This document shows positions 1 to 52,935 of a stretch of DNA of 52,935 nt, in pieces. The first letter of the stretch is position 1, and every line of letters begins with the position of its first letter. The position numbers and the translations under genes were made by a program. This stretch comes from a phage. The notes under the pieces were generated by a model. That model had not been told where the DNA came from. It saw only the letters and a list, made by a program, of their open reading frames with translations, and searched no databases. The stretch lies in the NCBI GenBank assembly GCA_024614105.1, contig GCA_024614105.1_4894.1. One strand, 5' to 3'.

Positions 1-279
1 AAAAAAACCCGTGAGGCAACAGAAGAGCTGTTGGCCACGATGCGACGCATCCAGCTGGACCCGTTGGAAGTTATGCAACGTGCTATCATACTTGCTGAAC
101 GTGAAGACGACTACAAAGCGATGATGGATGGTGCACTGGGCGTTATGCCGTACATGTATCCTAAGCTGAAAGAATCCGTTGTTAAAGCTGACATCGACCA
201 GAACCTGTCCGGTAATGGTGTTAACCTGAACATTACAATCGGTGGCCAGAAAGTGGTAGATACTACTGGGGAAGAGTAA
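1..279 (+). CDS. hypothetical protein, 5'-truncated at window edge (possibly small terminase subunit C-terminus)
   Basis: Frame 1 is open from base 1 to the stop at 277-279 and ends 3 nt before the large terminase start; call rests on position only. Confidence 0.35.
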   Translation, partial: KKTREATEELLATMRRIQLDPLEVMQRAIILAEREDDYKAMMDGALGVMPYMYPKLKESVVKADIDQNLSGNGVNLNITIGGQKVVDTTGEE

Positions 280-282
280 TAA

Positions 283-1731
283 ATGAACCTTGACTTTCAC
301 CTGCATGACAGACAAGGTGCCGCTCTGCAGTCTCAGGCAACTGAGATTCTGTACGGCGGTGCTGCTGGTGGTGGTAAGTCTCACCTTATGCGTGTAATGT
401 CAATTATCATGTGTTGCATGATACCTGACTTGCAGATTTACCTTTTCCGCCGAAACTATAACGACCTTACGGCTAACCACATGGTCGGCCCAACAAGTTA
501 TCCTGCCTTGCTGGATGGTATGTGCAAAGCTGGCAAGTGCAAGATTAACTACTCGAGCAACACGATTAAATTCTGGAACGGTGCGAACATTAAGCTTTGT
601 CACCTCCAGTATGAAAAAGATATTTATACCTACCAGGGCGCGGAGATTCACGTTCTGCTGATGGATGAGCTTACTCACTTCACAGAAACGATGTACCGCT
701 TCTTGCGTAACCGTGTCCGACTCGGTGCTCTCAAAGTACCTGAGAACTTTTTCCGGCCACTACCACTCATCTTTTGTGGGTCAAACCCCGGCGGTGTTGG
801 TCACAACTGGGTCAAGCGTACTTTCGTAACTGCTGCTCCTCCGATGAAAATCGTTAAGCAGGATAAACGTGAAGGTGGTATGGCGCGTCAGTACATTCCG
901 GCTAAGATGACTGATAACCCTACACTGATGGAAAACGACCCTGACTACGGTGACCGTCTTGAAGGTCTTGGTGACCCGGCTCTTGTTGCCGCGATGAAAG
1001 AGGGTGACTGGGATATTGTTGCTGGTGGTGCGCTTGATGACGTATGGTCAACCAAGTGTATTCTGCCACGTATGCGTATTCCGAAAGGCTGGACTATCGA
1101 ACGTTCTCTCGACTGGGGTTCTACTCACCCGTTCTCTGTTGGTATCTGGGCTATTGCAAATGGTGCCTCGCTTACAGACGACGAAGGCAATGAGTACTTT
1201 ATTCCACGTGGTTCAATTATACGTATAGCTGAATGGTATGGGTGCTCTGAAAAAGAAGCTAACAGGGGTATTAAGCTATCTGCTGCCGAAGTCGCTCAAG
1301 GTGTTCTTCGCCTACAGGAAAATCTGCAGACTGGTGGCTGGATTCAAAGCAACGTTAATCCTGGTCCGGCTGATAGTCAGATTTATGCGTGCAAAGAAAA
1401 AGACGTTGAGACTATCGCGAAGAAAATGGAAGACGAAGGCGTAACCTGGGTCAAAGCCGACAAGTCGCAAGGTTCGAGAATAAATGGCTTAGAGCTATTC
1501 CGTCAGCTTCTGAAAAATGTTAAGATGGACGAAACGGAAAAGCCGGGCATTTATTTCATGGAAAACTGTCCAGCAGCCATAAACACGTTGCCGGTTCTGC
1601 CGCGTGACAAGAACAACACGGAAGATGTCGACACGAACTCTGAAGACCACGTATACGATGATTGTCGTTACATGGTGTTGCGTGGCATCAACCGTTATAC
1701 TACCAAGCTCAAAATAAATATGGGACGGTAA
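283..1731 (+). CDS. terL: terminase large subunit
   Basis: 482 aa; N-terminal Walker A-like GGAAGGGKSH, downstream acidic LLMDELTHF; RBS GGGGAAGAG; portal gene follows 2 nt later. Confidence 0.85.
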   Translation: MNLDFHLHDRQGAALQSQATEILYGGAAGGGKSHLMRVMSIIMCCMIPDLQIYLFRRNYNDLTANHMVGPTSYPALLDGMCKAGKCKINYSSNTIKFWNGANIKLCHLQYEKDIYTYQGAEIHVLLMDELTHFTETMYRFLRNRVRLGALKVPENFFRPLPLIFCGSNPGGVGHNWVKRTFVTAAPPMKIVKQDKREGGMARQYIPAKMTDNPTLMENDPDYGDRLEGLGDPALVAAMKEGDWDIVAGGALDDVWSTKCILPRMRIPKGWTIERSLDWGSTHPFSVGIWAIANGASLTDDEGNEYFIPRGSIIRIAEWYGCSEKEANRGIKLSAAEVAQGVLRLQENLQTGGWIQSNVNPGPADSQIYACKEKDVETIAKKMEDEGVTWVKADKSQGSRINGLELFRQLLKNVKMDETEKPGIYFMENCPAAINTLPVLPRDKNNTEDVDTNSEDHVYDDCRYMVLRGINRYTTKLKINMGR

Positions 1732-1732
1732 A

Positions 1733-3295
1733 ATGTCGATAACCCCAAGCAGCACGCCGAACGTCGGATACCAGCGTCCTGAGCTGACTAAGAACGCTGG
1801 TAAGTACCGAATGATTAAGGACTGCATCGAGGGTCAGGAAGCTGTTAAAGCACGCGGTGATTTCTACTTGCCCCGTCCTGACCCTACGAACTGCACAGAA
1901 GAAAACATGATGCGGTACAATTCGTACTTGCGTCGCGCTGTGTTCTACAACGTACTGCAGCGAACTCTTTCGGGTATGACTGGTCTGGTATTCCAGCAGC
2001 AGCCTGAGATGTTGATGCCTGACGATATGGAAGTGCTGAAAGTAAATATCGACGGTGCAGGCATTGGCGCTATTCAGCAAATGCGTAAGTGCTTCAAGTC
2101 TGTTCTGGCTTTTGGTCGCGCAGGTCTGCTGACTGACTTCCCTAAAGCACGTATCGGTGAATTTGGCGAGTCCATTGGCTTTACACGTAAAGAGCTGATG
2201 GACGGAGAAGTACAGCCAACTGTAACGCTGTATATGCCATGGCAGATTATAAACTGGCGGGAAGAGTATCGCAACGGTAAAGTGATGCTCACTCAGGTTG
2301 TCATTTGCGAACAGATACCGGGGGTTACTGATGGCTTTCAGCAAGACTACACACCCGTGTGGCGTCACCTTTACCTGGATGAAGAAGGCAATTGCAACCA
2401 GTCTTTGTGGGTCAATAAGGGCGACAAGAATGCGCAGAATGTCTCCGGTGGTGCGTTGTACGTCACGCAGGAAAATGTTGTCTTACGCGACTCCAATGGC
2501 TTACCGTTGAAGTTTATTCCGTTCCAGTTTATTGGTTCTGAAACAAACAGCGCTGAGATTGACCCTCCGCCGATGTACGACTTAGCTGTGCTTAATATTG
2601 CACACTACCGTAACTCTGCTGACTACGAAGAGTCATGCTTCGTAACAGGTCAACCCACAGTATGGGCGTCTGGTCTTACTGAGGCATGGGTTGAAGATGT
2701 TCTGAAGGGTGAACTGCGACTCGGTTCGTTTGGTGGTATTCCGCTGCCGGCTAACGCCGCTGTAGGTATTATCCAGACCAGCCCTAATACCCAGCCGTTT
2801 GAAGCGATGAAGCAAAAAGAAGCACAGATGATTGCAATCGGTGCTCGTCTGATTCGTGAGAATGGTAAGGTAGAACGACGCGAAGTTGAGATTAAGAATG
2901 AAGCGGCGTCTGAAGCTTCGCTTATCGTAACTGTTGCGCAGAACGTTGAAGCTGCTTATCGTAAGGCAATCGAATGGTGTGGCCTGTTCTACGGACACCC
3001 TAAAGAAGAAATTACGATTAACCTCAGCTACAACTTCATATATAGCCAGTTGACTTATCAAGAACGTCAGCAACTGGTTAACGAATGGATTGCCGGTGCT
3101 ATCACGTTTAGTGAGATGCGTAGCAATCTTAAACAGGCTGGCATTGCTAAGCTCACCGACGAAGAAGCCAAGAAGCTAATTGATGAAGAGCTGGCTGAAC
3201 GTGATGCGCGTGAGGTAGCAAAAGAAGCAGAAAAGAACGCTCAAGCAGCTAAGAACAGCGATGGGCAGGAAAATAATCCAGAAAAAACTGAATAA
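1733..3295 (+). CDS. portal protein
   Basis: 520 aa ORF immediately after terminase; size and position typical of portal; charged C-terminal tail. Confidence 0.7.
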   Translation: MSITPSSTPNVGYQRPELTKNAGKYRMIKDCIEGQEAVKARGDFYLPRPDPTNCTEENMMRYNSYLRRAVFYNVLQRTLSGMTGLVFQQQPEMLMPDDMEVLKVNIDGAGIGAIQQMRKCFKSVLAFGRAGLLTDFPKARIGEFGESIGFTRKELMDGEVQPTVTLYMPWQIINWREEYRNGKVMLTQVVICEQIPGVTDGFQQDYTPVWRHLYLDEEGNCNQSLWVNKGDKNAQNVSGGALYVTQENVVLRDSNGLPLKFIPFQFIGSETNSAEIDPPPMYDLAVLNIAHYRNSADYEESCFVTGQPTVWASGLTEAWVEDVLKGELRLGSFGGIPLPANAAVGIIQTSPNTQPFEAMKQKEAQMIAIGARLIRENGKVERREVEIKNEAASEASLIVTVAQNVEAAYRKAIEWCGLFYGHPKEEITINLSYNFIYSQLTYQERQQLVNEWIAGAITFSEMRSNLKQAGIAKLTDEEAKKLIDEELAERDAREVAKEAEKNAQAAKNSDGQENNPEKTE

Positions 3296-3300
3296 AGCTA

Positions 3301-3329
3301 TTTACTTTCGGTTTACCTGGCTATATAAT
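3301..3329 (+). promoter_or_regulatory. sigma70-type promoter (TTTACT-N17-TATAAT)
   Basis: -35 TTTACT 3301-3306, -10 TATAAT 3324-3329; upstream of scaffold-capsid genes. Confidence 0.55.
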
Positions 3330-3336
3330 CCTTCAT

Positions 3337-3410
3337 GTCAACCGCGCAACAGCCGGCCACGAGAGTCTGCAGGGCTCAGTGGATTTCGGATGGCTGGCTG
3401 CGCGGTTTGA
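3337..3410 (+). other. GC-rich structured leader element (long imperfect stem-loop)
   Basis: GTCAACCGCGCAACAGCC pairs with GGCTGGCTGCGCGGTTTGAC around a 37-nt internal region; between promoter 3301-3329 and scaffold start. Confidence 0.4.
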
Positions 3411-3472
3411 CCCAAACCTGTTCGGAGCCCACTTGAGTGGATTGAGCCCCTCTCATATAGGATTGTAAAATT

Positions 3473-4186
3473 ATGGCACTTAAAACAGTTGTAACTGACC
3501 TTAACGAAGTTGATGAAGGCTTCCGTGGCCTGTATATCAAAGACGACGCGTCCGGTGCGTTTCGTTTGGATGTTGAACCAGACGAAAAAACGCTGAAAGA
3601 ATTAGAAGACCTGCGCAAAGAAAAACAGCGTATGGAGCAGCACACCAAAAAACTTCTCGAAGAGAAGAAAAAAGAAGCTGAACGTGCTCGCCTCGCTGAA
3701 GAAGAACGCGCACGTCGTGAGCGTGATGTTGAATCTCTTGAGCGTTCAATCAAAGAGAAGCATCAGGCTGAACTTGAACAGTATACCAGTCGTCAGGCAC
3801 AGCTGCAAGCACAGCTGGAAGCGCAGATGGTTGATAACATCGCGTTGAACCTGGCTAACCAACTCTCTGACACCCCGGCATTAATTATGCCACACATCAA
3901 GGCCCGACTGCGCGCTCAGGAAATTGATGGTAAGTGGCGTACTATCGTCGTGGATGTTATGGGTAACCCGACTGCTACAACGCCAGATGAGCTAGTGGAG
4001 CATATGCGCGCTGATAAGCAGTTTGCACCTCTTGTGCGTGGAACCAAGGCTGGCGGTGGCGGTGCCAACGGCGGCGGAGCTAATCCTGGTGGGAACGGCG
4101 GTGGCGAACAGCACACTTTCGGGGGCGGGGATGACCGCATAGCACGTGCTCGTGCTAAAATCCAAAACACACAATGGGGCAAATAA
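3473..4186 (+). CDS. scaffolding protein
   Basis: 237 aa, Glu/Lys/Arg/Ala-rich coiled-coil-like core (EEKKKEAERARLAEEERARRERD) and Gly-rich tail; sits between portal and capsid genes. Confidence 0.55.
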   Translation: MALKTVVTDLNEVDEGFRGLYIKDDASGAFRLDVEPDEKTLKELEDLRKEKQRMEQHTKKLLEEKKKEAERARLAEEERARRERDVESLERSIKEKHQAELEQYTSRQAQLQAQLEAQMVDNIALNLANQLSDTPALIMPHIKARLRAQEIDGKWRTIVVDVMGNPTATTPDELVEHMRADKQFAPLVRGTKAGGGGANGGGANPGGNGGGEQHTFGGGDDRIARARAKIQNTQWGK

Positions 4187-4189
4187 GTT

Positions 4190-5167
4190 ATGTCACTGTA
4201 TATTTTTAACGAACAAGTACGTTCTACCGCCACCGAACTGGTCGACCAGGACGTACAGAAGTTCAACGAAGCTTCTGCAGGTACCCTTATCCTGGGTAAC
4301 CAGTACGTAATTGGTGATTACGTTGAGCAGGCAATGTGGCAGCTGGTTGACGGCATCGCTACTCGCCGTAATGCTTACGCAGGCACCAACAAAGTTGATG
4401 CGCAGACTCTGGGCCAGATTCTGGACCGCTCTGTTAAAATCGACGGCCGTGTTGGTCCTCTGAACATTACCGGTACTATGATGCGTCGCATCGGTGCAGG
4501 CGATACTGAACCAGCAGCTGTTGTCGCTGCACAGGCTTCTGCTGCAATGTTCCAGGATTACCTGAACACCACTGCTGCATGTCTGGTAGCTGCTATCGGC
4601 GCAAACGCTGATGTTGTTCTGGACGTAACTTCAGGCTCCGGTGCTGCTGCAAACATCACCATGCAGAACCTGAACAAAGTCAACGCTAAGATGGGTGACC
4701 GTTCTCAGCAGATTCGTGCGTACATCATGCACTCTACTGCGTTCCACTCCCTCATCGATCAGGCTATCAATAACACGGAACATCTGTTCCAGATTGGTGA
4801 CCTGAACGTGTACAAAGACTTCCTGGGTCGTCGTTATGTCGTTTCCGACATCCCGGCTCTGGTTGATGGCGCTGGTTCTTCCGCTAAGTACCGCACTCTG
4901 GGTCTGACCCCGTCTGCTGCAATCGTTCAGGTCGGCGGCCTGTACGACATGGTTACCTCCGAGCAAACCGGTGGTGAAAACATCCTGCGTCAGATGCAGG
5001 GTGAATACGACTTCAACGTGTCGCTGAAAGGCTACAGCTGGGTCGGTCACAAAGCTGGTCAGTCTCCGACTGATGAAGACCTGGCTGCTCAGGCGTCCTG
5101 GTCTAAAGTTGCGACTTCCAACAAAGACACCGCTGGTGTTATGTTGCTGGCTAAGTCTGCAATCTAA
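4190..5167 (+). CDS. major capsid protein
   Basis: 325 aa ORF directly after scaffold gene, followed by a strong intrinsic terminator; Ala/Gly/Thr-rich; position-based. Confidence 0.65.
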   Translation: MSLYIFNEQVRSTATELVDQDVQKFNEASAGTLILGNQYVIGDYVEQAMWQLVDGIATRRNAYAGTNKVDAQTLGQILDRSVKIDGRVGPLNITGTMMRRIGAGDTEPAAVVAAQASAAMFQDYLNTTAACLVAAIGANADVVLDVTSGSGAAANITMQNLNKVNAKMGDRSQQIRAYIMHSTAFHSLIDQAINNTEHLFQIGDLNVYKDFLGRRYVVSDIPALVDGAGSSAKYRTLGLTPSAAIVQVGGLYDMVTSEQTGGENILRQMQGEYDFNVSLKGYSWVGHKAGQSPTDEDLAAQASWSKVATSNKDTAGVMLLAKSAI

Positions 5168-5188
5168 CCCACAAACGGGACTAACAAA

Positions 5189-5216
5189 AGGCGGGCTGAC
5201 GAGCTCGCCTTTTTTA
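5189..5216 (+). terminator. intrinsic terminator after capsid gene
   Basis: GC-rich hairpin AGGCGGGCT / AGCTCGCCT followed by TTTTTT. Confidence 0.65.
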
Positions 5217-5245
5217 TTTACACGTATAAAGTTCTGGTATATAAT
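5217..5245 (+). promoter_or_regulatory. sigma70-type promoter (TTTACA-N17-TATAAT)
   Basis: -35 5217-5222, -10 5240-5245, right after the capsid-gene terminator. Confidence 0.55.
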
Positions 5246-5271
5246 CGGACTAAACTTGCTGGAGGCTTTCT

Positions 5272-5772
5272 ATGGCATACACACTTGTTGTGGAAGACGG
5301 TTCAATTGTTCCGGGTGCTAACTCGTATGTCAGCACTGCAGAAGTTGATGAGTTTATCGCTAACGAAGGTATTCTCATTCAACCAGGAACTGACCCGTAC
5401 TACCAGGCTGCCAAAGCAGCTATTCGACTTGATAACCAGTTTAACTGGCTAGGTCGTAAGGTCAGCAAAACGCAGAACATGGCCTGGCCCCGTACTGGCC
5501 TCGGTGCATGCAATATTGACATCGCGGAGTCTGTAATTCCGCGAGAAGTTAAGCTGGCACAGCTTTATATGATGGCCAGTGTATTGAGCTACGACGGTGA
5601 AGAAGGTGTGCGTAGCGACCAGGCTTTGCGCCGTAAGAAAGTTGGTAACCTGGAGATTGAATACTTCGACTCCAAATCAGGCGTTACCGGTGCAACTGAC
5701 CTTTGGACGTCAGACGTCAAGGTCATGCTCAAGCACCTTGTGGGTGCATCCCTGATAACGCGGAGAGTATAA
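5272..5772 (+). CDS. hypothetical head completion / head-tail adaptor protein
   Basis: 166 aa; RBS GGAGG 7 nt upstream; first gene after capsid terminator and promoter. Confidence 0.4.
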   Translation: MAYTLVVEDGSIVPGANSYVSTAEVDEFIANEGILIQPGTDPYYQAAKAAIRLDNQFNWLGRKVSKTQNMAWPRTGLGACNIDIAESVIPREVKLAQLYMMASVLSYDGEEGVRSDQALRRKKVGNLEIEYFDSKSGVTGATDLWTSDVKVMLKHLVGASLITRRV

Positions 5773-6260
5773 TGATTCGTATACGCCTTGAACGTCGCGA
5801 CAAACAAAAGTTCGAGTTCACCTACCGTGCCTTTAAGTCGTTTGAGGGTCAAGGCGTATCAGTAGGTGTTCATCCAGAGCACAACAGACGTGTAAATACC
5901 AGGGGCCGTATAACAAACGCCGAGCTAGCAATGGTGCATGAGTACGGTCTTAACGGTCTGCCAGAACGAAGCTTTCTTCGTAGTGCTGTTGGTGGCAGGG
6001 GTAAAGGCCGACAGGCAATAAACAAAGCTTTCCGCGATAATGTACCTGCTGTTCTCAGAGGAAGCATGACTGCGCATGAGCTTAACGACAAAATAGGTCG
6101 TATGCTTGTTGACGCTGTTCACGACAGAATGGACAGTGACGTGCCACCGCCTAACACCGAGCTGACAGAAGAACGCAAACGCGGGCCAGGTACACTTAGA
6201 GAATCTATGCAGTTGTATGATTCGATAGGGTACAAAGTTGGCAGAAACTGGAGGCTATAA
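5772..6260 (+). CDS. hypothetical virion protein
   Basis: ATG at 5772 overlaps upstream stop (TAATG); the longer ORF from 5703 would overlap the previous gene. Confidence 0.4.
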   Translation: MIRIRLERRDKQKFEFTYRAFKSFEGQGVSVGVHPEHNRRVNTRGRITNAELAMVHEYGLNGLPERSFLRSAVGGRGKGRQAINKAFRDNVPAVLRGSMTAHELNDKIGRMLVDAVHDRMDSDVPPPNTELTEERKRGPGTLRESMQLYDSIGYKVGRNWRL

Positions 6261-6637
6261 TGCTCAAGATAACTTCGCTAATGAAGGATAAAACCTTTGT
6301 AGCATTAACAGATGTTCTTCTCCGAAATGATTCACGCTTACCAAACGGCGACTTCGAGGACGAGTATACAGCTGCAAAGTATCTGTGTAACATTCAACCT
6401 GGTGCAGCTACTAACCAGCCTAACCTGTTGACTAAAGACGATGGCGAGCATGAGTTCCCACGTATTGCGATATACTGTGGACAAGAGCTGAAGCTCGGAG
6501 ACTTCGTTATATACGAAGACCAGCCATACCGTGTATTCCGTATCGACCCATGGAGTCGTCATGGCCACTACTACGTTACAGCAATTCTCCATAAAGGACC
6601 TCAGGGAGCTCGTTCAGAAGCTTTTAACATTACCTGA
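6260..6637 (+). CDS. hypothetical virion protein
   Basis: 125 aa; TAATG coupling to upstream gene; 3' end overlaps next ORF by about 77 nt, so its true C-terminus is uncertain. Confidence 0.35.
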   Translation: MLKITSLMKDKTFVALTDVLLRNDSRLPNGDFEDEYTAAKYLCNIQPGAATNQPNLLTKDDGEHEFPRIAIYCGQELKLGDFVIYEDQPYRVFRIDPWSRHGHYYVTAILHKGPQGARSEAFNIT

Positions 6638-7088
6638 CGGTGCATGCATTATTGGTGAAGAGTCTGGTACAGTTGATGGTACGCCGTATGTTTATCTGCG
6701 TCCTGGTGATGCTTATGACTTCGGACCTCCTAGAACCAGACAAGGCTCTGACGGCTTTGAGTACGTCAGCAAGCCAATGATGACGGCTGTACGTATTACA
6801 GCTGTCGGTAAGAATGCTGCTGAGCTAATGCGTAAGCTACACATAGCACTGGGTAGTTCACCAGCTAAGCAGTTTAACCGTTTACGGCATTATGCAATAA
6901 CCAAAATATCGAAGATTGATAATGTCGGTGGTGCTATTGGTGCAGGCTATGCTCAGAAGTCAATGCTGACTGTTGATATTAGCTATGTGCATAAAGTTAA
7001 AATTGAGCAACCGTACATCTACAAGGTTGACATCACTTGTATGGATGACAACGGTAACAAAGCGACTGGTACAGTAGAGGAACCGTAA
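6561..7088 (+). CDS. hypothetical virion protein
   Basis: Start moved to ATG 6561 (MATTT..) which has RBS GGAG 5 nt upstream; the ORF track start is 6531. Confidence 0.4.
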   Translation: MATTTLQQFSIKDLRELVQKLLTLPDGACIIGEESGTVDGTPYVYLRPGDAYDFGPPRTRQGSDGFEYVSKPMMTAVRITAVGKNAAELMRKLHIALGSSPAKQFNRLRHYAITKISKIDNVGGAIGAGYAQKSMLTVDISYVHKVKIEQPYIYKVDITCMDDNGNKATGTVEEP

Positions 7089-7711
7089 TGGCAACTGAAG
7101 TAGACCCGGAACTGCAAGCGCAGCTGGATAAGCTAACCACTGCTGTCCAGCTCATTCATGACTTCGGTATGTCAGGCGACCCAAACATCCCTAACCCGGA
7201 AGGCGGTGTCATACGCACACTCGAAGGCATTAACGCTGCAATCAACGAAGCTATACCAAACTTTGAAAACGCTAACGAAGCTGCTATCCAGGCGCGTGCT
7301 GCTCGTGACGCGGCTATTGCAGCCAAAGAAGCAGCAGAAGCCGCAGCTGAACATGCTACAGTATCTTCGACGTCAGCAATCTACGAGTACGGTAACGTTG
7401 CAAGTGCAGCTACAGTGACTATACCAGCTGCATCTAAAACAATTGTCAGCCTTACTCTTAACCAGCCAAACACCGTAATTAATATCGGTGGTGTATCTGA
7501 CCCATCTACTGTTGCGCGTCAGATTACTATTGCTATTAAGCAAGGCACTGGTTCTAACAAGGTGTCTTCCTGGGACTCCAGAATAAAATGGGCCAACAAC
7601 AGGAAGCCCGTTCTGTCATTCCTTGTGGGCTACACAGATGTTGTTACGTTGCTGACCTTTGACTCAGGTGCAACTTGGATGGGTTTCTTTAACGGTGGAT
7701 GGATTAAATAA
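7088..7711 (+). CDS. hypothetical virion protein
   Basis: 207 aa; RBS GAGGAA; Ala-rich helical N-terminus. Confidence 0.45.
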   Translation: MATEVDPELQAQLDKLTTAVQLIHDFGMSGDPNIPNPEGGVIRTLEGINAAINEAIPNFENANEAAIQARAARDAAIAAKEAAEAAAEHATVSSTSAIYEYGNVASAATVTIPAASKTIVSLTLNQPNTVINIGGVSDPSTVARQITIAIKQGTGSNKVSSWDSRIKWANNRKPVLSFLVGYTDVVTLLTFDSGATWMGFFNGGWIK

Positions 7712-10668
7712 TGCACACGATGTTGCTTAAAGACGGATCAGACCATCGAGCTAATGTCGAAAGCCTTATCGAAGGTCACCACCATTTTCTTGAGCGCAAT
7801 ACTGGCAGAACTGACGACGCTACGCGTCAGCATTATATCTTCAACCCAGAAGGAGTAGTGTCGAACAACCGCCATTTTATTGCGCACACCATGATGGAGT
7901 ACCAACCTAACGGTGATGCTCCGTCTGAAAGTCAGTCGCTGCTAATACTCGGCGAAATTCACGCGTACCTTGCTACTAAGGAACAGCGGTACCTTGACAA
8001 AGCAATTGAGTACTTCAATGCTTACGTCAAGTACTATTACGAGGGGGACCCAATCCCTGATACTCCTCGTCGCTGGATCGCTAACTGGCTTTGTAATGGC
8101 AAAGAGCCTGTGCTAGCCAGCTTCCCAATCAACCCTGTTTCACCGACACAAGGCGGCTATAAAAATGTGCCAGTTAAATTTGTTAACGGCAAAGCACAAA
8201 TCCCTCATGGTTCTCCTTTCTGGGGCGAGTACCTGGATGTTGCTACTTGGGCCCACAGGGGGCACATGGCTTGGCCTGCTATTAATGGTGGTGTCCGTGT
8301 TATTAAAAATAAAGTTGACTGGGACGATATTTACAACAATTACCGCATCACTACCATGCCAGCTGACCCGTGGAATCAGTTAGCCTGGATTGACTGGCCG
8401 AGGTATCTGGGTGAACCAAGCTACACTGTGGACTGGTCAGCGGCCGAACCTCCTGTACATCTCATCGAGTATATTGTTGCATGGACCAATAACAAGATTG
8501 GTGTTCTGCCTGGCAAAAATGATGAGCTATGGGGAGGCGAGATTCTTGAGACTGGACTTCCTGACTCTCGCAGAGGTGAGATTCAACTCCGTGACCATAC
8601 TGTCAACGGTGTGTATCTGCTTAACTACGCCGTTAAACTTCCTGTTGAACACGGTGGTTATTTGCTTAAGCGAAATGAAGTATGGCACAACAGACCTGTA
8701 AACGTTCCACTGTACGGCGAGCTTCAGCGGGGTAATGCTGCGGATGCTGAGTTGTGGTTCTGCGACTGCTGCTATATGCTGTGGCGAATTACTAAAGAGC
8801 AAAAGTATTACAACGCTTGGCGAGCTGTCCTGTTTACACTGGAGGAGTATATTGATATTGATAAACAAGACCAGTTCTTCCGTCAAGACTCTCACGCGTC
8901 ATCTCCGTTTACTGATGGCATCTCTTATGATTGGTCTTATCCTGAACTGGCACAAGCTATATATTCACGTGATGAAAATGGTTATATAGTTCTACGTCAG
9001 AACGAAAAAGCTCAATCATCTTTGGAGCAGCAGGCTGTATGGTTTAAGTGTAAGCCAACAGCTAAGATACGTACAGAGGTTGGTGGCAAAGATGATGCTG
9101 GTCAGAATATCAGTGTCAAGGTGGAAATGTACATGAACCGTGAAAAGGTTGACGTTGAGCAAAACATCTATCGTTTTGTCACACAGCTACCTGCTCTTGG
9201 TGCTTCACCTGCTAACTACGACATTCCGTTAAGCGATTTTGTCGCAGGTACTAAGCCAGACGGTTCTGAGTATATCTTAGCTGATATTCGTTCATCCACT
9301 GATTATGGCAACGCCACTATTGCAGTGTCTTACCGTACTGACATACTTGACAACAGACGTGGCAACACTGTCCGTATGACAATACCGGATAGTTCGTCAG
9401 GTGCCATTATAGGCTTTTGGCTACTGGAATCTTCCCAGGCACCTTTAAACTCGCTGACGTATACTTCTACAGGTCCGTTGTGCATCAAAGTAACTGACGC
9501 GCAAGGCTGGAGTTGGATACGTGATTTACCTGCCGCACCAGGCTGGGTAACTCAGCAGATTCGTACGTGGGAGTTCAGACTAGCGTCATACCAGGAAAAC
9601 ACAGGTACACCACCTACCAGCCCACAATTCGGCGAGATTAAGCAGTTCTCGTTTGTACTGCCTGATGGTGTTAATACGTCGACAAGTATTAGCTGGTACT
9701 GTGTGAATGATGTTCCGCCTCGCTATAACTGGCCAATTGGTTATACGATTAAGTACCGTCTTACTTTCTCGGCTGATAACCCGTACACAGCTAAGCTTGG
9801 CGACTGTACTGTGCTGGACTATGAGAATGATAACCTTGCTTACACGCCAGGTGTTATTCCGTTCTCCAACATTTATAACCCTGATTCTAAGCAGTTCGAT
9901 GGTTGGCACGGTATACCTTACCCTGGCTACCAGTATCCGTTTGTCTTTACACATGACGATACTGCAGCAGGTACAATCAGGCTGAACAACATGGTTAACT
10001 TTTTGTACGATTCTCAGCAATGGTACTTTAAGAAGTTTGGTCAGCTAGGTCCTGGTGCATCTGCTTTTATCTGGAACCGTTGGGATAACTTTAAATACGG
10101 TGTACCTGATACGTTTACCATGTATCACTGGGGTAATGGTAGTGCATGGTCAGGTTACCAGCCTCGTGCTTATTTCTCCGCAGCACGTGGATGGTATGAG
10201 CTAGTAAACCGCGGTAAGCCAGTTCCGAGTAAGCTTATTGCTTATGTGGATAACTGGTCAAAATGGTTGCTTGACTTCATGGAAAGGTCAGGAGGTGTGT
10301 CACCTTCTAACTTCCCGCAAGAAGGTGTTGCTCTGCCCGTCCCTTCAGACTTCACAGGTCACATGTGCGGACTGTGGCTTGCTGGTGCAGCTATGTCAGC
10401 CCTTTGTGGGTCAACAGTATCAGGGCTTGATAAGCTGATGGACATGCTTGTCAATGAGCTGGAAGACCATTACGACATAACTGGTATTCCGGGGCATGTA
10501 ATGGATGGTGGTTGGTCACCAGCGTTACGCCTTGAAACTGGTTCAGGACCTGAAAGCAACGCCATGTACTATGGTTTTTACTCTGGCGAAATATTACGAG
10601 GGTTGGGCTTATACCTGCTGTACAAAAACAAAGGGGCTAAAGCAGATATTTATGATTTAGGCCCGTAA
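7711..10668 (+). CDS. large Trp/Tyr-rich virion-associated protein of unknown function
   Basis: 985 aa uninterrupted ORF, RBS GGTGGA; lies between head-completion genes and the Ig-like protein genes; no motif recognised by eye. Confidence 0.55.
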   Translation: MHTMLLKDGSDHRANVESLIEGHHHFLERNTGRTDDATRQHYIFNPEGVVSNNRHFIAHTMMEYQPNGDAPSESQSLLILGEIHAYLATKEQRYLDKAIEYFNAYVKYYYEGDPIPDTPRRWIANWLCNGKEPVLASFPINPVSPTQGGYKNVPVKFVNGKAQIPHGSPFWGEYLDVATWAHRGHMAWPAINGGVRVIKNKVDWDDIYNNYRITTMPADPWNQLAWIDWPRYLGEPSYTVDWSAAEPPVHLIEYIVAWTNNKIGVLPGKNDELWGGEILETGLPDSRRGEIQLRDHTVNGVYLLNYAVKLPVEHGGYLLKRNEVWHNRPVNVPLYGELQRGNAADAELWFCDCCYMLWRITKEQKYYNAWRAVLFTLEEYIDIDKQDQFFRQDSHASSPFTDGISYDWSYPELAQAIYSRDENGYIVLRQNEKAQSSLEQQAVWFKCKPTAKIRTEVGGKDDAGQNISVKVEMYMNREKVDVEQNIYRFVTQLPALGASPANYDIPLSDFVAGTKPDGSEYILADIRSSTDYGNATIAVSYRTDILDNRRGNTVRMTIPDSSSGAIIGFWLLESSQAPLNSLTYTSTGPLCIKVTDAQGWSWIRDLPAAPGWVTQQIRTWEFRLASYQENTGTPPTSPQFGEIKQFSFVLPDGVNTSTSISWYCVNDVPPRYNWPIGYTIKYRLTFSADNPYTAKLGDCTVLDYENDNLAYTPGVIPFSNIYNPDSKQFDGWHGIPYPGYQYPFVFTHDDTAAGTIRLNNMVNFLYDSQQWYFKKFGQLGPGASAFIWNRWDNFKYGVPDTFTMYHWGNGSAWSGYQPRAYFSAARGWYELVNRGKPVPSKLIAYVDNWSKWLLDFMERSGGVSPSNFPQEGVALPVPSDFTGHMCGLWLAGAAMSALCGSTVSGLDKLMDMLVNELEDHYDITGIPGHVMDGGWSPALRLETGSGPESNAMYYGFYSGEILRGLGLYLLYKNKGAKADIYDLGP

Positions 10669-10674
10669 CCACTA

Positions 10675-10703
10675 TTTACTTAACCGAGGCGCCAGCCTAT
10701 AAT
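10675..10703 (+). promoter_or_regulatory. sigma70-type promoter with the -10 inside an 8-bp inverted repeat
   Basis: -35 TTTACT 10675-10680, -10 TATAAT 10698-10703; flanked by GCGCCAGC / GCTGGCGC. Confidence 0.5.
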
Positions 10704-10735
10704 AAGCTGGCGCACCCAATAAGAGGATTCTCCAG

Positions 10736-11374
10736 ATGGCAAATCGTACTACAGCCAACCGTCCTGTTAAAGACGCAGACCTGCGTCAAGAGTCGGTTAC
10801 TCAGTTCCCGTTAGCCAAGCCGACCAAGCTTGATGCGAACGGAAAATTCATTCCAACCCCAGTTACCGGTGTAACTGTTACACCTAAAGCTAAATCAATT
10901 GCTGTTGGTGAGTTTGCTACTCTGACAGCAGCAGTAGCCCCGGCAGACGCAGATGACGTCACCGTATTGTGGGAAAGCGATACACCTGCTAACGCCACTG
11001 TTGATGGTTCAGGTCGTGTACAGGGTATCAAAGTAGGTTCAGCAACTATTACTGCTAAATCCAAGCTTGACCCAGCCAAAACCGATACTGTAGCGATTAC
11101 GGTAACTGCTCCGCCTGTAGCAGTCACTGGTGTTACGTTAGCACCTAAGTCGCCAAGCGTTGTAGTAGGCTCCACTGTACAGCTGACTGCAACTGTACTG
11201 CCTGCTGGCGCTACTAACAAAGCTGTTACCTACGAATCAAACGACCAGTCTAAAGCTACCGTCAGTGCAACTGGTCTGGTGACCGGTAAAGCAGCTGGTG
11301 TCGTCACCATCACTGTCAAAACAGCTGATGGCAGCTTCACTGATACCGCGTCAGTAACTGTTACTGCTGAGTAA
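10736..11374 (+). CDS. Ig-like (Big_2-type) domain protein
   Basis: 212 aa with two repeats of the pattern VTGVT..P....(V/L)..G.T.QL.A.V.P..AT.K.VT(W/Y)ES....ATV...G.V.G...G..TIT. Confidence 0.65.
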   Translation: MANRTTANRPVKDADLRQESVTQFPLAKPTKLDANGKFIPTPVTGVTVTPKAKSIAVGEFATLTAAVAPADADDVTVLWESDTPANATVDGSGRVQGIKVGSATITAKSKLDPAKTDTVAITVTAPPVAVTGVTLAPKSPSVVVGSTVQLTATVLPAGATNKAVTYESNDQSKATVSATGLVTGKAAGVVTITVKTADGSFTDTASVTVTAE

Positions 11375-11382
11375 GGAGCTGA

Positions 11383-13515
11383 TTGATGTCGCTTCCACTT
11401 AATGAGGTTGTCGACGTCCAGTTCAGTAAGAGCAACGGGGGTAAAGGTTTTACCCCCAATGTTCCGCTGGAAGGTATAATGCTTTCCAACTACGAGTACT
11501 CAATCGTCGCGGGTGATGACCCTGTTCAGCTAGTTGTGCGTTACATTCCAACCAATGCTACTGAGCGTGGTATGGCGTGGAAATCTAGCGACCCGGACAT
11601 TATCACTGTTGATGAGCTCGGATTTGTGAAGCCACTGGCGGAAGGTGTTGCATACGTGACTGGTACGTCTGTTGACGGCGGTTATACAGTACGAGCAAAG
11701 TTTAACATTGCTCGGGCACCTATCCTTGTTGAATCTGTTACAGTGTCTCCCACAAGTGTGACGCTTGAAGAGGGTAAGACTCAACGTCTTACATACACCT
11801 ATTTACCTGCTAATGCAGACAAACCTGACTTCTACTGGATTTCAGACGATGAGTCTGTTGCTGTTGTTAACGACAGCGGGCTTGTCACTGCCATTGGGGA
11901 TGGTGAAACAACTGTAAACGTACAGTACGGTGTTGATAGCTCTATATTCGATAGCTGTACCGTAACTGTTATTCCGCCTATTGTACACGTTACAGGAGTT
12001 GAGTTTCTTACTCAATCGCCTCTTAACGTTAACATCGGAAGCACAGCTGGTACTAGTATTCGTATATCGCCAGAAGATGCCACTGACAAAACAGTGACAT
12101 ACGAAAGCAGTGCGCCTACTGTAGCAACTGTGGATACCGACGGAAATGTTACTGGCGTTATAGCTGGTAATGCCACTGTGACTGTTAAGACGAATGATGG
12201 TGATAAGACTGCTACTCTTGATATTATAGTCAGGGTGCCTGCTGTAAATGTTACCGGTGTAAGTATTGACGAAGGCGATACAGCTTCCATGGAAGTTGGA
12301 GACACTCTCCAGCTGCATGCCACTGTAACTCCTGAAAATGCTACTGACCCGTCTGTTGTATGGAGTGCTCCTGTATCAGAAGTTGCGTCTGTGACTGAAG
12401 CTGGTTTGGTAACCGCTAACGCTGCAGGCTTAATTGATGTTACTGTTATCACTAACGACGGGAACTTTACTGATAGAATCGAGGTTAAAGTTACAGACCC
12501 CAGCATCGCAGTTACGGATGTTGCATGGGCTCCTGACTCTCCGACTAAAGTAAGTGCCGGCCATCAGGTGCAGACTAAAATTGTTATAACACCTGACAAC
12601 GCAACCAACAAAAAAGTTAGCTATAATAGCTCAAACCCAGACGCTGTTACTGTTGATACTAACGGAGTTATATACGGTCAGTCTCCTGGAACTTCGACTA
12701 TTACAGTTACAACAGACGACGGTGGACTTGAGGCTTCGTTTGTAGCGACTTGCACGGAGGTTGCTGTTATTACACCAGATGGCCTTGGTGGTATTCCAGT
12801 CGGTGGTACTCAGCAATTCACTTTCACAGTTAGCCCGTCTGATGCTGAGCTGACTAACATTCGTTATGAGTCTGCTAACCCAGATATTGCAACTGTTGAC
12901 TCGTCTGGCGTTGTAACTGGTGTTGCTAGCGGCGGATGTAACATCTGGATTTATGCAACTAGCAATGGTGCGGACATTAGTGCAGCTACTTGGGCACAAA
13001 TTTCTGAGAAGGTGCAGGTATACCCTCAGTATGCCGAATGGCTTGTGGGTAACACCAAACAGCTTGATGTTGAGATTTATCCGTCTGACTCTAAGAGCGT
13101 TACTGTTACTTATGAATCGTCAAATGACGCTATCATTAGTGTAGATGCAAATGGCTTGATGACTGCTAAGTCTGAAGGTTCAGCAACTATTACTGCTAAC
13201 GTTGTGATGAACGGTGTTGCTGCTTCTGGTACAACATCTCCTTACGTGTCTGAGCTTTCTGTTACTACTGATTCGCTGCCTGCACTTACTGTTGGCAACA
13301 CGCAGCAGCTGGTTGTAACTGTTAGACCTGAATACGCTAAGACAGACCCAGGCTATAACATTCAGTATACAACTACAGACGATACTGTCGCTGCTGTAAG
13401 TAATACCGGTGTTATTACTGGCGTTGGTAACGGTGGATGTCGTATTGGTGCCACAGTAACTGTGAGAAATGCTACAGCGTCGGACAGCTCTTATCAGTCC
13501 GTCGATGCAGCATAA
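11383..13515 (+). CDS. multi-domain Ig-like (Big_2-type) protein, possible decoration or fibre protein
   Basis: 710 aa containing roughly seven or eight diverged copies of the same ~85-aa Ig-like repeat; RBS AAGGAG. Confidence 0.65.
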   Translation: MMSLPLNEVVDVQFSKSNGGKGFTPNVPLEGIMLSNYEYSIVAGDDPVQLVVRYIPTNATERGMAWKSSDPDIITVDELGFVKPLAEGVAYVTGTSVDGGYTVRAKFNIARAPILVESVTVSPTSVTLEEGKTQRLTYTYLPANADKPDFYWISDDESVAVVNDSGLVTAIGDGETTVNVQYGVDSSIFDSCTVTVIPPIVHVTGVEFLTQSPLNVNIGSTAGTSIRISPEDATDKTVTYESSAPTVATVDTDGNVTGVIAGNATVTVKTNDGDKTATLDIIVRVPAVNVTGVSIDEGDTASMEVGDTLQLHATVTPENATDPSVVWSAPVSEVASVTEAGLVTANAAGLIDVTVITNDGNFTDRIEVKVTDPSIAVTDVAWAPDSPTKVSAGHQVQTKIVITPDNATNKKVSYNSSNPDAVTVDTNGVIYGQSPGTSTITVTTDDGGLEASFVATCTEVAVITPDGLGGIPVGGTQQFTFTVSPSDAELTNIRYESANPDIATVDSSGVVTGVASGGCNIWIYATSNGADISAATWAQISEKVQVYPQYAEWLVGNTKQLDVEIYPSDSKSVTVTYESSNDAIISVDANGLMTAKSEGSATITANVVMNGVAASGTTSPYVSELSVTTDSLPALTVGNTQQLVVTVRPEYAKTDPGYNIQYTTTDDTVAAVSNTGVITGVGNGGCRIGATVTVRNATASDSSYQSVDAA

Positions 13516-13540
13516 AAATTAATTAACTTTGCACTGGCCA

Positions 13541-13569
13541 TTTACTTGGTTAAACTTACTGAGTATAAT
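13541..13569 (+). promoter_or_regulatory. sigma70-type promoter (TTTACT-N17-TATAAT)
   Basis: -35 13541-13546, -10 13564-13569, upstream of sheath-like gene; flanked by TGGCCA...TGGCC. Confidence 0.55.
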
Positions 13570-13601
13570 GGCCGGAAAGTCCACCCAAGAGGTAAACAAA
13601 A

Positions 13602-14741
13602 ATGCCGTTGAATGTAAACCAGATTGTAAACGTTCAACTGAACAACACTCCAACTGGTATCAGCAAAGGTGACTTCGGTAAGCTGGCTCTTTTAACTCAG
13701 GACCCTGGCACTGCTTTTCCTGACAGCGACAACGGACACTATGTTGAAATCGGCAGCTACTCTGAAGCCGAGTCTTATTGGGGTACTGGTTCAGTTGTAC
13801 TTGGCGCGCTGAAGATTTTCTTTGCACAATCTCCGCGTCCTCGTTCAGTAGTTATCGCCTCATGGAGCAACACCTCTACTCTGGATGCGGCTATTAAAGC
13901 ATTCAACGATGTGTATCCTGACTGGTATGTTCTGCGTCCGCTTCCGCCTACTGGTGAGCTGTCTGACAAGGACATCGATTTGCTGGCGTCAACTGTTGCT
14001 GCCTACGATAAAAAACGTTGCAGCTACACTACCACTAAAGCAACTCATATTGAAAACAGCGACTCCAACCCGATTAAAGTTCTGGCTGGTAAAGGCTACA
14101 ACAATATGTGGCTTCAGTACGATAAGAACAACCAACACTATGCAGACATTTCTGCTATGGCGCGTGCTCTGTCTGTTAACTTCTCTGGTAACCGCACTAC
14201 TATTACCATGAAGTTCAAACAAGAGCCTGGTATTACACCGAACAACACTTTAACGCTCACTGAAGCTAACAAGTGTAAGGCGCTGGGTATTAACTGGTAC
14301 ACCTACTACAGCACCTTTGCTATGCTTGCAGAAGGTACTGTCCTCGGTACGTCCAAGCCGCCACGCTTCTGGGATGAAGTACATGGTCTCGACTGGTTCT
14401 GTAATGCTGTCCAGACTTACGTCTTCAACTCAATCGCTACGTCACCCACGAAGGTGCCGCAGACGAACAAAGGTCACGAGCGCCTTACCGGTGCTGCAGC
14501 TGTTGCTTGTCAGCAGGCTGTCGACAACGGCTTGGTTGCACCTGGTATCTGGTACGGTGATGAGTTTGGTACACTGTCTTATGGTGACCGACTCGAAACA
14601 GGTTTCTACATCTACATCCCTGACGTAGATGACCAGCCTCTGGATGAGCGTGAAGCTCGTCAGGCCGTTGTAATGCAAATCGCGATTAAGCTGGCTGGTG
14701 CAATCCACTCCAGTGACATCCTGATTAACTTCACTCGCTAA
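13602..14741 (+). CDS. putative tail sheath protein
   Basis: 379 aa, first gene of the tail block after a promoter, followed by small tube-like gene, chaperone and tape measure; assignment by gene order. Confidence 0.45.
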   Translation: MPLNVNQIVNVQLNNTPTGISKGDFGKLALLTQDPGTAFPDSDNGHYVEIGSYSEAESYWGTGSVVLGALKIFFAQSPRPRSVVIASWSNTSTLDAAIKAFNDVYPDWYVLRPLPPTGELSDKDIDLLASTVAAYDKKRCSYTTTKATHIENSDSNPIKVLAGKGYNNMWLQYDKNNQHYADISAMARALSVNFSGNRTTITMKFKQEPGITPNNTLTLTEANKCKALGINWYTYYSTFAMLAEGTVLGTSKPPRFWDEVHGLDWFCNAVQTYVFNSIATSPTKVPQTNKGHERLTGAAAVACQQAVDNGLVAPGIWYGDEFGTLSYGDRLETGFYIYIPDVDDQPLDEREARQAVVMQIAIKLAGAIHSSDILINFTR

Positions 14742-14752
14742 GGAGCAGATCA

Positions 14753-15184
14753 ATGATCATCGATTCTTCTGAATGCGTGTTGAGCCTGAATGGTGTTCAG
14801 CTGTCCGACTGGGCAGACGGTGCCGATGTCATTGACGTGCAATGGGTGGACCCAGCTTCCACCTATCTTGCAGGTGCAGATGGCAACGGCATTCAGATTA
14901 TGAACCCGTCCAAAGCCATTAAGCTAACTATCAAGGTTAAGCAAAATGGTCCGGATGCCAAATGGCTTAACGACCAGTACAACCTGCAGCGTAACAACAT
15001 TCGTGGATTTGTCCCGTTTGTGCTGCAAGCCAAAGACCTGCTAAACCAGGATTTGGCATGGGGTAAAAAAGGTTACTTTACCGATGGTTCCCCGTGGACT
15101 CGCGGTAACGGCCATAACCCGACTACCTTCGCTATTGTGTTCCACCAAGGTGGTATGCAGTTGACTGAAGGCTTTGACCAGTAA
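14753..15184 (+). CDS. putative tail tube protein
   Basis: 143 aa, RBS AAGGAG, between sheath-like gene and chaperone gene. Confidence 0.45.
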   Translation: MIIDSSECVLSLNGVQLSDWADGADVIDVQWVDPASTYLAGADGNGIQIMNPSKAIKLTIKVKQNGPDAKWLNDQYNLQRNNIRGFVPFVLQAKDLLNQDLAWGKKGYFTDGSPWTRGNGHNPTTFAIVFHQGGMQLTEGFDQ

Positions 15185-15202
15185 CAATAGAGGAAAGCAC
15201 AA

Positions 15203-15631
15203 ATGACTGAGCCCAAATCATTTGACATCGACGACGTAACGTACAACATGACACTCGCAAACGCGCTGCAAGCCTGGACGGTCCTGAAAAAAGCAGGTAA
15301 GCTGTTCAAAGGCATTGGCAATGCTGACATTGTGGGTAAAGACGGCAAAGTGGACGGTAAGAAAGCGATGCTGGTCCTGTTGGACGCTGTTCTGGAGAAC
15401 GCAGGTTCTGACGAGATGACAGCTATTGAGGAACTAATCTTCCGCAATACTGTTGTTGTAGTTGATGGCAAACCGCGTAAGCTGTCTGACTGTAAAGACC
15501 AACACTTCAACGCACATCGTAGCCATATCTTCGGTGTGCTCAAGGAGGGATTGGTATATCAGTTCGCGGATTTTTTCAAAGGGAATGGCCTGTCAGGTCT
15601 AGCGGGTCTAGCCACGCCCTTGACGAAATAA
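15203..15631 (+). CDS. tail assembly chaperone (short, 0-frame product)
   Basis: 142 aa directly upstream of the tape measure gene; contains slippery heptamer T_TTT_TTC near its 3' end. Confidence 0.5.
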   Translation: MTEPKSFDIDDVTYNMTLANALQAWTVLKKAGKLFKGIGNADIVGKDGKVDGKKAMLVLLDAVLENAGSDEMTAIEELIFRNTVVVVDGKPRKLSDCKDQHFNAHRSHIFGVLKEGLVYQFADFFKGNGLSGLAGLATPLTK

Positions 15632-15813
15632 AACGCAAGCAACAGTCAGGGACGCAAGAAACTGACTGGTTCGTTTGGCTTCCTATTCTCAAGGGTCATG
15701 TGACCCTTGCAGAATTAAAGTCGTCTTACAGCTTGTGTGATTTGTGCGACCTGCATATTGCTATTCTGGACTATGCCGAGTTAGAGGAAATCCATGGCGA
15801 CCATAATCGATAG
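15203..15813 (+). CDS. tail assembly chaperone, predicted -1 frameshifted long isoform
   Basis: After T_TTT_TTC (15571-15577) the -1 frame stays open for 79 codons to TAG at 15811-15813, filling the otherwise noncoding 15632-15793 gap. Confidence 0.45.
15571..15577 (+). other. candidate -1 programmed ribosomal frameshift slippery site (T TTT TTC)
   Basis: X_XXY_YYZ heptamer in the 0 frame (gat ttt ttc) 18 codons before the chaperone stop, in the canonical position between tube and tape-measure genes. Confidence 0.45.
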
Positions 15814-17458
15814 CTTTCTGGTAACGCTTGAGAGTAAAGCTGATAGTTCTGGCTTTGACCTCTTCGACCAGCTGTCCCGCCGTTTTGTGATTACCCTCGG
15901 CGATGTAATCAATCTTGCTGAGCGCGCAGCTGGTGCGCTCGGTAGGATGTTTGCGCCTGCGTTAGAGGCTGACGTACTCGCCGCCAAGATTAAAGGCTTC
16001 GGCTACGACGTTGAGTCGACGTGGAAAACGCTGATGGATATGTCTCTGCAAATGGGTACACCATTCCAGGAGGCACTAGACGGCTTTACTAAACTTAAAT
16101 CGTATGGCGTTGACCCGTTAAACGGTTCGCTACAAATGCTCAAAACAATCACTGCTGCAACAGGCGGTGATTTGGCACGTACCATTGTTGCGTACGGCCA
16201 GGCAACTGCGATGGGTTCATTGCAGGGCCAGGAAAAGAACCAGTTCATTAACGCCGGTGTTGACATCTGGGGCGCATTGTCCCGCTACACTGGTAAGCAA
16301 CTCGGCGAGCTTCAGGATATGATGCGGCAGAAGAAAATTACTGCCGACATACTGACTAGCGCGCTGAAACAAGAAGCCGAACGGCTAAAACCAATTGCCC
16401 ACGAAGTGTCACAGACACTCAAAGCGCAGTTAACTAACCTGAGCACAATTTGGTATGCTGCTCGTTCTAAGATTACCCAGACCCGAGTATGGGATGAGGT
16501 AACTAAAGGCGCGATAAGTATGGTTAAGTCACTCACAACAGTGCTTAACGATACCACACTTACTGCTGCATTTAAAAAGTTCGACGAAGTTGTATTCAAT
16601 ACAATTGAAAACGTAAAACGACTTATCTACGTTATCGGGGATAACTTCCCGTTAATGGTTGCAATAACCTCATACGCGCTGATGTCGCTTATTCCAGTGC
16701 TGGCTAAGGTAGGCAACGCCTTTGTGGGCTTAGCTGCCAAAATACTTATGAATCCGCTCACGTGGATTGTACTGGCTATCGGCGCAGTTATTGCTGTGCT
16801 TGCTGACCTCGATGACGCTCTGGCAGGACGTGAGACAGTTGTTAAGTGGTCAAAAGATGTTGTAGCCGCATGGGGAATTGTCAAGCAGTATATCGTAGTT
16901 ATTGCAGACTTTATTCTGTCAATATTTGACGGCCGTTTATGGAACAAACTCGGTAACTGGTGGCAAGGTTTCCTCGGCGAAGTTAAGCAAGGCATAGAGC
17001 AAATAAAGCTGTGGTTGTCTGAAGCGCTTTACCAGCTACCTGGCGGTAAGTTCCTGATGGCGTTGTTTGGTAAGCTCGATTCTACACTTGGCTTTGCTGG
17101 CAACAAACTTGTGACAGGTGCTGAGGCTACTGTTAATGCCGTGTCGCCTACCACTGAGCAGGGTGGAAGCTTCTGGAGTAGGGCACTCAACTGGTCTATG
17201 CGTAACTTCAACCCTATCACAGGGGAGATGACAGCTGGTGGTCAGGCTATGCAGTCAGCCATAAATACTGCTAAGCAAAGCCAGCAGCAGCAGAACGCAA
17301 CTGTTATCCACCAGGATAATAGCGTTAAAGTTGATGCTACTATTACAGGTGTACAGAACCCACAAGAAGTAGGTCGTGAGGTCAATGACCAGGTCAAACA
17401 GGCGCAGAAAGAGAATGCTACTGTAAGGGCTAACAACAAAACGGCGGTAACACAATGA
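15794..17458 (+). CDS. tail tape measure protein
   Basis: 554 aa; helical N-terminal half, hydrophobic segment (PLMVAITSYALMSLIPVLAKVG...IVLAIGAVIAVLA), follows the chaperone; RBS AGAGGA. Confidence 0.55.
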   Translation: MATIIDSFLVTLESKADSSGFDLFDQLSRRFVITLGDVINLAERAAGALGRMFAPALEADVLAAKIKGFGYDVESTWKTLMDMSLQMGTPFQEALDGFTKLKSYGVDPLNGSLQMLKTITAATGGDLARTIVAYGQATAMGSLQGQEKNQFINAGVDIWGALSRYTGKQLGELQDMMRQKKITADILTSALKQEAERLKPIAHEVSQTLKAQLTNLSTIWYAARSKITQTRVWDEVTKGAISMVKSLTTVLNDTTLTAAFKKFDEVVFNTIENVKRLIYVIGDNFPLMVAITSYALMSLIPVLAKVGNAFVGLAAKILMNPLTWIVLAIGAVIAVLADLDDALAGRETVVKWSKDVVAAWGIVKQYIVVIADFILSIFDGRLWNKLGNWWQGFLGEVKQGIEQIKLWLSEALYQLPGGKFLMALFGKLDSTLGFAGNKLVTGAEATVNAVSPTTEQGGSFWSRALNWSMRNFNPITGEMTAGGQAMQSAINTAKQSQQQQNATVIHQDNSVKVDATITGVQNPQEVGREVNDQVKQAQKENATVRANNKTAVTQ

Positions 17459-18351
17459 GTGACATCTTTGCTGGAATTACTGATGCTGCCAATAACTTGT
17501 ACCAAGACGCCCGTGACAGACTCATGGGCGACGGTACAACCACCTTACGCTTCCGCAACTGCGGAGGCATTAAGATGGATGCTGTCACTAATGAAGAGCA
17601 TCAGTCTGACCTTGACATCGCTGACAATGAACTTGAGTCCGGGGCTAAGGCTTCGGACCATGCTGCTGTACAACCAAAAGTTATTACTGTAACTGGCGTG
17701 GTAGTTGGCTATATTGACGAGTCGATTCAAGAGTCAACAGTTAGTGACGTAACCGGCTTACGGTCTATGGATTTCTTGGATGATATTCAGCTTCCACAGG
17801 TAGTGTCTACTGTCCTCGAAGGAACAAGGGACTTTGCTGTTAACAAGCTAGTCTCATTCATAGACTGGGGCGGTTTAGACGCCACCATTTCACGCTCTTT
17901 AGTTCCATGGCTTCCTGACTTTAGTATAGCTGAACAACTTAAGTCTTCGGACAACATGAGGATTGAACAGGTATACCGTACACTGCTGGATTTACAGAAA
18001 AACGTTATTTACTGTGACGTTGATACTGGTATCTTCAAGTATACGAATATGCTTTTGAAGTCTGTTCGTGTTGTGCAGGAGAAAGATGGTTCAGCTACGT
18101 TTACCCTTACGTTCCGTGAAGTCATTGAAGTACCGATTGTAGTTACAAACGCTGTAGCCGCTAAGTCGACAGGTCGCCCTGCTAATAACGGCACCAAGAA
18201 AAGCGGACGAGCTCAAGGCCAGGGTGACGCCACCAGTAAGAAGGATATAAACACAACTACACCGATTAGCGAGAAGCGTGTAAACGATAACCGCGGTTTT
18301 GGTGTAACACTCGGTGACATGTTTGGCTTTAACCTACGAGGCATATTCTGA
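17455..18351 (+). CDS. tail/baseplate assembly protein
   Basis: 298 aa, ATGA overlap with tape measure stop. Confidence 0.45.
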   Translation: MSDIFAGITDAANNLYQDARDRLMGDGTTTLRFRNCGGIKMDAVTNEEHQSDLDIADNELESGAKASDHAAVQPKVITVTGVVVGYIDESIQESTVSDVTGLRSMDFLDDIQLPQVVSTVLEGTRDFAVNKLVSFIDWGGLDATISRSLVPWLPDFSIAEQLKSSDNMRIEQVYRTLLDLQKNVIYCDVDTGIFKYTNMLLKSVRVVQEKDGSATFTLTFREVIEVPIVVTNAVAAKSTGRPANNGTKKSGRAQGQGDATSKKDINTTTPISEKRVNDNRGFGVTLGDMFGFNLRGIF

Positions 18352-18743
18352 TGATATTTACCACAACTGCTTTCCTTGACATTATAGGTAATGATGGTTC
18401 TGGTATTTATGACTTGGAACCTACCTCTGATGGTAAGCAATCAATATCAATTTCTATCGCTGGATATACGTATAACATTGAGTTGTACTATAACACGGTA
18501 GGTCAGCTCTGGCAAGCTACAGTGACTGACATATCAAGTAATGCTGTACTTTGTTCCAGTTATGCTTTACAATATGGGCGTATTGCTTTTGGTAACTGGG
18601 ACACGCGTATAGCGTTGCTGGTAAGTGACAAATCCTCCAGCCGCATCGGTCCTATGACTACAGATGACATGGGAGGACGTTGCAGTGTCTACATCGTCGA
18701 CAAAACAGCCTACCCGTCAGTTTGGCCGCGCGTTAAAGCTTGA
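18351..18743 (+). CDS. tail/baseplate protein
   Basis: 130 aa, TGATG coupling. Confidence 0.4.
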   Translation: MIFTTTAFLDIIGNDGSGIYDLEPTSDGKQSISISIAGYTYNIELYYNTVGQLWQATVTDISSNAVLCSSYALQYGRIAFGNWDTRIALLVSDKSSSRIGPMTTDDMGGRCSVYIVDKTAYPSVWPRVKA

Positions 18744-19644
18744 GGTCAGCAACGGTAAAGATGAAGGCATAATCATCTCAAATCTTCGTGTTACCTTTGA
18801 CATTCAAAAGGGTAACACGAAGCATCCAAATAAAGCGACAATCACAGTGTTTAACTTGACTGAATCCAACCGTTATAAGTTGGCGTCAGGTACCTGGGAT
18901 TACGTCCGTCTCTCTGTGGGCTACGGTCTTGACAACATAGTTTATCGTTTGATATTCGAAGGCGATATTACTCGCGCTAACGACCAACGAAACGGTCTTG
19001 ACATACAGACTGTCCTCGAATGTGGCGATGCCCGTAAGTCTTACAACGATGGCTTTGTTAATACGACACTAGCTGCTGGTTCTACCTACGACAGTGTTGT
19101 TGATGTTTGCCTGGCCAGTATGCCAAAAGTTGAAGAAGGGTACGTCTGCCTTGACAGCAATAAACCAGCTTTCCTGAGAGCACGTACTCTGTTCGGACAA
19201 ACGCACAGCATACTCGACCAGGTTGCTGCTGCCAACAAGGCTACCTGGTCTATACAAGACAATAAACTCAACATCATTCCTAACGACTCTGTTACTGACT
19301 ACGACGTTGTTGTGCTGTCAGAATCGTCTGGTATGATTGGTGCTCCTCGCGGCACAGACAAAGGTCTTGAGGTTACTTGCAACCTGAATCCTACTCTGGC
19401 CATCGGTGGTCTTGTACAAGTAAATTCTATGTTTACACAGTACAACGGACAGTATAAAATCGACACTATAAGATTTCGGGGTGACAATAAACCGAAAGGA
19501 CCGTGGCGTGCTGACTTGACGGTTCTCGGTGGACAATTTGCGAAGAAAGTTCGTCGACTCAAGAAGCCACGCAAACTGTCGAAGATTGAGTACGACTATG
19601 TTACTGAACCCGGTGTTGACCATACAGTAGGCGGAGGTAGCTGA
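18685..19644 (+). CDS. baseplate hub-like protein
   Basis: ORF track start is 18664; GTG at 18685 has RBS GGAGGA 7 nt upstream and reduces overlap with upstream gene; start uncertain. Confidence 0.45.
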   Translation: MSTSSTKQPTRQFGRALKLEVSNGKDEGIIISNLRVTFDIQKGNTKHPNKATITVFNLTESNRYKLASGTWDYVRLSVGYGLDNIVYRLIFEGDITRANDQRNGLDIQTVLECGDARKSYNDGFVNTTLAAGSTYDSVVDVCLASMPKVEEGYVCLDSNKPAFLRARTLFGQTHSILDQVAAANKATWSIQDNKLNIIPNDSVTDYDVVVLSESSGMIGAPRGTDKGLEVTCNLNPTLAIGGLVQVNSMFTQYNGQYKIDTIRFRGDNKPKGPWRADLTVLGGQFAKKVRRLKKPRKLSKIEYDYVTEPGVDHTVGGGS

Positions 19645-20291
19645 TGTCAGCTATTGACTATAATACAGCAACACTTGATGAGGCCATTGAGGCTGCACTG
19701 TTTGCTGCAATGATTGGTAAGCGCCACTGTTTACCTGGCCGCATAGTATCGTTTAACAGCAAGCTACAGACTGTTGTTGTTGAACCTATGGTTAGTGCCG
19801 AAAACGAAGATGGTTCAATGAGACCGCTACCACCAGCAGCTGATGTTCCTTTGTTCCAGCTAGGCGGTGGTGATTTTGTTATAACGCTTGAACCAAAGAA
19901 AGGCGACCCGTGCTTACTTCTTGTTGCTGACAGATGTATTGACGTATGGTATGAGCTGGCTGAAAACGCTATACCAGGTGACTTCCGACAGAATGACCTG
20001 TCAGACTGCTTCTGCCTTGTGGGCTTCAGACCTAAGCCTCTGAAGATAACAAACTGGATGGAAGGTGTAACTATCCGTAAGGTTGACGGTAGTCACTTTA
20101 TCAATATTAATAATGCTGGCAAGGTATCGATAAAGGCTACAGCAGTGGACTTACTTGATACTCCAACACTTAATGCACCAAACACAGAAGCCAAGTTTAA
20201 AGAAGTTAACATTGGCGGCGTTAAGATGTCCAAGCACAGACACCAAGAAAACGGTGATGGTGGTGGTATTACTAACGGCCCGCAAAACTAG
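19644..20291 (+). CDS. baseplate protein (spike/plug-like)
   Basis: 215 aa; RBS GGAGG; position in baseplate block. Confidence 0.45.
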   Translation: MSAIDYNTATLDEAIEAALFAAMIGKRHCLPGRIVSFNSKLQTVVVEPMVSAENEDGSMRPLPPAADVPLFQLGGGDFVITLEPKKGDPCLLLVADRCIDVWYELAENAIPGDFRQNDLSDCFCLVGFRPKPLKITNWMEGVTIRKVDGSHFININNAGKVSIKATAVDLLDTPTLNAPNTEAKFKEVNIGGVKMSKHRHQENGDGGGITNGPQN

Positions 20292-20301
20292 GTAACCCAC
20301 A

Positions 20302-20673
20302 ATGCGAACTAGACGACTCGATTCAAACTGGGACTGGAACTTTGGGCGTGGCCGACTTGACTACGCCGATACGTCTGAGTCCATTGAACAACGCATCGTG
20401 CAGATACTCCGCTGTTATACTATGGACTGGGTACATGACCTGGACTATGGCATTGACTGGTTCGGACTAATGGAGAAGCCTGTTCGATGGGCTGACCTGG
20501 AAGCTGCAATCAAGACAGCAATACTTGCGGAGTATGGAGTTAGTTCTATCGAGAGCTTTACCCTGAGCTTCGACCCTGACTCACGTCACGCTGTTTATTC
20601 GGTTGAGGTTAATGATATTTATCACAACACAACCTCTATTAACAGAAGTATTAATTTAACCGGAGAAAACTGA
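20302..20673 (+). CDS. small baseplate wedge protein
   Basis: 123 aa gene immediately upstream of the baseplate J-like gene. Confidence 0.4.
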   Translation: MRTRRLDSNWDWNFGRGRLDYADTSESIEQRIVQILRCYTMDWVHDLDYGIDWFGLMEKPVRWADLEAAIKTAILAEYGVSSIESFTLSFDPDSRHAVYSVEVNDIYHNTTSINRSINLTGEN

Positions 20674-21845
20674 TGGGCTCTGTAACTAGCACAGGCTATG
20701 TTCCCGTCAAGCTCGACGACTGGATCAGCAGATTCGAAACGCTCTTCCGTCGTGTGTACGGCGCGGATATTGATTTGTCAGCTAAGTCTGCTGACGGACA
20801 AATGGTTGGTATTCTGGCGCAGATGTTTGCAGACCAGGACGAGCAAGTTGCAATTCTGTTTTCTATGCTTGACCCTAACCAGGCATCTGGTGTATACGTA
20901 GACCAGTTCCTTGCCTACGTAGCGCTTCAGCGTAAAGGCGAGATGTCAACGCTGTTGACCAGGGTTAAGATTGAAGGTGACCGTAACACTATTATACGTA
21001 CTCCTTACTACGTAACTGACAGCTCGAATAACGTGTACCAGCTTAACTCCACTGTTGCGCTGGATGATAACGGTGTAGTCGAAACAAGCTTCAGTTCTGT
21101 TAAGACTGGCCGTTTTGTCGTACTTGCAAACGATGAGCTTAAACCACAGACCATCGTTTCTGGTGTGCGTAAAGTTACCAACATGCAAGTGTCGTCTGGC
21201 GGTGCGTCCACTGAGCTCGACTCTGAGGCAATAGACCGTGCGTATAACTCTTACGGCAAACCTGGCACGAACAGCTTAGACGGTATTGTTGCTGAGATTC
21301 GTCAGATGACTGATGTTATCGCGTGTAACGGTTACGAGAACGAAGAAGATACTCGGGACCCGTTAACTGGCTTACCTCCTCACAGTATGCAGATTGTTGT
21401 GGATGGTGGTTCGCCTGCTGCTATTGCTGACTGTATCTTCCGCCGTAAGACTAATGGCTGTAAGCAGATTGGCACTGTGTCTTATCAGATTACGGATAAG
21501 TCAGGTACACAGCGCACAATGAAATGGAGTCAGCCTACTTATGTTGAGGCTTATGCTTCACTCGTTGTAGCCCGTAAGGAACTGTTTACCGACGTTTCCG
21601 AGGAACTTATTAAGAATGCTATTCTGTCCAAGGTATACAATATCGGTGAAGAGGTATCAACCTACGAACTGGGTCAGCTGATTCAAGAAGCGAATGGCGT
21701 AAGCCCTAACTTCTACATCAAGACTTTCTTTGTGGGTAAATCAGCTAATCCGTCGACAGATACGATTCTGCGTATCACTGCTCTTGAGCGTGCAATATTC
21801 GCTGCAGACCGTATCACTATTGCAGTGGTGAATGCTGATGGCTGA
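20673..21845 (+). CDS. baseplate J-like protein
   Basis: 390 aa; TGATG coupling; size and position match baseplate J family members of contractile-tail phages. Confidence 0.5.
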   Translation: MGSVTSTGYVPVKLDDWISRFETLFRRVYGADIDLSAKSADGQMVGILAQMFADQDEQVAILFSMLDPNQASGVYVDQFLAYVALQRKGEMSTLLTRVKIEGDRNTIIRTPYYVTDSSNNVYQLNSTVALDDNGVVETSFSSVKTGRFVVLANDELKPQTIVSGVRKVTNMQVSSGGASTELDSEAIDRAYNSYGKPGTNSLDGIVAEIRQMTDVIACNGYENEEDTRDPLTGLPPHSMQIVVDGGSPAAIADCIFRRKTNGCKQIGTVSYQITDKSGTQRTMKWSQPTYVEAYASLVVARKELFTDVSEELIKNAILSKVYNIGEEVSTYELGQLIQEANGVSPNFYIKTFFVGKSANPSTDTILRITALERAIFAADRITIAVVNADG

Positions 21846-22491
21846 ATATCATAAACTACTTATTCAACAGTACGCTGATAAGCCAAAAGCTGTTGCAACT
21901 ATTAAGGGCTTCGATGATGCAATTCAAGGTATCTGGGACGGCGCCCAACAAGTTGTTGATAGCCTTAATATCGATAAAGCTTTTGGTAAAGGTCTTGATA
22001 ATGTTGCAGCCCGCGTCGGCGCATCTCGTGTTCTCAAGAAAGGCGTAGACCGTAAGTTCTTCGGCTTTACTAACAAAGTACCAGACGTGCTTGGCTTCGG
22101 TGGTTCGTCAGGTAATAAAGGTGGCCCGTTCTATCGCTACGGCGCATCAGTATGGGACCCGGTAATTCTTGACGACATTGACCTGCGTACTTACATCAAG
22201 ATGAAAATCTGGAAGAACATGCAAGATGGTACTATGCCGTATTTAATAGACTTCCTGATTGAATTCTTCGGAATGAATAACTTCGTTATAACTGACAACG
22301 AAGATATGACAATGACTCTGGAGATATACAGTACTCTGACTCCGCTTAAGCAAGTGCTGATTCAGAACTACGATATACTTCCGCGCCCCACAGGGGTGAA
22401 GATTGAACTTAACACGAGCGTTGACGTCACGGATAGTCTGTACCGTTACGCTACTGTAAACTTACCAGCACAGGTGAATGTATATGGCTGA
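21832..22491 (+). CDS. tail protein
   Basis: 219 aa between J-like gene and fibre gene. Confidence 0.45.
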   Translation: MLMAEYHKLLIQQYADKPKAVATIKGFDDAIQGIWDGAQQVVDSLNIDKAFGKGLDNVAARVGASRVLKKGVDRKFFGFTNKVPDVLGFGGSSGNKGGPFYRYGASVWDPVILDDIDLRTYIKMKIWKNMQDGTMPYLIDFLIEFFGMNNFVITDNEDMTMTLEIYSTLTPLKQVLIQNYDILPRPTGVKIELNTSVDVTDSLYRYATVNLPAQVNVYG

Positions 22492-23818
22492 TGTACAAAC
22501 AAGACCCGATAACGACATCTTCGCCAGCTCCGCGGGTACTGGTGAACTGCTGCCGTTCGGTGACCTTGCTCGAGGCTGGGGTGCAACCCTTGGCTACTCG
22601 GAAGGTATTCCTCCGATGGAGTGGTTTAACTTTATTGGTAACCGTACTGACAAAGGTATCCACTACATCCTTCAGCAGGGTGTTGATATATGGGTAGAAA
22701 CTGAGACCTACCCGGTTGGTGCACTGGTTAAAGTTAACGCCGACAATATGCTGTACCGTTGTCTGGTGCAGAACATTAATATGTCACCGTCTGCTAACCC
22801 TACACAATGGCGCCCTGTACTTGACCTGACTGCGGCAACTGCGGCAGCACGACAGGTTGGTAAAGCCTCTGGTAACGTAATCCAGGTCGGTGCATTTGGC
22901 TTAGGTGGCAACGCTGAGGTAGTTACTAATGCTAACAGCATTGTAAACGACGGTATCTACCAGCTTCCAGCGTCAGGTACGGGCGGACCTACTAACGGCG
23001 TTGAGACTGAGATTCTGCATATCAACTGGGATGAGAAAAACGCTTCACAGTGGGGACGCACCAAGGGTAAGCGCGTAATAGCTATGCGCGAGAAGGTTAA
23101 CAATACCTGGGGCGGATGGTCATACTCTTACGGGCCTGATAATAAACCTACGGCAGCTGAGCTGGGTATTAACCAGGACTTCATCCCTATGGATGGTTCT
23201 GACTCTATCCGTGGTAACTTAGGTACTGTTGGCTGGCTGCATATTGCACGTACTACTTCCGACTTGCTACGTGCTGCTAACTCCGCCGGCGTAGGTACTG
23301 TTGAATATTCTGGTAACATCGCAGGTGGTACTGCTGTTCAGGAGTTGCTGACTTCAGTTTCTGTCGCGGCTAACAGTAATGTTGTCACTGCGGCTCGCTG
23401 GGGGTCTGTACCTATGTCGCACATCCAGCACATCCTTGTGGCTGGCGGTGCTACCCAGATTAACATGGCGGTATGTCGCCCTGGTGGTATTGCCGACCGC
23501 CGTACAGTAGCTTTGCAGGTGGATGGTCTTAACAACCGAGTAACTACCACAAATAGCTTTATTTTATGTGAGAATGGTGTTAGAGTATATTCACCTAACA
23601 ACCCGCAGCCTATCGATACTTCAGCCGGTAACGTTCGGGGTATTCGACTTGGCGCTCGTATTGCAGCTGGTGTATCTGAGTCAACGTTCTACCCAGGCCA
23701 TGTAATGACTGGCTGGCGCTTCGGCAATAAGAAAGAGCTGCGCGGTGGTACATACTGGTCAGCGCCGTTACAGTATTATATCAACGGCACTTGGATTAAC
23801 GTAAGCAACGTATCGTAA
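22478..23818 (+). CDS. tail fibre protein
   Basis: 446 aa, Gly/Thr/Asn-rich C-terminal half, followed by two chaperone-like paralogs. Confidence 0.5.
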   Translation: MYMADVQTRPDNDIFASSAGTGELLPFGDLARGWGATLGYSEGIPPMEWFNFIGNRTDKGIHYILQQGVDIWVETETYPVGALVKVNADNMLYRCLVQNINMSPSANPTQWRPVLDLTAATAAARQVGKASGNVIQVGAFGLGGNAEVVTNANSIVNDGIYQLPASGTGGPTNGVETEILHINWDEKNASQWGRTKGKRVIAMREKVNNTWGGWSYSYGPDNKPTAAELGINQDFIPMDGSDSIRGNLGTVGWLHIARTTSDLLRAANSAGVGTVEYSGNIAGGTAVQELLTSVSVAANSNVVTAARWGSVPMSHIQHILVAGGATQINMAVCRPGGIADRRTVALQVDGLNNRVTTTNSFILCENGVRVYSPNNPQPIDTSAGNVRGIRLGARIAAGVSESTFYPGHVMTGWRFGNKKELRGGTYWSAPLQYYINGTWINVSNVS

Positions 23819-23827
23819 AGGTTTATT

Positions 23828-24370
23828 ATGACTAAGCATAAGGTGTTCCGTAACTTTACCATGTACCATCCCGAGGTAACAGAAGAGAACGAGAACATTG
23901 TAAATGCTGGTGCAATCTTCCTCAAGGATGAGGAAGGTCGCGACTGGTATAATCTCGCAAAAGAGTTCGCTATCAAATACGAAGGCGCAACGTTCTTGCA
24001 GGTAGATAAGAACGGAGTTGTAATTGCGGCACATACCGACCCAACTATGTTCCATCCTGTGGGTTGCGATATGGTTGTAACTTACGACCCGCCTTTCAAC
24101 ATCTTCGAGACGGTTGGCGAATGGCTGTTTGACGGTAAAGAGTTTACGCTTAACGCACCAATGATGAAGGAGATTGCTCGTGAGCGTAAAGAACAAGCTC
24201 TGGCCATCGCTTCGACCAAGGTCAGTGTTTTACGTGACACAGTTGACAGTGGCAATGCTACCGATGAAGAAAAAGAGCTATTTGCTAAATGGCGTGATTA
24301 CAGGATTGCTGTCAATCGTCTTGACATTAACCTTGGTTCCGCTATGGTTGTTCCACCTATGCCGGAGTAA
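23828..24370 (+). CDS. tail fibre assembly protein
   Basis: 180 aa; paralogous to next gene (shared ...KD..G.DW..LAKE.A...E...VDK...V.A...DPT.F.PV.CD..V..). Confidence 0.5.
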   Translation: MTKHKVFRNFTMYHPEVTEENENIVNAGAIFLKDEEGRDWYNLAKEFAIKYEGATFLQVDKNGVVIAAHTDPTMFHPVGCDMVVTYDPPFNIFETVGEWLFDGKEFTLNAPMMKEIARERKEQALAIASTKVSVLRDTVDSGNATDEEKELFAKWRDYRIAVNRLDINLGSAMVVPPMPE

Positions 24371-24373
24371 ACC

Positions 24374-24877
24374 ATGCAACTGTCATTTTTCAACTTTACA
24401 GAATACAACCCACAAAGGACGGCGGAGACACTTCCGCTGATTAAGCAAGGCGTTGTATTCATCAAAGATAACAATGGTAATGACTGGCGCAAGCTGGCTA
24501 AAGAGCTGGCTAAGAATAAAGAGCTGGTTCATTACATTGTTGTGGACAAGTACAATGCTGTTGCCGCGTATGCTAACGATCCTACGCCACTGTTTCCTGT
24601 TAATTGCGATTTGCATATTGTTGAGTCTGTCCCTGTTGCTAAGTTTGCGGATTGCTATTACGAATGGTCGTACGTTAATGGCAAGTTTGTTAAGCACTCT
24701 GAACTGCAGAAGGTGATTGCAGAAGAACGCCTGCAGGAAGAACAGGCTTGGGTTGAAGGACAACTCGACACTGAAGAAGATGAGGAACGTATTATCGCTC
24801 TCCATAAATTCCGTGCCGATTTGTTGCTGCTTGTTATGTCAGATGCGCCGCATATCGACTGGCCTGTACGACCGTAA
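24374..24877 (+). CDS. tail fibre assembly protein (paralog)
   Basis: 167 aa; tandem paralog of 23828-24370; followed by strong terminator. Confidence 0.5.
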   Translation: MQLSFFNFTEYNPQRTAETLPLIKQGVVFIKDNNGNDWRKLAKELAKNKELVHYIVVDKYNAVAAYANDPTPLFPVNCDLHIVESVPVAKFADCYYEWSYVNGKFVKHSELQKVIAEERLQEEQAWVEGQLDTEEDEERIIALHKFRADLLLLVMSDAPHIDWPVRP

Positions 24878-24884
24878 CTAATTG

Positions 24885-24926
24885 CTACCAGCAAGCTTGT
24901 GCAGTTGCTGGTAGTGTTTCTTTTAC
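24885..24926 (+). terminator. intrinsic terminator after tail fibre assembly genes
   Basis: Perfect 10-bp stem CTACCAGCAA / TTGCTGGTAG, 10-nt loop, T-rich tail. Confidence 0.65.
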
Positions 24927-24945
24927 GCTTGAGTCGTGCTATAAT
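24917..24945 (+). promoter_or_regulatory. possible promoter of the lysis cassette (good -10, weak -35)
   Basis: -10 TATAAT 24940-24945; -35 TTTCTT at 17-nt spacing. Confidence 0.35.
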
Positions 24946-24979
24946 CCACTCTGGGTATACAATAAACCGGAGATATGGG

Positions 24980-25240
24980 ATGTTTGACTACAACGACAAG
25001 TCTTCCCTTATTGGCCAGTTTGTGGCTTGGGTAACAATAACAGTAAGTACTTTATCACTGAGTGATTGGGGTACTCTTATCGGTATACTCAGTTCCTTGG
25101 TGATGCTGATTGTTGTTACGTATAACCAAACACGGCGAACCAAAATTATGTCGGATTATTACAATCGTAAGAAGCCGATAGAGGATGAAGTCGCATCGAA
25201 AGAAGAGGTGTTGCGTGAGTCTGAAATCAGCAGCGACTAA
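24980..25240 (+). CDS. holin (two predicted TM helices)
   Basis: 86 aa from ATG 24980 (MFDYNDKSS); hydrophobic stretches LIGQFVAWVTITVSTLSL and WGTLIGILSSLVMLIVV, charged C-terminus; directly upstream of endolysin. Confidence 0.55.
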   Translation: MFDYNDKSSLIGQFVAWVTITVSTLSLSDWGTLIGILSSLVMLIVVTYNQTRRTKIMSDYYNRKKPIEDEVASKEEVLRESEISSD

Positions 25241-25252
25241 AGGAGGTTGCAG

Positions 25253-25760
25253 CGTGCTGGCTATCATCGGGCTTGTATTGTCGATGACGAGTACGCATGT
25301 CCGTACTAATAAAGAAGGTCTTGAAATAATCGGTAATGCAGAAGGTTGTATGCGCAACCCGTATGTATGCCCTACTGGTTATTTAACAGTTGGCATTGGT
25401 AGCCGCATCTACAGCGATGAGCCCGCTGTACGGCGCGAAGGCCTGACAGACCAGGAGATTGCTGACCGCTGGGTCAAGAATATTCAAGAGGCCGAAAAGT
25501 GTGTTAATGACTGGTTCCACGGTAAAGATATGAACACGAACCAGTTCAGCGCCATGACCTCTATGGTATTTAACCATGGTTGCACTAGACTCCGTAAGAA
25601 CAAGGATGGTTCACCTACCAAAATATATACTGCTGCTCGTAAACAAAACTGGACTGAAATGTGTAACAGCATAACGGACTGGGATATGGGTGGTAAGTAC
25701 AGGGGCTTGACAATACGTAAGCAAAAGGAAAAAGCGCTATGTCTAAAACCGGTGCAATAA
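25253..25760 (+). CDS. endolysin, lysozyme-like with N-terminal signal-anchor (SAR-type)
   Basis: GTG 25253 with RBS AAAGGAGG 7 nt upstream; alternative ATG 25185 would add MKSHRKKRCC; weakly hydrophobic LAIIGLVLSMTST then lysozyme-like E...C/D...T..GIG block. Confidence 0.7.
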
Positions 25761-26068
25761 TTGCAGTTATTCTCGGCCTCGCCATTGTGTTCCTGTCTTT
25801 GTGGGTACGTGAGCTGAAAGGCGATATTACCGACCGCGACGGTATAATCAAACAGCTTAACAAGACTAATGGCGAGTTGTCTGCTGCTAATCAAACGCTG
25901 ATTAATTCTGTAAAGGATGAACGCGAGGCCTCAGCCAAACGCGCCAGTAAGATAGCTGAACTTGAACAACAACTGCGTGATAAGAAGGGTAAATATGACG
26001 AAGCGACAAAAGATGATTCGTGCGCTAATACCGTTGCTCCTTCTGCCGTTCTTGAACTCATGCGCTGA
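25739..26068 (+). CDS. i-spanin (Rz-like)
   Basis: 109 aa; N-terminal TM helix (AIIAVILGLAIVFLSLWV) then charged coiled-coil-like periplasmic domain. Confidence 0.6.
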   Translation: MSKTGAIIAVILGLAIVFLSLWVRELKGDITDRDGIIKQLNKTNGELSAANQTLINSVKDEREASAKRASKIAELEQQLRDKKGKYDEATKDDSCANTVAPSAVLELMR

Positions 26069-26270
26069 TAAGCCTGAAGTTGTTTATGTTGACAGGGTAG
26101 TCAAGGTTTATCCGCCTGGTGCGTACCTGGTTAAATGCCATAAGCCTGAATTAACAGGTAATACCTGGAAGGCAATAGGTCAGTTAGCTATTGAACGTGG
26201 AACAGCTCTTGATGATTGTGCAGACAAGATGGACAGCATAATTAGCTGGAGTAACAAAGGGGCCGAGTGA
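25995..26270 (+). CDS. o-spanin (Rz1-like outer membrane lipoprotein)
   Basis: Starts in +1 frame inside i-spanin gene; RBS AAGAAGGG; signal peptide with lipobox LNSC; extends past i-spanin stop. Confidence 0.6.
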   Translation: MTKRQKMIRALIPLLLLPFLNSCADKPEVVYVDRVVKVYPPGAYLVKCHKPELTGNTWKAIGQLAIERGTALDDCADKMDSIISWSNKGAE

Positions 26271-26285
26271 TGGCCCCTTTATTTG
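26257..26285. terminator. bidirectional terminator between convergent lysis (+) and replication (-) blocks
   Basis: AAGGGGCC / GGCCCCTT stem around the o-spanin stop codon, T-rich on both sides. Confidence 0.55.
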
Positions 26286-26286
26286 C

Positions 26287-26565
26287 TTAGGCCTGCAGGA
26301 AGCCTGGGAACATATCAGCGCGTAAAGCAGCGCCCTTCAGTAACCAGATTTGGTCTTTAGCCTGTGCAAGCGCATTGTCCTGAGCTACTTGTTTGCCGAT
26401 GTCTGCATTGAACTCTGCAGGGTCAACACAACCAGAAGTACCTACACCTAACTGGAAGCCATCCAGCGTTGCCACACATACAGTTACAGTTGTATTCGGT
26501 ACCTGCCAGAAATGATACTCCAGCTTTTCTACAAGAGCATTAACTTCTTTAAAATCTACTTTCAT
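26287..26565 (-). CDS. hypothetical protein
   Basis: 92 aa; TAATG coupling to upstream TraR-like gene; last gene of the - strand block before the convergent terminator. Confidence 0.4.
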   Translation of the reverse strand: MKVDFKEVNALVEKLEYHFWQVPNTTVTVCVATLDGFQLGVGTSGCVDPAEFNADIGKQVAQDNALAQAKDQIWLLKGAALRADMFPGFLQA

Positions 26566-26789
26566 TATCGCTTTCCTTTCTTCTCGTTATACTGCGCGCA
26601 GGATGCACACAATACTGTGCCTGGTAATAGCTGACGACGCTTTTCTTCAATATCATCCCCACACTGGTAGCACGTCAGCGGGCTTACGCCGGTATATCTG
26701 ACACGGTTCGACAGTGCTGCGTCCCGGGCAACTTGTTCAGCTTCAGAAGCCATATCAGTAATGTCCGATGTGCGCATAGCCTCAATCAT
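26565..26789 (-). CDS. DksA/TraR-family C4 zinc-finger protein
   Basis: 74 aa with CYQC-x17-CASC. Confidence 0.6.
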   Translation of the reverse strand: MIEAMRTSDITDMASEAEQVARDAALSNRVRYTGVSPLTCYQCGDDIEEKRRQLLPGTVLCASCAQYNEKKGKR

Positions 26790-27064
26790 TATTTTCCCTC
26801 TTCTTCACAATACAGGGTTTCTAATTCATCGCATAGCTGTTGCGTCCAGTAATCATCCTCGCCACGTATCTGGAAGCACAGCACAGGAATATCCTGTCGT
26901 AAAATATCACTCTTGTAAATCTTTTTGGCAACAGCTTCTGGTTCTTCCTGGAATATCTTCATAAACCAGTCCAGGCCTGACGTGCAGCCTGAGGCGTCTA
27001 GTATCTCCTTTGCCCTTAACTTAAGCGTTTCATCTACTTCATACTCTAAACCTATCTTAGACAT
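26789..27064 (-). CDS. hypothetical protein
   Basis: 91 aa acidic protein immediately downstream of DNA polymerase gene. Confidence 0.4.
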   Translation of the reverse strand: MSKIGLEYEVDETLKLRAKEILDASGCTSGLDWFMKIFQEEPEAVAKKIYKSDILRQDIPVLCFQIRGEDDYWTQQLCDELETLYCEEEGK

Positions 27065-27079
27065 ATTATAGACCTTTAA

Positions 27080-29047
27080 TTAGTGTGCCTCTGCCCAGTT
27101 ACTTTCTATCTTAGCATCAGTAAGAACAGGTACACGAAGCGGTAACACAGTTTCCATGACCCGTACGAAATCATAGAATCCATCTTCTGCTTGCTTACCA
27201 GTTGGTAGAGAGAAGTTAAGCTCATCGTGTACCGTCAGGCGAGGCACGCCAATCACGTCAAAGTAACCGTCTTCATACCCTTTCAGCATTGCAGACTTCA
27301 TCTGGTCTGCTGACGACCCTTGCAGCACTCGGTTGATTGCTTTGTGGGTGTCTGCCAGTTTAATGTTTGGACCATACTCCTGACGTGCTTCTTCAAATGG
27401 TAAAGGCGTCTTACCGAATCCACCACGTTTTGGGACCCATTTGTTGAACCACGTCTTCCGGCCCATAAAGGTTTCTACATACCCCTGGCTATAACATAAA
27501 TCTTCATAATGCTTCATGGTAGCACCAATGAATGGTGCACCCTGATGGTACGCCTTCAGAACAGGTTCTGCTTCTTCAGGCGTCATTGCTAACTTACGGG
27601 CAAGAGCATTAAGCATCATGCCATATAACAAACCAAAGTTGATGGTCTTGGCCGGCTTACGCTCTATAACGTGACCTGAGGCTTCCTTGATAATATCGAC
27701 CATAACATTGTGGTAATCTGCTTCCGGGTTAGCCGCGAAAATTGCTCGTAACTCATCAGCGCCCGGGCCGACTGCAAAATGCGCCATGAATCGATATTCA
27801 ATTTGGGCGTAGTCTGCTGATCCCCATCTATGTCCGACGTCCGGTACGAAACAAGCACGAAGGAGTGGTCCCAGTATTTTGTGTCTAGACGGTATATTCT
27901 GCAGATTAGGGTCAGATGAGCTAAACCGACCACTAACGGTTCCACCGTCATCACCGCGCATTTGATGGAATTGACCGTGAAGGAAGCCATTTGTATTCAT
28001 CCCCAATATGTAGCCACGAATAAACGTGGACTGGATTTTCTCATAAGACTTAATCTCAGACACCAGTTCCGCAAACGGATGGTGCAAGCCTGCTAAGAAG
28101 TCTGCCGTAAACGACGGATTACCCGCCGCTGTTCTGAAGTACTCCAGACCTAAATGGTCAAATGCAAGAGCTAAGTCCGGACCTGAGTTAACGTTAATGT
28201 TAAAACCAATCTGGTCTTTAATCTGCTGGTGCATTTTCCTTATTTCAGCGCTAAGCGTATCATCCGCCTCCTTGGCCTTGTCAAGGTCAACACGTACACC
28301 TGCAAAACGCATCTTAAGCATTAATGGAATGAGTTTGCACTCCATATAGAATACGTCTGTTAAACACCAGCGACTTAACAATGGCCACTGGGCTTTGATA
28401 ATGTGTATTGGTAAGTCGGCGTCAGATTCAGCATAGTAACCCACAAGACGAGGAGGCGTTTTGTAGATGTACTTTCTGGCTTCACCTGTTGGCTTACAGC
28501 CATAAGCATCTGAAATCCATTGGTACATCTCGGCTGAGTCTTTACCTTCGCCTACATATTTTCGTCCAAGTCCTTCAAGTGCAACACGCGCGCCTGGGTC
28601 AAGTAATGCTTCCGCGAATTGTACATCCATGCACAATCCTTTAACTTCCACGCCTTCTGCTGCAAGCCAGCCCAAGTCATATGTGATGTTAGCACCGACT
28701 TTAACTTGGTTAGGTCGCGAGAGTTCGAGCCGAAGCCAACCAAGTACTTCCTCAACTGGAAGGTTATCCTCTTCGCCGAGCTCGTGTCTGATTGGGTAGT
28801 AAGCTTTGAAGCCGTTGTCCGTAGCGATACTAACTCCAACGATATGACCCTCCCTCCTGGCCCAACCACTACCATTTGTATCCATCCCTGGGTCGTATGT
28901 TTCACAGTCAAGACCGATAATCTTTGCAGAAGACAAGTCCGGGTAATGCGCGCGCGGCCGCCATCCAGTATCCCTGACGTATGGGATAGGACGGCTGATA
29001 GGTTTAACATTCTTTGCACCTTCGAAGCTATCGAATAAAAAGCTCAT
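27080..29047 (-). CDS. DNA polymerase, family A, with 3'-5' exonuclease domain
   Basis: 655 aa; exo motif IIGLDCETY; polymerase motifs DYAQIEYRF, KTINFGLLYG and VHDE; ATGA coupling with upstream gene. Confidence 0.9.
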   Translation of the reverse strand: MSFLFDSFEGAKNVKPISRPIPYVRDTGWRPRAHYPDLSSAKIIGLDCETYDPGMDTNGSGWARREGHIVGVSIATDNGFKAYYPIRHELGEEDNLPVEEVLGWLRLELSRPNQVKVGANITYDLGWLAAEGVEVKGLCMDVQFAEALLDPGARVALEGLGRKYVGEGKDSAEMYQWISDAYGCKPTGEARKYIYKTPPRLVGYYAESDADLPIHIIKAQWPLLSRWCLTDVFYMECKLIPLMLKMRFAGVRVDLDKAKEADDTLSAEIRKMHQQIKDQIGFNINVNSGPDLALAFDHLGLEYFRTAAGNPSFTADFLAGLHHPFAELVSEIKSYEKIQSTFIRGYILGMNTNGFLHGQFHQMRGDDGGTVSGRFSSSDPNLQNIPSRHKILGPLLRACFVPDVGHRWGSADYAQIEYRFMAHFAVGPGADELRAIFAANPEADYHNVMVDIIKEASGHVIERKPAKTINFGLLYGMMLNALARKLAMTPEEAEPVLKAYHQGAPFIGATMKHYEDLCYSQGYVETFMGRKTWFNKWVPKRGGFGKTPLPFEEARQEYGPNIKLADTHKAINRVLQGSSADQMKSAMLKGYEDGYFDVIGVPRLTVHDELNFSLPTGKQAEDGFYDFVRVMETVLPLRVPVLTDAKIESNWAEAH

Positions 29048-30042
29048 CAGTCCCCTCTCACATACGCAATTACAACTGTACGAGTTGAGTTTTCCATTTT
29101 GAGCGCCTGACTACCAAGTCCTATTCTTTCCATGCCTTTAGCCAGTTTACTCATCTGACTAATAACACAGTTGAATGGTTTACTAAACTTAGTCGACTGG
29201 AACTTAATGTCGACGGACATCTTTGGAATAATCTTATCTGGTAAGTCTGCCTTTGCAGTTGACTCACCTGTTATCTCCAGAATGGCTTGACCTTCGTCGT
29301 ACCCAGTAAGCTGGTCCATGACTTCCAGGAACTCAGGAGTGATGGCCTGCATATCCATTTCCATATTGAAGAACTTCGATACGTCTGGCCATTTGGCTGC
29401 AAGTACCGGGGCATCCATCTGTACACCATCCGCAAAGCCGAAGAACATCTGGCCGCGGGCGTATCCTACACTTGTGGGTTCCATCTTCAGCTTAACCAGA
29501 GCCTCAAGCATTGGTTTGGCTATGGCACATTCAAATTCAAAATCTACGTTCAACTTCTCGCGTATCATATACTTACCGTTAGTAGCGTAAGCATAACCAT
29601 CGCGCAGAAGTAAAGATGTAGCCCATACCTGCGGTGCTTCGTTAGGTACCCACTTGGCTAAGGCAGTTAATACCGGGAGTAATTCGCCATGCGCTGAATA
29701 CCAGTTGTTAACTGTAGCAAGCGGCGGTATTGGTTCATTAAGCGCTTGCATTCTTGTTTTAAGTACACCTGCTGTGACTGTGAGGTTTCCAGCGGCTGTA
29801 ATGTTAAAAGTAATCTGTTCAGTTCTTGCCGCATTAACGGCCTTACGAAATGATTCAGCATCCACTTGCAGGTCTGGGAATCCTTTACATGGCGCTCGTA
29901 GTAATACGTTCTTGTAGTATGAATGGATTGTTCCGTCTGCAATCCATATTTTGCCCATAAGACCACTATCAGTATACTTGATGGGACGAGCTTGTTGAAC
30001 GGCAGTCTGTATTTGTTTGGTGTCATAGTTAAACTTGCTCAT
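29047..30042 (-). CDS. hypothetical protein, translationally coupled to DNA polymerase
   Basis: 331 aa; start directly preceded by a GC hairpin with UUCG loop and no clear SD; no motif recognised. Confidence 0.5.
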   Translation of the reverse strand: MSKFNYDTKQIQTAVQQARPIKYTDSGLMGKIWIADGTIHSYYKNVLLRAPCKGFPDLQVDAESFRKAVNAARTEQITFNITAAGNLTVTAGVLKTRMQALNEPIPPLATVNNWYSAHGELLPVLTALAKWVPNEAPQVWATSLLLRDGYAYATNGKYMIREKLNVDFEFECAIAKPMLEALVKLKMEPTSVGYARGQMFFGFADGVQMDAPVLAAKWPDVSKFFNMEMDMQAITPEFLEVMDQLTGYDEGQAILEITGESTAKADLPDKIIPKMSVDIKFQSTKFSKPFNCVISQMSKLAKGMERIGLGSQALKMENSTRTVVIAYVRGD

Positions 30043-30049
30043 AGTATAA

Positions 30050-30065
30050 CGGGGCCGAAGCCCCG
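30050..30065 (-). terminator. GC hairpin with UUCG loop between TS-family gene and downstream gene (attenuator/stability element)
   Basis: Minus strand CGGGGC-UUCG-GCCCCG, no long U-run. Confidence 0.35.
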
Positions 30066-30072
30066 CTCCATC

Positions 30073-30957
30073 TTATACGGCCATTTGGAGTTTGATGTTC
30101 GGCATAGGTTTGTATTTCTCAACCATTGGCGTAACATCGGCAGGAGTGAAGTCAAACACTGACACGTCGTAAATTGCGTTAATGTCAGGACGACCTTCAA
30201 AGTTAGTGTCCAGTGTAGTATCAGAATTGCTTACGATACGTTGCAGGAAAATCTTTGCCGCATCGATATGATTCTGATAGATGTGGTAATCGCCCAGCGT
30301 AACAGTCATATCGCCTACACCAGTACCAAGCTCAGCAGCAATGGTAATTTGCAACATCTGATGCAGCAGAATATCGTGAGGTAGGCCGAGAATAACATCC
30401 GCGCTACGCATGTGGAACATCAGCTCTAGTTCATTACGGTTGTTAATGAACAGCTGAAAACCATGGTAGCAAGGCGGAAGGGCCATGGCGTCCATCTCTT
30501 GTGGGTTCCACGCCGTAATGTACGCCCGGCGGTCAGTAGGCTTAACCTTCAGCGTTTCAATAACGTCTTTAAGCTGGTTAGTAAGAACACCATTCTTATA
30601 GAATGGCTTAATCCATTGCACGCCGTACACAGGACCTAAGTCACGGTTGTCTGGCGTACCCCAACGTTTGTTTGCATCCTGCAGGTTACCTTCCCACCAG
30701 TTGCAGCCAAAGCCTTTGAGCGTGTCGACGTTTGAAATGCCGTTGATAAAGCAATAAAGCTCAGCAGCAACAGCTTTGATGTTAACAGGCTTAAACACCG
30801 GCACCATCAGTTTGTTGTCGTTGAAAGCCAGCTTAAATGCTGTACCAAAACAACGGCGGGTACCAACACCTGTACGGTCTACAACATCCTCGCCTTTACG
30901 CAGGATAAAAGAAATGATGTCGCTGTAAAGAGAATCGACAGTGCTGTATGTTTTCAT
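30073..30957 (-). CDS. thymidylate synthase-family enzyme with Asp at the Asn177-equivalent position (candidate dCMP hydroxymethylase/methylase)
   Basis: 294 aa; DLGPVYGVQW and ALPPCYHGFQLF (catalytic Cys) motifs; RSADVILGLPHD aligns gap-free to E. coli RSCDVFLGLPFN, placing Asp where ThyA has Asn. Confidence 0.75.
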   Translation of the reverse strand: MKTYSTVDSLYSDIISFILRKGEDVVDRTGVGTRRCFGTAFKLAFNDNKLMVPVFKPVNIKAVAAELYCFINGISNVDTLKGFGCNWWEGNLQDANKRWGTPDNRDLGPVYGVQWIKPFYKNGVLTNQLKDVIETLKVKPTDRRAYITAWNPQEMDAMALPPCYHGFQLFINNRNELELMFHMRSADVILGLPHDILLHQMLQITIAAELGTGVGDMTVTLGDYHIYQNHIDAAKIFLQRIVSNSDTTLDTNFEGRPDINAIYDVSVFDFTPADVTPMVEKYKPMPNIKLQMAV

Positions 30958-31550
30958 TAAAACAGTTCCTTTTGAGCCGGGTTAACGTGTGCGTCGATGA
31001 TGGCCTGGATGTCAGGTGCTTTCCATCCTTCAGGCTTAACAATATCCTGACCAGACTTATGCTTACTGTTGCTTGCATCAGGCTTAGCACGCTCTTTCGC
31101 CATGTTAGCAGTCTGTACCGCATCCCATGCAGCATCAAGCGGCCAGTTGTTGTTTGCACACCAGGTAATCAGGTGGATAATTAACTGGGCCAGACGGTCG
31201 CAATGGGTGTCTTCAGTATCTTTAACGTATACGATAAGACCATCAGCATCGAAGCGGTCCATAAATCCGCATGGCGTGGTTAACAGAATCGGATACTCAA
31301 ATTCGTTGGTGAACCATGCAGTCTGGTCATACAGGTATAACGTACCTGCAGCAATATAAATTAAATCTACAATACCGTCTAAGAATCCAGCTTTGTCGCC
31401 ATCCTTCTTAGCTTGCTTAATTTCTTCCATCTCCTCAATAAGACGGTCGTAGCGAAGCTTGAACTCAGGTTTACCGCCTTGGCTAACAGGCTTGAGGTCA
31501 AACTTCTCATGAAAAGCGGTAACGCCTGCAGCAATTTTACTGAATCGCAT
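30957..31550 (-). CDS. MazG-like nucleoside triphosphate pyrophosphohydrolase
   Basis: 197 aa; EExxE-type motif LIEEMEEIKQ and DGIVDLIY; TAATG coupling to the TS-family gene. Confidence 0.6.
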   Translation of the reverse strand: MRFSKIAAGVTAFHEKFDLKPVSQGGKPEFKLRYDRLIEEMEEIKQAKKDGDKAGFLDGIVDLIYIAAGTLYLYDQTAWFTNEFEYPILLTTPCGFMDRFDADGLIVYVKDTEDTHCDRLAQLIIHLITWCANNNWPLDAAWDAVQTANMAKERAKPDASNSKHKSGQDIVKPEGWKAPDIQAIIDAHVNPAQKELF

Positions 31551-31935
31551 TTCGTAACTCCTTACAAACAGTTTCGATAAACTTACGTTTAATTTCTGTA
31601 GACCAGATAATATGACGAGCCTGTTCTAAAGTGTCCCAACGTTCTTTACCCACAGGAAAGGGAACAATGAAAAGGCCGGTACGGGATATGCGCTTGATAA
31701 ACGGGAATTTACAGCGCATGGTTGTTTCAAACTTGATAAAGTTTGTTTGCACTTCGCGTGTAAACTTGACCTTATCAAATTCATGTTCAAGAGTTTGAGC
31801 AATGTTGCATACTTCCTGGAAAGAAGATGCAGGCAAGTAATCTTCGCGGCCGACTGTGTTCACGTAGTCGATTTGGCCCTCTAGCCGAAGTATCCAAATC
31901 CTGTAATAAGCTTCAGCAACACGTTGTAGGTTCAT
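31537..31935 (-). CDS. hypothetical protein
   Basis: 132 aa; RBS AGAGGAGAG; first gene after promoter at 31962-31990. Confidence 0.45.
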   Translation of the reverse strand: MNLQRVAEAYYRIWILRLEGQIDYVNTVGREDYLPASSFQEVCNIAQTLEHEFDKVKFTREVQTNFIKFETTMRCKFPFIKRISRTGLFIVPFPVGKERWDTLEQARHIIWSTEIKRKFIETVCKELRNAIQ

Positions 31936-31961
31936 TGTATCTCTCCTCTAAAAGATAACTT

Positions 31962-31990
31962 ATTATACCACATCACTCTCTAGTGGTAAA
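31962..31990 (-). promoter_or_regulatory. sigma70-type promoter with CCAC/GTGG dyad in spacer
   Basis: Minus strand: TTTACC (rc of 31985-31990), 17-nt spacer, TATAAT (rc of 31962-31967). Confidence 0.5.
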
Positions 31991-32010
31991 GCACTTTTTA
32001 CGCTTCTGGT

Positions 32011-32046
32011 AAAAATAAAAAGGACCAGCGTTAACTGGTCCTTTTG
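32011..32046. terminator. bidirectional intrinsic terminator
   Basis: AGGACCAG / CTGGTCCT stem flanked by A-run (32011-32020) and T-run. Confidence 0.6.
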
Positions 32047-32274
32047 GCAGGGTGGCGTAAGGAGATACAAGGCATCGTAACTATGCAACCAGGCAGCGCA
32101 TATGAGATTGGCCAAAAGATTTACCATTTTAATCCCCGCGACGAGACGAAAAGGAGGTGTCATCGAGTAGCCAATCACATATGCGTTACTTGCTGTGTGC
32201 TCTCACCGCAGAAAGTATAGAGCGTTGCGCTTATTACACCGATGGAGTGGCAAAAGCACACAGCGAGTACAACC

Positions 32275-32359
32275 TTAGTTGTGGTGTCTTAGCACCTGAG
32301 TTATTGTGGATAACCTGCACCCGACGGGTGTCAAAAAGATACGCCAAAACACCACAACT
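32275..32359. repeat. long-range inverted repeat TAGTTGTGGTG / CACCACAACTA
   Basis: 11-mer at 32276-32286 and its reverse complement at 32348-32358 enclosing about 60 nt. Confidence 0.4.
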
Positions 32360-32382
32360 AAAATTGTGACCGCCGTCTACAC

Positions 32383-32394
32383 CAGGCGCCTGGG
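32383..32394. repeat. perfect 12-bp palindrome CCAGGCGCCTGG
   Basis: Self-complementary dodecamer in the 570-bp noncoding region next to the tRNA-like element. Confidence 0.5.
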
Positions 32395-32421
32395 GTCAAG
32401 GTAGCGAGCCAATACCCTTTT

Positions 32422-32516
32422 TCAGCGTCGGAGGAATCGAACCTCACACATCACGGCTTTTACCAAATCTCGGTCAGCGAGCAGAATTGAACTGCATTCA
32501 CTGGACACCCTCACTG
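32422..32516 (-). tRNA. tRNA-like element (canonical T-arm; cloverleaf not resolved, possibly intron-containing or degenerate)
   Basis: Minus-strand GGTTCGATTCC T-loop motif (rc of 32433-32443) with 4-bp T-stem and a 5/7-paired acceptor candidate; D and anticodon arms could not be built by hand. Confidence 0.3.
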
Positions 32517-32613
32517 TTTCAACACACCAGGCTTAATTGATTGTTGATAAGAAGAGAGATGTAAGGATGTCCATTGAATGCACCTCCGTAGAGGTGCGTT
32601 CAGATCAGCGCTA

Positions 32614-33081
32614 TTATTCAGCAACTTCTTCGTTGTCGCCTTCGATCGCGCCAGCCAGTTTAGCAGCTTCAGCTTTAGCAGCTTCTGCTTTCTGACGAGC
32701 TTTTTCAGCTTTCTCTTCAGCTTTGCGAATCTGCTCAGCAGCTTTCGCTTCGGCTTTTTCAGCTTTGATGCGAGCACGCTCTTCAGCTTTACGCTGTTTT
32801 TCAGCGGCTTTAGCAGCATCGCGTTCTGCTTTAGCGGTATCAACACGCTTAGCCAGAACCTTACCAGTGGCTTTACGCCAGTAGGTCAGCTGGGAAGAAA
32901 CAGTACCACGGGACATTTCGGTAGTGGCAACAACTTCGTCCATAACGTCAGAGCTGGACTTGCCTTCTTCATGAGCTTTATCAGCCAGGTCCCATACGTA
33001 ACGCGCACCAGTACCAGCTGCCGGATACAGTACGCCGTTAACTTCTTCTTTACCAGTTACAAAAGTCAGTTTCTCGCTCAT
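32614..33081 (-). CDS. DNA-binding protein with Lys/Ala/Glu-rich repetitive C-terminal tail (histone H1-like)
   Basis: Start at ATG 33081 (MSEKLTF) with RBS GAGGA; C-terminal AEKA/KAEE repeats mirrored by cagcttt DNA repeats. Confidence 0.5.
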   Translation of the reverse strand: MSEKLTFVTGKEEVNGVLYPAAGTGARYVWDLADKAHEEGKSSSDVMDEVVATTEMSRGTVSSQLTYWRKATGKVLAKRVDTAKAERDAAKAAEKQRKAEERARIKAEKAEAKAAEQIRKAEEKAEKARQKAEAAKAEAAKLAGAIEGDNEEVAE

Positions 33082-33129
33082 AATTTTTTCCTCGTCTACA
33101 GGGCTTAATGTTTGTTCGTTACGTGAGTT

Positions 33130-33158
33130 AATATACGTCATTTAAAAGAGTGTGTAAA
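33130..33158 (-). promoter_or_regulatory. sigma70-type promoter (TTTACA-N17-TATATT)
   Basis: Minus strand -35 = rc of 33153-33158, -10 = rc of 33130-33135. Confidence 0.45.
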
Positions 33159-33187
33159 CACCTTTTTTAAACTTTTTTCATTAGTGT

Positions 33188-33415
33188 CTAGAAAGGCACA
33201 TCATAGTCAAAAAGTTTACATCCGGAAGACAGGACCGCCGGCGGTGGTGTTTTGCCTCCGGATAATAGACAACCTCCTGCCTGAAAACTACGGCAGTTTG
33301 CACAGCTCATATCCTGCAAGTATATAATAAGCTGTCGGCGAACATGCCGTGGTAAAGCTTTAGCCTGGGTTGCTACCCGTTCAAATAGTTCTCTGTCATC
33401 GAGCGCCATAGCCAT
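33188..33415 (-). CDS. hypothetical small Cys-containing protein
   Basis: 75 aa; overlaps helicase 3' end by 20 nt; weak support. Confidence 0.3.
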   Translation of the reverse strand: MAMALDDRELFERVATQAKALPRHVRRQLIIYLQDMSCANCRSFQAGGCLLSGGKTPPPAVLSSGCKLFDYDVPF

Positions 33416-35066
33416 TTCCCCAGTCGTAGTTCATGATTTGTGGGTAGGGTCGTTTAATCCATACCTTGATGCGCTTAGGAATAGCCAGCTCACCCTTACG
33501 GCGAATAAACTCATCGCATGTTTCAGGCGGTTCTGTTCCTGCAGCATTACGCCACCAGGCATCTGCCATTTGCTTAGCATTACCATGGGCCTCTATATTT
33601 ACCCAAGTTGTGTACACTTCCAGGTTTGAGTAGTACACAACCTTTATACTGTCAGGCCGTCCCTGCTTCTGGAATAAAGAATAGTTTACCAGCGTAACAT
33701 CTTTATCCACAACACGAAGCTGACCGTTAGTCATTACCTCTTCCTCAGATGAGGTGAAGGCAATAGCAGGTCCGTTAACTGTAAACTCAAATTCATGTCC
33801 GCACATCGGATATACACCATTCTCGTCTGGTGTACTTCCTTTAGCCGGATGCTTACACGTACGAGCAGCATAGCCACTTACCTGGTGGCAGATAGGGCAC
33901 TCTTTACCGCCAGGTGTTTTCTCTGACCGTTTCTTTTTCTTCTTACCAAGACGCGGCGGAACAGCCGGGTCGTCAATAGGTCCAAGGTCAATGGTGTTAG
34001 ATGTAAAGTCCATAACAAGACAGTCATGCTTGCCAGGCGCTGTACGTAATCCTCGACCAAGTATCTGCACCCACAAAGCAACAGACGTGGACGGGCGCAA
34101 GATGCCGAGCATATCAATTTCAGGGTAGTCAAATCCTGTCGTCAATACGTTTACGTTTACGCAGACCCTGGCTCGTCCGCTTGTAAACTCTTCCAGTGCG
34201 GCTTCGCGTTCTTTCTTTGTAAGACCACCATGCACAACTACAGTCTGCCACCCGCGCAGATTAAACTCGTCTGCTATGTTGTGGGCGTGCTCAACACTTG
34301 TGGCAAATACAAGAACGTGGTTCCTGTCTTTACCGTAGTGCATCATCTCACGAATAGCCGCGACTGTTATACTATGCTGGTTGGCTACCTTCTCAAGCTC
34401 TGACGGGATATAGTCACCCATCCTTTCGCCAACATTACTGGTGTCAATCTTGGTTAACACTTTCTTGTTGACCAGGCGTGACAGGAAGCCTTCATTTACC
34501 AGTCTGGTGAATGCGTCAGGTGTTGTAAGGTCATAGCAGATGTCGGTAAATATACCACAGTCCAGCAAGTGACCACCTGCAAGGCGATACGGAGTTGCTG
34601 TAAGTCCTGTTACTTTTACCTTAGGATTAAGCTCTTTGAAGTGAGCAATAACCTTACGGTATGTTGTTTCAGACTTCTCAGGAACAAGATGGGCTTCGTC
34701 AATGAATATAAGATTGAACTTACCTGCTTCTTCCAGGTTCTTAATGATTGACTGTACTGATGCTACAACGATACGACCTGAAAAGTCTTTATGTCCTGCA
34801 CCTGAAGAGTAGATTGATACTGGTGCTTGTGGCCAGTGACGAACAATCGCTTTGGCGTCTTGTTCAACCAGCTCCTTGACGTGAGTCAGTATAAGAATAC
34901 GCTGACGCGGATAGCTGGTAAGAATATCCTTCATCAGCATACCAAGCACAGGTGACTTGCCTGAACCTGTTGGCATGACAATAAGTGGGTTACCACTATA
35001 AGAATTGAAGTACGACCACCAAGCTGTGACCGCTTCTTGTTGATACCAGCGAGCTTCAAAAGCCAT
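33396..35066 (-). CDS. superfamily 2 DNA helicase (DEAH box)
   Basis: 556 aa; Walker A PTGSGKS, DEAH in FIDEAHLV, C-terminal Cys cluster (CPICHQ...C...C); RBS GAGGAG. Confidence 0.85.
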   Translation of the reverse strand: MAFEARWYQQEAVTAWWSYFNSYSGNPLIVMPTGSGKSPVLGMLMKDILTSYPRQRILILTHVKELVEQDAKAIVRHWPQAPVSIYSSGAGHKDFSGRIVVASVQSIIKNLEEAGKFNLIFIDEAHLVPEKSETTYRKVIAHFKELNPKVKVTGLTATPYRLAGGHLLDCGIFTDICYDLTTPDAFTRLVNEGFLSRLVNKKVLTKIDTSNVGERMGDYIPSELEKVANQHSITVAAIREMMHYGKDRNHVLVFATSVEHAHNIADEFNLRGWQTVVVHGGLTKKEREAALEEFTSGRARVCVNVNVLTTGFDYPEIDMLGILRPSTSVALWVQILGRGLRTAPGKHDCLVMDFTSNTIDLGPIDDPAVPPRLGKKKKKRSEKTPGGKECPICHQVSGYAARTCKHPAKGSTPDENGVYPMCGHEFEFTVNGPAIAFTSSEEEVMTNGQLRVVDKDVTLVNYSLFQKQGRPDSIKVVYYSNLEVYTTWVNIEAHGNAKQMADAWWRNAAGTEPPETCDEFIRRKGELAIPKRIKVWIKRPYPQIMNYDWGNGYGAR

Positions 35067-35092
35067 TTAACGTCTCCTCATTAACTTCATAT

Positions 35093-35121
35093 ATTATACC
35101 ACTTCCTTGTGGTGATGTATA
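35093..35121 (-). promoter_or_regulatory. promoter with CACCAC/GTGGTA dyad and TATAAT -10
   Basis: Minus strand -10 TATAAT = rc of 35093-35098; -35 weak (TATACA); dyad in spacer. Confidence 0.4.
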
Positions 35122-35124
35122 CTT

Positions 35125-36003
35125 TTATTTTAAGGAAAGTTTAACGGGCTTCTCATCCTGTGGGAAGACATCAGCAGGGCGATACTCATCGCAAGCCGCT
35201 AATTGCTCTTCGATTGTTTCGAGCTCTTTCTGATGCTTGTTGCAGTACCACACTTTGCCCTGAAGCGGTTTACTGTAATGGCAGGTTCTGCAGTTCCTGT
35301 CTGGCATTGCTCCTTTGTGGCACAGGTGATGGTATTCGCACATCCCTGGTTTGCACTCCCACCAAATAGGCGATTCAGAAATCTTCGGCATATCCAAACC
35401 AGATTCCGCATATACAACAGCCTCCGCTTTACTCAGTTGTATGTCGCTTTCCAGTAAGTCAATATCGACCACTTCAAAATACATCTCGTCAGTGTTCTTA
35501 TTGATTGCAATGTACACAGCTTGATTCAGCTTAAGCTTCCGCATGTATACCTGCATCTGGGCGTAGTGTACCGGCTTACTTGCTTTAACAGACTTGAGCT
35601 TGACTAACTCTTTAAACGACTTATCACCATGCGTCTTGAATTCAGCAAGTGCCCATACGCCTTTGTATTTAATTACACAGTCACAAGACCCGGAGAAGAT
35701 GTCATTGAATTCGTGTATGCGCCATTGCTTACCCGTCTTGGGATTGACGTCCAGCACTTCGTCACATACGGTGCGAAGCCACTTTACAATTCTGCTTTCT
35801 TCAAGGTTACCACGTTCAAACAGACGAAGTTGCTTAGCAGAAAACTTCTCCTTGAACGACCAGTGCAGAACGTGCCAAAGATAGCGATAGCAGTTGTGTC
35901 CTATCTGCGATGCTCCAAGATGCCCGCGTCGCTCTTCTCTTTCGTGGGCTTCGACTATCTTGATGTCGATACGCTTCTGCAGGTCGTCAAACGGACTGGG
36001 CAT
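35125..36003 (-). CDS. PD-(D/E)xK nuclease with C-terminal Cys cluster (Cas4/RecB-like exonuclease)
   Basis: Start at ATG 36003 with RBS GAGGAG; ..D..V...G.WALAEFKT.. core; C-terminal C-x7-C-x5-C...C-x2-C cluster. Confidence 0.6.
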   Translation of the reverse strand: MPSPFDDLQKRIDIKIVEAHEREERRGHLGASQIGHNCYRYLWHVLHWSFKEKFSAKQLRLFERGNLEESRIVKWLRTVCDEVLDVNPKTGKQWRIHEFNDIFSGSCDCVIKYKGVWALAEFKTHGDKSFKELVKLKSVKASKPVHYAQMQVYMRKLKLNQAVYIAINKNTDEMYFEVVDIDLLESDIQLSKAEAVVYAESGLDMPKISESPIWWECKPGMCEYHHLCHKGAMPDRNCRTCHYSKPLQGKVWYCNKHQKELETIEEQLAACDEYRPADVFPQDEKPVKLSLK

Positions 36004-36472
36004 TGTTAAACTCCTCAACACTGAATTCATCGTACACAATATTATGAGCCCACAAATGAGCGACGGCATTTGCCATGCTTTCCTTCCATTTGGATTGTGA
36101 AGCTGTATGCGCCAATGCAACTACACGTACCAGGTTAAGGTTGGCTATCAGCATGTCTGCACAATGTTCGCACGGCGGGTAGGTTATGTAGATGGTAACC
36201 GGGCCTAATGAAGGAGTGTCTAACTCCCTCCTTATATTAGCTAAGGTGTTTATCTCGCTATGAATAGTTAGAGCGTTCTTGAGGCTATTAGGCACTATCC
36301 TTATAGAGTCTAACTGCGTAGGCAGACCGTTATATCCAGTGGAAATAATACGCTTGTTCTGGTCCACAAGAACGCTACCGACTTGACGTTTCGGGTCCTT
36401 CGACCAGCTTGCAACTTCACAAGCTATGCGCATAAACCGCCTGTCCCACTTGTCCATCTTCTTCTTTTGCAT
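35987..36472 (-). CDS. dCMP deaminase (cytidine/deoxycytidylate deaminase fold)
   Basis: 161 aa; zinc-binding HSE(INTL) and PCEHC motifs; RBS GGAG. Confidence 0.75.
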   Translation of the reverse strand: MQKKKMDKWDRRFMRIACEVASWSKDPKRQVGSVLVDQNKRIISTGYNGLPTQLDSIRIVPNSLKNALTIHSEINTLANIRRELDTPSLGPVTIYITYPPCEHCADMLIANLNLVRVVALAHTASQSKWKESMANAVAHLWAHNIVYDEFSVEEFNNAQSV

Positions 36473-36480
36473 GGTAGTCT

Positions 36481-36512
36481 CCGTATACGAAAATAGGGGC
36501 CGAAGCCCCTAT
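36481..36512 (-). terminator. intrinsic terminator downstream of SSB-like gene
   Basis: Minus strand ATAGGGGC-UUCG-GCCCCTAT then UUUCG. Confidence 0.5.
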
Positions 36513-36533
36513 TGAATATCTACTCGGCAGGGA

Positions 36534-37061
36534 TTATTCTTCCCAAGGAGCTGCTGCACCGTCGTCAGCACCAGGCGCCGTTGCAGTAGCCTTCGCACCA
36601 GCACCTACTTTCTTAGTCGTTGACGCAGTTGCTTGAGAATGACCGCCTACTGCAGTAGTTGCTTCAGTTGACGCTTTGTATTCGCGAATATCGTTTTGTG
36701 GGTCGTACTCACCAGTCTTGTCGATACGAACACCAACTTTACCAGCTACGATACGGTTTTCCAGTAAGTCGGTAGAAGTCAGTTCAACAATACCAAGCGC
36801 ACGACACAACGCAGACAGTTTGCGATGACCGATTTCAACAGCTTGTGCATTAGGGTTGGAGTAGGTAATCATGTCAAATACAACACGGTTAGCGAACTCA
36901 CCTTCCTGCACTTTCAGACGCAGGGACAGGTAAGAACCAGTGCCTGCTTTAGTCGGCTTCAGCTCGACCTCTTCAATCATGAAGTTGTACCAGCCTTTCG
37001 GGATCGGGTCAAAAGACTGTTGCGGTTCGACGGTAGAGCTGTTGAAGTTTAATTCAGCCAT
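36534..37061 (-). CDS. putative single-stranded DNA-binding protein
   Basis: 175 aa; PIPKGWY...E.EL N-terminus, Gly/Ala/Thr-rich linker and acidic C-terminal tail (DDGAAAPWEE); adjacent to recombinase-like ATPase. Confidence 0.45.
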   Translation of the reverse strand: MAELNFNSSTVEPQQSFDPIPKGWYNFMIEEVELKPTKAGTGSYLSLRLKVQEGEFANRVVFDMITYSNPNAQAVEIGHRKLSALCRALGIVELTSTDLLENRIVAGKVGVRIDKTGEYDPQNDIREYKASTEATTAVGGHSQATASTTKKVGAGAKATATAPGADDGAAAPWEE

Positions 37062-37133
37062 TGTTTGGTATCCTGTTTAAGTTTAATTTAATTTCGTTTA
37101 ACGCTTTACCGGCAGCGTTCGGCCGTGATGCTT

Positions 37134-37163
37134 ATTATACACCACTTTTTATCATGGCGTAAA
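37134..37163 (-). promoter_or_regulatory. sigma70-type promoter (TTTACG-N18-TATAAT)
   Basis: Minus strand -35 = rc of 37158-37163, -10 = rc of 37134-37139; upstream of SSB-like gene. Confidence 0.5.
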
Positions 37164-37168
37164 CACTT

Positions 37169-38053
37169 TTATTCGCTGGTTCCTTTCTCAGCTTGAGCGG
37201 CTTTCTTCGCCATCCAGGCTTGGTGCTTCTCTTTCGATTCGTCCGAACCAATTTTAGTGAGCTGCACGTTCGGGTCGTCGTTCTGCATCTGTTCTGCAGC
37301 TCGACCTGTCAGAAGCAGGTAGCTGTCTGACTCCGGATGATAGTACCACAGCTGGTAAGGATGATAGCCTTGCAGCTTGTCATAAATCCAGCCCAGGTCA
37401 GCAGGTTCACGTGCATCCAGTTCACGACCTGGTGCGTTACGGCACTTAGCTTCCCATTGGTAGTCGGGCTGGGTCTGAATGTAGCGCTCGCTGTTACCAT
37501 TGGCATCAGGTGCAGTCATACGTAAAGCAAGCACCGCATCCATAAGATACGGCAGTTGTTTAGGTAACTGCTGGCCAGGCATAAGTGGTGAGTACAACAT
37601 TGCACCACTAACCTCGTCCTTGTTCTTCTCAAGCTTGCACAGGTATGCAACGCTGAAAGGCAGGTCACGGAACTGACGCATGATATACATCATCTTGTCG
37701 TTGGTATTACCATAAGCCTGTCGTTTGTCGTTGACTTGCGACTTCTCATAGTCCAGACAAACTTCAGCCACATCTGACAGCGAGTCGAAAATCAGATGCT
37801 CATACTTCTGCGCATCCTTACTTTCTGTAAGCCATTTGTACAGCGCCAAAATGTCGTTGAACGTATTGATTGGCGTAGAGTCGATGTCAGCATCTGCAAT
37901 CGACATCAAACCGCCTTCAGCGTTAATGACAAGAACCTTATCGTGAGGCAAGGTCTTAGCCAGGCTTGTTTTACCAACACCTGATGCGCCGTAAATAGCG
38001 ACCTTAGGTCGCTTATTTTCTACGGCTTGTTTAGTAGATACAATCTGAACCAT
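37169..38053 (-). CDS. RecA-fold AAA ATPase, Sak4-like recombination protein
   Basis: 294 aa; Walker A VAIYGASGVGKTSLA; Walker B-like HLIFDSL; paired with SSB-like gene. Confidence 0.65.
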   Translation of the reverse strand: MVQIVSTKQAVENKRPKVAIYGASGVGKTSLAKTLPHDKVLVINAEGGLMSIADADIDSTPINTFNDILALYKWLTESKDAQKYEHLIFDSLSDVAEVCLDYEKSQVNDKRQAYGNTNDKMMYIMRQFRDLPFSVAYLCKLEKNKDEVSGAMLYSPLMPGQQLPKQLPYLMDAVLALRMTAPDANGNSERYIQTQPDYQWEAKCRNAPGRELDAREPADLGWIYDKLQGYHPYQLWYYHPESDSYLLLTGRAAEQMQNDDPNVQLTKIGSDESKEKHQAWMAKKAAQAEKGTSE

Positions 38054-38283
38054 TAATGATAGTCCTCGTAAAGTGATTCTTCATCGCAGTACATACGATA
38101 AAGAGCTTCTTCGGCTTCTTCCAGGGTGTCAAACTCCTCGCCACAGACGGAGTATTTTGTGGGTTCATCAAATGACTCGACGATGTGCCAGTCATGATGA
38201 ATGCCGTATGTCCACAAGTCGCAGTCATCTTTTGCAACAAGCTTACGTGTGGAACGAAATTGTGCTAGAGTATTGATGCTCAT
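38053..38283 (-). CDS. hypothetical small acidic Cys-containing protein
   Basis: Start moved to ATG 38283 (MSINTLAQ) with RBS GAGGAGAG; the longer ORF would cover promoter 38311-38340. Confidence 0.4.
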   Translation of the reverse strand: MSINTLAQFRSTRKLVAKDDCDLWTYGIHHDWHIVESFDEPTKYSVCGEEFDTLEEAEEALYRMYCDEESLYEDYH

Positions 38284-38310
38284 ATTATCTCTCCTCATGT
38301 GTATAGAGGT

Positions 38311-38340
38311 ATTATACACCACTTACATGTGGTAAGTACA
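38311..38340 (-). promoter_or_regulatory. promoter with CACCAC/GTGGTG dyad and TATAAT -10
   Basis: Minus strand -10 = rc of 38311-38316; -35 weak; dyad 38318-38333. Confidence 0.4.
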
Positions 38341-38343
38341 CTA

Positions 38344-38790
38344 CTATTTTACACTAACAGCTTGACACGATAGCCGTGACAAACCGAGGTTGGCTATGAC
38401 ACCATCAAGCAATACTCCTGCATGCTCTTCATTGTATGCTTCTACCCACAAAGGGATGGTGACGCCCTTCAGATGGTCGCTGTACACGTTGAACCTGTAT
38501 ACTTGTTTGTGTGCTTTGTCAACACGTACAACAGTAAGGTTACCATCCTCGTAAGGAGGAAGCTCAACGCCTTTCTTGCTCCAGAAGTTACGGAACTCAG
38601 CACTATTAACAATGCCGTGTACAACACGCTCAGTAAGTTCTGTTTTGAGGTCAGCACGCGCCTTTGTACTGATAAAGAAACGACAAGAGAAGAAAGCATT
38701 GACGTTTATCACATCAACCGCATACACAACATTATGCTCTTCAGTAGTTGGTGCTTTATAAACAATGTATTTAGTTTTGAACAGGTCCAT
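38344..38790 (-). CDS. hypothetical protein
   Basis: Start at ATG 38790 (MDLFKTKY) with RBS GGAGAG. Confidence 0.45.
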   Translation of the reverse strand: MDLFKTKYIVYKAPTTEEHNVVYAVDVINVNAFFSCRFFISTKARADLKTELTERVVHGIVNSAEFRNFWSKKGVELPPYEDGNLTVVRVDKAHKQVYRFNVYSDHLKGVTIPLWVEAYNEEHAGVLLDGVIANLGLSRLSCQAVSVK

Positions 38791-38838
38791 AGTACTCTCC
38801 AGGGAGGAAGACTGGCGGGCTTGCACCCGCCTAAGTTA

Positions 38839-39744
38839 TTACAGCAGTTCTGCTTTCAATGCAGCGATACCATCGAGCAGTGCTTTGATGTCCGGGTTAG
38901 ATGCCGCCAGATCAGCAACAACTGACTGACGACGACGTTCCAGTTCTTTCTCAACTTCCAGGTCGAGGCGTGCTGACGCTTCACGCAGTAAGTCTTCAAC
39001 CTGCTGACGACGCTGATACTTGCTAAAGTCAGGCACGTCAACCAGCCATTTGAGAGTTGCAGTGTTGTAGCCAGAAGTATTTGCTGCACTTACAGACACA
39101 ACATCAACGAGCTTGGTACCATTCAGCTCAGGATAGTTAACATTGCGAACGTCAACAACCGCTTTGTCACCTACACTTACTTTGCCGATGTACTTGTAAG
39201 TGTACACACGACCATTCGGTTCAAACTTAACACCAACAAACTTCAGTTTGTCGTCTGCAATAACCTCTTCCTCAACTTTGAAGTTGATTGCAGTGTTCTT
39301 GACAGGTGCAGCCGCTTTGAGCTTAGCAACCATGTACTGTTCGGAATGAGACGGACGGCACAGACGGAAAACGTCTTCATTGTATGTCAGCCAGTTACCG
39401 GTTTCATCCACGCATGCAATCTGATTAGTGCCATCCAGCGAACGAACGCCCGGGCGATTCTTCTCAACACGATACAGCTTACCTTCTTTCAGGTTAGCGT
39501 AAGAACGGCGGGCGATACCCCAGTTGTGTTTTTCAGATTCGTACTTAGCGAAACGGTCAACGCTGAAGTTCTGCTTCAGACCACGGTCGTCAATTACCCA
39601 TAAGTTATCATAAGCCCCGCCGAAAGAGCCGAGGTTGGCATACACTTTGCCCTGCGTCAACAGGGAAGTGTTTCCCTCGTCAACACAGATAACAAAACCC
39701 AGAGCTTCGTGTGCTTTACCGCTGCGGTCAAATACTGTAGTCAT
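38839..39744 (-). CDS. hypothetical protein
   Basis: 301 aa; RBS AAGGA; C-terminal coiled-coil-like segment. Confidence 0.5.
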   Translation of the reverse strand: MTTVFDRSGKAHEALGFVICVDEGNTSLLTQGKVYANLGSFGGAYDNLWVIDDRGLKQNFSVDRFAKYESEKHNWGIARRSYANLKEGKLYRVEKNRPGVRSLDGTNQIACVDETGNWLTYNEDVFRLCRPSHSEQYMVAKLKAAAPVKNTAINFKVEEEVIADDKLKFVGVKFEPNGRVYTYKYIGKVSVGDKAVVDVRNVNYPELNGTKLVDVVSVSAANTSGYNTATLKWLVDVPDFSKYQRRQQVEDLLREASARLDLEVEKELERRRQSVVADLAASNPDIKALLDGIAALKAELL

Positions 39745-39826
39745 TTCTTGTTTCCTTGTATACCAGTTTAATTGTATGCCAGAGTTATTCCCTGCGCATG
39801 TGCTTTATTGCTTAACCGTTAAAGAC

Positions 39827-39856
39827 ATTATATCATTAGTGAGTGGTGACGTACAC
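39827..39856 (-). promoter_or_regulatory. promoter-like element with half-dyad and TATAAT -10
   Basis: Minus strand -10 = rc of 39827-39832; GTCACCACTCAC upstream; weak -35. Confidence 0.35.
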
Positions 39857-39858
39857 AT

Positions 39859-40149
39859 TTATTTTAAGGCAGAAGTGCAAATAGCATCACACAAACAATA
39901 ATGAGCACGGTCGTAGTCTTCAAACAAGAACACTTCGCCATTGGCGACAACTTCATTACTGTTGACCTGCAGGCTGATACCTGAATGCAGGAGCACATCC
40001 ATAGCCTGGTCCTTGTTCTTGTACGGGTCCCAAATAAGCTGGAAGCCTGACCCACAAAGGAGACATCCCTTGAGCTCCGGGAGAGTTGACTCCTTCACAG
40101 TCACATTACAAATCTTAGCCAGTTTAGCACGAGAATCGAGAGTACTCAT
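39859..40149 (-). CDS. hypothetical protein
   Basis: 96 aa; ATGA coupling with upstream gene. Confidence 0.4.
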   Translation of the reverse strand: MSTLDSRAKLAKICNVTVKESTLPELKGCLLCGSGFQLIWDPYKNKDQAMDVLLHSGISLQVNSNEVVANGEVFLFEDYDRAHYCLCDAICTSALK

Positions 40150-40436
40150 TTACGTTTACCTTTACGTTTGTGTAGCGGAGTATATGTTTTCTTTGGCACG
40201 CCGAACATAGCCGCATATGTGCCGACTTCTTTCTTTGTTGGCTTATCCACAATTTCGTCAATCACGATTAAGTCATGGTCGATATTACGAAAGGCTTCAG
40301 CCGCTCTTTTCTCAATAGGCGTAAAGTCAATAACCAGCTCTTTGCCTATCAGGCTTTCTTTGAACTTGTCAAACAGCCATTTGTCACGCGGACCAGGATT
40401 GCCAATAAACATAACACGCACCTGCTTATTGTCCAT
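40146..40436 (-). CDS. hypothetical protein
   Basis: 96 aa; basic C-terminus (KRKGKRK). Confidence 0.4.
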   Translation of the reverse strand: MDNKQVRVMFIGNPGPRDKWLFDKFKESLIGKELVIDFTPIEKRAAEAFRNIDHDLIVIDEIVDKPTKKEVGTYAAMFGVPKKTYTPLHKRKGKRK

Positions 40437-40504
40437 GGATGATATACTCAGTTATTTGCGTTGCCAGGTACAAGCCGTATACCACACACCCAACTAGTAT
40501 GGCA

Positions 40505-40843
40505 TCAAGAATCAGATGCGCTATCTTCACGTTTGACCTCCGGAAGGAATGAGTTATCAACCTTGATCAGTACGTTACGGCTGTTAACCACTTCCAGGCT
40601 GTGGCCATCATTTTTGTGGGTTACACGAATAAATGCAACACCCTCAGCCTGCGCCTGCTCAATAGCTTTATTCAGCACAACATTATCCTGTACCATATGA
40701 CGTACGCGAGGAAGGATATTGCAAAGAGGTTCCATCTCATCCATTCCTGCAGTACGCATGACCGACTTGAGAATGCCGAGATGATGCTTGTAACGGTCTT
40801 CAAGATTATACTTCTTGCCGTTATGCTTTAGTTCTGACGCCAT
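40505..40843 (-). CDS. hypothetical protein
   Basis: Start at ATG 40843 (MASELKH) with RBS GGAGA; ORF track start 40855 is a TTG. Confidence 0.4.
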   Translation of the reverse strand: MASELKHNGKKYNLEDRYKHHLGILKSVMRTAGMDEMEPLCNILPRVRHMVQDNVVLNKAIEQAQAEGVAFIRVTHKNDGHSLEVVNSRNVLIKVDNSFLPEVKREDSASDS

Positions 40844-40850
40844 GTAAGTC

Positions 40851-40881
40851 TCCAAAAGTTAAGGGGCTTGTGCTAAGCCCC
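40851..40881 (-). terminator. hairpin terminator between minus-strand genes
   Basis: GGGGCTT / AAGCCCC stem, U-rich stretch downstream on minus strand. Confidence 0.4.
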
Positions 40882-40887
40882 GTTTAA

Positions 40888-41337
40888 TTACTCGGCTTCT
40901 TCCGTAGCTGCCGGGGTGAATGTTACAGTCGGAATACCAGGTGAGGTCTTCACAACAGGGTCGACGATAGCCAGTTGTTCTGGTGTCAGGTTACGGTATG
41001 CAGTAACTGACATTTCATACTTGGTTTTAAACAGCTTGGCAACAACAGTCTTCGGTAACTTCTTCATTACGTCAGGCACAAGCTTCTGGTCAAGTGAGCG
41101 GTTAACTTTCTGCTCAACCTTGAGTTTACCAGGTACACCATGCATGCTGAACTCAACCGTCTGGGTAACTTCTTTACCACGATTGATAATCATGTCACGT
41201 TCAAGACGTGCTTTAATGGTCCGGCGTAGTGTTTCCTGGTCAGCTTTCGCCTGTGCCATCCAGCGGTTCAGATTCGCCAGCTTGTCGTACAGCTGTTCCG
41301 TGTCCATCGATTCCAGTTCTTGTGGGTTCAATGCCAT
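40888..41337 (-). CDS. hypothetical protein
   Basis: Start at ATG 41337 (MALNPQELESM) with RBS GAGGA; lies downstream of promoter 41442-41471. Confidence 0.45.
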   Translation of the reverse strand: MALNPQELESMDTEQLYDKLANLNRWMAQAKADQETLRRTIKARLERDMIINRGKEVTQTVEFSMHGVPGKLKVEQKVNRSLDQKLVPDVMKKLPKTVVAKLFKTKYEMSVTAYRNLTPEQLAIVDPVVKTSPGIPTVTFTPAATEEAE

Positions 41338-41608
41338 CAGTTGTTTCCTCAGGTTGCATGTGCATAGTTGCACCAATTAGTAGACAATAGTTATTGAACA
41401 TTGTACGTAGCGCCTGGCCCGCAACAATATCCGTTATGTCTATTATACCACTTTTAGTGGTGACGCGTAAAGCTTTTTCTTTCTTTGTTTTCTCCACAAA
41501 TGCAATGCTGATGATTTCTTCCGCATGAATTACGTGGATGGTACCTGCAAACTCACCAGTCTTAGCTGGTGCCTGGTACACTAACGACATAGACGGTTGG
41601 TTACTCAC
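41240..41608 (-). CDS. questionable ORF (conflicts with internal promoter and next gene)
   Basis: GTG start with RBS AGGAG, protein-like N-terminal 55 aa, but the frame runs through promoter 41442-41471 and overlaps the next gene by about 97 nt. Confidence 0.25.
   Translation of the reverse strand: MSNQPSMSLVYQAPAKTGEFAGTIHVIHAEEIISIAFVEKTKKEKALRVTTKSGIIDITDIVAGQALRTMFNNYCLLIGATMHMQPEETTDGIEPTRTGIDGHGTAVRQAGESEPLDGTGES
41442..41471 (-). promoter_or_regulatory. sigma70-type promoter (TTTACG-N18-TATAAT) with CACCAC/GTGGTA dyad
   Basis: Minus strand -35 = rc of 41466-41471, -10 = rc of 41442-41447. Confidence 0.5.
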
Positions 41609-41618
41609 TTAATTACTC

Positions 41619-42056
41619 CTATTTATATAAGTCCATCCAGTTGCGATACTCGTCATAAAACCGGTCAAACTCGTTTTTGGTGAGCGCAATAGCAACACCG
41701 TTTACCAGATGCATGGTTCGTGTTTTGATGTTGACATACATGACATTGCTGTACGGGAACAGACTACCGTCATTGTCAGTAAAGTAAGTCGGTGTAATAT
41801 GAAGCACATCGCGCAATGCAACCAGCGCTTCAACAGCTTCTGCATGACCATCACGGCGGAACGTCATGCAAGGCGGTGCACCGTCTTCGTCCTGAGTACC
41901 GCGCAAAGTAAGGTACACAGTTTCAGCAACATCATTGTGTACGACTACGCTGATGTCAACGATGTCACTGGTACGGAAAGTAACAAAGTGCTGTACAATT
42001 ACCTGTTCGTCGGTATTAGGACTGACTCCCTGAAAGGTCTTGAGTGTATGAAACAT
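41619..42056 (-). CDS. hypothetical protein
   Basis: Start at ATG 42056 (MFHTLK) with RBS AGGAGG; first gene downstream of - strand promoter 42088-42116. Confidence 0.45.
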   Translation of the reverse strand: MFHTLKTFQGVSPNTDEQVIVQHFVTFRTSDIVDISVVVHNDVAETVYLTLRGTQDEDGAPPCMTFRRDGHAEAVEALVALRDVLHITPTYFTDNDGSLFPYSNVMYVNIKTRTMHLVNGVAIALTKNEFDRFYDEYRNWMDLYK

Positions 42057-42087
42057 TGGTTGTACCTCCTTAACAGAATGTAAGTCT

Positions 42088-42116
42088 ATTATGTATATAA
42101 AGGAGGGGAAAGTAAA
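42088..42116 (-). promoter_or_regulatory. sigma70-type promoter (TTTACT-N17-CATAAT), divergent from the + promoter at 42150
   Basis: Minus strand -35 = rc of 42111-42116, -10 = rc of 42088-42093. Confidence 0.45.
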
Positions 42117-42149
42117 TAGATATAAATGTATAAAATACATAAAAGTCTA

Positions 42150-42179
42150 TTTACTCTGGTTTAATAACGTGTATATAAT
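42150..42179 (+). promoter_or_regulatory. sigma70-type promoter (TTTACT-N18-TATAAT)
   Basis: -35 42150-42155, -10 42174-42179; drives 42210 gene and primase-helicase. Confidence 0.55.
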
Positions 42180-42209
42180 GAGAGCCCCACAAACAAGAGG
42201 AGAGACTCA

Positions 42210-42542
42210 ATGATAAAGCCAAAACTGTTGCGGCATATTCGCAACGGTATTAAGCTACTCGCCGAAGGCAATGAATATGCCTGCAAGCAACGCGGTATTA
42301 CAAAAGTCGGCTTGTTTAATAAAGAGTTACCGACTCGCTACTTTACCAAATCACCATTAACACTCGTACCTGCAGCGGAGTATTATAAAGACCCCGAAGC
42401 AGCTCGGGCTAAAATCAAGGAAGGTCTTGACCGACTTGTAGAGGAAGGCTATTTGACAGTACGTCAACACACTGAATCATCTTATTACTACAAGCCAACT
42501 TCTAAGGTAACCAGCAATGACAATGACGAGTCAGCCGAGTGA
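42210..42542 (+). CDS. hypothetical protein (possible DNA-binding regulator)
   Basis: 110 aa; RBS GAGGAGAG; first gene after + promoter 42150-42179. Confidence 0.45.
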   Translation: MIKPKLLRHIRNGIKLLAEGNEYACKQRGITKVGLFNKELPTRYFTKSPLTLVPAAEYYKDPEAARAKIKEGLDRLVEEGYLTVRQHTESSYYYKPTSKVTSNDNDESAE

Positions 42543-45051
42543 TATTCTTGGTCTGAAATACTTTAAGCCAGAAGGGATCCCCCAAGTCTTCAAAGATATG
42601 AAGCGCTGGGCCATCTTTGAGCTGACGTACGAAGACGAGACCCTCGAAGTTCAATCCAAACCTAAGAAACCTGCAAGAGCGCCATCAGGCCGTTCCTTCA
42701 GCACAACAGTGCCTGAAGAGTGGATGACTTTCGACGACGCCCTGACACGTTGTATCCGCAATCGTGAAATGAAGATTAAAGCTGTACAAGGTAACATCAC
42801 CTTTGTGCCGGCTTTGATTGTTCCTCGCCAGTGGTACTTTGTTGACCTGGACAACCATGAAGATAATCCAGACATTGAAGCAACCCACAAAGCGATAATT
42901 GAGGGTACCCGTGGTGCTTATGCTGAGACGTCAATCTCTGGCAAGGGGCAACACATTGCAATCCCTTTACCCTGGACTGCAGCAACATCTAAAGAGAAAG
43001 ACGAACAGCTGGACATCAAAATCCAGAAGGCTGAGATGTTCCTGGTAATGACAGGCAATGTATTGAGTGAGTTCAATGCTAATCCTGTTTCAGCCCGTGA
43101 ATGGCATGCGGCTATTGAGAAGTTCTTTCTTGAAGCAAGCGCACCTGACATTGATGTTGAGTTTGAGCAAGACGAAGACCGTGGCGAAGAGTATGATAAA
43201 GAGCTGTACGAACAGTTAGCAGACAATACTCGCTGGGCTTTAGAGCACTACCTGAATGAGCATGCACCAGACGGTGTTGGTGTGAGTAATGACGGTTCCG
43301 AACGGTTAAGCCGCATACTCAAAGACCTGCTTCGTGTAACCCGTAACTACGAAGTTACACAACGCATCTTCATGGCCAGCAAAGCTGCAGCATACGAAGG
43401 TCGCAGACCAAGCCGACACAACTTGTCTGTTGATAAGTATCACCAGTGGTTCAGTCGTGTCGGTAAGACTGTGCTGAAAGAAATGCAACGTGACGGCTTA
43501 TTCGTCAAGACCAAGTTTGCTCTTGACATCAACAAAGAGTTAGCCAAGAATTCAGGTGTCTCCCTGGCTGAGAACGTTGAATTCAAAGTCAACGACGATA
43601 TTCTGCCTTCTGATGTATTTGTCAAGACGGCCCCGTCCGGGTTTAAACGGCTTATTGCTGAGATACAGGATAACATATCTCCGGCTAACAGGGTTAACGA
43701 CTATGCAATCGGCACAGCTCTTAACATCCTGAGCAACTGCGCTGGTCGCAAGTATGTTTGTCCAGTAGGCGGTCATGCTAACTTCCTGGTAACCAACATC
43801 ATTCTTGTGGGTGGTTCATCAATCGGTAAATCGCTGTATACCGAGTTGTTCCCACAAATCCAGGCAAGTTTACCTGACACATCGCCTATCAGTCTTAACC
43901 GTATCCCAAGGGAGCAGACTTTTGCAACCAGGACGTTTGCTGAACTGATGTCCAACCCGTCATACCATTCAGTCCAGTTGTTCTATCCTGAATTTGGTCT
44001 GGCTTTAGGTTCTGGCTTACGCATGAATCCTAACAACCCGGACAACTTTCAGAAAGCTCTGATGGACGCTTCAACCAAGCGTAAGTTAGGCGGTATACTG
44101 ACAGGTATCAAACGTGCTAATGCTGATAATGATGTCAAGACAGTAAGCGAACCATGCTACTCTATCCTGGGTGACTCCACTCAAGAGCTTATCCTTGATA
44201 ACACCCGGAAGCAAGACTTCTCAAGTGGCTTTTTGCCCCGCTTCCTGTTCATCCCGAACTATGAACGAGCGGAGTTTGCCAAACCTGAGAAGGTAGGACG
44301 TCGCCAGCAGATTCGCCGTACATCCTTTTCAAAGGAGCTGATTGAGAAGCTGGAAGCAATCGCTTATGTGAATGCTATCCCGCCTAACGGTAAACTAAGG
44401 CACGACCCGATTCCTGTTTACGACGAGTCAGACGATGATGACTTCCTGTACGAGTACCAGTGCAATATTAATGACATGCGCCAGTATTACAGGGATAACG
44501 AAGTAGCATCTGCCTTTGTGGGCCGAATGGGTGAGTATGTATTCAATATAGCAGCACTTATTGGATTACTCGACAACTGGGATACTCCTGTAATGACCAG
44601 GGACAACATCGAATGGGCTTACAAATATGTTCTTCGTTGTATAACAGCCTGGGTCAATAACACAAGCAGGATAGTCGCACCACCAACTACCAACGCCGAA
44701 GTAGTGGACGGCTTCCTAAAAGTCTACAGGGACATTTTGGCCCTTTACACCAAAAGAGGATGGTCTGGCATAGTCAAGCATTATCCCGAAGGTGTTGTAA
44801 GAAGCTTACGGGAAGACCATCTGAAAATGAACGGGCTGAGCATATATGCTATCCGGCAATCATTAAGTTGGTTCAAGTCCAATTATGGCTTTAACATAAC
44901 CGCAAATAACAAGGTTATTGACGGTATGTTGCAGGACATGATTGACCAGGACTATTTAGCAGTCCAAATATACAAACCCACAAGAGGGAAATCGGCAAAT
45001 ATCTACTGTTTAACCGAACGGGGATACGACGAAGCCAAGAAACTTAAGTAA
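42517..45051 (+). CDS. primase-helicase: archaeo-eukaryotic-type primase-polymerase domain fused to P-loop helicase domain
   Basis: 844 aa; AEP-like motifs YFVDLDNHED and ETSISGKGQHIAIP in N-terminal third; P-loop GGSSIGKS in central region. Confidence 0.65.
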   Translation: MTMTSQPSDILGLKYFKPEGIPQVFKDMKRWAIFELTYEDETLEVQSKPKKPARAPSGRSFSTTVPEEWMTFDDALTRCIRNREMKIKAVQGNITFVPALIVPRQWYFVDLDNHEDNPDIEATHKAIIEGTRGAYAETSISGKGQHIAIPLPWTAATSKEKDEQLDIKIQKAEMFLVMTGNVLSEFNANPVSAREWHAAIEKFFLEASAPDIDVEFEQDEDRGEEYDKELYEQLADNTRWALEHYLNEHAPDGVGVSNDGSERLSRILKDLLRVTRNYEVTQRIFMASKAAAYEGRRPSRHNLSVDKYHQWFSRVGKTVLKEMQRDGLFVKTKFALDINKELAKNSGVSLAENVEFKVNDDILPSDVFVKTAPSGFKRLIAEIQDNISPANRVNDYAIGTALNILSNCAGRKYVCPVGGHANFLVTNIILVGGSSIGKSLYTELFPQIQASLPDTSPISLNRIPREQTFATRTFAELMSNPSYHSVQLFYPEFGLALGSGLRMNPNNPDNFQKALMDASTKRKLGGILTGIKRANADNDVKTVSEPCYSILGDSTQELILDNTRKQDFSSGFLPRFLFIPNYERAEFAKPEKVGRRQQIRRTSFSKELIEKLEAIAYVNAIPPNGKLRHDPIPVYDESDDDDFLYEYQCNINDMRQYYRDNEVASAFVGRMGEYVFNIAALIGLLDNWDTPVMTRDNIEWAYKYVLRCITAWVNNTSRIVAPPTTNAEVVDGFLKVYRDILALYTKRGWSGIVKHYPEGVVRSLREDHLKMNGLSIYAIRQSLSWFKSNYGFNITANNKVIDGMLQDMIDQDYLAVQIYKPTRGKSANIYCLTERGYDEAKKLK

Positions 45052-45055
45052 AATC

Positions 45056-45095
45056 AAGGGCTTAGGTAGATTATATACTTAAGCCCTTATTTTAT
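45056..45095 (+). terminator. intrinsic terminator after primase-helicase gene
   Basis: 11-bp stem AAGGGCTTAGG / CTTAAGCCCTT followed by ATTTTATAT..CTTTTT. Confidence 0.55.
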
Positions 45096-45175
45096 ATACT
45101 CTTTTTGGCTTTTTAAATTAGCTATAATTAGGTATAGAGCAAAAATATGGTCCTAAGCTCTTAATTTATATACTC
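45080..45175. repeat. 22-bp imperfect direct repeat, two copies
   Basis: TAAGCCCTTATTTTATATACTC (45080-45101) and TAAGCTCTTAATTTATATACTC (45154-45175). Confidence 0.6.
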
Positions 45176-45212
45176 ATTTTGAATTTATAATATATGGCCT
45201 CGATAAATAAAA

Positions 45213-45259
45213 ATAAAGGGGGTAATAAAGGGGATACAAGTACCGGATAAAAGGGGGTA
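45213..45259. repeat. three iteron-like 12-bp direct repeats ATAAAGGGGGTA
   Basis: Copies at 45213-45224, 45225-45236 and 45247-45259 in an AT-rich intergenic region. Confidence 0.55.
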
Positions 45260-45262
45260 TAT

Positions 45263-45310
45263 ATTTATTTATTATTATTATTATTATTATATATTATTAA
45301 TTATATTAGA
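45263..45310. repeat. (ATT)n microsatellite within AT-rich tract
   Basis: tttatttattattattattattattatatattattaattatatta. Confidence 0.7.
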
Positions 45311-45349
45311 AGTAATAAAAACAGCTACTTAGAGGCGTCTATATGTATG

Positions 45350-45385
45350 ATCCGGTTTATCTCTTTATTAATATCAGAACCGGAT
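45350..45385. other. 8-bp inverted repeat enclosing a 20-nt AT-rich loop
   Basis: ATCCGGTT ... AACCGGAT. Confidence 0.4.
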
Positions 45386-45449
45386 GAAAAAAATATTTTT
45401 CGCCAGCGAAAAATTTAAAAAGTTGACAATTGAGTGTAAAATATAGACG

Positions 45450-45478
45450 TTTACACTTATTTTTATATACGCTACAAT
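45450..45478 (+). promoter_or_regulatory. sigma70-type promoter (TTTACA-N17-TACAAT)
   Basis: -35 45450-45455, -10 45473-45478; an additional TTGACA hexamer at 45423-45428. Confidence 0.5.
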
Positions 45479-45521
45479 GTATGTTAATATGATTAAACAC
45501 AAATATTTGGAGGTTGTATAA

Positions 45522-45722
45522 TTGGACAATGAAAACGTTAAGAAAGCAATACTGTTATTGGCTGATGAAGTAGATTTATTGAGGGCTTATGCTCAAGCCA
45601 ATGGTGAGGGTAGAGCGCGATTGATTGGCCGGTTGAGAACTACCTGGAAACGTCAGGCTGAGAACGGTGTGTCTTTTGAAAAATTAATTGCACTTCTTAT
45701 GGAGATAACAGATAATGGTTAA
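45522..45722 (+). CDS. hypothetical small protein
   Basis: 66 aa; TTG start with RBS GGAGG 9 nt upstream; downstream of promoter 45450-45478. Confidence 0.35.
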   Translation: MDNENVKKAILLLADEVDLLRAYAQANGEGRARLIGRLRTTWKRQAENGVSFEKLIALLMEITDNG

Positions 45723-46146
45723 TATTCGGCAGAAAGGACAGAACTTTGAGCGCAAAATGGCTAAGAAGTTCAATAGCTCGTTCGGATTAACTGTTGAGCG
45801 CAATCTTCAACAGTCTATTAATGGCGGGGACGACTTGCTTGGTGTGCCGTTTTTCAGCGTTGAACTGAAGAAGCACAATACCAAGTCTATCGGAACATGG
45901 TGGAGACAGTGTGCGGCATCGGCAAAGGCGCAGAATAAGATGCCGGTACTGATATACGAACTACCAAGAAAACAGCCTGTCGTGGTGATGAATAAGGCTG
46001 ATGTGATTGACTGTTTTCCAAGTGGCACGACTTTTAACGAGGCATCGACCCGACTCTTTGTGGGTCTAGTAGAATTAACATGGGAACAATTTTGCCGGGT
46101 CTACAACTATTACGTTGCGCCCGGCACTCAATATCACGTCAATTAA
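45715..46146 (+). CDS. PD-(D/E)xK nuclease, Holliday-junction-resolvase-like
   Basis: 143 aa; GQNFERKMAKKF ... GGDDLLGV ... SVELKKH resembles the G..FER / D / E.K arrangement of Hjc-type resolvases. Confidence 0.45.
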   Translation: MVNIRQKGQNFERKMAKKFNSSFGLTVERNLQQSINGGDDLLGVPFFSVELKKHNTKSIGTWWRQCAASAKAQNKMPVLIYELPRKQPVVVMNKADVIDCFPSGTTFNEASTRLFVGLVELTWEQFCRVYNYYVAPGTQYHVN

Positions 46147-46328
46147 TCTTGTTTCAGCTCGTCGCAAATGACACGCTGATTTTTGGCAGGGATAATACCA
46201 AGATTTAGCAGGGTGTATGGACTATCAGCGACACATTGTTCAACGGTAGTCCATTCAGGTTTGGATTCAACAATTTTGTAACTACAATCATGAGTAGCCA
46301 CACATGTTGCCAGGATTAAGCCAATCAC
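46143..46328 (-). CDS. hypothetical small protein with N-terminal hydrophobic segment
   Basis: 61 aa, GTG start overlapping upstream stop (GTGA), RBS GAAGGTGA; N-terminus IGLILATCVA. Confidence 0.35.
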   Translation of the reverse strand: MIGLILATCVATHDCSYKIVESKPEWTTVEQCVADSPYTLLNLGIIPAKNQRVICDELKQD

Positions 46329-46504
46329 AAGTAATCACCTTCAACCAGAAATTCAAACAGCTGGTTGTAAACGTTGCAACCTTTAGCGAAAGAGCTTTCA
46401 GCAGGTTTACCGTCGCGGACAATCATCATATACTCACCGCCATGGATGTCCACCCAGTATTGCATGCCACCTTTGACCGGGTTACGTTGTAAGAATTTAA
46501 ACAT
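46325..46504 (-). CDS. hypothetical small protein (not in ORF track)
   Basis: 59-aa ORF found by hand (MFKFLQRNPVKGGMQYWVDIHGG...), RBS GGAG, TAATG coupling with upstream gene. Confidence 0.3.
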   Translation of the reverse strand: MFKFLQRNPVKGGMQYWVDIHGGEYMMIVRDGKPAESSFAKGCNVYNQLFEFLVEGDYL

Positions 46505-46749
46505 TATTTGCTCCTTATTCCAAGTTTATTCAATAGCCACACTGTCATGTCAACCCAGGTTAACGGTACAGTTTTCGGGGGTTGATAATTCCAGCAGCTT
46601 GCAGTTCTTTGTATTTCTGCTTGGCGCCGCTCCGCTTCGCGTAGTACCGCATCGTCAGAAGTGCTGGCAGAAAAAAGATCGGTAACACCAGATAAATCGC
46701 GTTGATTAACACGTCGAGCAATGTCATATAAGTCATCCTTAGAAAACAT
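46504..46749 (-). CDS. hypothetical protein
   Basis: 81 aa. Confidence 0.4.
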   Translation of the reverse strand: MFSKDDLYDIARRVNQRDLSGVTDLFSASTSDDAVLREAERRQAEIQRTASCWNYQPPKTVPLTWVDMTVWLLNKLGIRSK

Positions 46750-46864
46750 AAGCCAATACCATAAGAATTACCAGAAAGATCCCAACCAGCTTCCTCATCG
46801 CCCGACCTTCAGCATATGCAGGATTCACAACAGAATACTCAACAACATGTTTACAGCGGACCAT
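46739..46864 (-). CDS. hypothetical small membrane peptide (not in ORF track)
   Basis: 41-aa ORF with strong RBS GGAGG 5 nt upstream and hydrophobic C-terminus (LVGIFLVILMVLAYVF). Confidence 0.3.
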   Translation of the reverse strand: MVRCKHVVEYSVVNPAYAEGRAMRKLVGIFLVILMVLAYVF

Positions 46865-46888
46865 AAGGCCTCCACTTGTGGGTTAATT

Positions 46889-46935
46889 CAATCATGAGGA
46901 CTTTCATCAAATCCTCATTGTTGAACCAATTACCA
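46889..46935. repeat. intergenic hairpin element, copy 1 (family with conserved flanks)
   Basis: caatc-ATGAGGACT-ttcatca-AATCCTCAT-tgttgaaccaattac. Confidence 0.5.
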
Positions 46936-46955
46936 GCGTCAGGACTTTGTTGATA

Positions 46956-47156
46956 TTACTCTATCATTACCTGAACTACTATTATACACTCTTTATTGAA
47001 GCGAGTAAACACTTTTCCACCATTAGTGCGTTTAGCCCCAGATTTTAGAGCTGACTGGCACCAGATATGCCACTCCTCAACTGTCAAGAATTTTTGTTCA
47101 GCTTTGGGTGGCAATCCATGGGCAAGGTCTACCGTAGTAAATTTGACTAATGGCAT
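46956..47156 (-). CDS. hypothetical small protein
   Basis: 66 aa from ATG 47156; TGATG coupling. Confidence 0.35.
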   Translation of the reverse strand: MPLVKFTTVDLAHGLPPKAEQKFLTVEEWHIWCQSALKSGAKRTNGGKVFTRFNKECIIVVQVMIE

Positions 47157-47545
47157 CACTTGACCTCAAATTTTGACTCGTCATATTCCGGATCAGTCAC
47201 GTCCCGGGTCGCACAATTTTTGATTGCCTCCCAGTAACGTTGGGCATCATCGCCATCGACATAAACTGTCCAGTGGCCGTAACCACCTTCAAATCTGTCC
47301 CAGGCTTGTTCCCAGACTTTGCCATCTTCCAGCTTGTACCAAGTTGGACGACTGTCAAACTCGCGGATTGGATGGTACCCCATCAAGGGATTCATCAGGT
47401 CAATAATGTCTTCCCGACTAATCTCCTGGTTCTCCCACAACACCGTCATGAATTGCTCAAACTTGAAGGCGTTTGGCAGAACTTTGATGACTTCACCATC
47501 ACGATATACGGTATAGGTGCCATCTTCGCATTTTGCACTGTACAT
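47156..47545 (-). CDS. hypothetical protein
   Basis: Start moved to ATG 47545 (MYSAKCEDG) with strong RBS AGGAGAGAG; upstream hairpin element in leader. Confidence 0.45.
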   Translation of the reverse strand: MYSAKCEDGTYTVYRDGEVIKVLPNAFKFEQFMTVLWENQEISREDIIDLMNPLMGYHPIREFDSRPTWYKLEDGKVWEQAWDRFEGGYGHWTVYVDGDDAQRYWEAIKNCATRDVTDPEYDESKFEVK

Positions 47546-47570
47546 GTTTCTCTCTCCTATTGATATAATT

Positions 47571-47615
47571 TCAATCATGAACTATCACAACTTTGGATAG
47601 TTCATTGTTGAAACT
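47571..47615. repeat. intergenic hairpin element, copy 3
   Basis: caatc-ATGAACTATC-acaactttg-GATAGTTCAT-tgttgaaactatac; perfect 10-bp stem. Confidence 0.5.
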
Positions 47616-47787
47616 ATACTAACTTTGTTACAATCTGAATTGTCAGCCGGAAATCTTCCATCAAGTTATCAAACTCTTTGGAACCACCAACAGCGTCAGA
47701 AATTTGGTCTTTGACTATCTGGGCATTTGATTCCAGTAATTCAATCAGGTGCGCCAATTCGTCTTCAGTCAATTTCAGATCTTTCAT
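47614..47787 (-). CDS. small acidic helical protein, member of a three-paralog family
   Basis: 57 aa (MKDLKLTEDELAHLIELLES...); ATGA coupling; paralogous to 48047-48205 and 48909-49082. Confidence 0.4.
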   Translation of the reverse strand: MKDLKLTEDELAHLIELLESNAQIVKDQISDAVGGSKEFDNLMEDFRLTIQIVTKLV

Positions 47788-48041
47788 AATGCATCCACCC
47801 AAGCCATAACTTTTGCCAGTTTTACAACGTCGTCATGGTCCCGCTCGCCATCAGAAAATTCGCTGGCGATGATACCCATAATTGACGCCAGATTCATATT
47901 GATGATGTAGGCGTGTTGGCGCACTTCATCAATTCCTGAATCTATCACCAGCTCCGCAAATTCTTGTGAACCTTCATCCCATTCAGCCCAATACTGTTCA
48001 GCATAAAAGTCCAGTTCTTTTTTCATCTCAATGTCAGTCAT
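47784..48041 (-). CDS. hypothetical small acidic protein
   Basis: 85 aa. Confidence 0.4.
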   Translation of the reverse strand: MTDIEMKKELDFYAEQYWAEWDEGSQEFAELVIDSGIDEVRQHAYIINMNLASIMGIIASEFSDGERDHDDVVKLAKVMAWVDAL

Positions 48042-48046
48042 TTTGA

Positions 48047-48205
48047 TTACTCCTCAGAACCTGAAAATTTGTCATCAATGGACTCAACAATATAATCAAG
48101 AGTTGAAGTGTGAGAACTATCAGAAAAAGTGCCCATCTTCTCCAGCTCAATCATCATATCCCGTAAAGCCATTGCCTGGTCTTTGGTCAGTTTAATTTTA
48201 AGCAT
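48047..48205 (-). CDS. small acidic helical protein, member of a three-paralog family
   Basis: 52 aa from ATG 48205 (MLKIKLTKDQAMALRDMM...) with RBS AGGAGAGAG; hairpin element upstream. Confidence 0.4.
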   Translation of the reverse strand: MLKIKLTKDQAMALRDMMIELEKMGTFSDSSHTSTLDYIVESIDDKFSGSEE

Positions 48206-48230
48206 GTCTCTCTCCTGTTGATTGTGAATA

Positions 48231-48270
48231 ATTTCAATTGATGGCACTACTTGAGTGCCATCTCAAAAAT
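48231..48270. repeat. intergenic hairpin element, copy 4
   Basis: caatt-GATGGCACT-acttg-AGTGCCATC-tcaaaaattac; perfect 9-bp stem. Confidence 0.5.
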
Positions 48271-48812
48271 TACTCTTCAGTTTCTTGGGTTTCAGGTTTT
48301 TGACCAGTCACAGACTTGCCCTCAGTCACTTTACCAGATTTTACATCATTCCGGTAGTATGACATATATGACTGGATAACTCTTTTGGCTTTGATGTCAT
48401 CCGCTTCCATCCCACAGGCTTTCATGGCATCAACTAGGGCCAGTTTGGAATCTTCCTTGTCCATCAGGTTATAGTCCTTAAATACCAGATAACAAGTATC
48501 TTTGGTTGATGGACCAGATGACTTCCGGGCCCCGCCATTGGAAGATTTTGATGCCACAACTTTGACCTCTTCCACTTCCAGTTGGTTCAGTTCATCAAAC
48601 AATGCCTTGACCAACACTTCTTTTGAGTCCTTGACACTTACAGTACTTTCATCATTAAGGGACTTAATCATCTTAATGATCTGGTTATTGGCAAAGTACT
48701 GAAGACTATCCATCTGCACTACAATAGTCCCAAGACTTTCAGTAGTCAGACCAGATTTTACAGACTCAACAGAAAAGGCGGAAGTCAGGTAAACATAGTT
48801 GATAGTTGTCAT
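48270..48812 (-). CDS. hypothetical protein
   Basis: About 180 aa from ATG 48812 (MTTINYVYL), RBS-like AGGA upstream; largest gene of the small-gene block. Confidence 0.45.
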   Translation of the reverse strand: MTTINYVYLTSAFSVESVKSGLTTESLGTIVVQMDSLQYFANNQIIKMIKSLNDESTVSVKDSKEVLVKALFDELNQLEVEEVKVVASKSSNGGARKSSGPSTKDTCYLVFKDYNLMDKEDSKLALVDAMKACGMEADDIKAKRVIQSYMSYYRNDVKSGKVTEGKSVTGQKPETQETEE

Positions 48813-48868
48813 TTGATGTATCCTCATTGATAGAATTTTTGATAGGTGTCAATCCTTGACAAGTAAAT

Positions 48869-48912
48869 CCAATCATGAGGACTTTTACCAAGTCCCCATT
48901 GTTGGAAATTAC
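48869..48912. repeat. intergenic hairpin element, copy 2
   Basis: caatc-ATGAGGACT-tttacca-AGTCCCCAT-tgttggaaattac; near-identical to copy 1. Confidence 0.5.
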
Positions 48913-49082
48913 TTCAACTTAACCAGAATTGATTGGAGTAACTTGACCCTCACTTCCTGGTCTTTGACATCCCTTCCACTCTCCCTGTCATATTCCAACA
49001 GGTCACTTTCCATAAATAAAGTAGTGTCCAATTGGTCAACCAATAATTCCAGTTCTTCTTGGGACAATTCTAAAACTTTCAT
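48909..49082 (-). CDS. small acidic helical protein, member of a three-paralog family
   Basis: 57 aa from ATG 49082 (MKVLELSQEELELLVDQL...) with RBS AGGAG. Confidence 0.4.
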   Translation of the reverse strand: MKVLELSQEELELLVDQLDTTLFMESDLLEYDRESGRDVKDQEVRVKLLQSILVKLK

Positions 49083-49086
49083 CTTA

Positions 49087-49233
49087 TTACTCCTGATATT
49101 TAACAACTTGGGATTGGATAAAGTCAACACAATCTTCCACATCCATTGATTCAAAGTCTGGAACTGGACCATTGTTTATATTGACACACCAAAGCCCTTC
49201 ATTGGTATCATACCAAAGTGTGTAGTTGTCCAT
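49087..49233 (-). CDS. hypothetical small protein
   Basis: 48 aa from ATG 49233 (MDNYTLWYD) with RBS AGAGGTGA; first gene of the small-gene block. Confidence 0.3.
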   Translation of the reverse strand: MDNYTLWYDTNEGLWCVNINNGPVPDFESMDVEDCVDFIQSQVVKYQE

Positions 49234-49260
49234 CTTAATAGTCACCTCTTGTACTAGTTT

Positions 49261-49306
49261 CCAGTTGTGACTACTGTTACCAATAGTCACTGGTTGAAAC
49301 TATTAC
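49261..49306. repeat. intergenic hairpin element, copy 5 (imperfect)
   Basis: CCAGTTGTGACT...AGTCACTGG followed by conserved flank ttgaaactattac. Confidence 0.35.
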
Positions 49307-49623
49307 TAGTGTTACTATCAACAAGAAACATGTTACCAGATTGTTAAAGAGCAAAAGGTACCATTAACATCTACCAGATGTACCTGTTGACTGGTTAAGT
49401 ACTACCTACCCAAATTAAACCATACCAATACCCTCCAGACCAGTTGACTGGTCACTCAGTCATCACATTCAATAAATATATAATAGTCCAATCCCTCTTG
49501 ATTGTACACCTTATATTTGTAAGTTTATGCAAGTTTTTAGAAATGATAATCACTTGCGATTGAGAGTGGTTCTCATATGCAATTGATATAGTTTCACATG
49601 TAATTACTCAACTCAAAATGGTC

Positions 49624-49680
49624 GGCAGGGGTTATAATCACATAGGGGTGCCACTTAAAGGAGCCGGCGAAATTATTTCT
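49624..49680. repeat. direct repeat unit A (about 50 bp) in noncoding control region
   Basis: GGCAGGGGTTATAATCACATAGGGGTGCCACTTAAAGGAGCCGGCGAAATT; shares GGGGTGCYAC and GGAGCCRGCRAAATT blocks with unit B. Confidence 0.5.
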
Positions 49681-49800
49681 AAAAATATAATTTCAATCTG
49701 AATTATAGACGCTTTGTACTATACCGGCCGAAGTAGTTCACACGGTAATTGTACCAATCATAATAGTTACCAGGGTAATCATTTCAATTGAAATAGGTGC

Positions 49801-49860
49801 GGCGGGGGGTAATTTCGCAGGGGTGCTACCTGCCAGGAGCCAGCAAAATTTTTTTATTTT
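49801..49860. repeat. direct repeat unit B (about 50 bp) in noncoding control region
   Basis: GGCGGGGGGTAATTTCGCAGGGGTGCTACCTGCCAGGAGCCAGCAAAATTTTTTTATTTT; a third partial AAAATTTTTTTATATTTTTC tract at 49947-49975. Confidence 0.5.
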
Positions 49861-50084
49861 TTCTCTATTTTCTCCTTATCAGGACCAATCATCATCAGAT
49901 TGATACAACAGGAGCTAACCTTTTGCCTAACACAATAATAAGTGAAGCCCCTCTAAAATTTTTTTATATTTTTCGGAAATTGTGTAGACACTCACTAAAA
50001 AGTGGTGTACTTTCTCTCCTCCACGCGCTATCATTAATGCGAATAATCAAACGGCCTCACGGTCTCCTACTTGTGGGTAACATT

Positions 50085-50570
50085 ATGAAAATTGTTCAAT
50101 TAGAGCCATATCCGCCTCAATTGGCTATCGTTTGTAGCGAAAAAGAGCACGAAGAGCTCCAAAAACTGATGGATTTGCCTGATTTTGGCAACTGGAATGA
50201 CCGCGAAACGCGTACTGCATCTACCTTTACGTTCTCTCGCGTTAACTATCCGTACCTGTTAATCGTCGTCGAGCTGTACCACCCGGACGACCTGAAGTAC
50301 AACACCATTTCCCACGAAGGCATTCACGTAATGTCATCGCTGATGAACTATGTTGGCCTTAAATACGACCCAGAAAACGATGAATGGTACGCATATCAGC
50401 ATGATTTCATCGTAAATGCCATTTGTAAGGCCCATGACGAGTATACAGAGCGCCAAAAAGCGCCAAAAACTAAGCAAAAAATCGAAACAGGCAATCATCC
50501 TGTGATACAGCCACAAGACGTTATGAACTCGCTTTTGACTGACACTACTGGGGACTTTTTAGGTGATTAA
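50085..50570 (+). CDS. hypothetical protein with HExxH motif (possible small zinc metalloprotein)
   Basis: 161 aa from ATG 50085 (MKIVQLEPY); HEGIH followed by Glu about 20 residues later; upstream part of the longer ORF lacks RBS. Confidence 0.45.
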   Translation: MKIVQLEPYPPQLAIVCSEKEHEELQKLMDLPDFGNWNDRETRTASTFTFSRVNYPYLLIVVELYHPDDLKYNTISHEGIHVMSSLMNYVGLKYDPENDEWYAYQHDFIVNAICKAHDEYTERQKAPKTKQKIETGNHPVIQPQDVMNSLLTDTTGDFLGD

Positions 50571-51237
50571 TATAATCTTCGCAATGGGCCAAAATGGGGA
50601 ATTCGGGTTATCTCCGGAGTTTATGAAGCATCAGGTTGACTCATGCAAGACCATGGAAGAGGTTCGGGCGCTTCCTAAATCTGGTCTGCCCTGGAAATGT
50701 CCGTCAGATATGCTCTTTTTCAGGACTATGACTAATTCAATTGCGACAGAACCAGGCTATAATGCATATCAGCAACTACGTGGACAGTTCCCACAAGACC
50801 AGTTGCGAAACATGATAGCAGATGTAACGGTAAAAATGGTCGGGCATAGTGTATTGTTAGCCGGTCGTAATACGTATATGACTATGAGTCTGCCTATGTC
50901 AGCCCACAGAATACTGCTGCCGGTATCTCGCCAGATTATGGCTTCAGAAGGCTACAATAATCTGGGTGAGATGGCAGCAGACCTCGAATCCAGGGGTACT
51001 GACGTCTGGATTGTAGGCGGTGCCGAGTTGATACTTTCGGCCCTTGAAGAACACGCAAAAGACTTACTCCGTATCGACAACATGTTTATCAGTACGATCA
51101 AGCAATCAGGTCCAAGTGATATTTTAATGGATTGTAGAAAATTAATGATGTACATTGATAGCGACTTCACTTATAATGATGAATATGTTGATAACAAACA
51201 AGTTCTGATACAACGATACAGGAGTTTACACAAATGA
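50563..51237 (+). CDS. dihydrofolate reductase
   Basis: 224 aa; GTG start; N-terminal INIIFAMGQNGEFG, LPW..P.D..FF..T, VLLAGRNTY and VWIVGGAELI blocks match the DHFR layout. Confidence 0.7.
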   Translation: MINIIFAMGQNGEFGLSPEFMKHQVDSCKTMEEVRALPKSGLPWKCPSDMLFFRTMTNSIATEPGYNAYQQLRGQFPQDQLRNMIADVTVKMVGHSVLLAGRNTYMTMSLPMSAHRILLPVSRQIMASEGYNNLGEMAADLESRGTDVWIVGGAELILSALEEHAKDLLRIDNMFISTIKQSGPSDILMDCRKLMMYIDSDFTYNDEYVDNKQVLIQRYRSLHK

Positions 51238-51740
51238 ACATCATAATCGAGGGGCCCGACAATGCTGGTAAATCTACACTTATTGAGTTCCTTAAATCTC
51301 ATACTGGCCGCAATGTTATTCATAATACTGTTGATAAAGACCCCGAATCGGTCATGGCTAAACAGGCCAAAGAAAACGCGTTGGAAGGCGATTGCATTTA
51401 TGATCGTAGCGCTGTTATATCTGAGTATATCTATTGCCTGGTTCTTCAACGTACGCCTGTCATCAATATTAATGTATCACATGTAGCAGATATGTGTGAC
51501 AACGCCATCGTTATCTTTTGTATGCCGCCTGTTGAAAAGGTACTGGCAACTACAAAAGACGAAATGCCTGGTGTTGTGGAAAATCTTGAGGCGTTATACA
51601 ATCAGTATGACAACCTCATTGATGAACTGGTTCTGATGAGCAAGCAGTTCTTCATTTACGACTGGACTGTTGAAGAAGACGGTCCTGAAGCAGCTCTCGA
51701 ATATATCAACGAACGTATTAATAAGGAGTGGAACAAATGA
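51234..51740 (+). CDS. P-loop nucleotide kinase (dNMP kinase-like)
   Basis: 168 aa; Walker A GPDNAGKST near N-terminus; ATGA coupling to DHFR gene. Confidence 0.55.
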   Translation: MNIIIEGPDNAGKSTLIEFLKSHTGRNVIHNTVDKDPESVMAKQAKENALEGDCIYDRSAVISEYIYCLVLQRTPVININVSHVADMCDNAIVIFCMPPVEKVLATTKDEMPGVVENLEALYNQYDNLIDELVLMSKQFFIYDWTVEEDGPEAALEYINERINKEWNK

Positions 51741-52456
51741 GCCCAGTATACAGTAGCACAATCACACTGTCAGCAACCGTAGGGGACGTCAACAAGACCG
51801 TTACTGTGGGTTCAACTAACCCGAACCTGTCAGGCGAAGACCTGCTGCGCCTGGCCAAACGTGCTCTTGAAGATAACGAAGTGACTGGTACCGAAGGCGT
51901 CAGCATCGAAATTAACGTCGAAGGATGTCCGCACAGCGTCAGCATTGCGACCTCTTCATTGCAGGAGGATGAAACTCGTGAACAGCTGGAAACTAAAAAG
52001 TTCAACGACGAGCTGGAATATCGTACTGGTGAGATGTTCAGCAGTGCGCTAAACTGGTACTTGTGCAAGGCCTCGGGTTATACTGGTGCTCCTATGTCAG
52101 ACCGCATGTTAGCTGATATGTCAGCACGTGAAATAGCTAAAGGCTGGGCGCATGTACAGATGCTGCAGGAGCATATCTGCAAGCTGGAAAGCTGCAATAA
52201 AGACGCGTCTGAGCTTATTACTGCCTATAAGCGACAGATTAACGACCTGCAGCAACTGATGGGCAAACGCGCTGAAGAATATGAGGCTGAGATTCGTAGC
52301 CTTAACGGTACAGCTGTTGCTAACAACCGTGCTTTCAGCGAAGAGCGTAAAGCGCTTATTGCTCAGCGTGACGCTGAAAAACGTCGTGCAGACGACCTGG
52401 CAGACCGTCTTAACTTTATCCGTAAGCATATGGATGCTATGGAAGGGGTAATCTGA
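51737..52456 (+). CDS. hypothetical protein
   Basis: 240 aa from ATG 51737 with RBS AAGGAG; coiled-coil-like C-terminal half. Confidence 0.45.
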   Translation: MSPVYSSTITLSATVGDVNKTVTVGSTNPNLSGEDLLRLAKRALEDNEVTGTEGVSIEINVEGCPHSVSIATSSLQEDETREQLETKKFNDELEYRTGEMFSSALNWYLCKASGYTGAPMSDRMLADMSAREIAKGWAHVQMLQEHICKLESCNKDASELITAYKRQINDLQQLMGKRAEEYEAEIRSLNGTAVANNRAFSEERKALIAQRDAEKRRADDLADRLNFIRKHMDAMEGVI

Positions 52457-52746
52457 TGGACCTGTTCGATATGGTCGAACATCCTGAAGTAAACGGCTTG
52501 GCGGAAGCTAAGCCGTTTAGCTGGGATGAATTCGTAGCAGGCAAACCTGCTGTAACCCACAACGGGCAGATTGCATATTACGGAGGCCATAGCGAACATC
52601 CGATGTGCACTCACCTGTACAACGCTATCACAACCATAGCCGACGAAAACGTTATTAAATATGGAAAAGAAGTAATGCCTTTTCTTGTAGATGAACGCGG
52701 TTACTTCGAAGGTAAATGGTTCCCGTTTCTGGTAGAAATGGCATAA
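52456..52746 (+). CDS. hypothetical protein
   Basis: 96 aa; TGATG coupling. Confidence 0.45.
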   Translation: MDLFDMVEHPEVNGLAEAKPFSWDEFVAGKPAVTHNGQIAYYGGHSEHPMCTHLYNAITTIADENVIKYGKEVMPFLVDERGYFEGKWFPFLVEMA

Positions 52747-52862
52747 AAACCGGATAAATATAAAGGCGTCTAAGCTAGTTCTTCATCTATATAAGCTACT
52801 TATTCGCCTTTCTACTGTAGACTTTCTCATCATCTCTCTAGACACTCCATTTTTATATTCTG

Positions 52863-52891
52863 TTTACTTACTTCGCGTAACTCGTTATAAT
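52863..52891 (+). promoter_or_regulatory. sigma70-type promoter (TTTACT-N17-TATAAT)
   Basis: -35 52863-52868, -10 52886-52891. Confidence 0.5.
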
Positions 52892-52923
52892 CCCGACTAT
52901 CCGGATTAACGAGGACGATACCC

Positions 52924-52935
52924 ATGGCAAAACCT
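52924..52935 (+). CDS. start of a gene truncated by the window end
   Basis: ATG with RBS GAGGA 7 nt upstream and a TTTACT-N17-TATAAT promoter at 52863-52891; only four codons visible. Confidence 0.2.

Follow-up and report, generated by a model that had tools for sequence, protein, structure and literature searches.

A conserved non-coding gap and its repeated units

The DNA analysed here (the window, 52,935 nucleotides at its full length) contains, close to its right end, a non-coding gap of 851 bp (49234-50084) located between a block of small leftward genes and a rightward block. This stretch matches 61 phage records, of which the closest are Rosemountvirus isolates with 94-98% identity (Salmonella phage 8-19, brunost, JEP7 and others), and it is matched at ~72% by Loughboroughvirus (S144, ZCSE2, SE4 and AEV23) and by Erwinia phage SOI901. 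Because of these matches, the window is taken, on sequence similarity, as the whole ~53-kb genome (52.9 kb) of a Rosemountvirus myovirus. The gene of the large terminase subunit lies at 283-1731, and no tRNA or tmRNA genes were found in the window.

A non-coding gap of ~850 bp between the leftward small-gene block and the rightward block was present in every clade, and the rightward block beyond it opens in all of them with a conserved hypothetical gene followed by that of dihydrofolate reductase. The original prediction, made from the letters alone, had described this gap as devoid of credible ORFs and had named conservation in relatives as a test of its relevance; no ORF of at least 40 aa was contained wholly within the gap, and both its size and its sequence blocks were kept across three clades. 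Therefore, the repeats in the gap are more than a chance arrangement. In an alignment of eight genomes, the two repeated units described below, a 110-bp block (49497-49610) and an 18-nt block (49995-50013) were conserved across genera, and the spacers between them were variable. In IMG/VR, searched for further relatives, TAAAAAGTGGTGTACTTT matched four isolate genomes already known and, by chance, one coding region, and the matches of GCCGGCGAAATTATT were mostly chance 15-mers.

The repeated elements and the core sequence that they share are the following, with a caret marking the position of a cut:

49614-49694, plus strand: unit u1, consisting of a G-rich left half, the core and an A/T tract (profile E 7e-21)
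49663-49672, plus strand: core of u1, GCC^GGCGAAA, with a cut predicted at 49665^49666
49706-49710, plus strand: TAGAC box after u1
49732-49780, plus strand: three 15-bp tandem GTAAT repeats (GGTAATnGTTACnnn) between u1 and u2
49789-49869, plus strand: unit u2, consisting of a G-rich left half, the core and A4T7AT6 (profile E 2e-18)
49839-49848, plus strand: core of u2, GCC^AGCAAAA, the predicted right physical end of virion DNA (49841^49842)
49947-49975, plus strand: u3, a degenerate third copy (GCCCCTCTAAAATTTTTTTATATTTTTC) that reads GCCCC TCT AAAATTTTTTTATATTTTTC and is without the RGC half of the core
45402-45411, plus strand: core of u0, GCC^AGCGAAA, the predicted left physical end, with 45405 as the first base of the predicted terminal repeat

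When a profile built from 16 copies of the unit was run over the window, it matched solely at u1 and u2, in each case along ~80 nt. A repeat finder detected a shared 20-mer (AGGAGCCGGCGAAATTATTT and AGGAGCCAGCAAAATTTTTT) at a spacing of 176 bp, and the exact pattern GGAGCCRGCRAAATT was found only at 49660 and 49836. Two related units had been predicted at these places, and they are the only two that the profile matches in the genome; their positions were right, whereas their extents were not, as each unit is ~10 nt longer per side. The partial third copy announced at 49947-49975 is also present, as are two copies of GTTGACTGGT, which the repeat finder placed at 49382-49395 and 49439-49452 and of which only the first is conserved in relatives. 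As a genome-wide motif, GGGGTWWW was not significantly enriched (14 occurrences vs 8.9 expected).

Exactly three copies of the core GCCRGCRAAA are present in the genome, always on the plus strand, at 45402 (u0), 49663 (u1) and 49839 (u2), vs an expectation by chance of 0.40, and three occurrences were not reached in any of 100 shuffles. The hexamer GCCGGC alone is not rare in the window, so the specificity resides in the extended core. Both the core search and the unit profile missed u3, which lies outside the predicted terminal repeat. The other three sites are conserved in three clades, and u0 was found conserved in S144, SE4 and SOI901. This copy of the core at 45402-45411 falls outside the region covered by the original prediction.

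The units could in principle act as RNA. Small structured RNAs transcribed rightward from them would be in agreement with an extended -10-like sequence (TGATATAGT) located ~25 nt upstream of u1, with the T-rich tract that ends each unit and with the high conservation of the units. However, no Rfam family was detected at gathering thresholds in the whole window, nor was any credible one found in the region at E values up to 10. The folds of the units on the plus strand were no better than those of shuffled sequences, with z-scores of -1.06 and +0.37, and single-sequence folds of both strands gave the same outcome. Moreover, RNAalifold returned zero consensus pairs from 16 copies belonging to all clades, and by eye every candidate helix, such as GUCGGC/GCCGGC, is moved out of register or disrupted by the differences between clades. 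A role of the units as intrinsic terminators or attenuators of early transcripts would be in line with u2, where a G+C-rich segment is followed by A4T7AT6; against this, a terminator scan found none in the units, no stable conserved hairpin adjoins the T tract, and u1 has no T run.

As Rfam, folding, RNAalifold and the terminator scan all came back empty, both readings were set aside: a small-RNA function is very improbable, and a terminator or attenuator function is just as hard to credit. The original prediction had considered small-RNA genes likely, which is not borne out by the absence of an Rfam match, of covariation and of a consensus fold. On the other hand, it had anticipated correctly that the units would show no conserved hairpins and that terminators were unlikely.

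Candidate transcription signals in the gap

The gap lies between divergent operons and was originally described as a divergent control region. The elements that bear on this description are:

49497-49610, no strand assigned: near-invariant 110-bp block with GCAAGT twice, an inverted ACTTGC, TGAGA/TCTCA and TGATATAGT
49508-49480, minus strand: leftward promoter candidate TGTACA-17-TATTAT, from the consensus scan
49985-50013, plus strand: rightward early promoter candidate TAGACA-N17-TACTTT, with the invariant 18-nt block TAAAAAGTGGTGTACTTT, proposed from the alignment
49356-49385 and 49248-49309, minus strand: two hairpins predicted by RNAalifold in the 5' leader of the leftward operon
45450-45478, plus strand: predicted sigma-70-like promoter TTTACA-N17-TACAAT, inward-reading and 45 bp to the right of the predicted left end

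The TTTACA-N17-TACAAT sequence is conserved in Sz, fHy-Eco03, S144, SE4 and SOI901. The rightward candidate TAGACA-N17-TACTTT was not picked up by the consensus promoter scan. The near-invariant block 49497-49610 is probably the core of a divergent promoter/operator, in which the leftward candidate TGTACA-17-TATTAT is included. As an RNA element this block was rejected: RNAalifold found no covariation in it (0 of 24 pairs with changes on both sides), because the block shows almost no variation. The leader of the leftward operon, of ~240 nt, did show covariation: among seven relatives, both partners had changed in a compensatory manner in 6 of the 33 pairs of its hairpins. On the minus strand, the hairpin at 49356-49385 is followed by TTTTGCTCTTT, and that at 49248-49309 lies immediately upstream of the ribosome-binding site.

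These signals bring in the possibility that the units themselves are transcription-control DNA, with UP-element-like A/T tracts and regulator sites that serve the divergent early promoters, and with their coincidence with DNA ends being secondary. The location of the gap between divergent operons agrees with this, and so do the A/T tracts upstream of both TAGACA-N17-TACTTT and TTTACA-N17-TACAAT, the adjoining 110-bp invariant block with its repeated GCAAGT motifs, and the predicted promoters that the annotators of S144 and AEV23 placed in the gap. Nevertheless, the consensus scan found promoter-like sites in numbers similar to those of shuffled sequences (3 vs 3.8) and none in the units, and this explanation does not account for the presence of virion ends at the same motif base in three sites. 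Regulation as the main role of the units is therefore unlikely. A control function can coexist with the cut sites proposed below, for which it is no substitute, and the gap is plausibly also a divergent control region with candidate promoters and covarying leader hairpins. This part of the original description can be kept; as for the units, the virion ends of relatives indicate that they are primarily cut sites.

Virion DNA ends in related phages and the predicted terminal repeat

A comparison with related phages had been proposed as a check on the original prediction, and it located virion DNA ends within the units. The clearest case is the Rosemountvirus-like phage fHy-Eco03, for which direct terminal repeats of 3,699 bp with 11 genes were called by PhageTerm (PMC8145870) and assigned to the class 'DTR (long), T5' (PMC8145870 supplement). 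In its record (MW602648), the terminal repeat is annotated as 1..3699, in left and right copies, and extends from u0 to u2. It starts as ^GGCGCAAAAAG at u0 (record start ^GGCGCAAAAAGAAAAAAAGCCGGATTG) and ends as ...TTAATTTAAGCCCC^, followed by GGCAAATTTTTTATTTTTTT in the unique part; because of this ending, its right border lies inside u2, in the block shared by the units. The right terminus at u2 reads ...GCCCC^GGCAAATTTT (...AAGCCCC^ before GGCAAATTTTTT).

The PhageTerm peaks published for this phage (PMC8145870 supplement) are, on the plus strand, 47595 (T 0.66, p 1.5e-114) and 51118 (T 0.40, p 2.1e-26), and on the minus strand, 51293 (T 0.68, p 1e-195), 51117 (T 0.59, p 3.9e-149) and 51453 (T 0.07). 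After conversion to record coordinates, 47595 corresponds to the left end at u0 and 51293 to the right end at u2, the latter being the strongest of the minus-strand peaks (T 0.68). The pair 51117^51118 corresponds to 3523^3524 of the record (GTTCCCC^GGCGCAATTTTT), which is the homologous position of u1, 176 bp to the left of the u2 cut. The weak minus-strand peak at 51453 was the only one near u3, and it is off the homologous position.

There is no plus-strand peak after u2 and no minus-strand peak before u0 in fHy-Eco03. This strand pattern implies that left ends come from u0 and u1 and right ends from u2 and u1, so that u1 is the only one of the three sites to give both. The plus and minus peaks of u1 fall at adjacent bases (CCCC^GGCG), which points to a blunt double-strand end at this site. 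The authors of the fHy-Eco03 study did not discuss these second peaks (PMC8145870).

Other relatives place their ends at the same bases. The record of vB_SalM_Sz (57,020 bp) has an exact terminal redundancy of 4,263 bp, from u0 to u2, which starts at the same u0 base as that of fHy-Eco03 (^GGCGAAAAAAATAAAAAAGCCGGATTG; ^GGCG...), and the record finishes as ...CTGCCAGGAGCC^ (GGAGCC^), which aligns to position 49841 of the window; the ends of this record could have been copied from fHy-Eco03. In S144, 3,915 bp separate the first base after GCC in u0 from the last base of GCC in u2, a distance identical to the length of the direct terminal repeat determined by PhageTerm for the near-identical AEV23 (3,915 bp; PMC12918118). 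In the AEV23 record, this repeat corresponds to positions 49979..53893 (3,915 bp), and the phage sequence ends exactly at the u0 cut, where it is fused to unrelated IS5-type DNA; the ends of this record are not redundant, and it includes non-phage DNA. The u0-to-u2 distance in SE4 is 3,913 bp, and the LPSEYT record has its break 7 nt rightward of the u2 cut. The 'repeat_region' features of nenneke-type records correspond only to a 51-bp (ATT)n tract, not to the terminal repeat.

Physical evidence is available for S144, where restriction mapping revealed a non-cohesive DNA end in the same gap, cohesive ends having been ruled out by a fast/slow cooling (heating) test (PMC7432712). In the published gel, a 12.6-kb SspI fragment is replaced by two unexpected bands of 5-7 kb, and PacI gives a band of 7-10 kb (PMC7432712). 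Within 4000-53628 of S144, SspI was found in silico to cut at 40302 and 52906, and PacI at 37912. From this map, right-end SspI fragments of 5,662 bp (u2) and 5,487 bp (u1), left-end SspI fragments of 10,857 bp (u0) and 7,117 bp (u1), and a right-end PacI fragment of 8,052 bp were predicted. The reported bands agree with cuts at u1 and u2. In the S144 study, short terminal repeats were inferred, and a left-end fragment of ~10.9 kb, as a u0 end should produce, is not reported (PMC7432712); the gel alone gives no u0 end, which for S144 speaks against a purely long-repeat arrangement. For the related phage vB_SenM-1, PhageTerm gave a 'COS' call, which could be explained if, in those data, the two neighbouring peaks of u1 exceeded all others.

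Transferred to the window by homology, these ends delimit one further feature:

45405-49841, no strand assigned: predicted long direct terminal repeat of 4,437 bp, by homology to fHy-Eco03, Sz and S144/AEV23

This interval holds two rightward genes, one of which encodes a PDDEXK/RusA-like nuclease, ~12 small leftward genes and most of the gap, of which ~610 bp (49234-49841), with repeats and hairpins, lie at the inner end of the predicted repeat. The left border (45404^45405) reads tcGCC^AGCGAAAAATTT and lies upstream of the small rightward gene and the PDDEXK/RusA-like nuclease gene. Position 45405 is orthologous to the first base of both the fHy-Eco03 and the Sz records, and u0 is also orthologous to the point where phage DNA stops in the AEV23 record. 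The assembly is thus predicted to contain the terminal repeat collapsed into a single copy, with its ends transferred from relatives, and the chromosome in the virion would by homology be of ~57.4 kb.

A stretch of this kind, large, non-coding, rich in repeats and located where a long terminal repeat with small early genes has its inner end, resembles the untranslated region that carries the injection stop signal of T5 (10.1101/866236). The region could accordingly be a replication origin or a T5-like injection stop, in which the units and the 15-bp repeats would be iterons and the double-strand ends at u1 would be breaks at a site related to replication or injection, not packaging cuts; the three 15-bp tandem repeats, whose GTAAT columns are invariant and spaced by 15 bp in the eight-genome alignment, and the A/T-rich tracts are in agreement with this. 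TRF detected a period-15 array in S144 and none in the window. However, there is no cluster of DnaA boxes, the single near-match (50072-50080) overlapping a ribosome-binding site, and the GC skew tracks gene orientation. In addition, the cut at u1 is at the exact motif position of both termini, which points to one nuclease specificity. No cognate initiator was found for such iterons, the GC skew is uninformative in this respect, and there is no positive sign of an origin. For an origin or an injection stop, the probability is low, somewhat below that given above to regulation.

Probable packaging cut sites: proposed mechanism and known systems

Taken together, the data make it probable that the repeated units are DNA-packaging cut sites that border the inner edge of a long direct terminal repeat. 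In the relatives, virion DNA ends at these sites, the repeat is found at both chromosome ends, and the sites have a rare core in common, with the cut at GCC^RGC in u0, u1 and u2. The enzyme responsible is presumably the phage terminase. The original prediction had considered sequence-specific recognition by a protein likely, and the ends of relatives do fall at a shared GGAGCC^RGCRAAATT block. The existence of the terminal repeat in relatives is already published; the papers examined describe neither the core common to all cuts, nor the strong cut that u1 receives within the repeat, nor the modular reading that follows.

According to this explanation, u0 (45404^45405) would give the left ends of virion DNA and u2 (49841^49842) its right ends, so that the DNA between them would be present at both ends of the chromosome, and u1 (49665^49666), 176 bp inside the repeat, would give both left and right ends, as in fHy-Eco03. 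The terminase would cut blunt at GCC^RGC within the core GCC^RGCRAAA. The G-rich left half of u1 and u2 reads GAAAT.GG..GGGGGTAAT..GGTG..GCC, and this half, common to both units and located on the packaged side of right ends, may constitute a termination module. To the right of the cut, a sequence loosely common to u0 and u1 may constitute an initiation module at packaged left ends; it consists of GGCG(A/C/G)AAA, an A/T-rich stretch and a TAGAC box at +39/40, found in 12 of the 12 copies examined. The u2 of the window has no TAGAC box at this spacing.

The similarity between the left ends of u0 and u1 is weak and limited to the core and the TAGAC box. Profiles of the right halves of u0 and u1 did not detect each other, so overall homology of these halves is not claimed, and the coincidence of the TAGAC box at +39/40, noticed post hoc, has a chance of roughly 0.006.

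On these grounds u1 would be a complete site, able to terminate and to re-initiate packaging, which would support processive cutting, whereas u0 (cut plus initiation) and u2 (termination plus cut) would be half-sites whose separation by 4 kb makes the long terminal repeat. That the three sites form such a 'split cos', with a complete u1 and u0 and u2 as half-sites, is put forward tentatively, as a possibility that falls short of even chances. The virion chromosomes would then be a mixture of u0-u2, u0-u1, u1-u2 and possibly u1-u1 molecules, with repeats of ~4.4 kb, ~4.3 kb, 176 bp and none, respectively. Molecules from u1 to u1 would be without terminal redundancy, and this would count against the cut-site explanation. 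The near-equal values of u0 on the plus strand (0.66) and of u2 on the minus strand (0.68) fit packaging series that start at u0 and end at u2. A four-class model of end combinations gave no exact fit to the four PhageTerm T values, and the fit is only qualitative because the two u1 peaks differ ~twofold in odds.

The cut-site explanation would define where the chromosomes of a group of ~60 sequenced Salmonella/E. coli phages physically end; these phages are under development for biocontrol, and most of their database records are arbitrarily permuted and without the ~4-kb repeat. It would also mean that each virion has two copies of ~14 small early genes, and it would provide a short packaging signal usable for engineering these phages. 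If the modular reading is true, the specification of a long terminal repeat, poorly understood for T5-class phages, can be explained simply at the level of sequence; if the mixture from split sites is true, it reconciles the long-repeat, short-repeat and COS calls published for near-identical phages.

Among known systems, T5 is similar in its exact terminal repeat of kilobase scale with small early genes and in the repeat-rich untranslated region at its inner end (10.1101/866236). It differs in the length of the repeat (~10 kb, vs ~4 kb here) and in the DnaA-box array of its injection stop (10.1101/866236), absent here, whereas the phages studied here have a common cut motif at both borders and an extra internal cut site. 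In related phages of the Bacillus cereus group that have direct terminal repeats, an identical short terminal sequence was proposed as the site of terminase recognition or cleavage (PMC5418689); the sequence and the phages are different, and no internal third site was described there (PMC5418689). Variable lengths have been mentioned for the terminal repeats of N4-like phages (PMC5418689). The likeness with N4 lies in the use of more than one end position, which results in molecules with different repeat lengths; here, in contrast, the alternative site is a discrete full copy of the motif, located 176 bp away and giving left and right ends.

T7 and T3 have short direct terminal repeats and process concatemer junctions. 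As in the present phages, their ends are formed sequence-specifically at either side of a repeat of which the concatemer has a single copy, and the u1-to-u2 interval (176 bp) has the size of a T7-type repeat. Unlike T7 and T3, S144 encodes no phage RNA polymerase (S144 paper). Furthermore, the main repeat here is ~25 times longer, and the same motif is present at both of its borders.

The three sites also recall cos of lambda, which is made up of cosQ, cosN and cosB and generates 12-nt cohesive ends. Here, the ends are blunt or non-cohesive, as indicated by the adjacent u1 peaks in fHy-Eco03 and by the heating test of S144, and there is no sequence similarity to cos. The likeness would reside in the organization, with a putative termination element, a partly symmetric cut (GCC^GGC) and a putative initiation element kept at the packaged left end, and u1 would be like a complete site that yields both ends. 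In contrast to cos, the modules would be spread over three loci, and it is this arrangement that would give rise to the terminal repeat.

Leader hairpins and a near-invariant block in the non-coding gap

In the non-coding gap (49234-50084), the 5' leader of the leftward operon of small genes holds two hairpins:

49248-49309, minus strand: leader hairpin
49356-49385, minus strand: leader hairpin, upstream of the other

In both of them, pairing is kept in relatives through compensatory changes. The upstream hairpin is followed on the minus strand by TTTTGCTCTTT and hence resembles a terminator or attenuator.

Further along, a block of 110 bp (49497-49610) shows hardly any variation among three phage clades, and its conservation exceeds that of the genes on either side. 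It contains two GCAAGT copies spaced 11 bp, an inverted ACTTGC and a TGAGA/TCTCA pair, and has the appearance of a promoter/operator core for some regulator. DnaA-box-like 9-mers (TTATCCACA, up to one mismatch) were counted over the whole window, giving 24 matches against 13.8 expected, a number reached in none of 100 shuffles, and this whole-genome count revealed no clustering of them in the gap.

Repeats and variation at the proposed packaging cut-site units

Between the two cut-site units u1 (49614-49694) and u2 (49789-49869) lies a short array:

49732-49780 (1665-1704 in phage S144): three 15-bp tandem repeats

The repeat unit, GGTAATnGTTAC, is a partial palindrome in which GTAAT is invariant in each of the three copies. 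In S144 the array was detected by TRF, which gave no such call for the window.

Within u1, the close relatives S144 and SE4 differ by a GG to CC change (TAGGGGTG vs TACCGGTG), which also concerns KE25 and SOI901. The change improves the palindrome to ACCGGT, the KE25 form being ACACCGGTGT, and the difference resembles a template-switch correction of a quasi-palindrome.

Surroundings of the predicted DNA ends

The region 45100-45400, upstream of the proposed left cut site u0, is A/T-rich and non-coding. Besides an (ATT)n tract it contains two motifs, GGGGGTA(A/T), that are similar to the G-run of the cut-site units, and immediately ahead of the cut site stands the inverted repeat ATCCGGTT...AACCGGAT. 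Close to the predicted left end, on its inner side, lies the following gene:

45715-46146: nuclease gene, with matches to Pfam PDDEXK_15 and to the PHROG "RusA-like resolvase"

In the AEV23 record (OR810919.1), about 1.7 kb of non-phage DNA (53894-55637), carrying an IS5-family transposase, a methyltransferase and tandem GCTGGCGGG repeats, is joined exactly at the phage left terminus. This fusion probably arose at a free DNA end, as a chimera produced by assembly or ligation.

In the published PhageTerm mapping of the relative fHy-Eco03, a weak but significant minus-strand peak was reported at position 3859 (T 0.07, p 1.7e-7), 160 bp rightward of the main right terminus and in the tail of the equivalent of u3, the degenerate third unit copy; this position may be a minor cut site.

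The fHy-Eco03 orthologue of the nuclease was found in virions by mass spectrometry. Of eight restriction enzymes, seven met with resistance from the DNA of this phage, a pattern not accounted for by known methylation sensitivities, and the authors of the study suspect a DNA modification of unknown type (PMC8145870).
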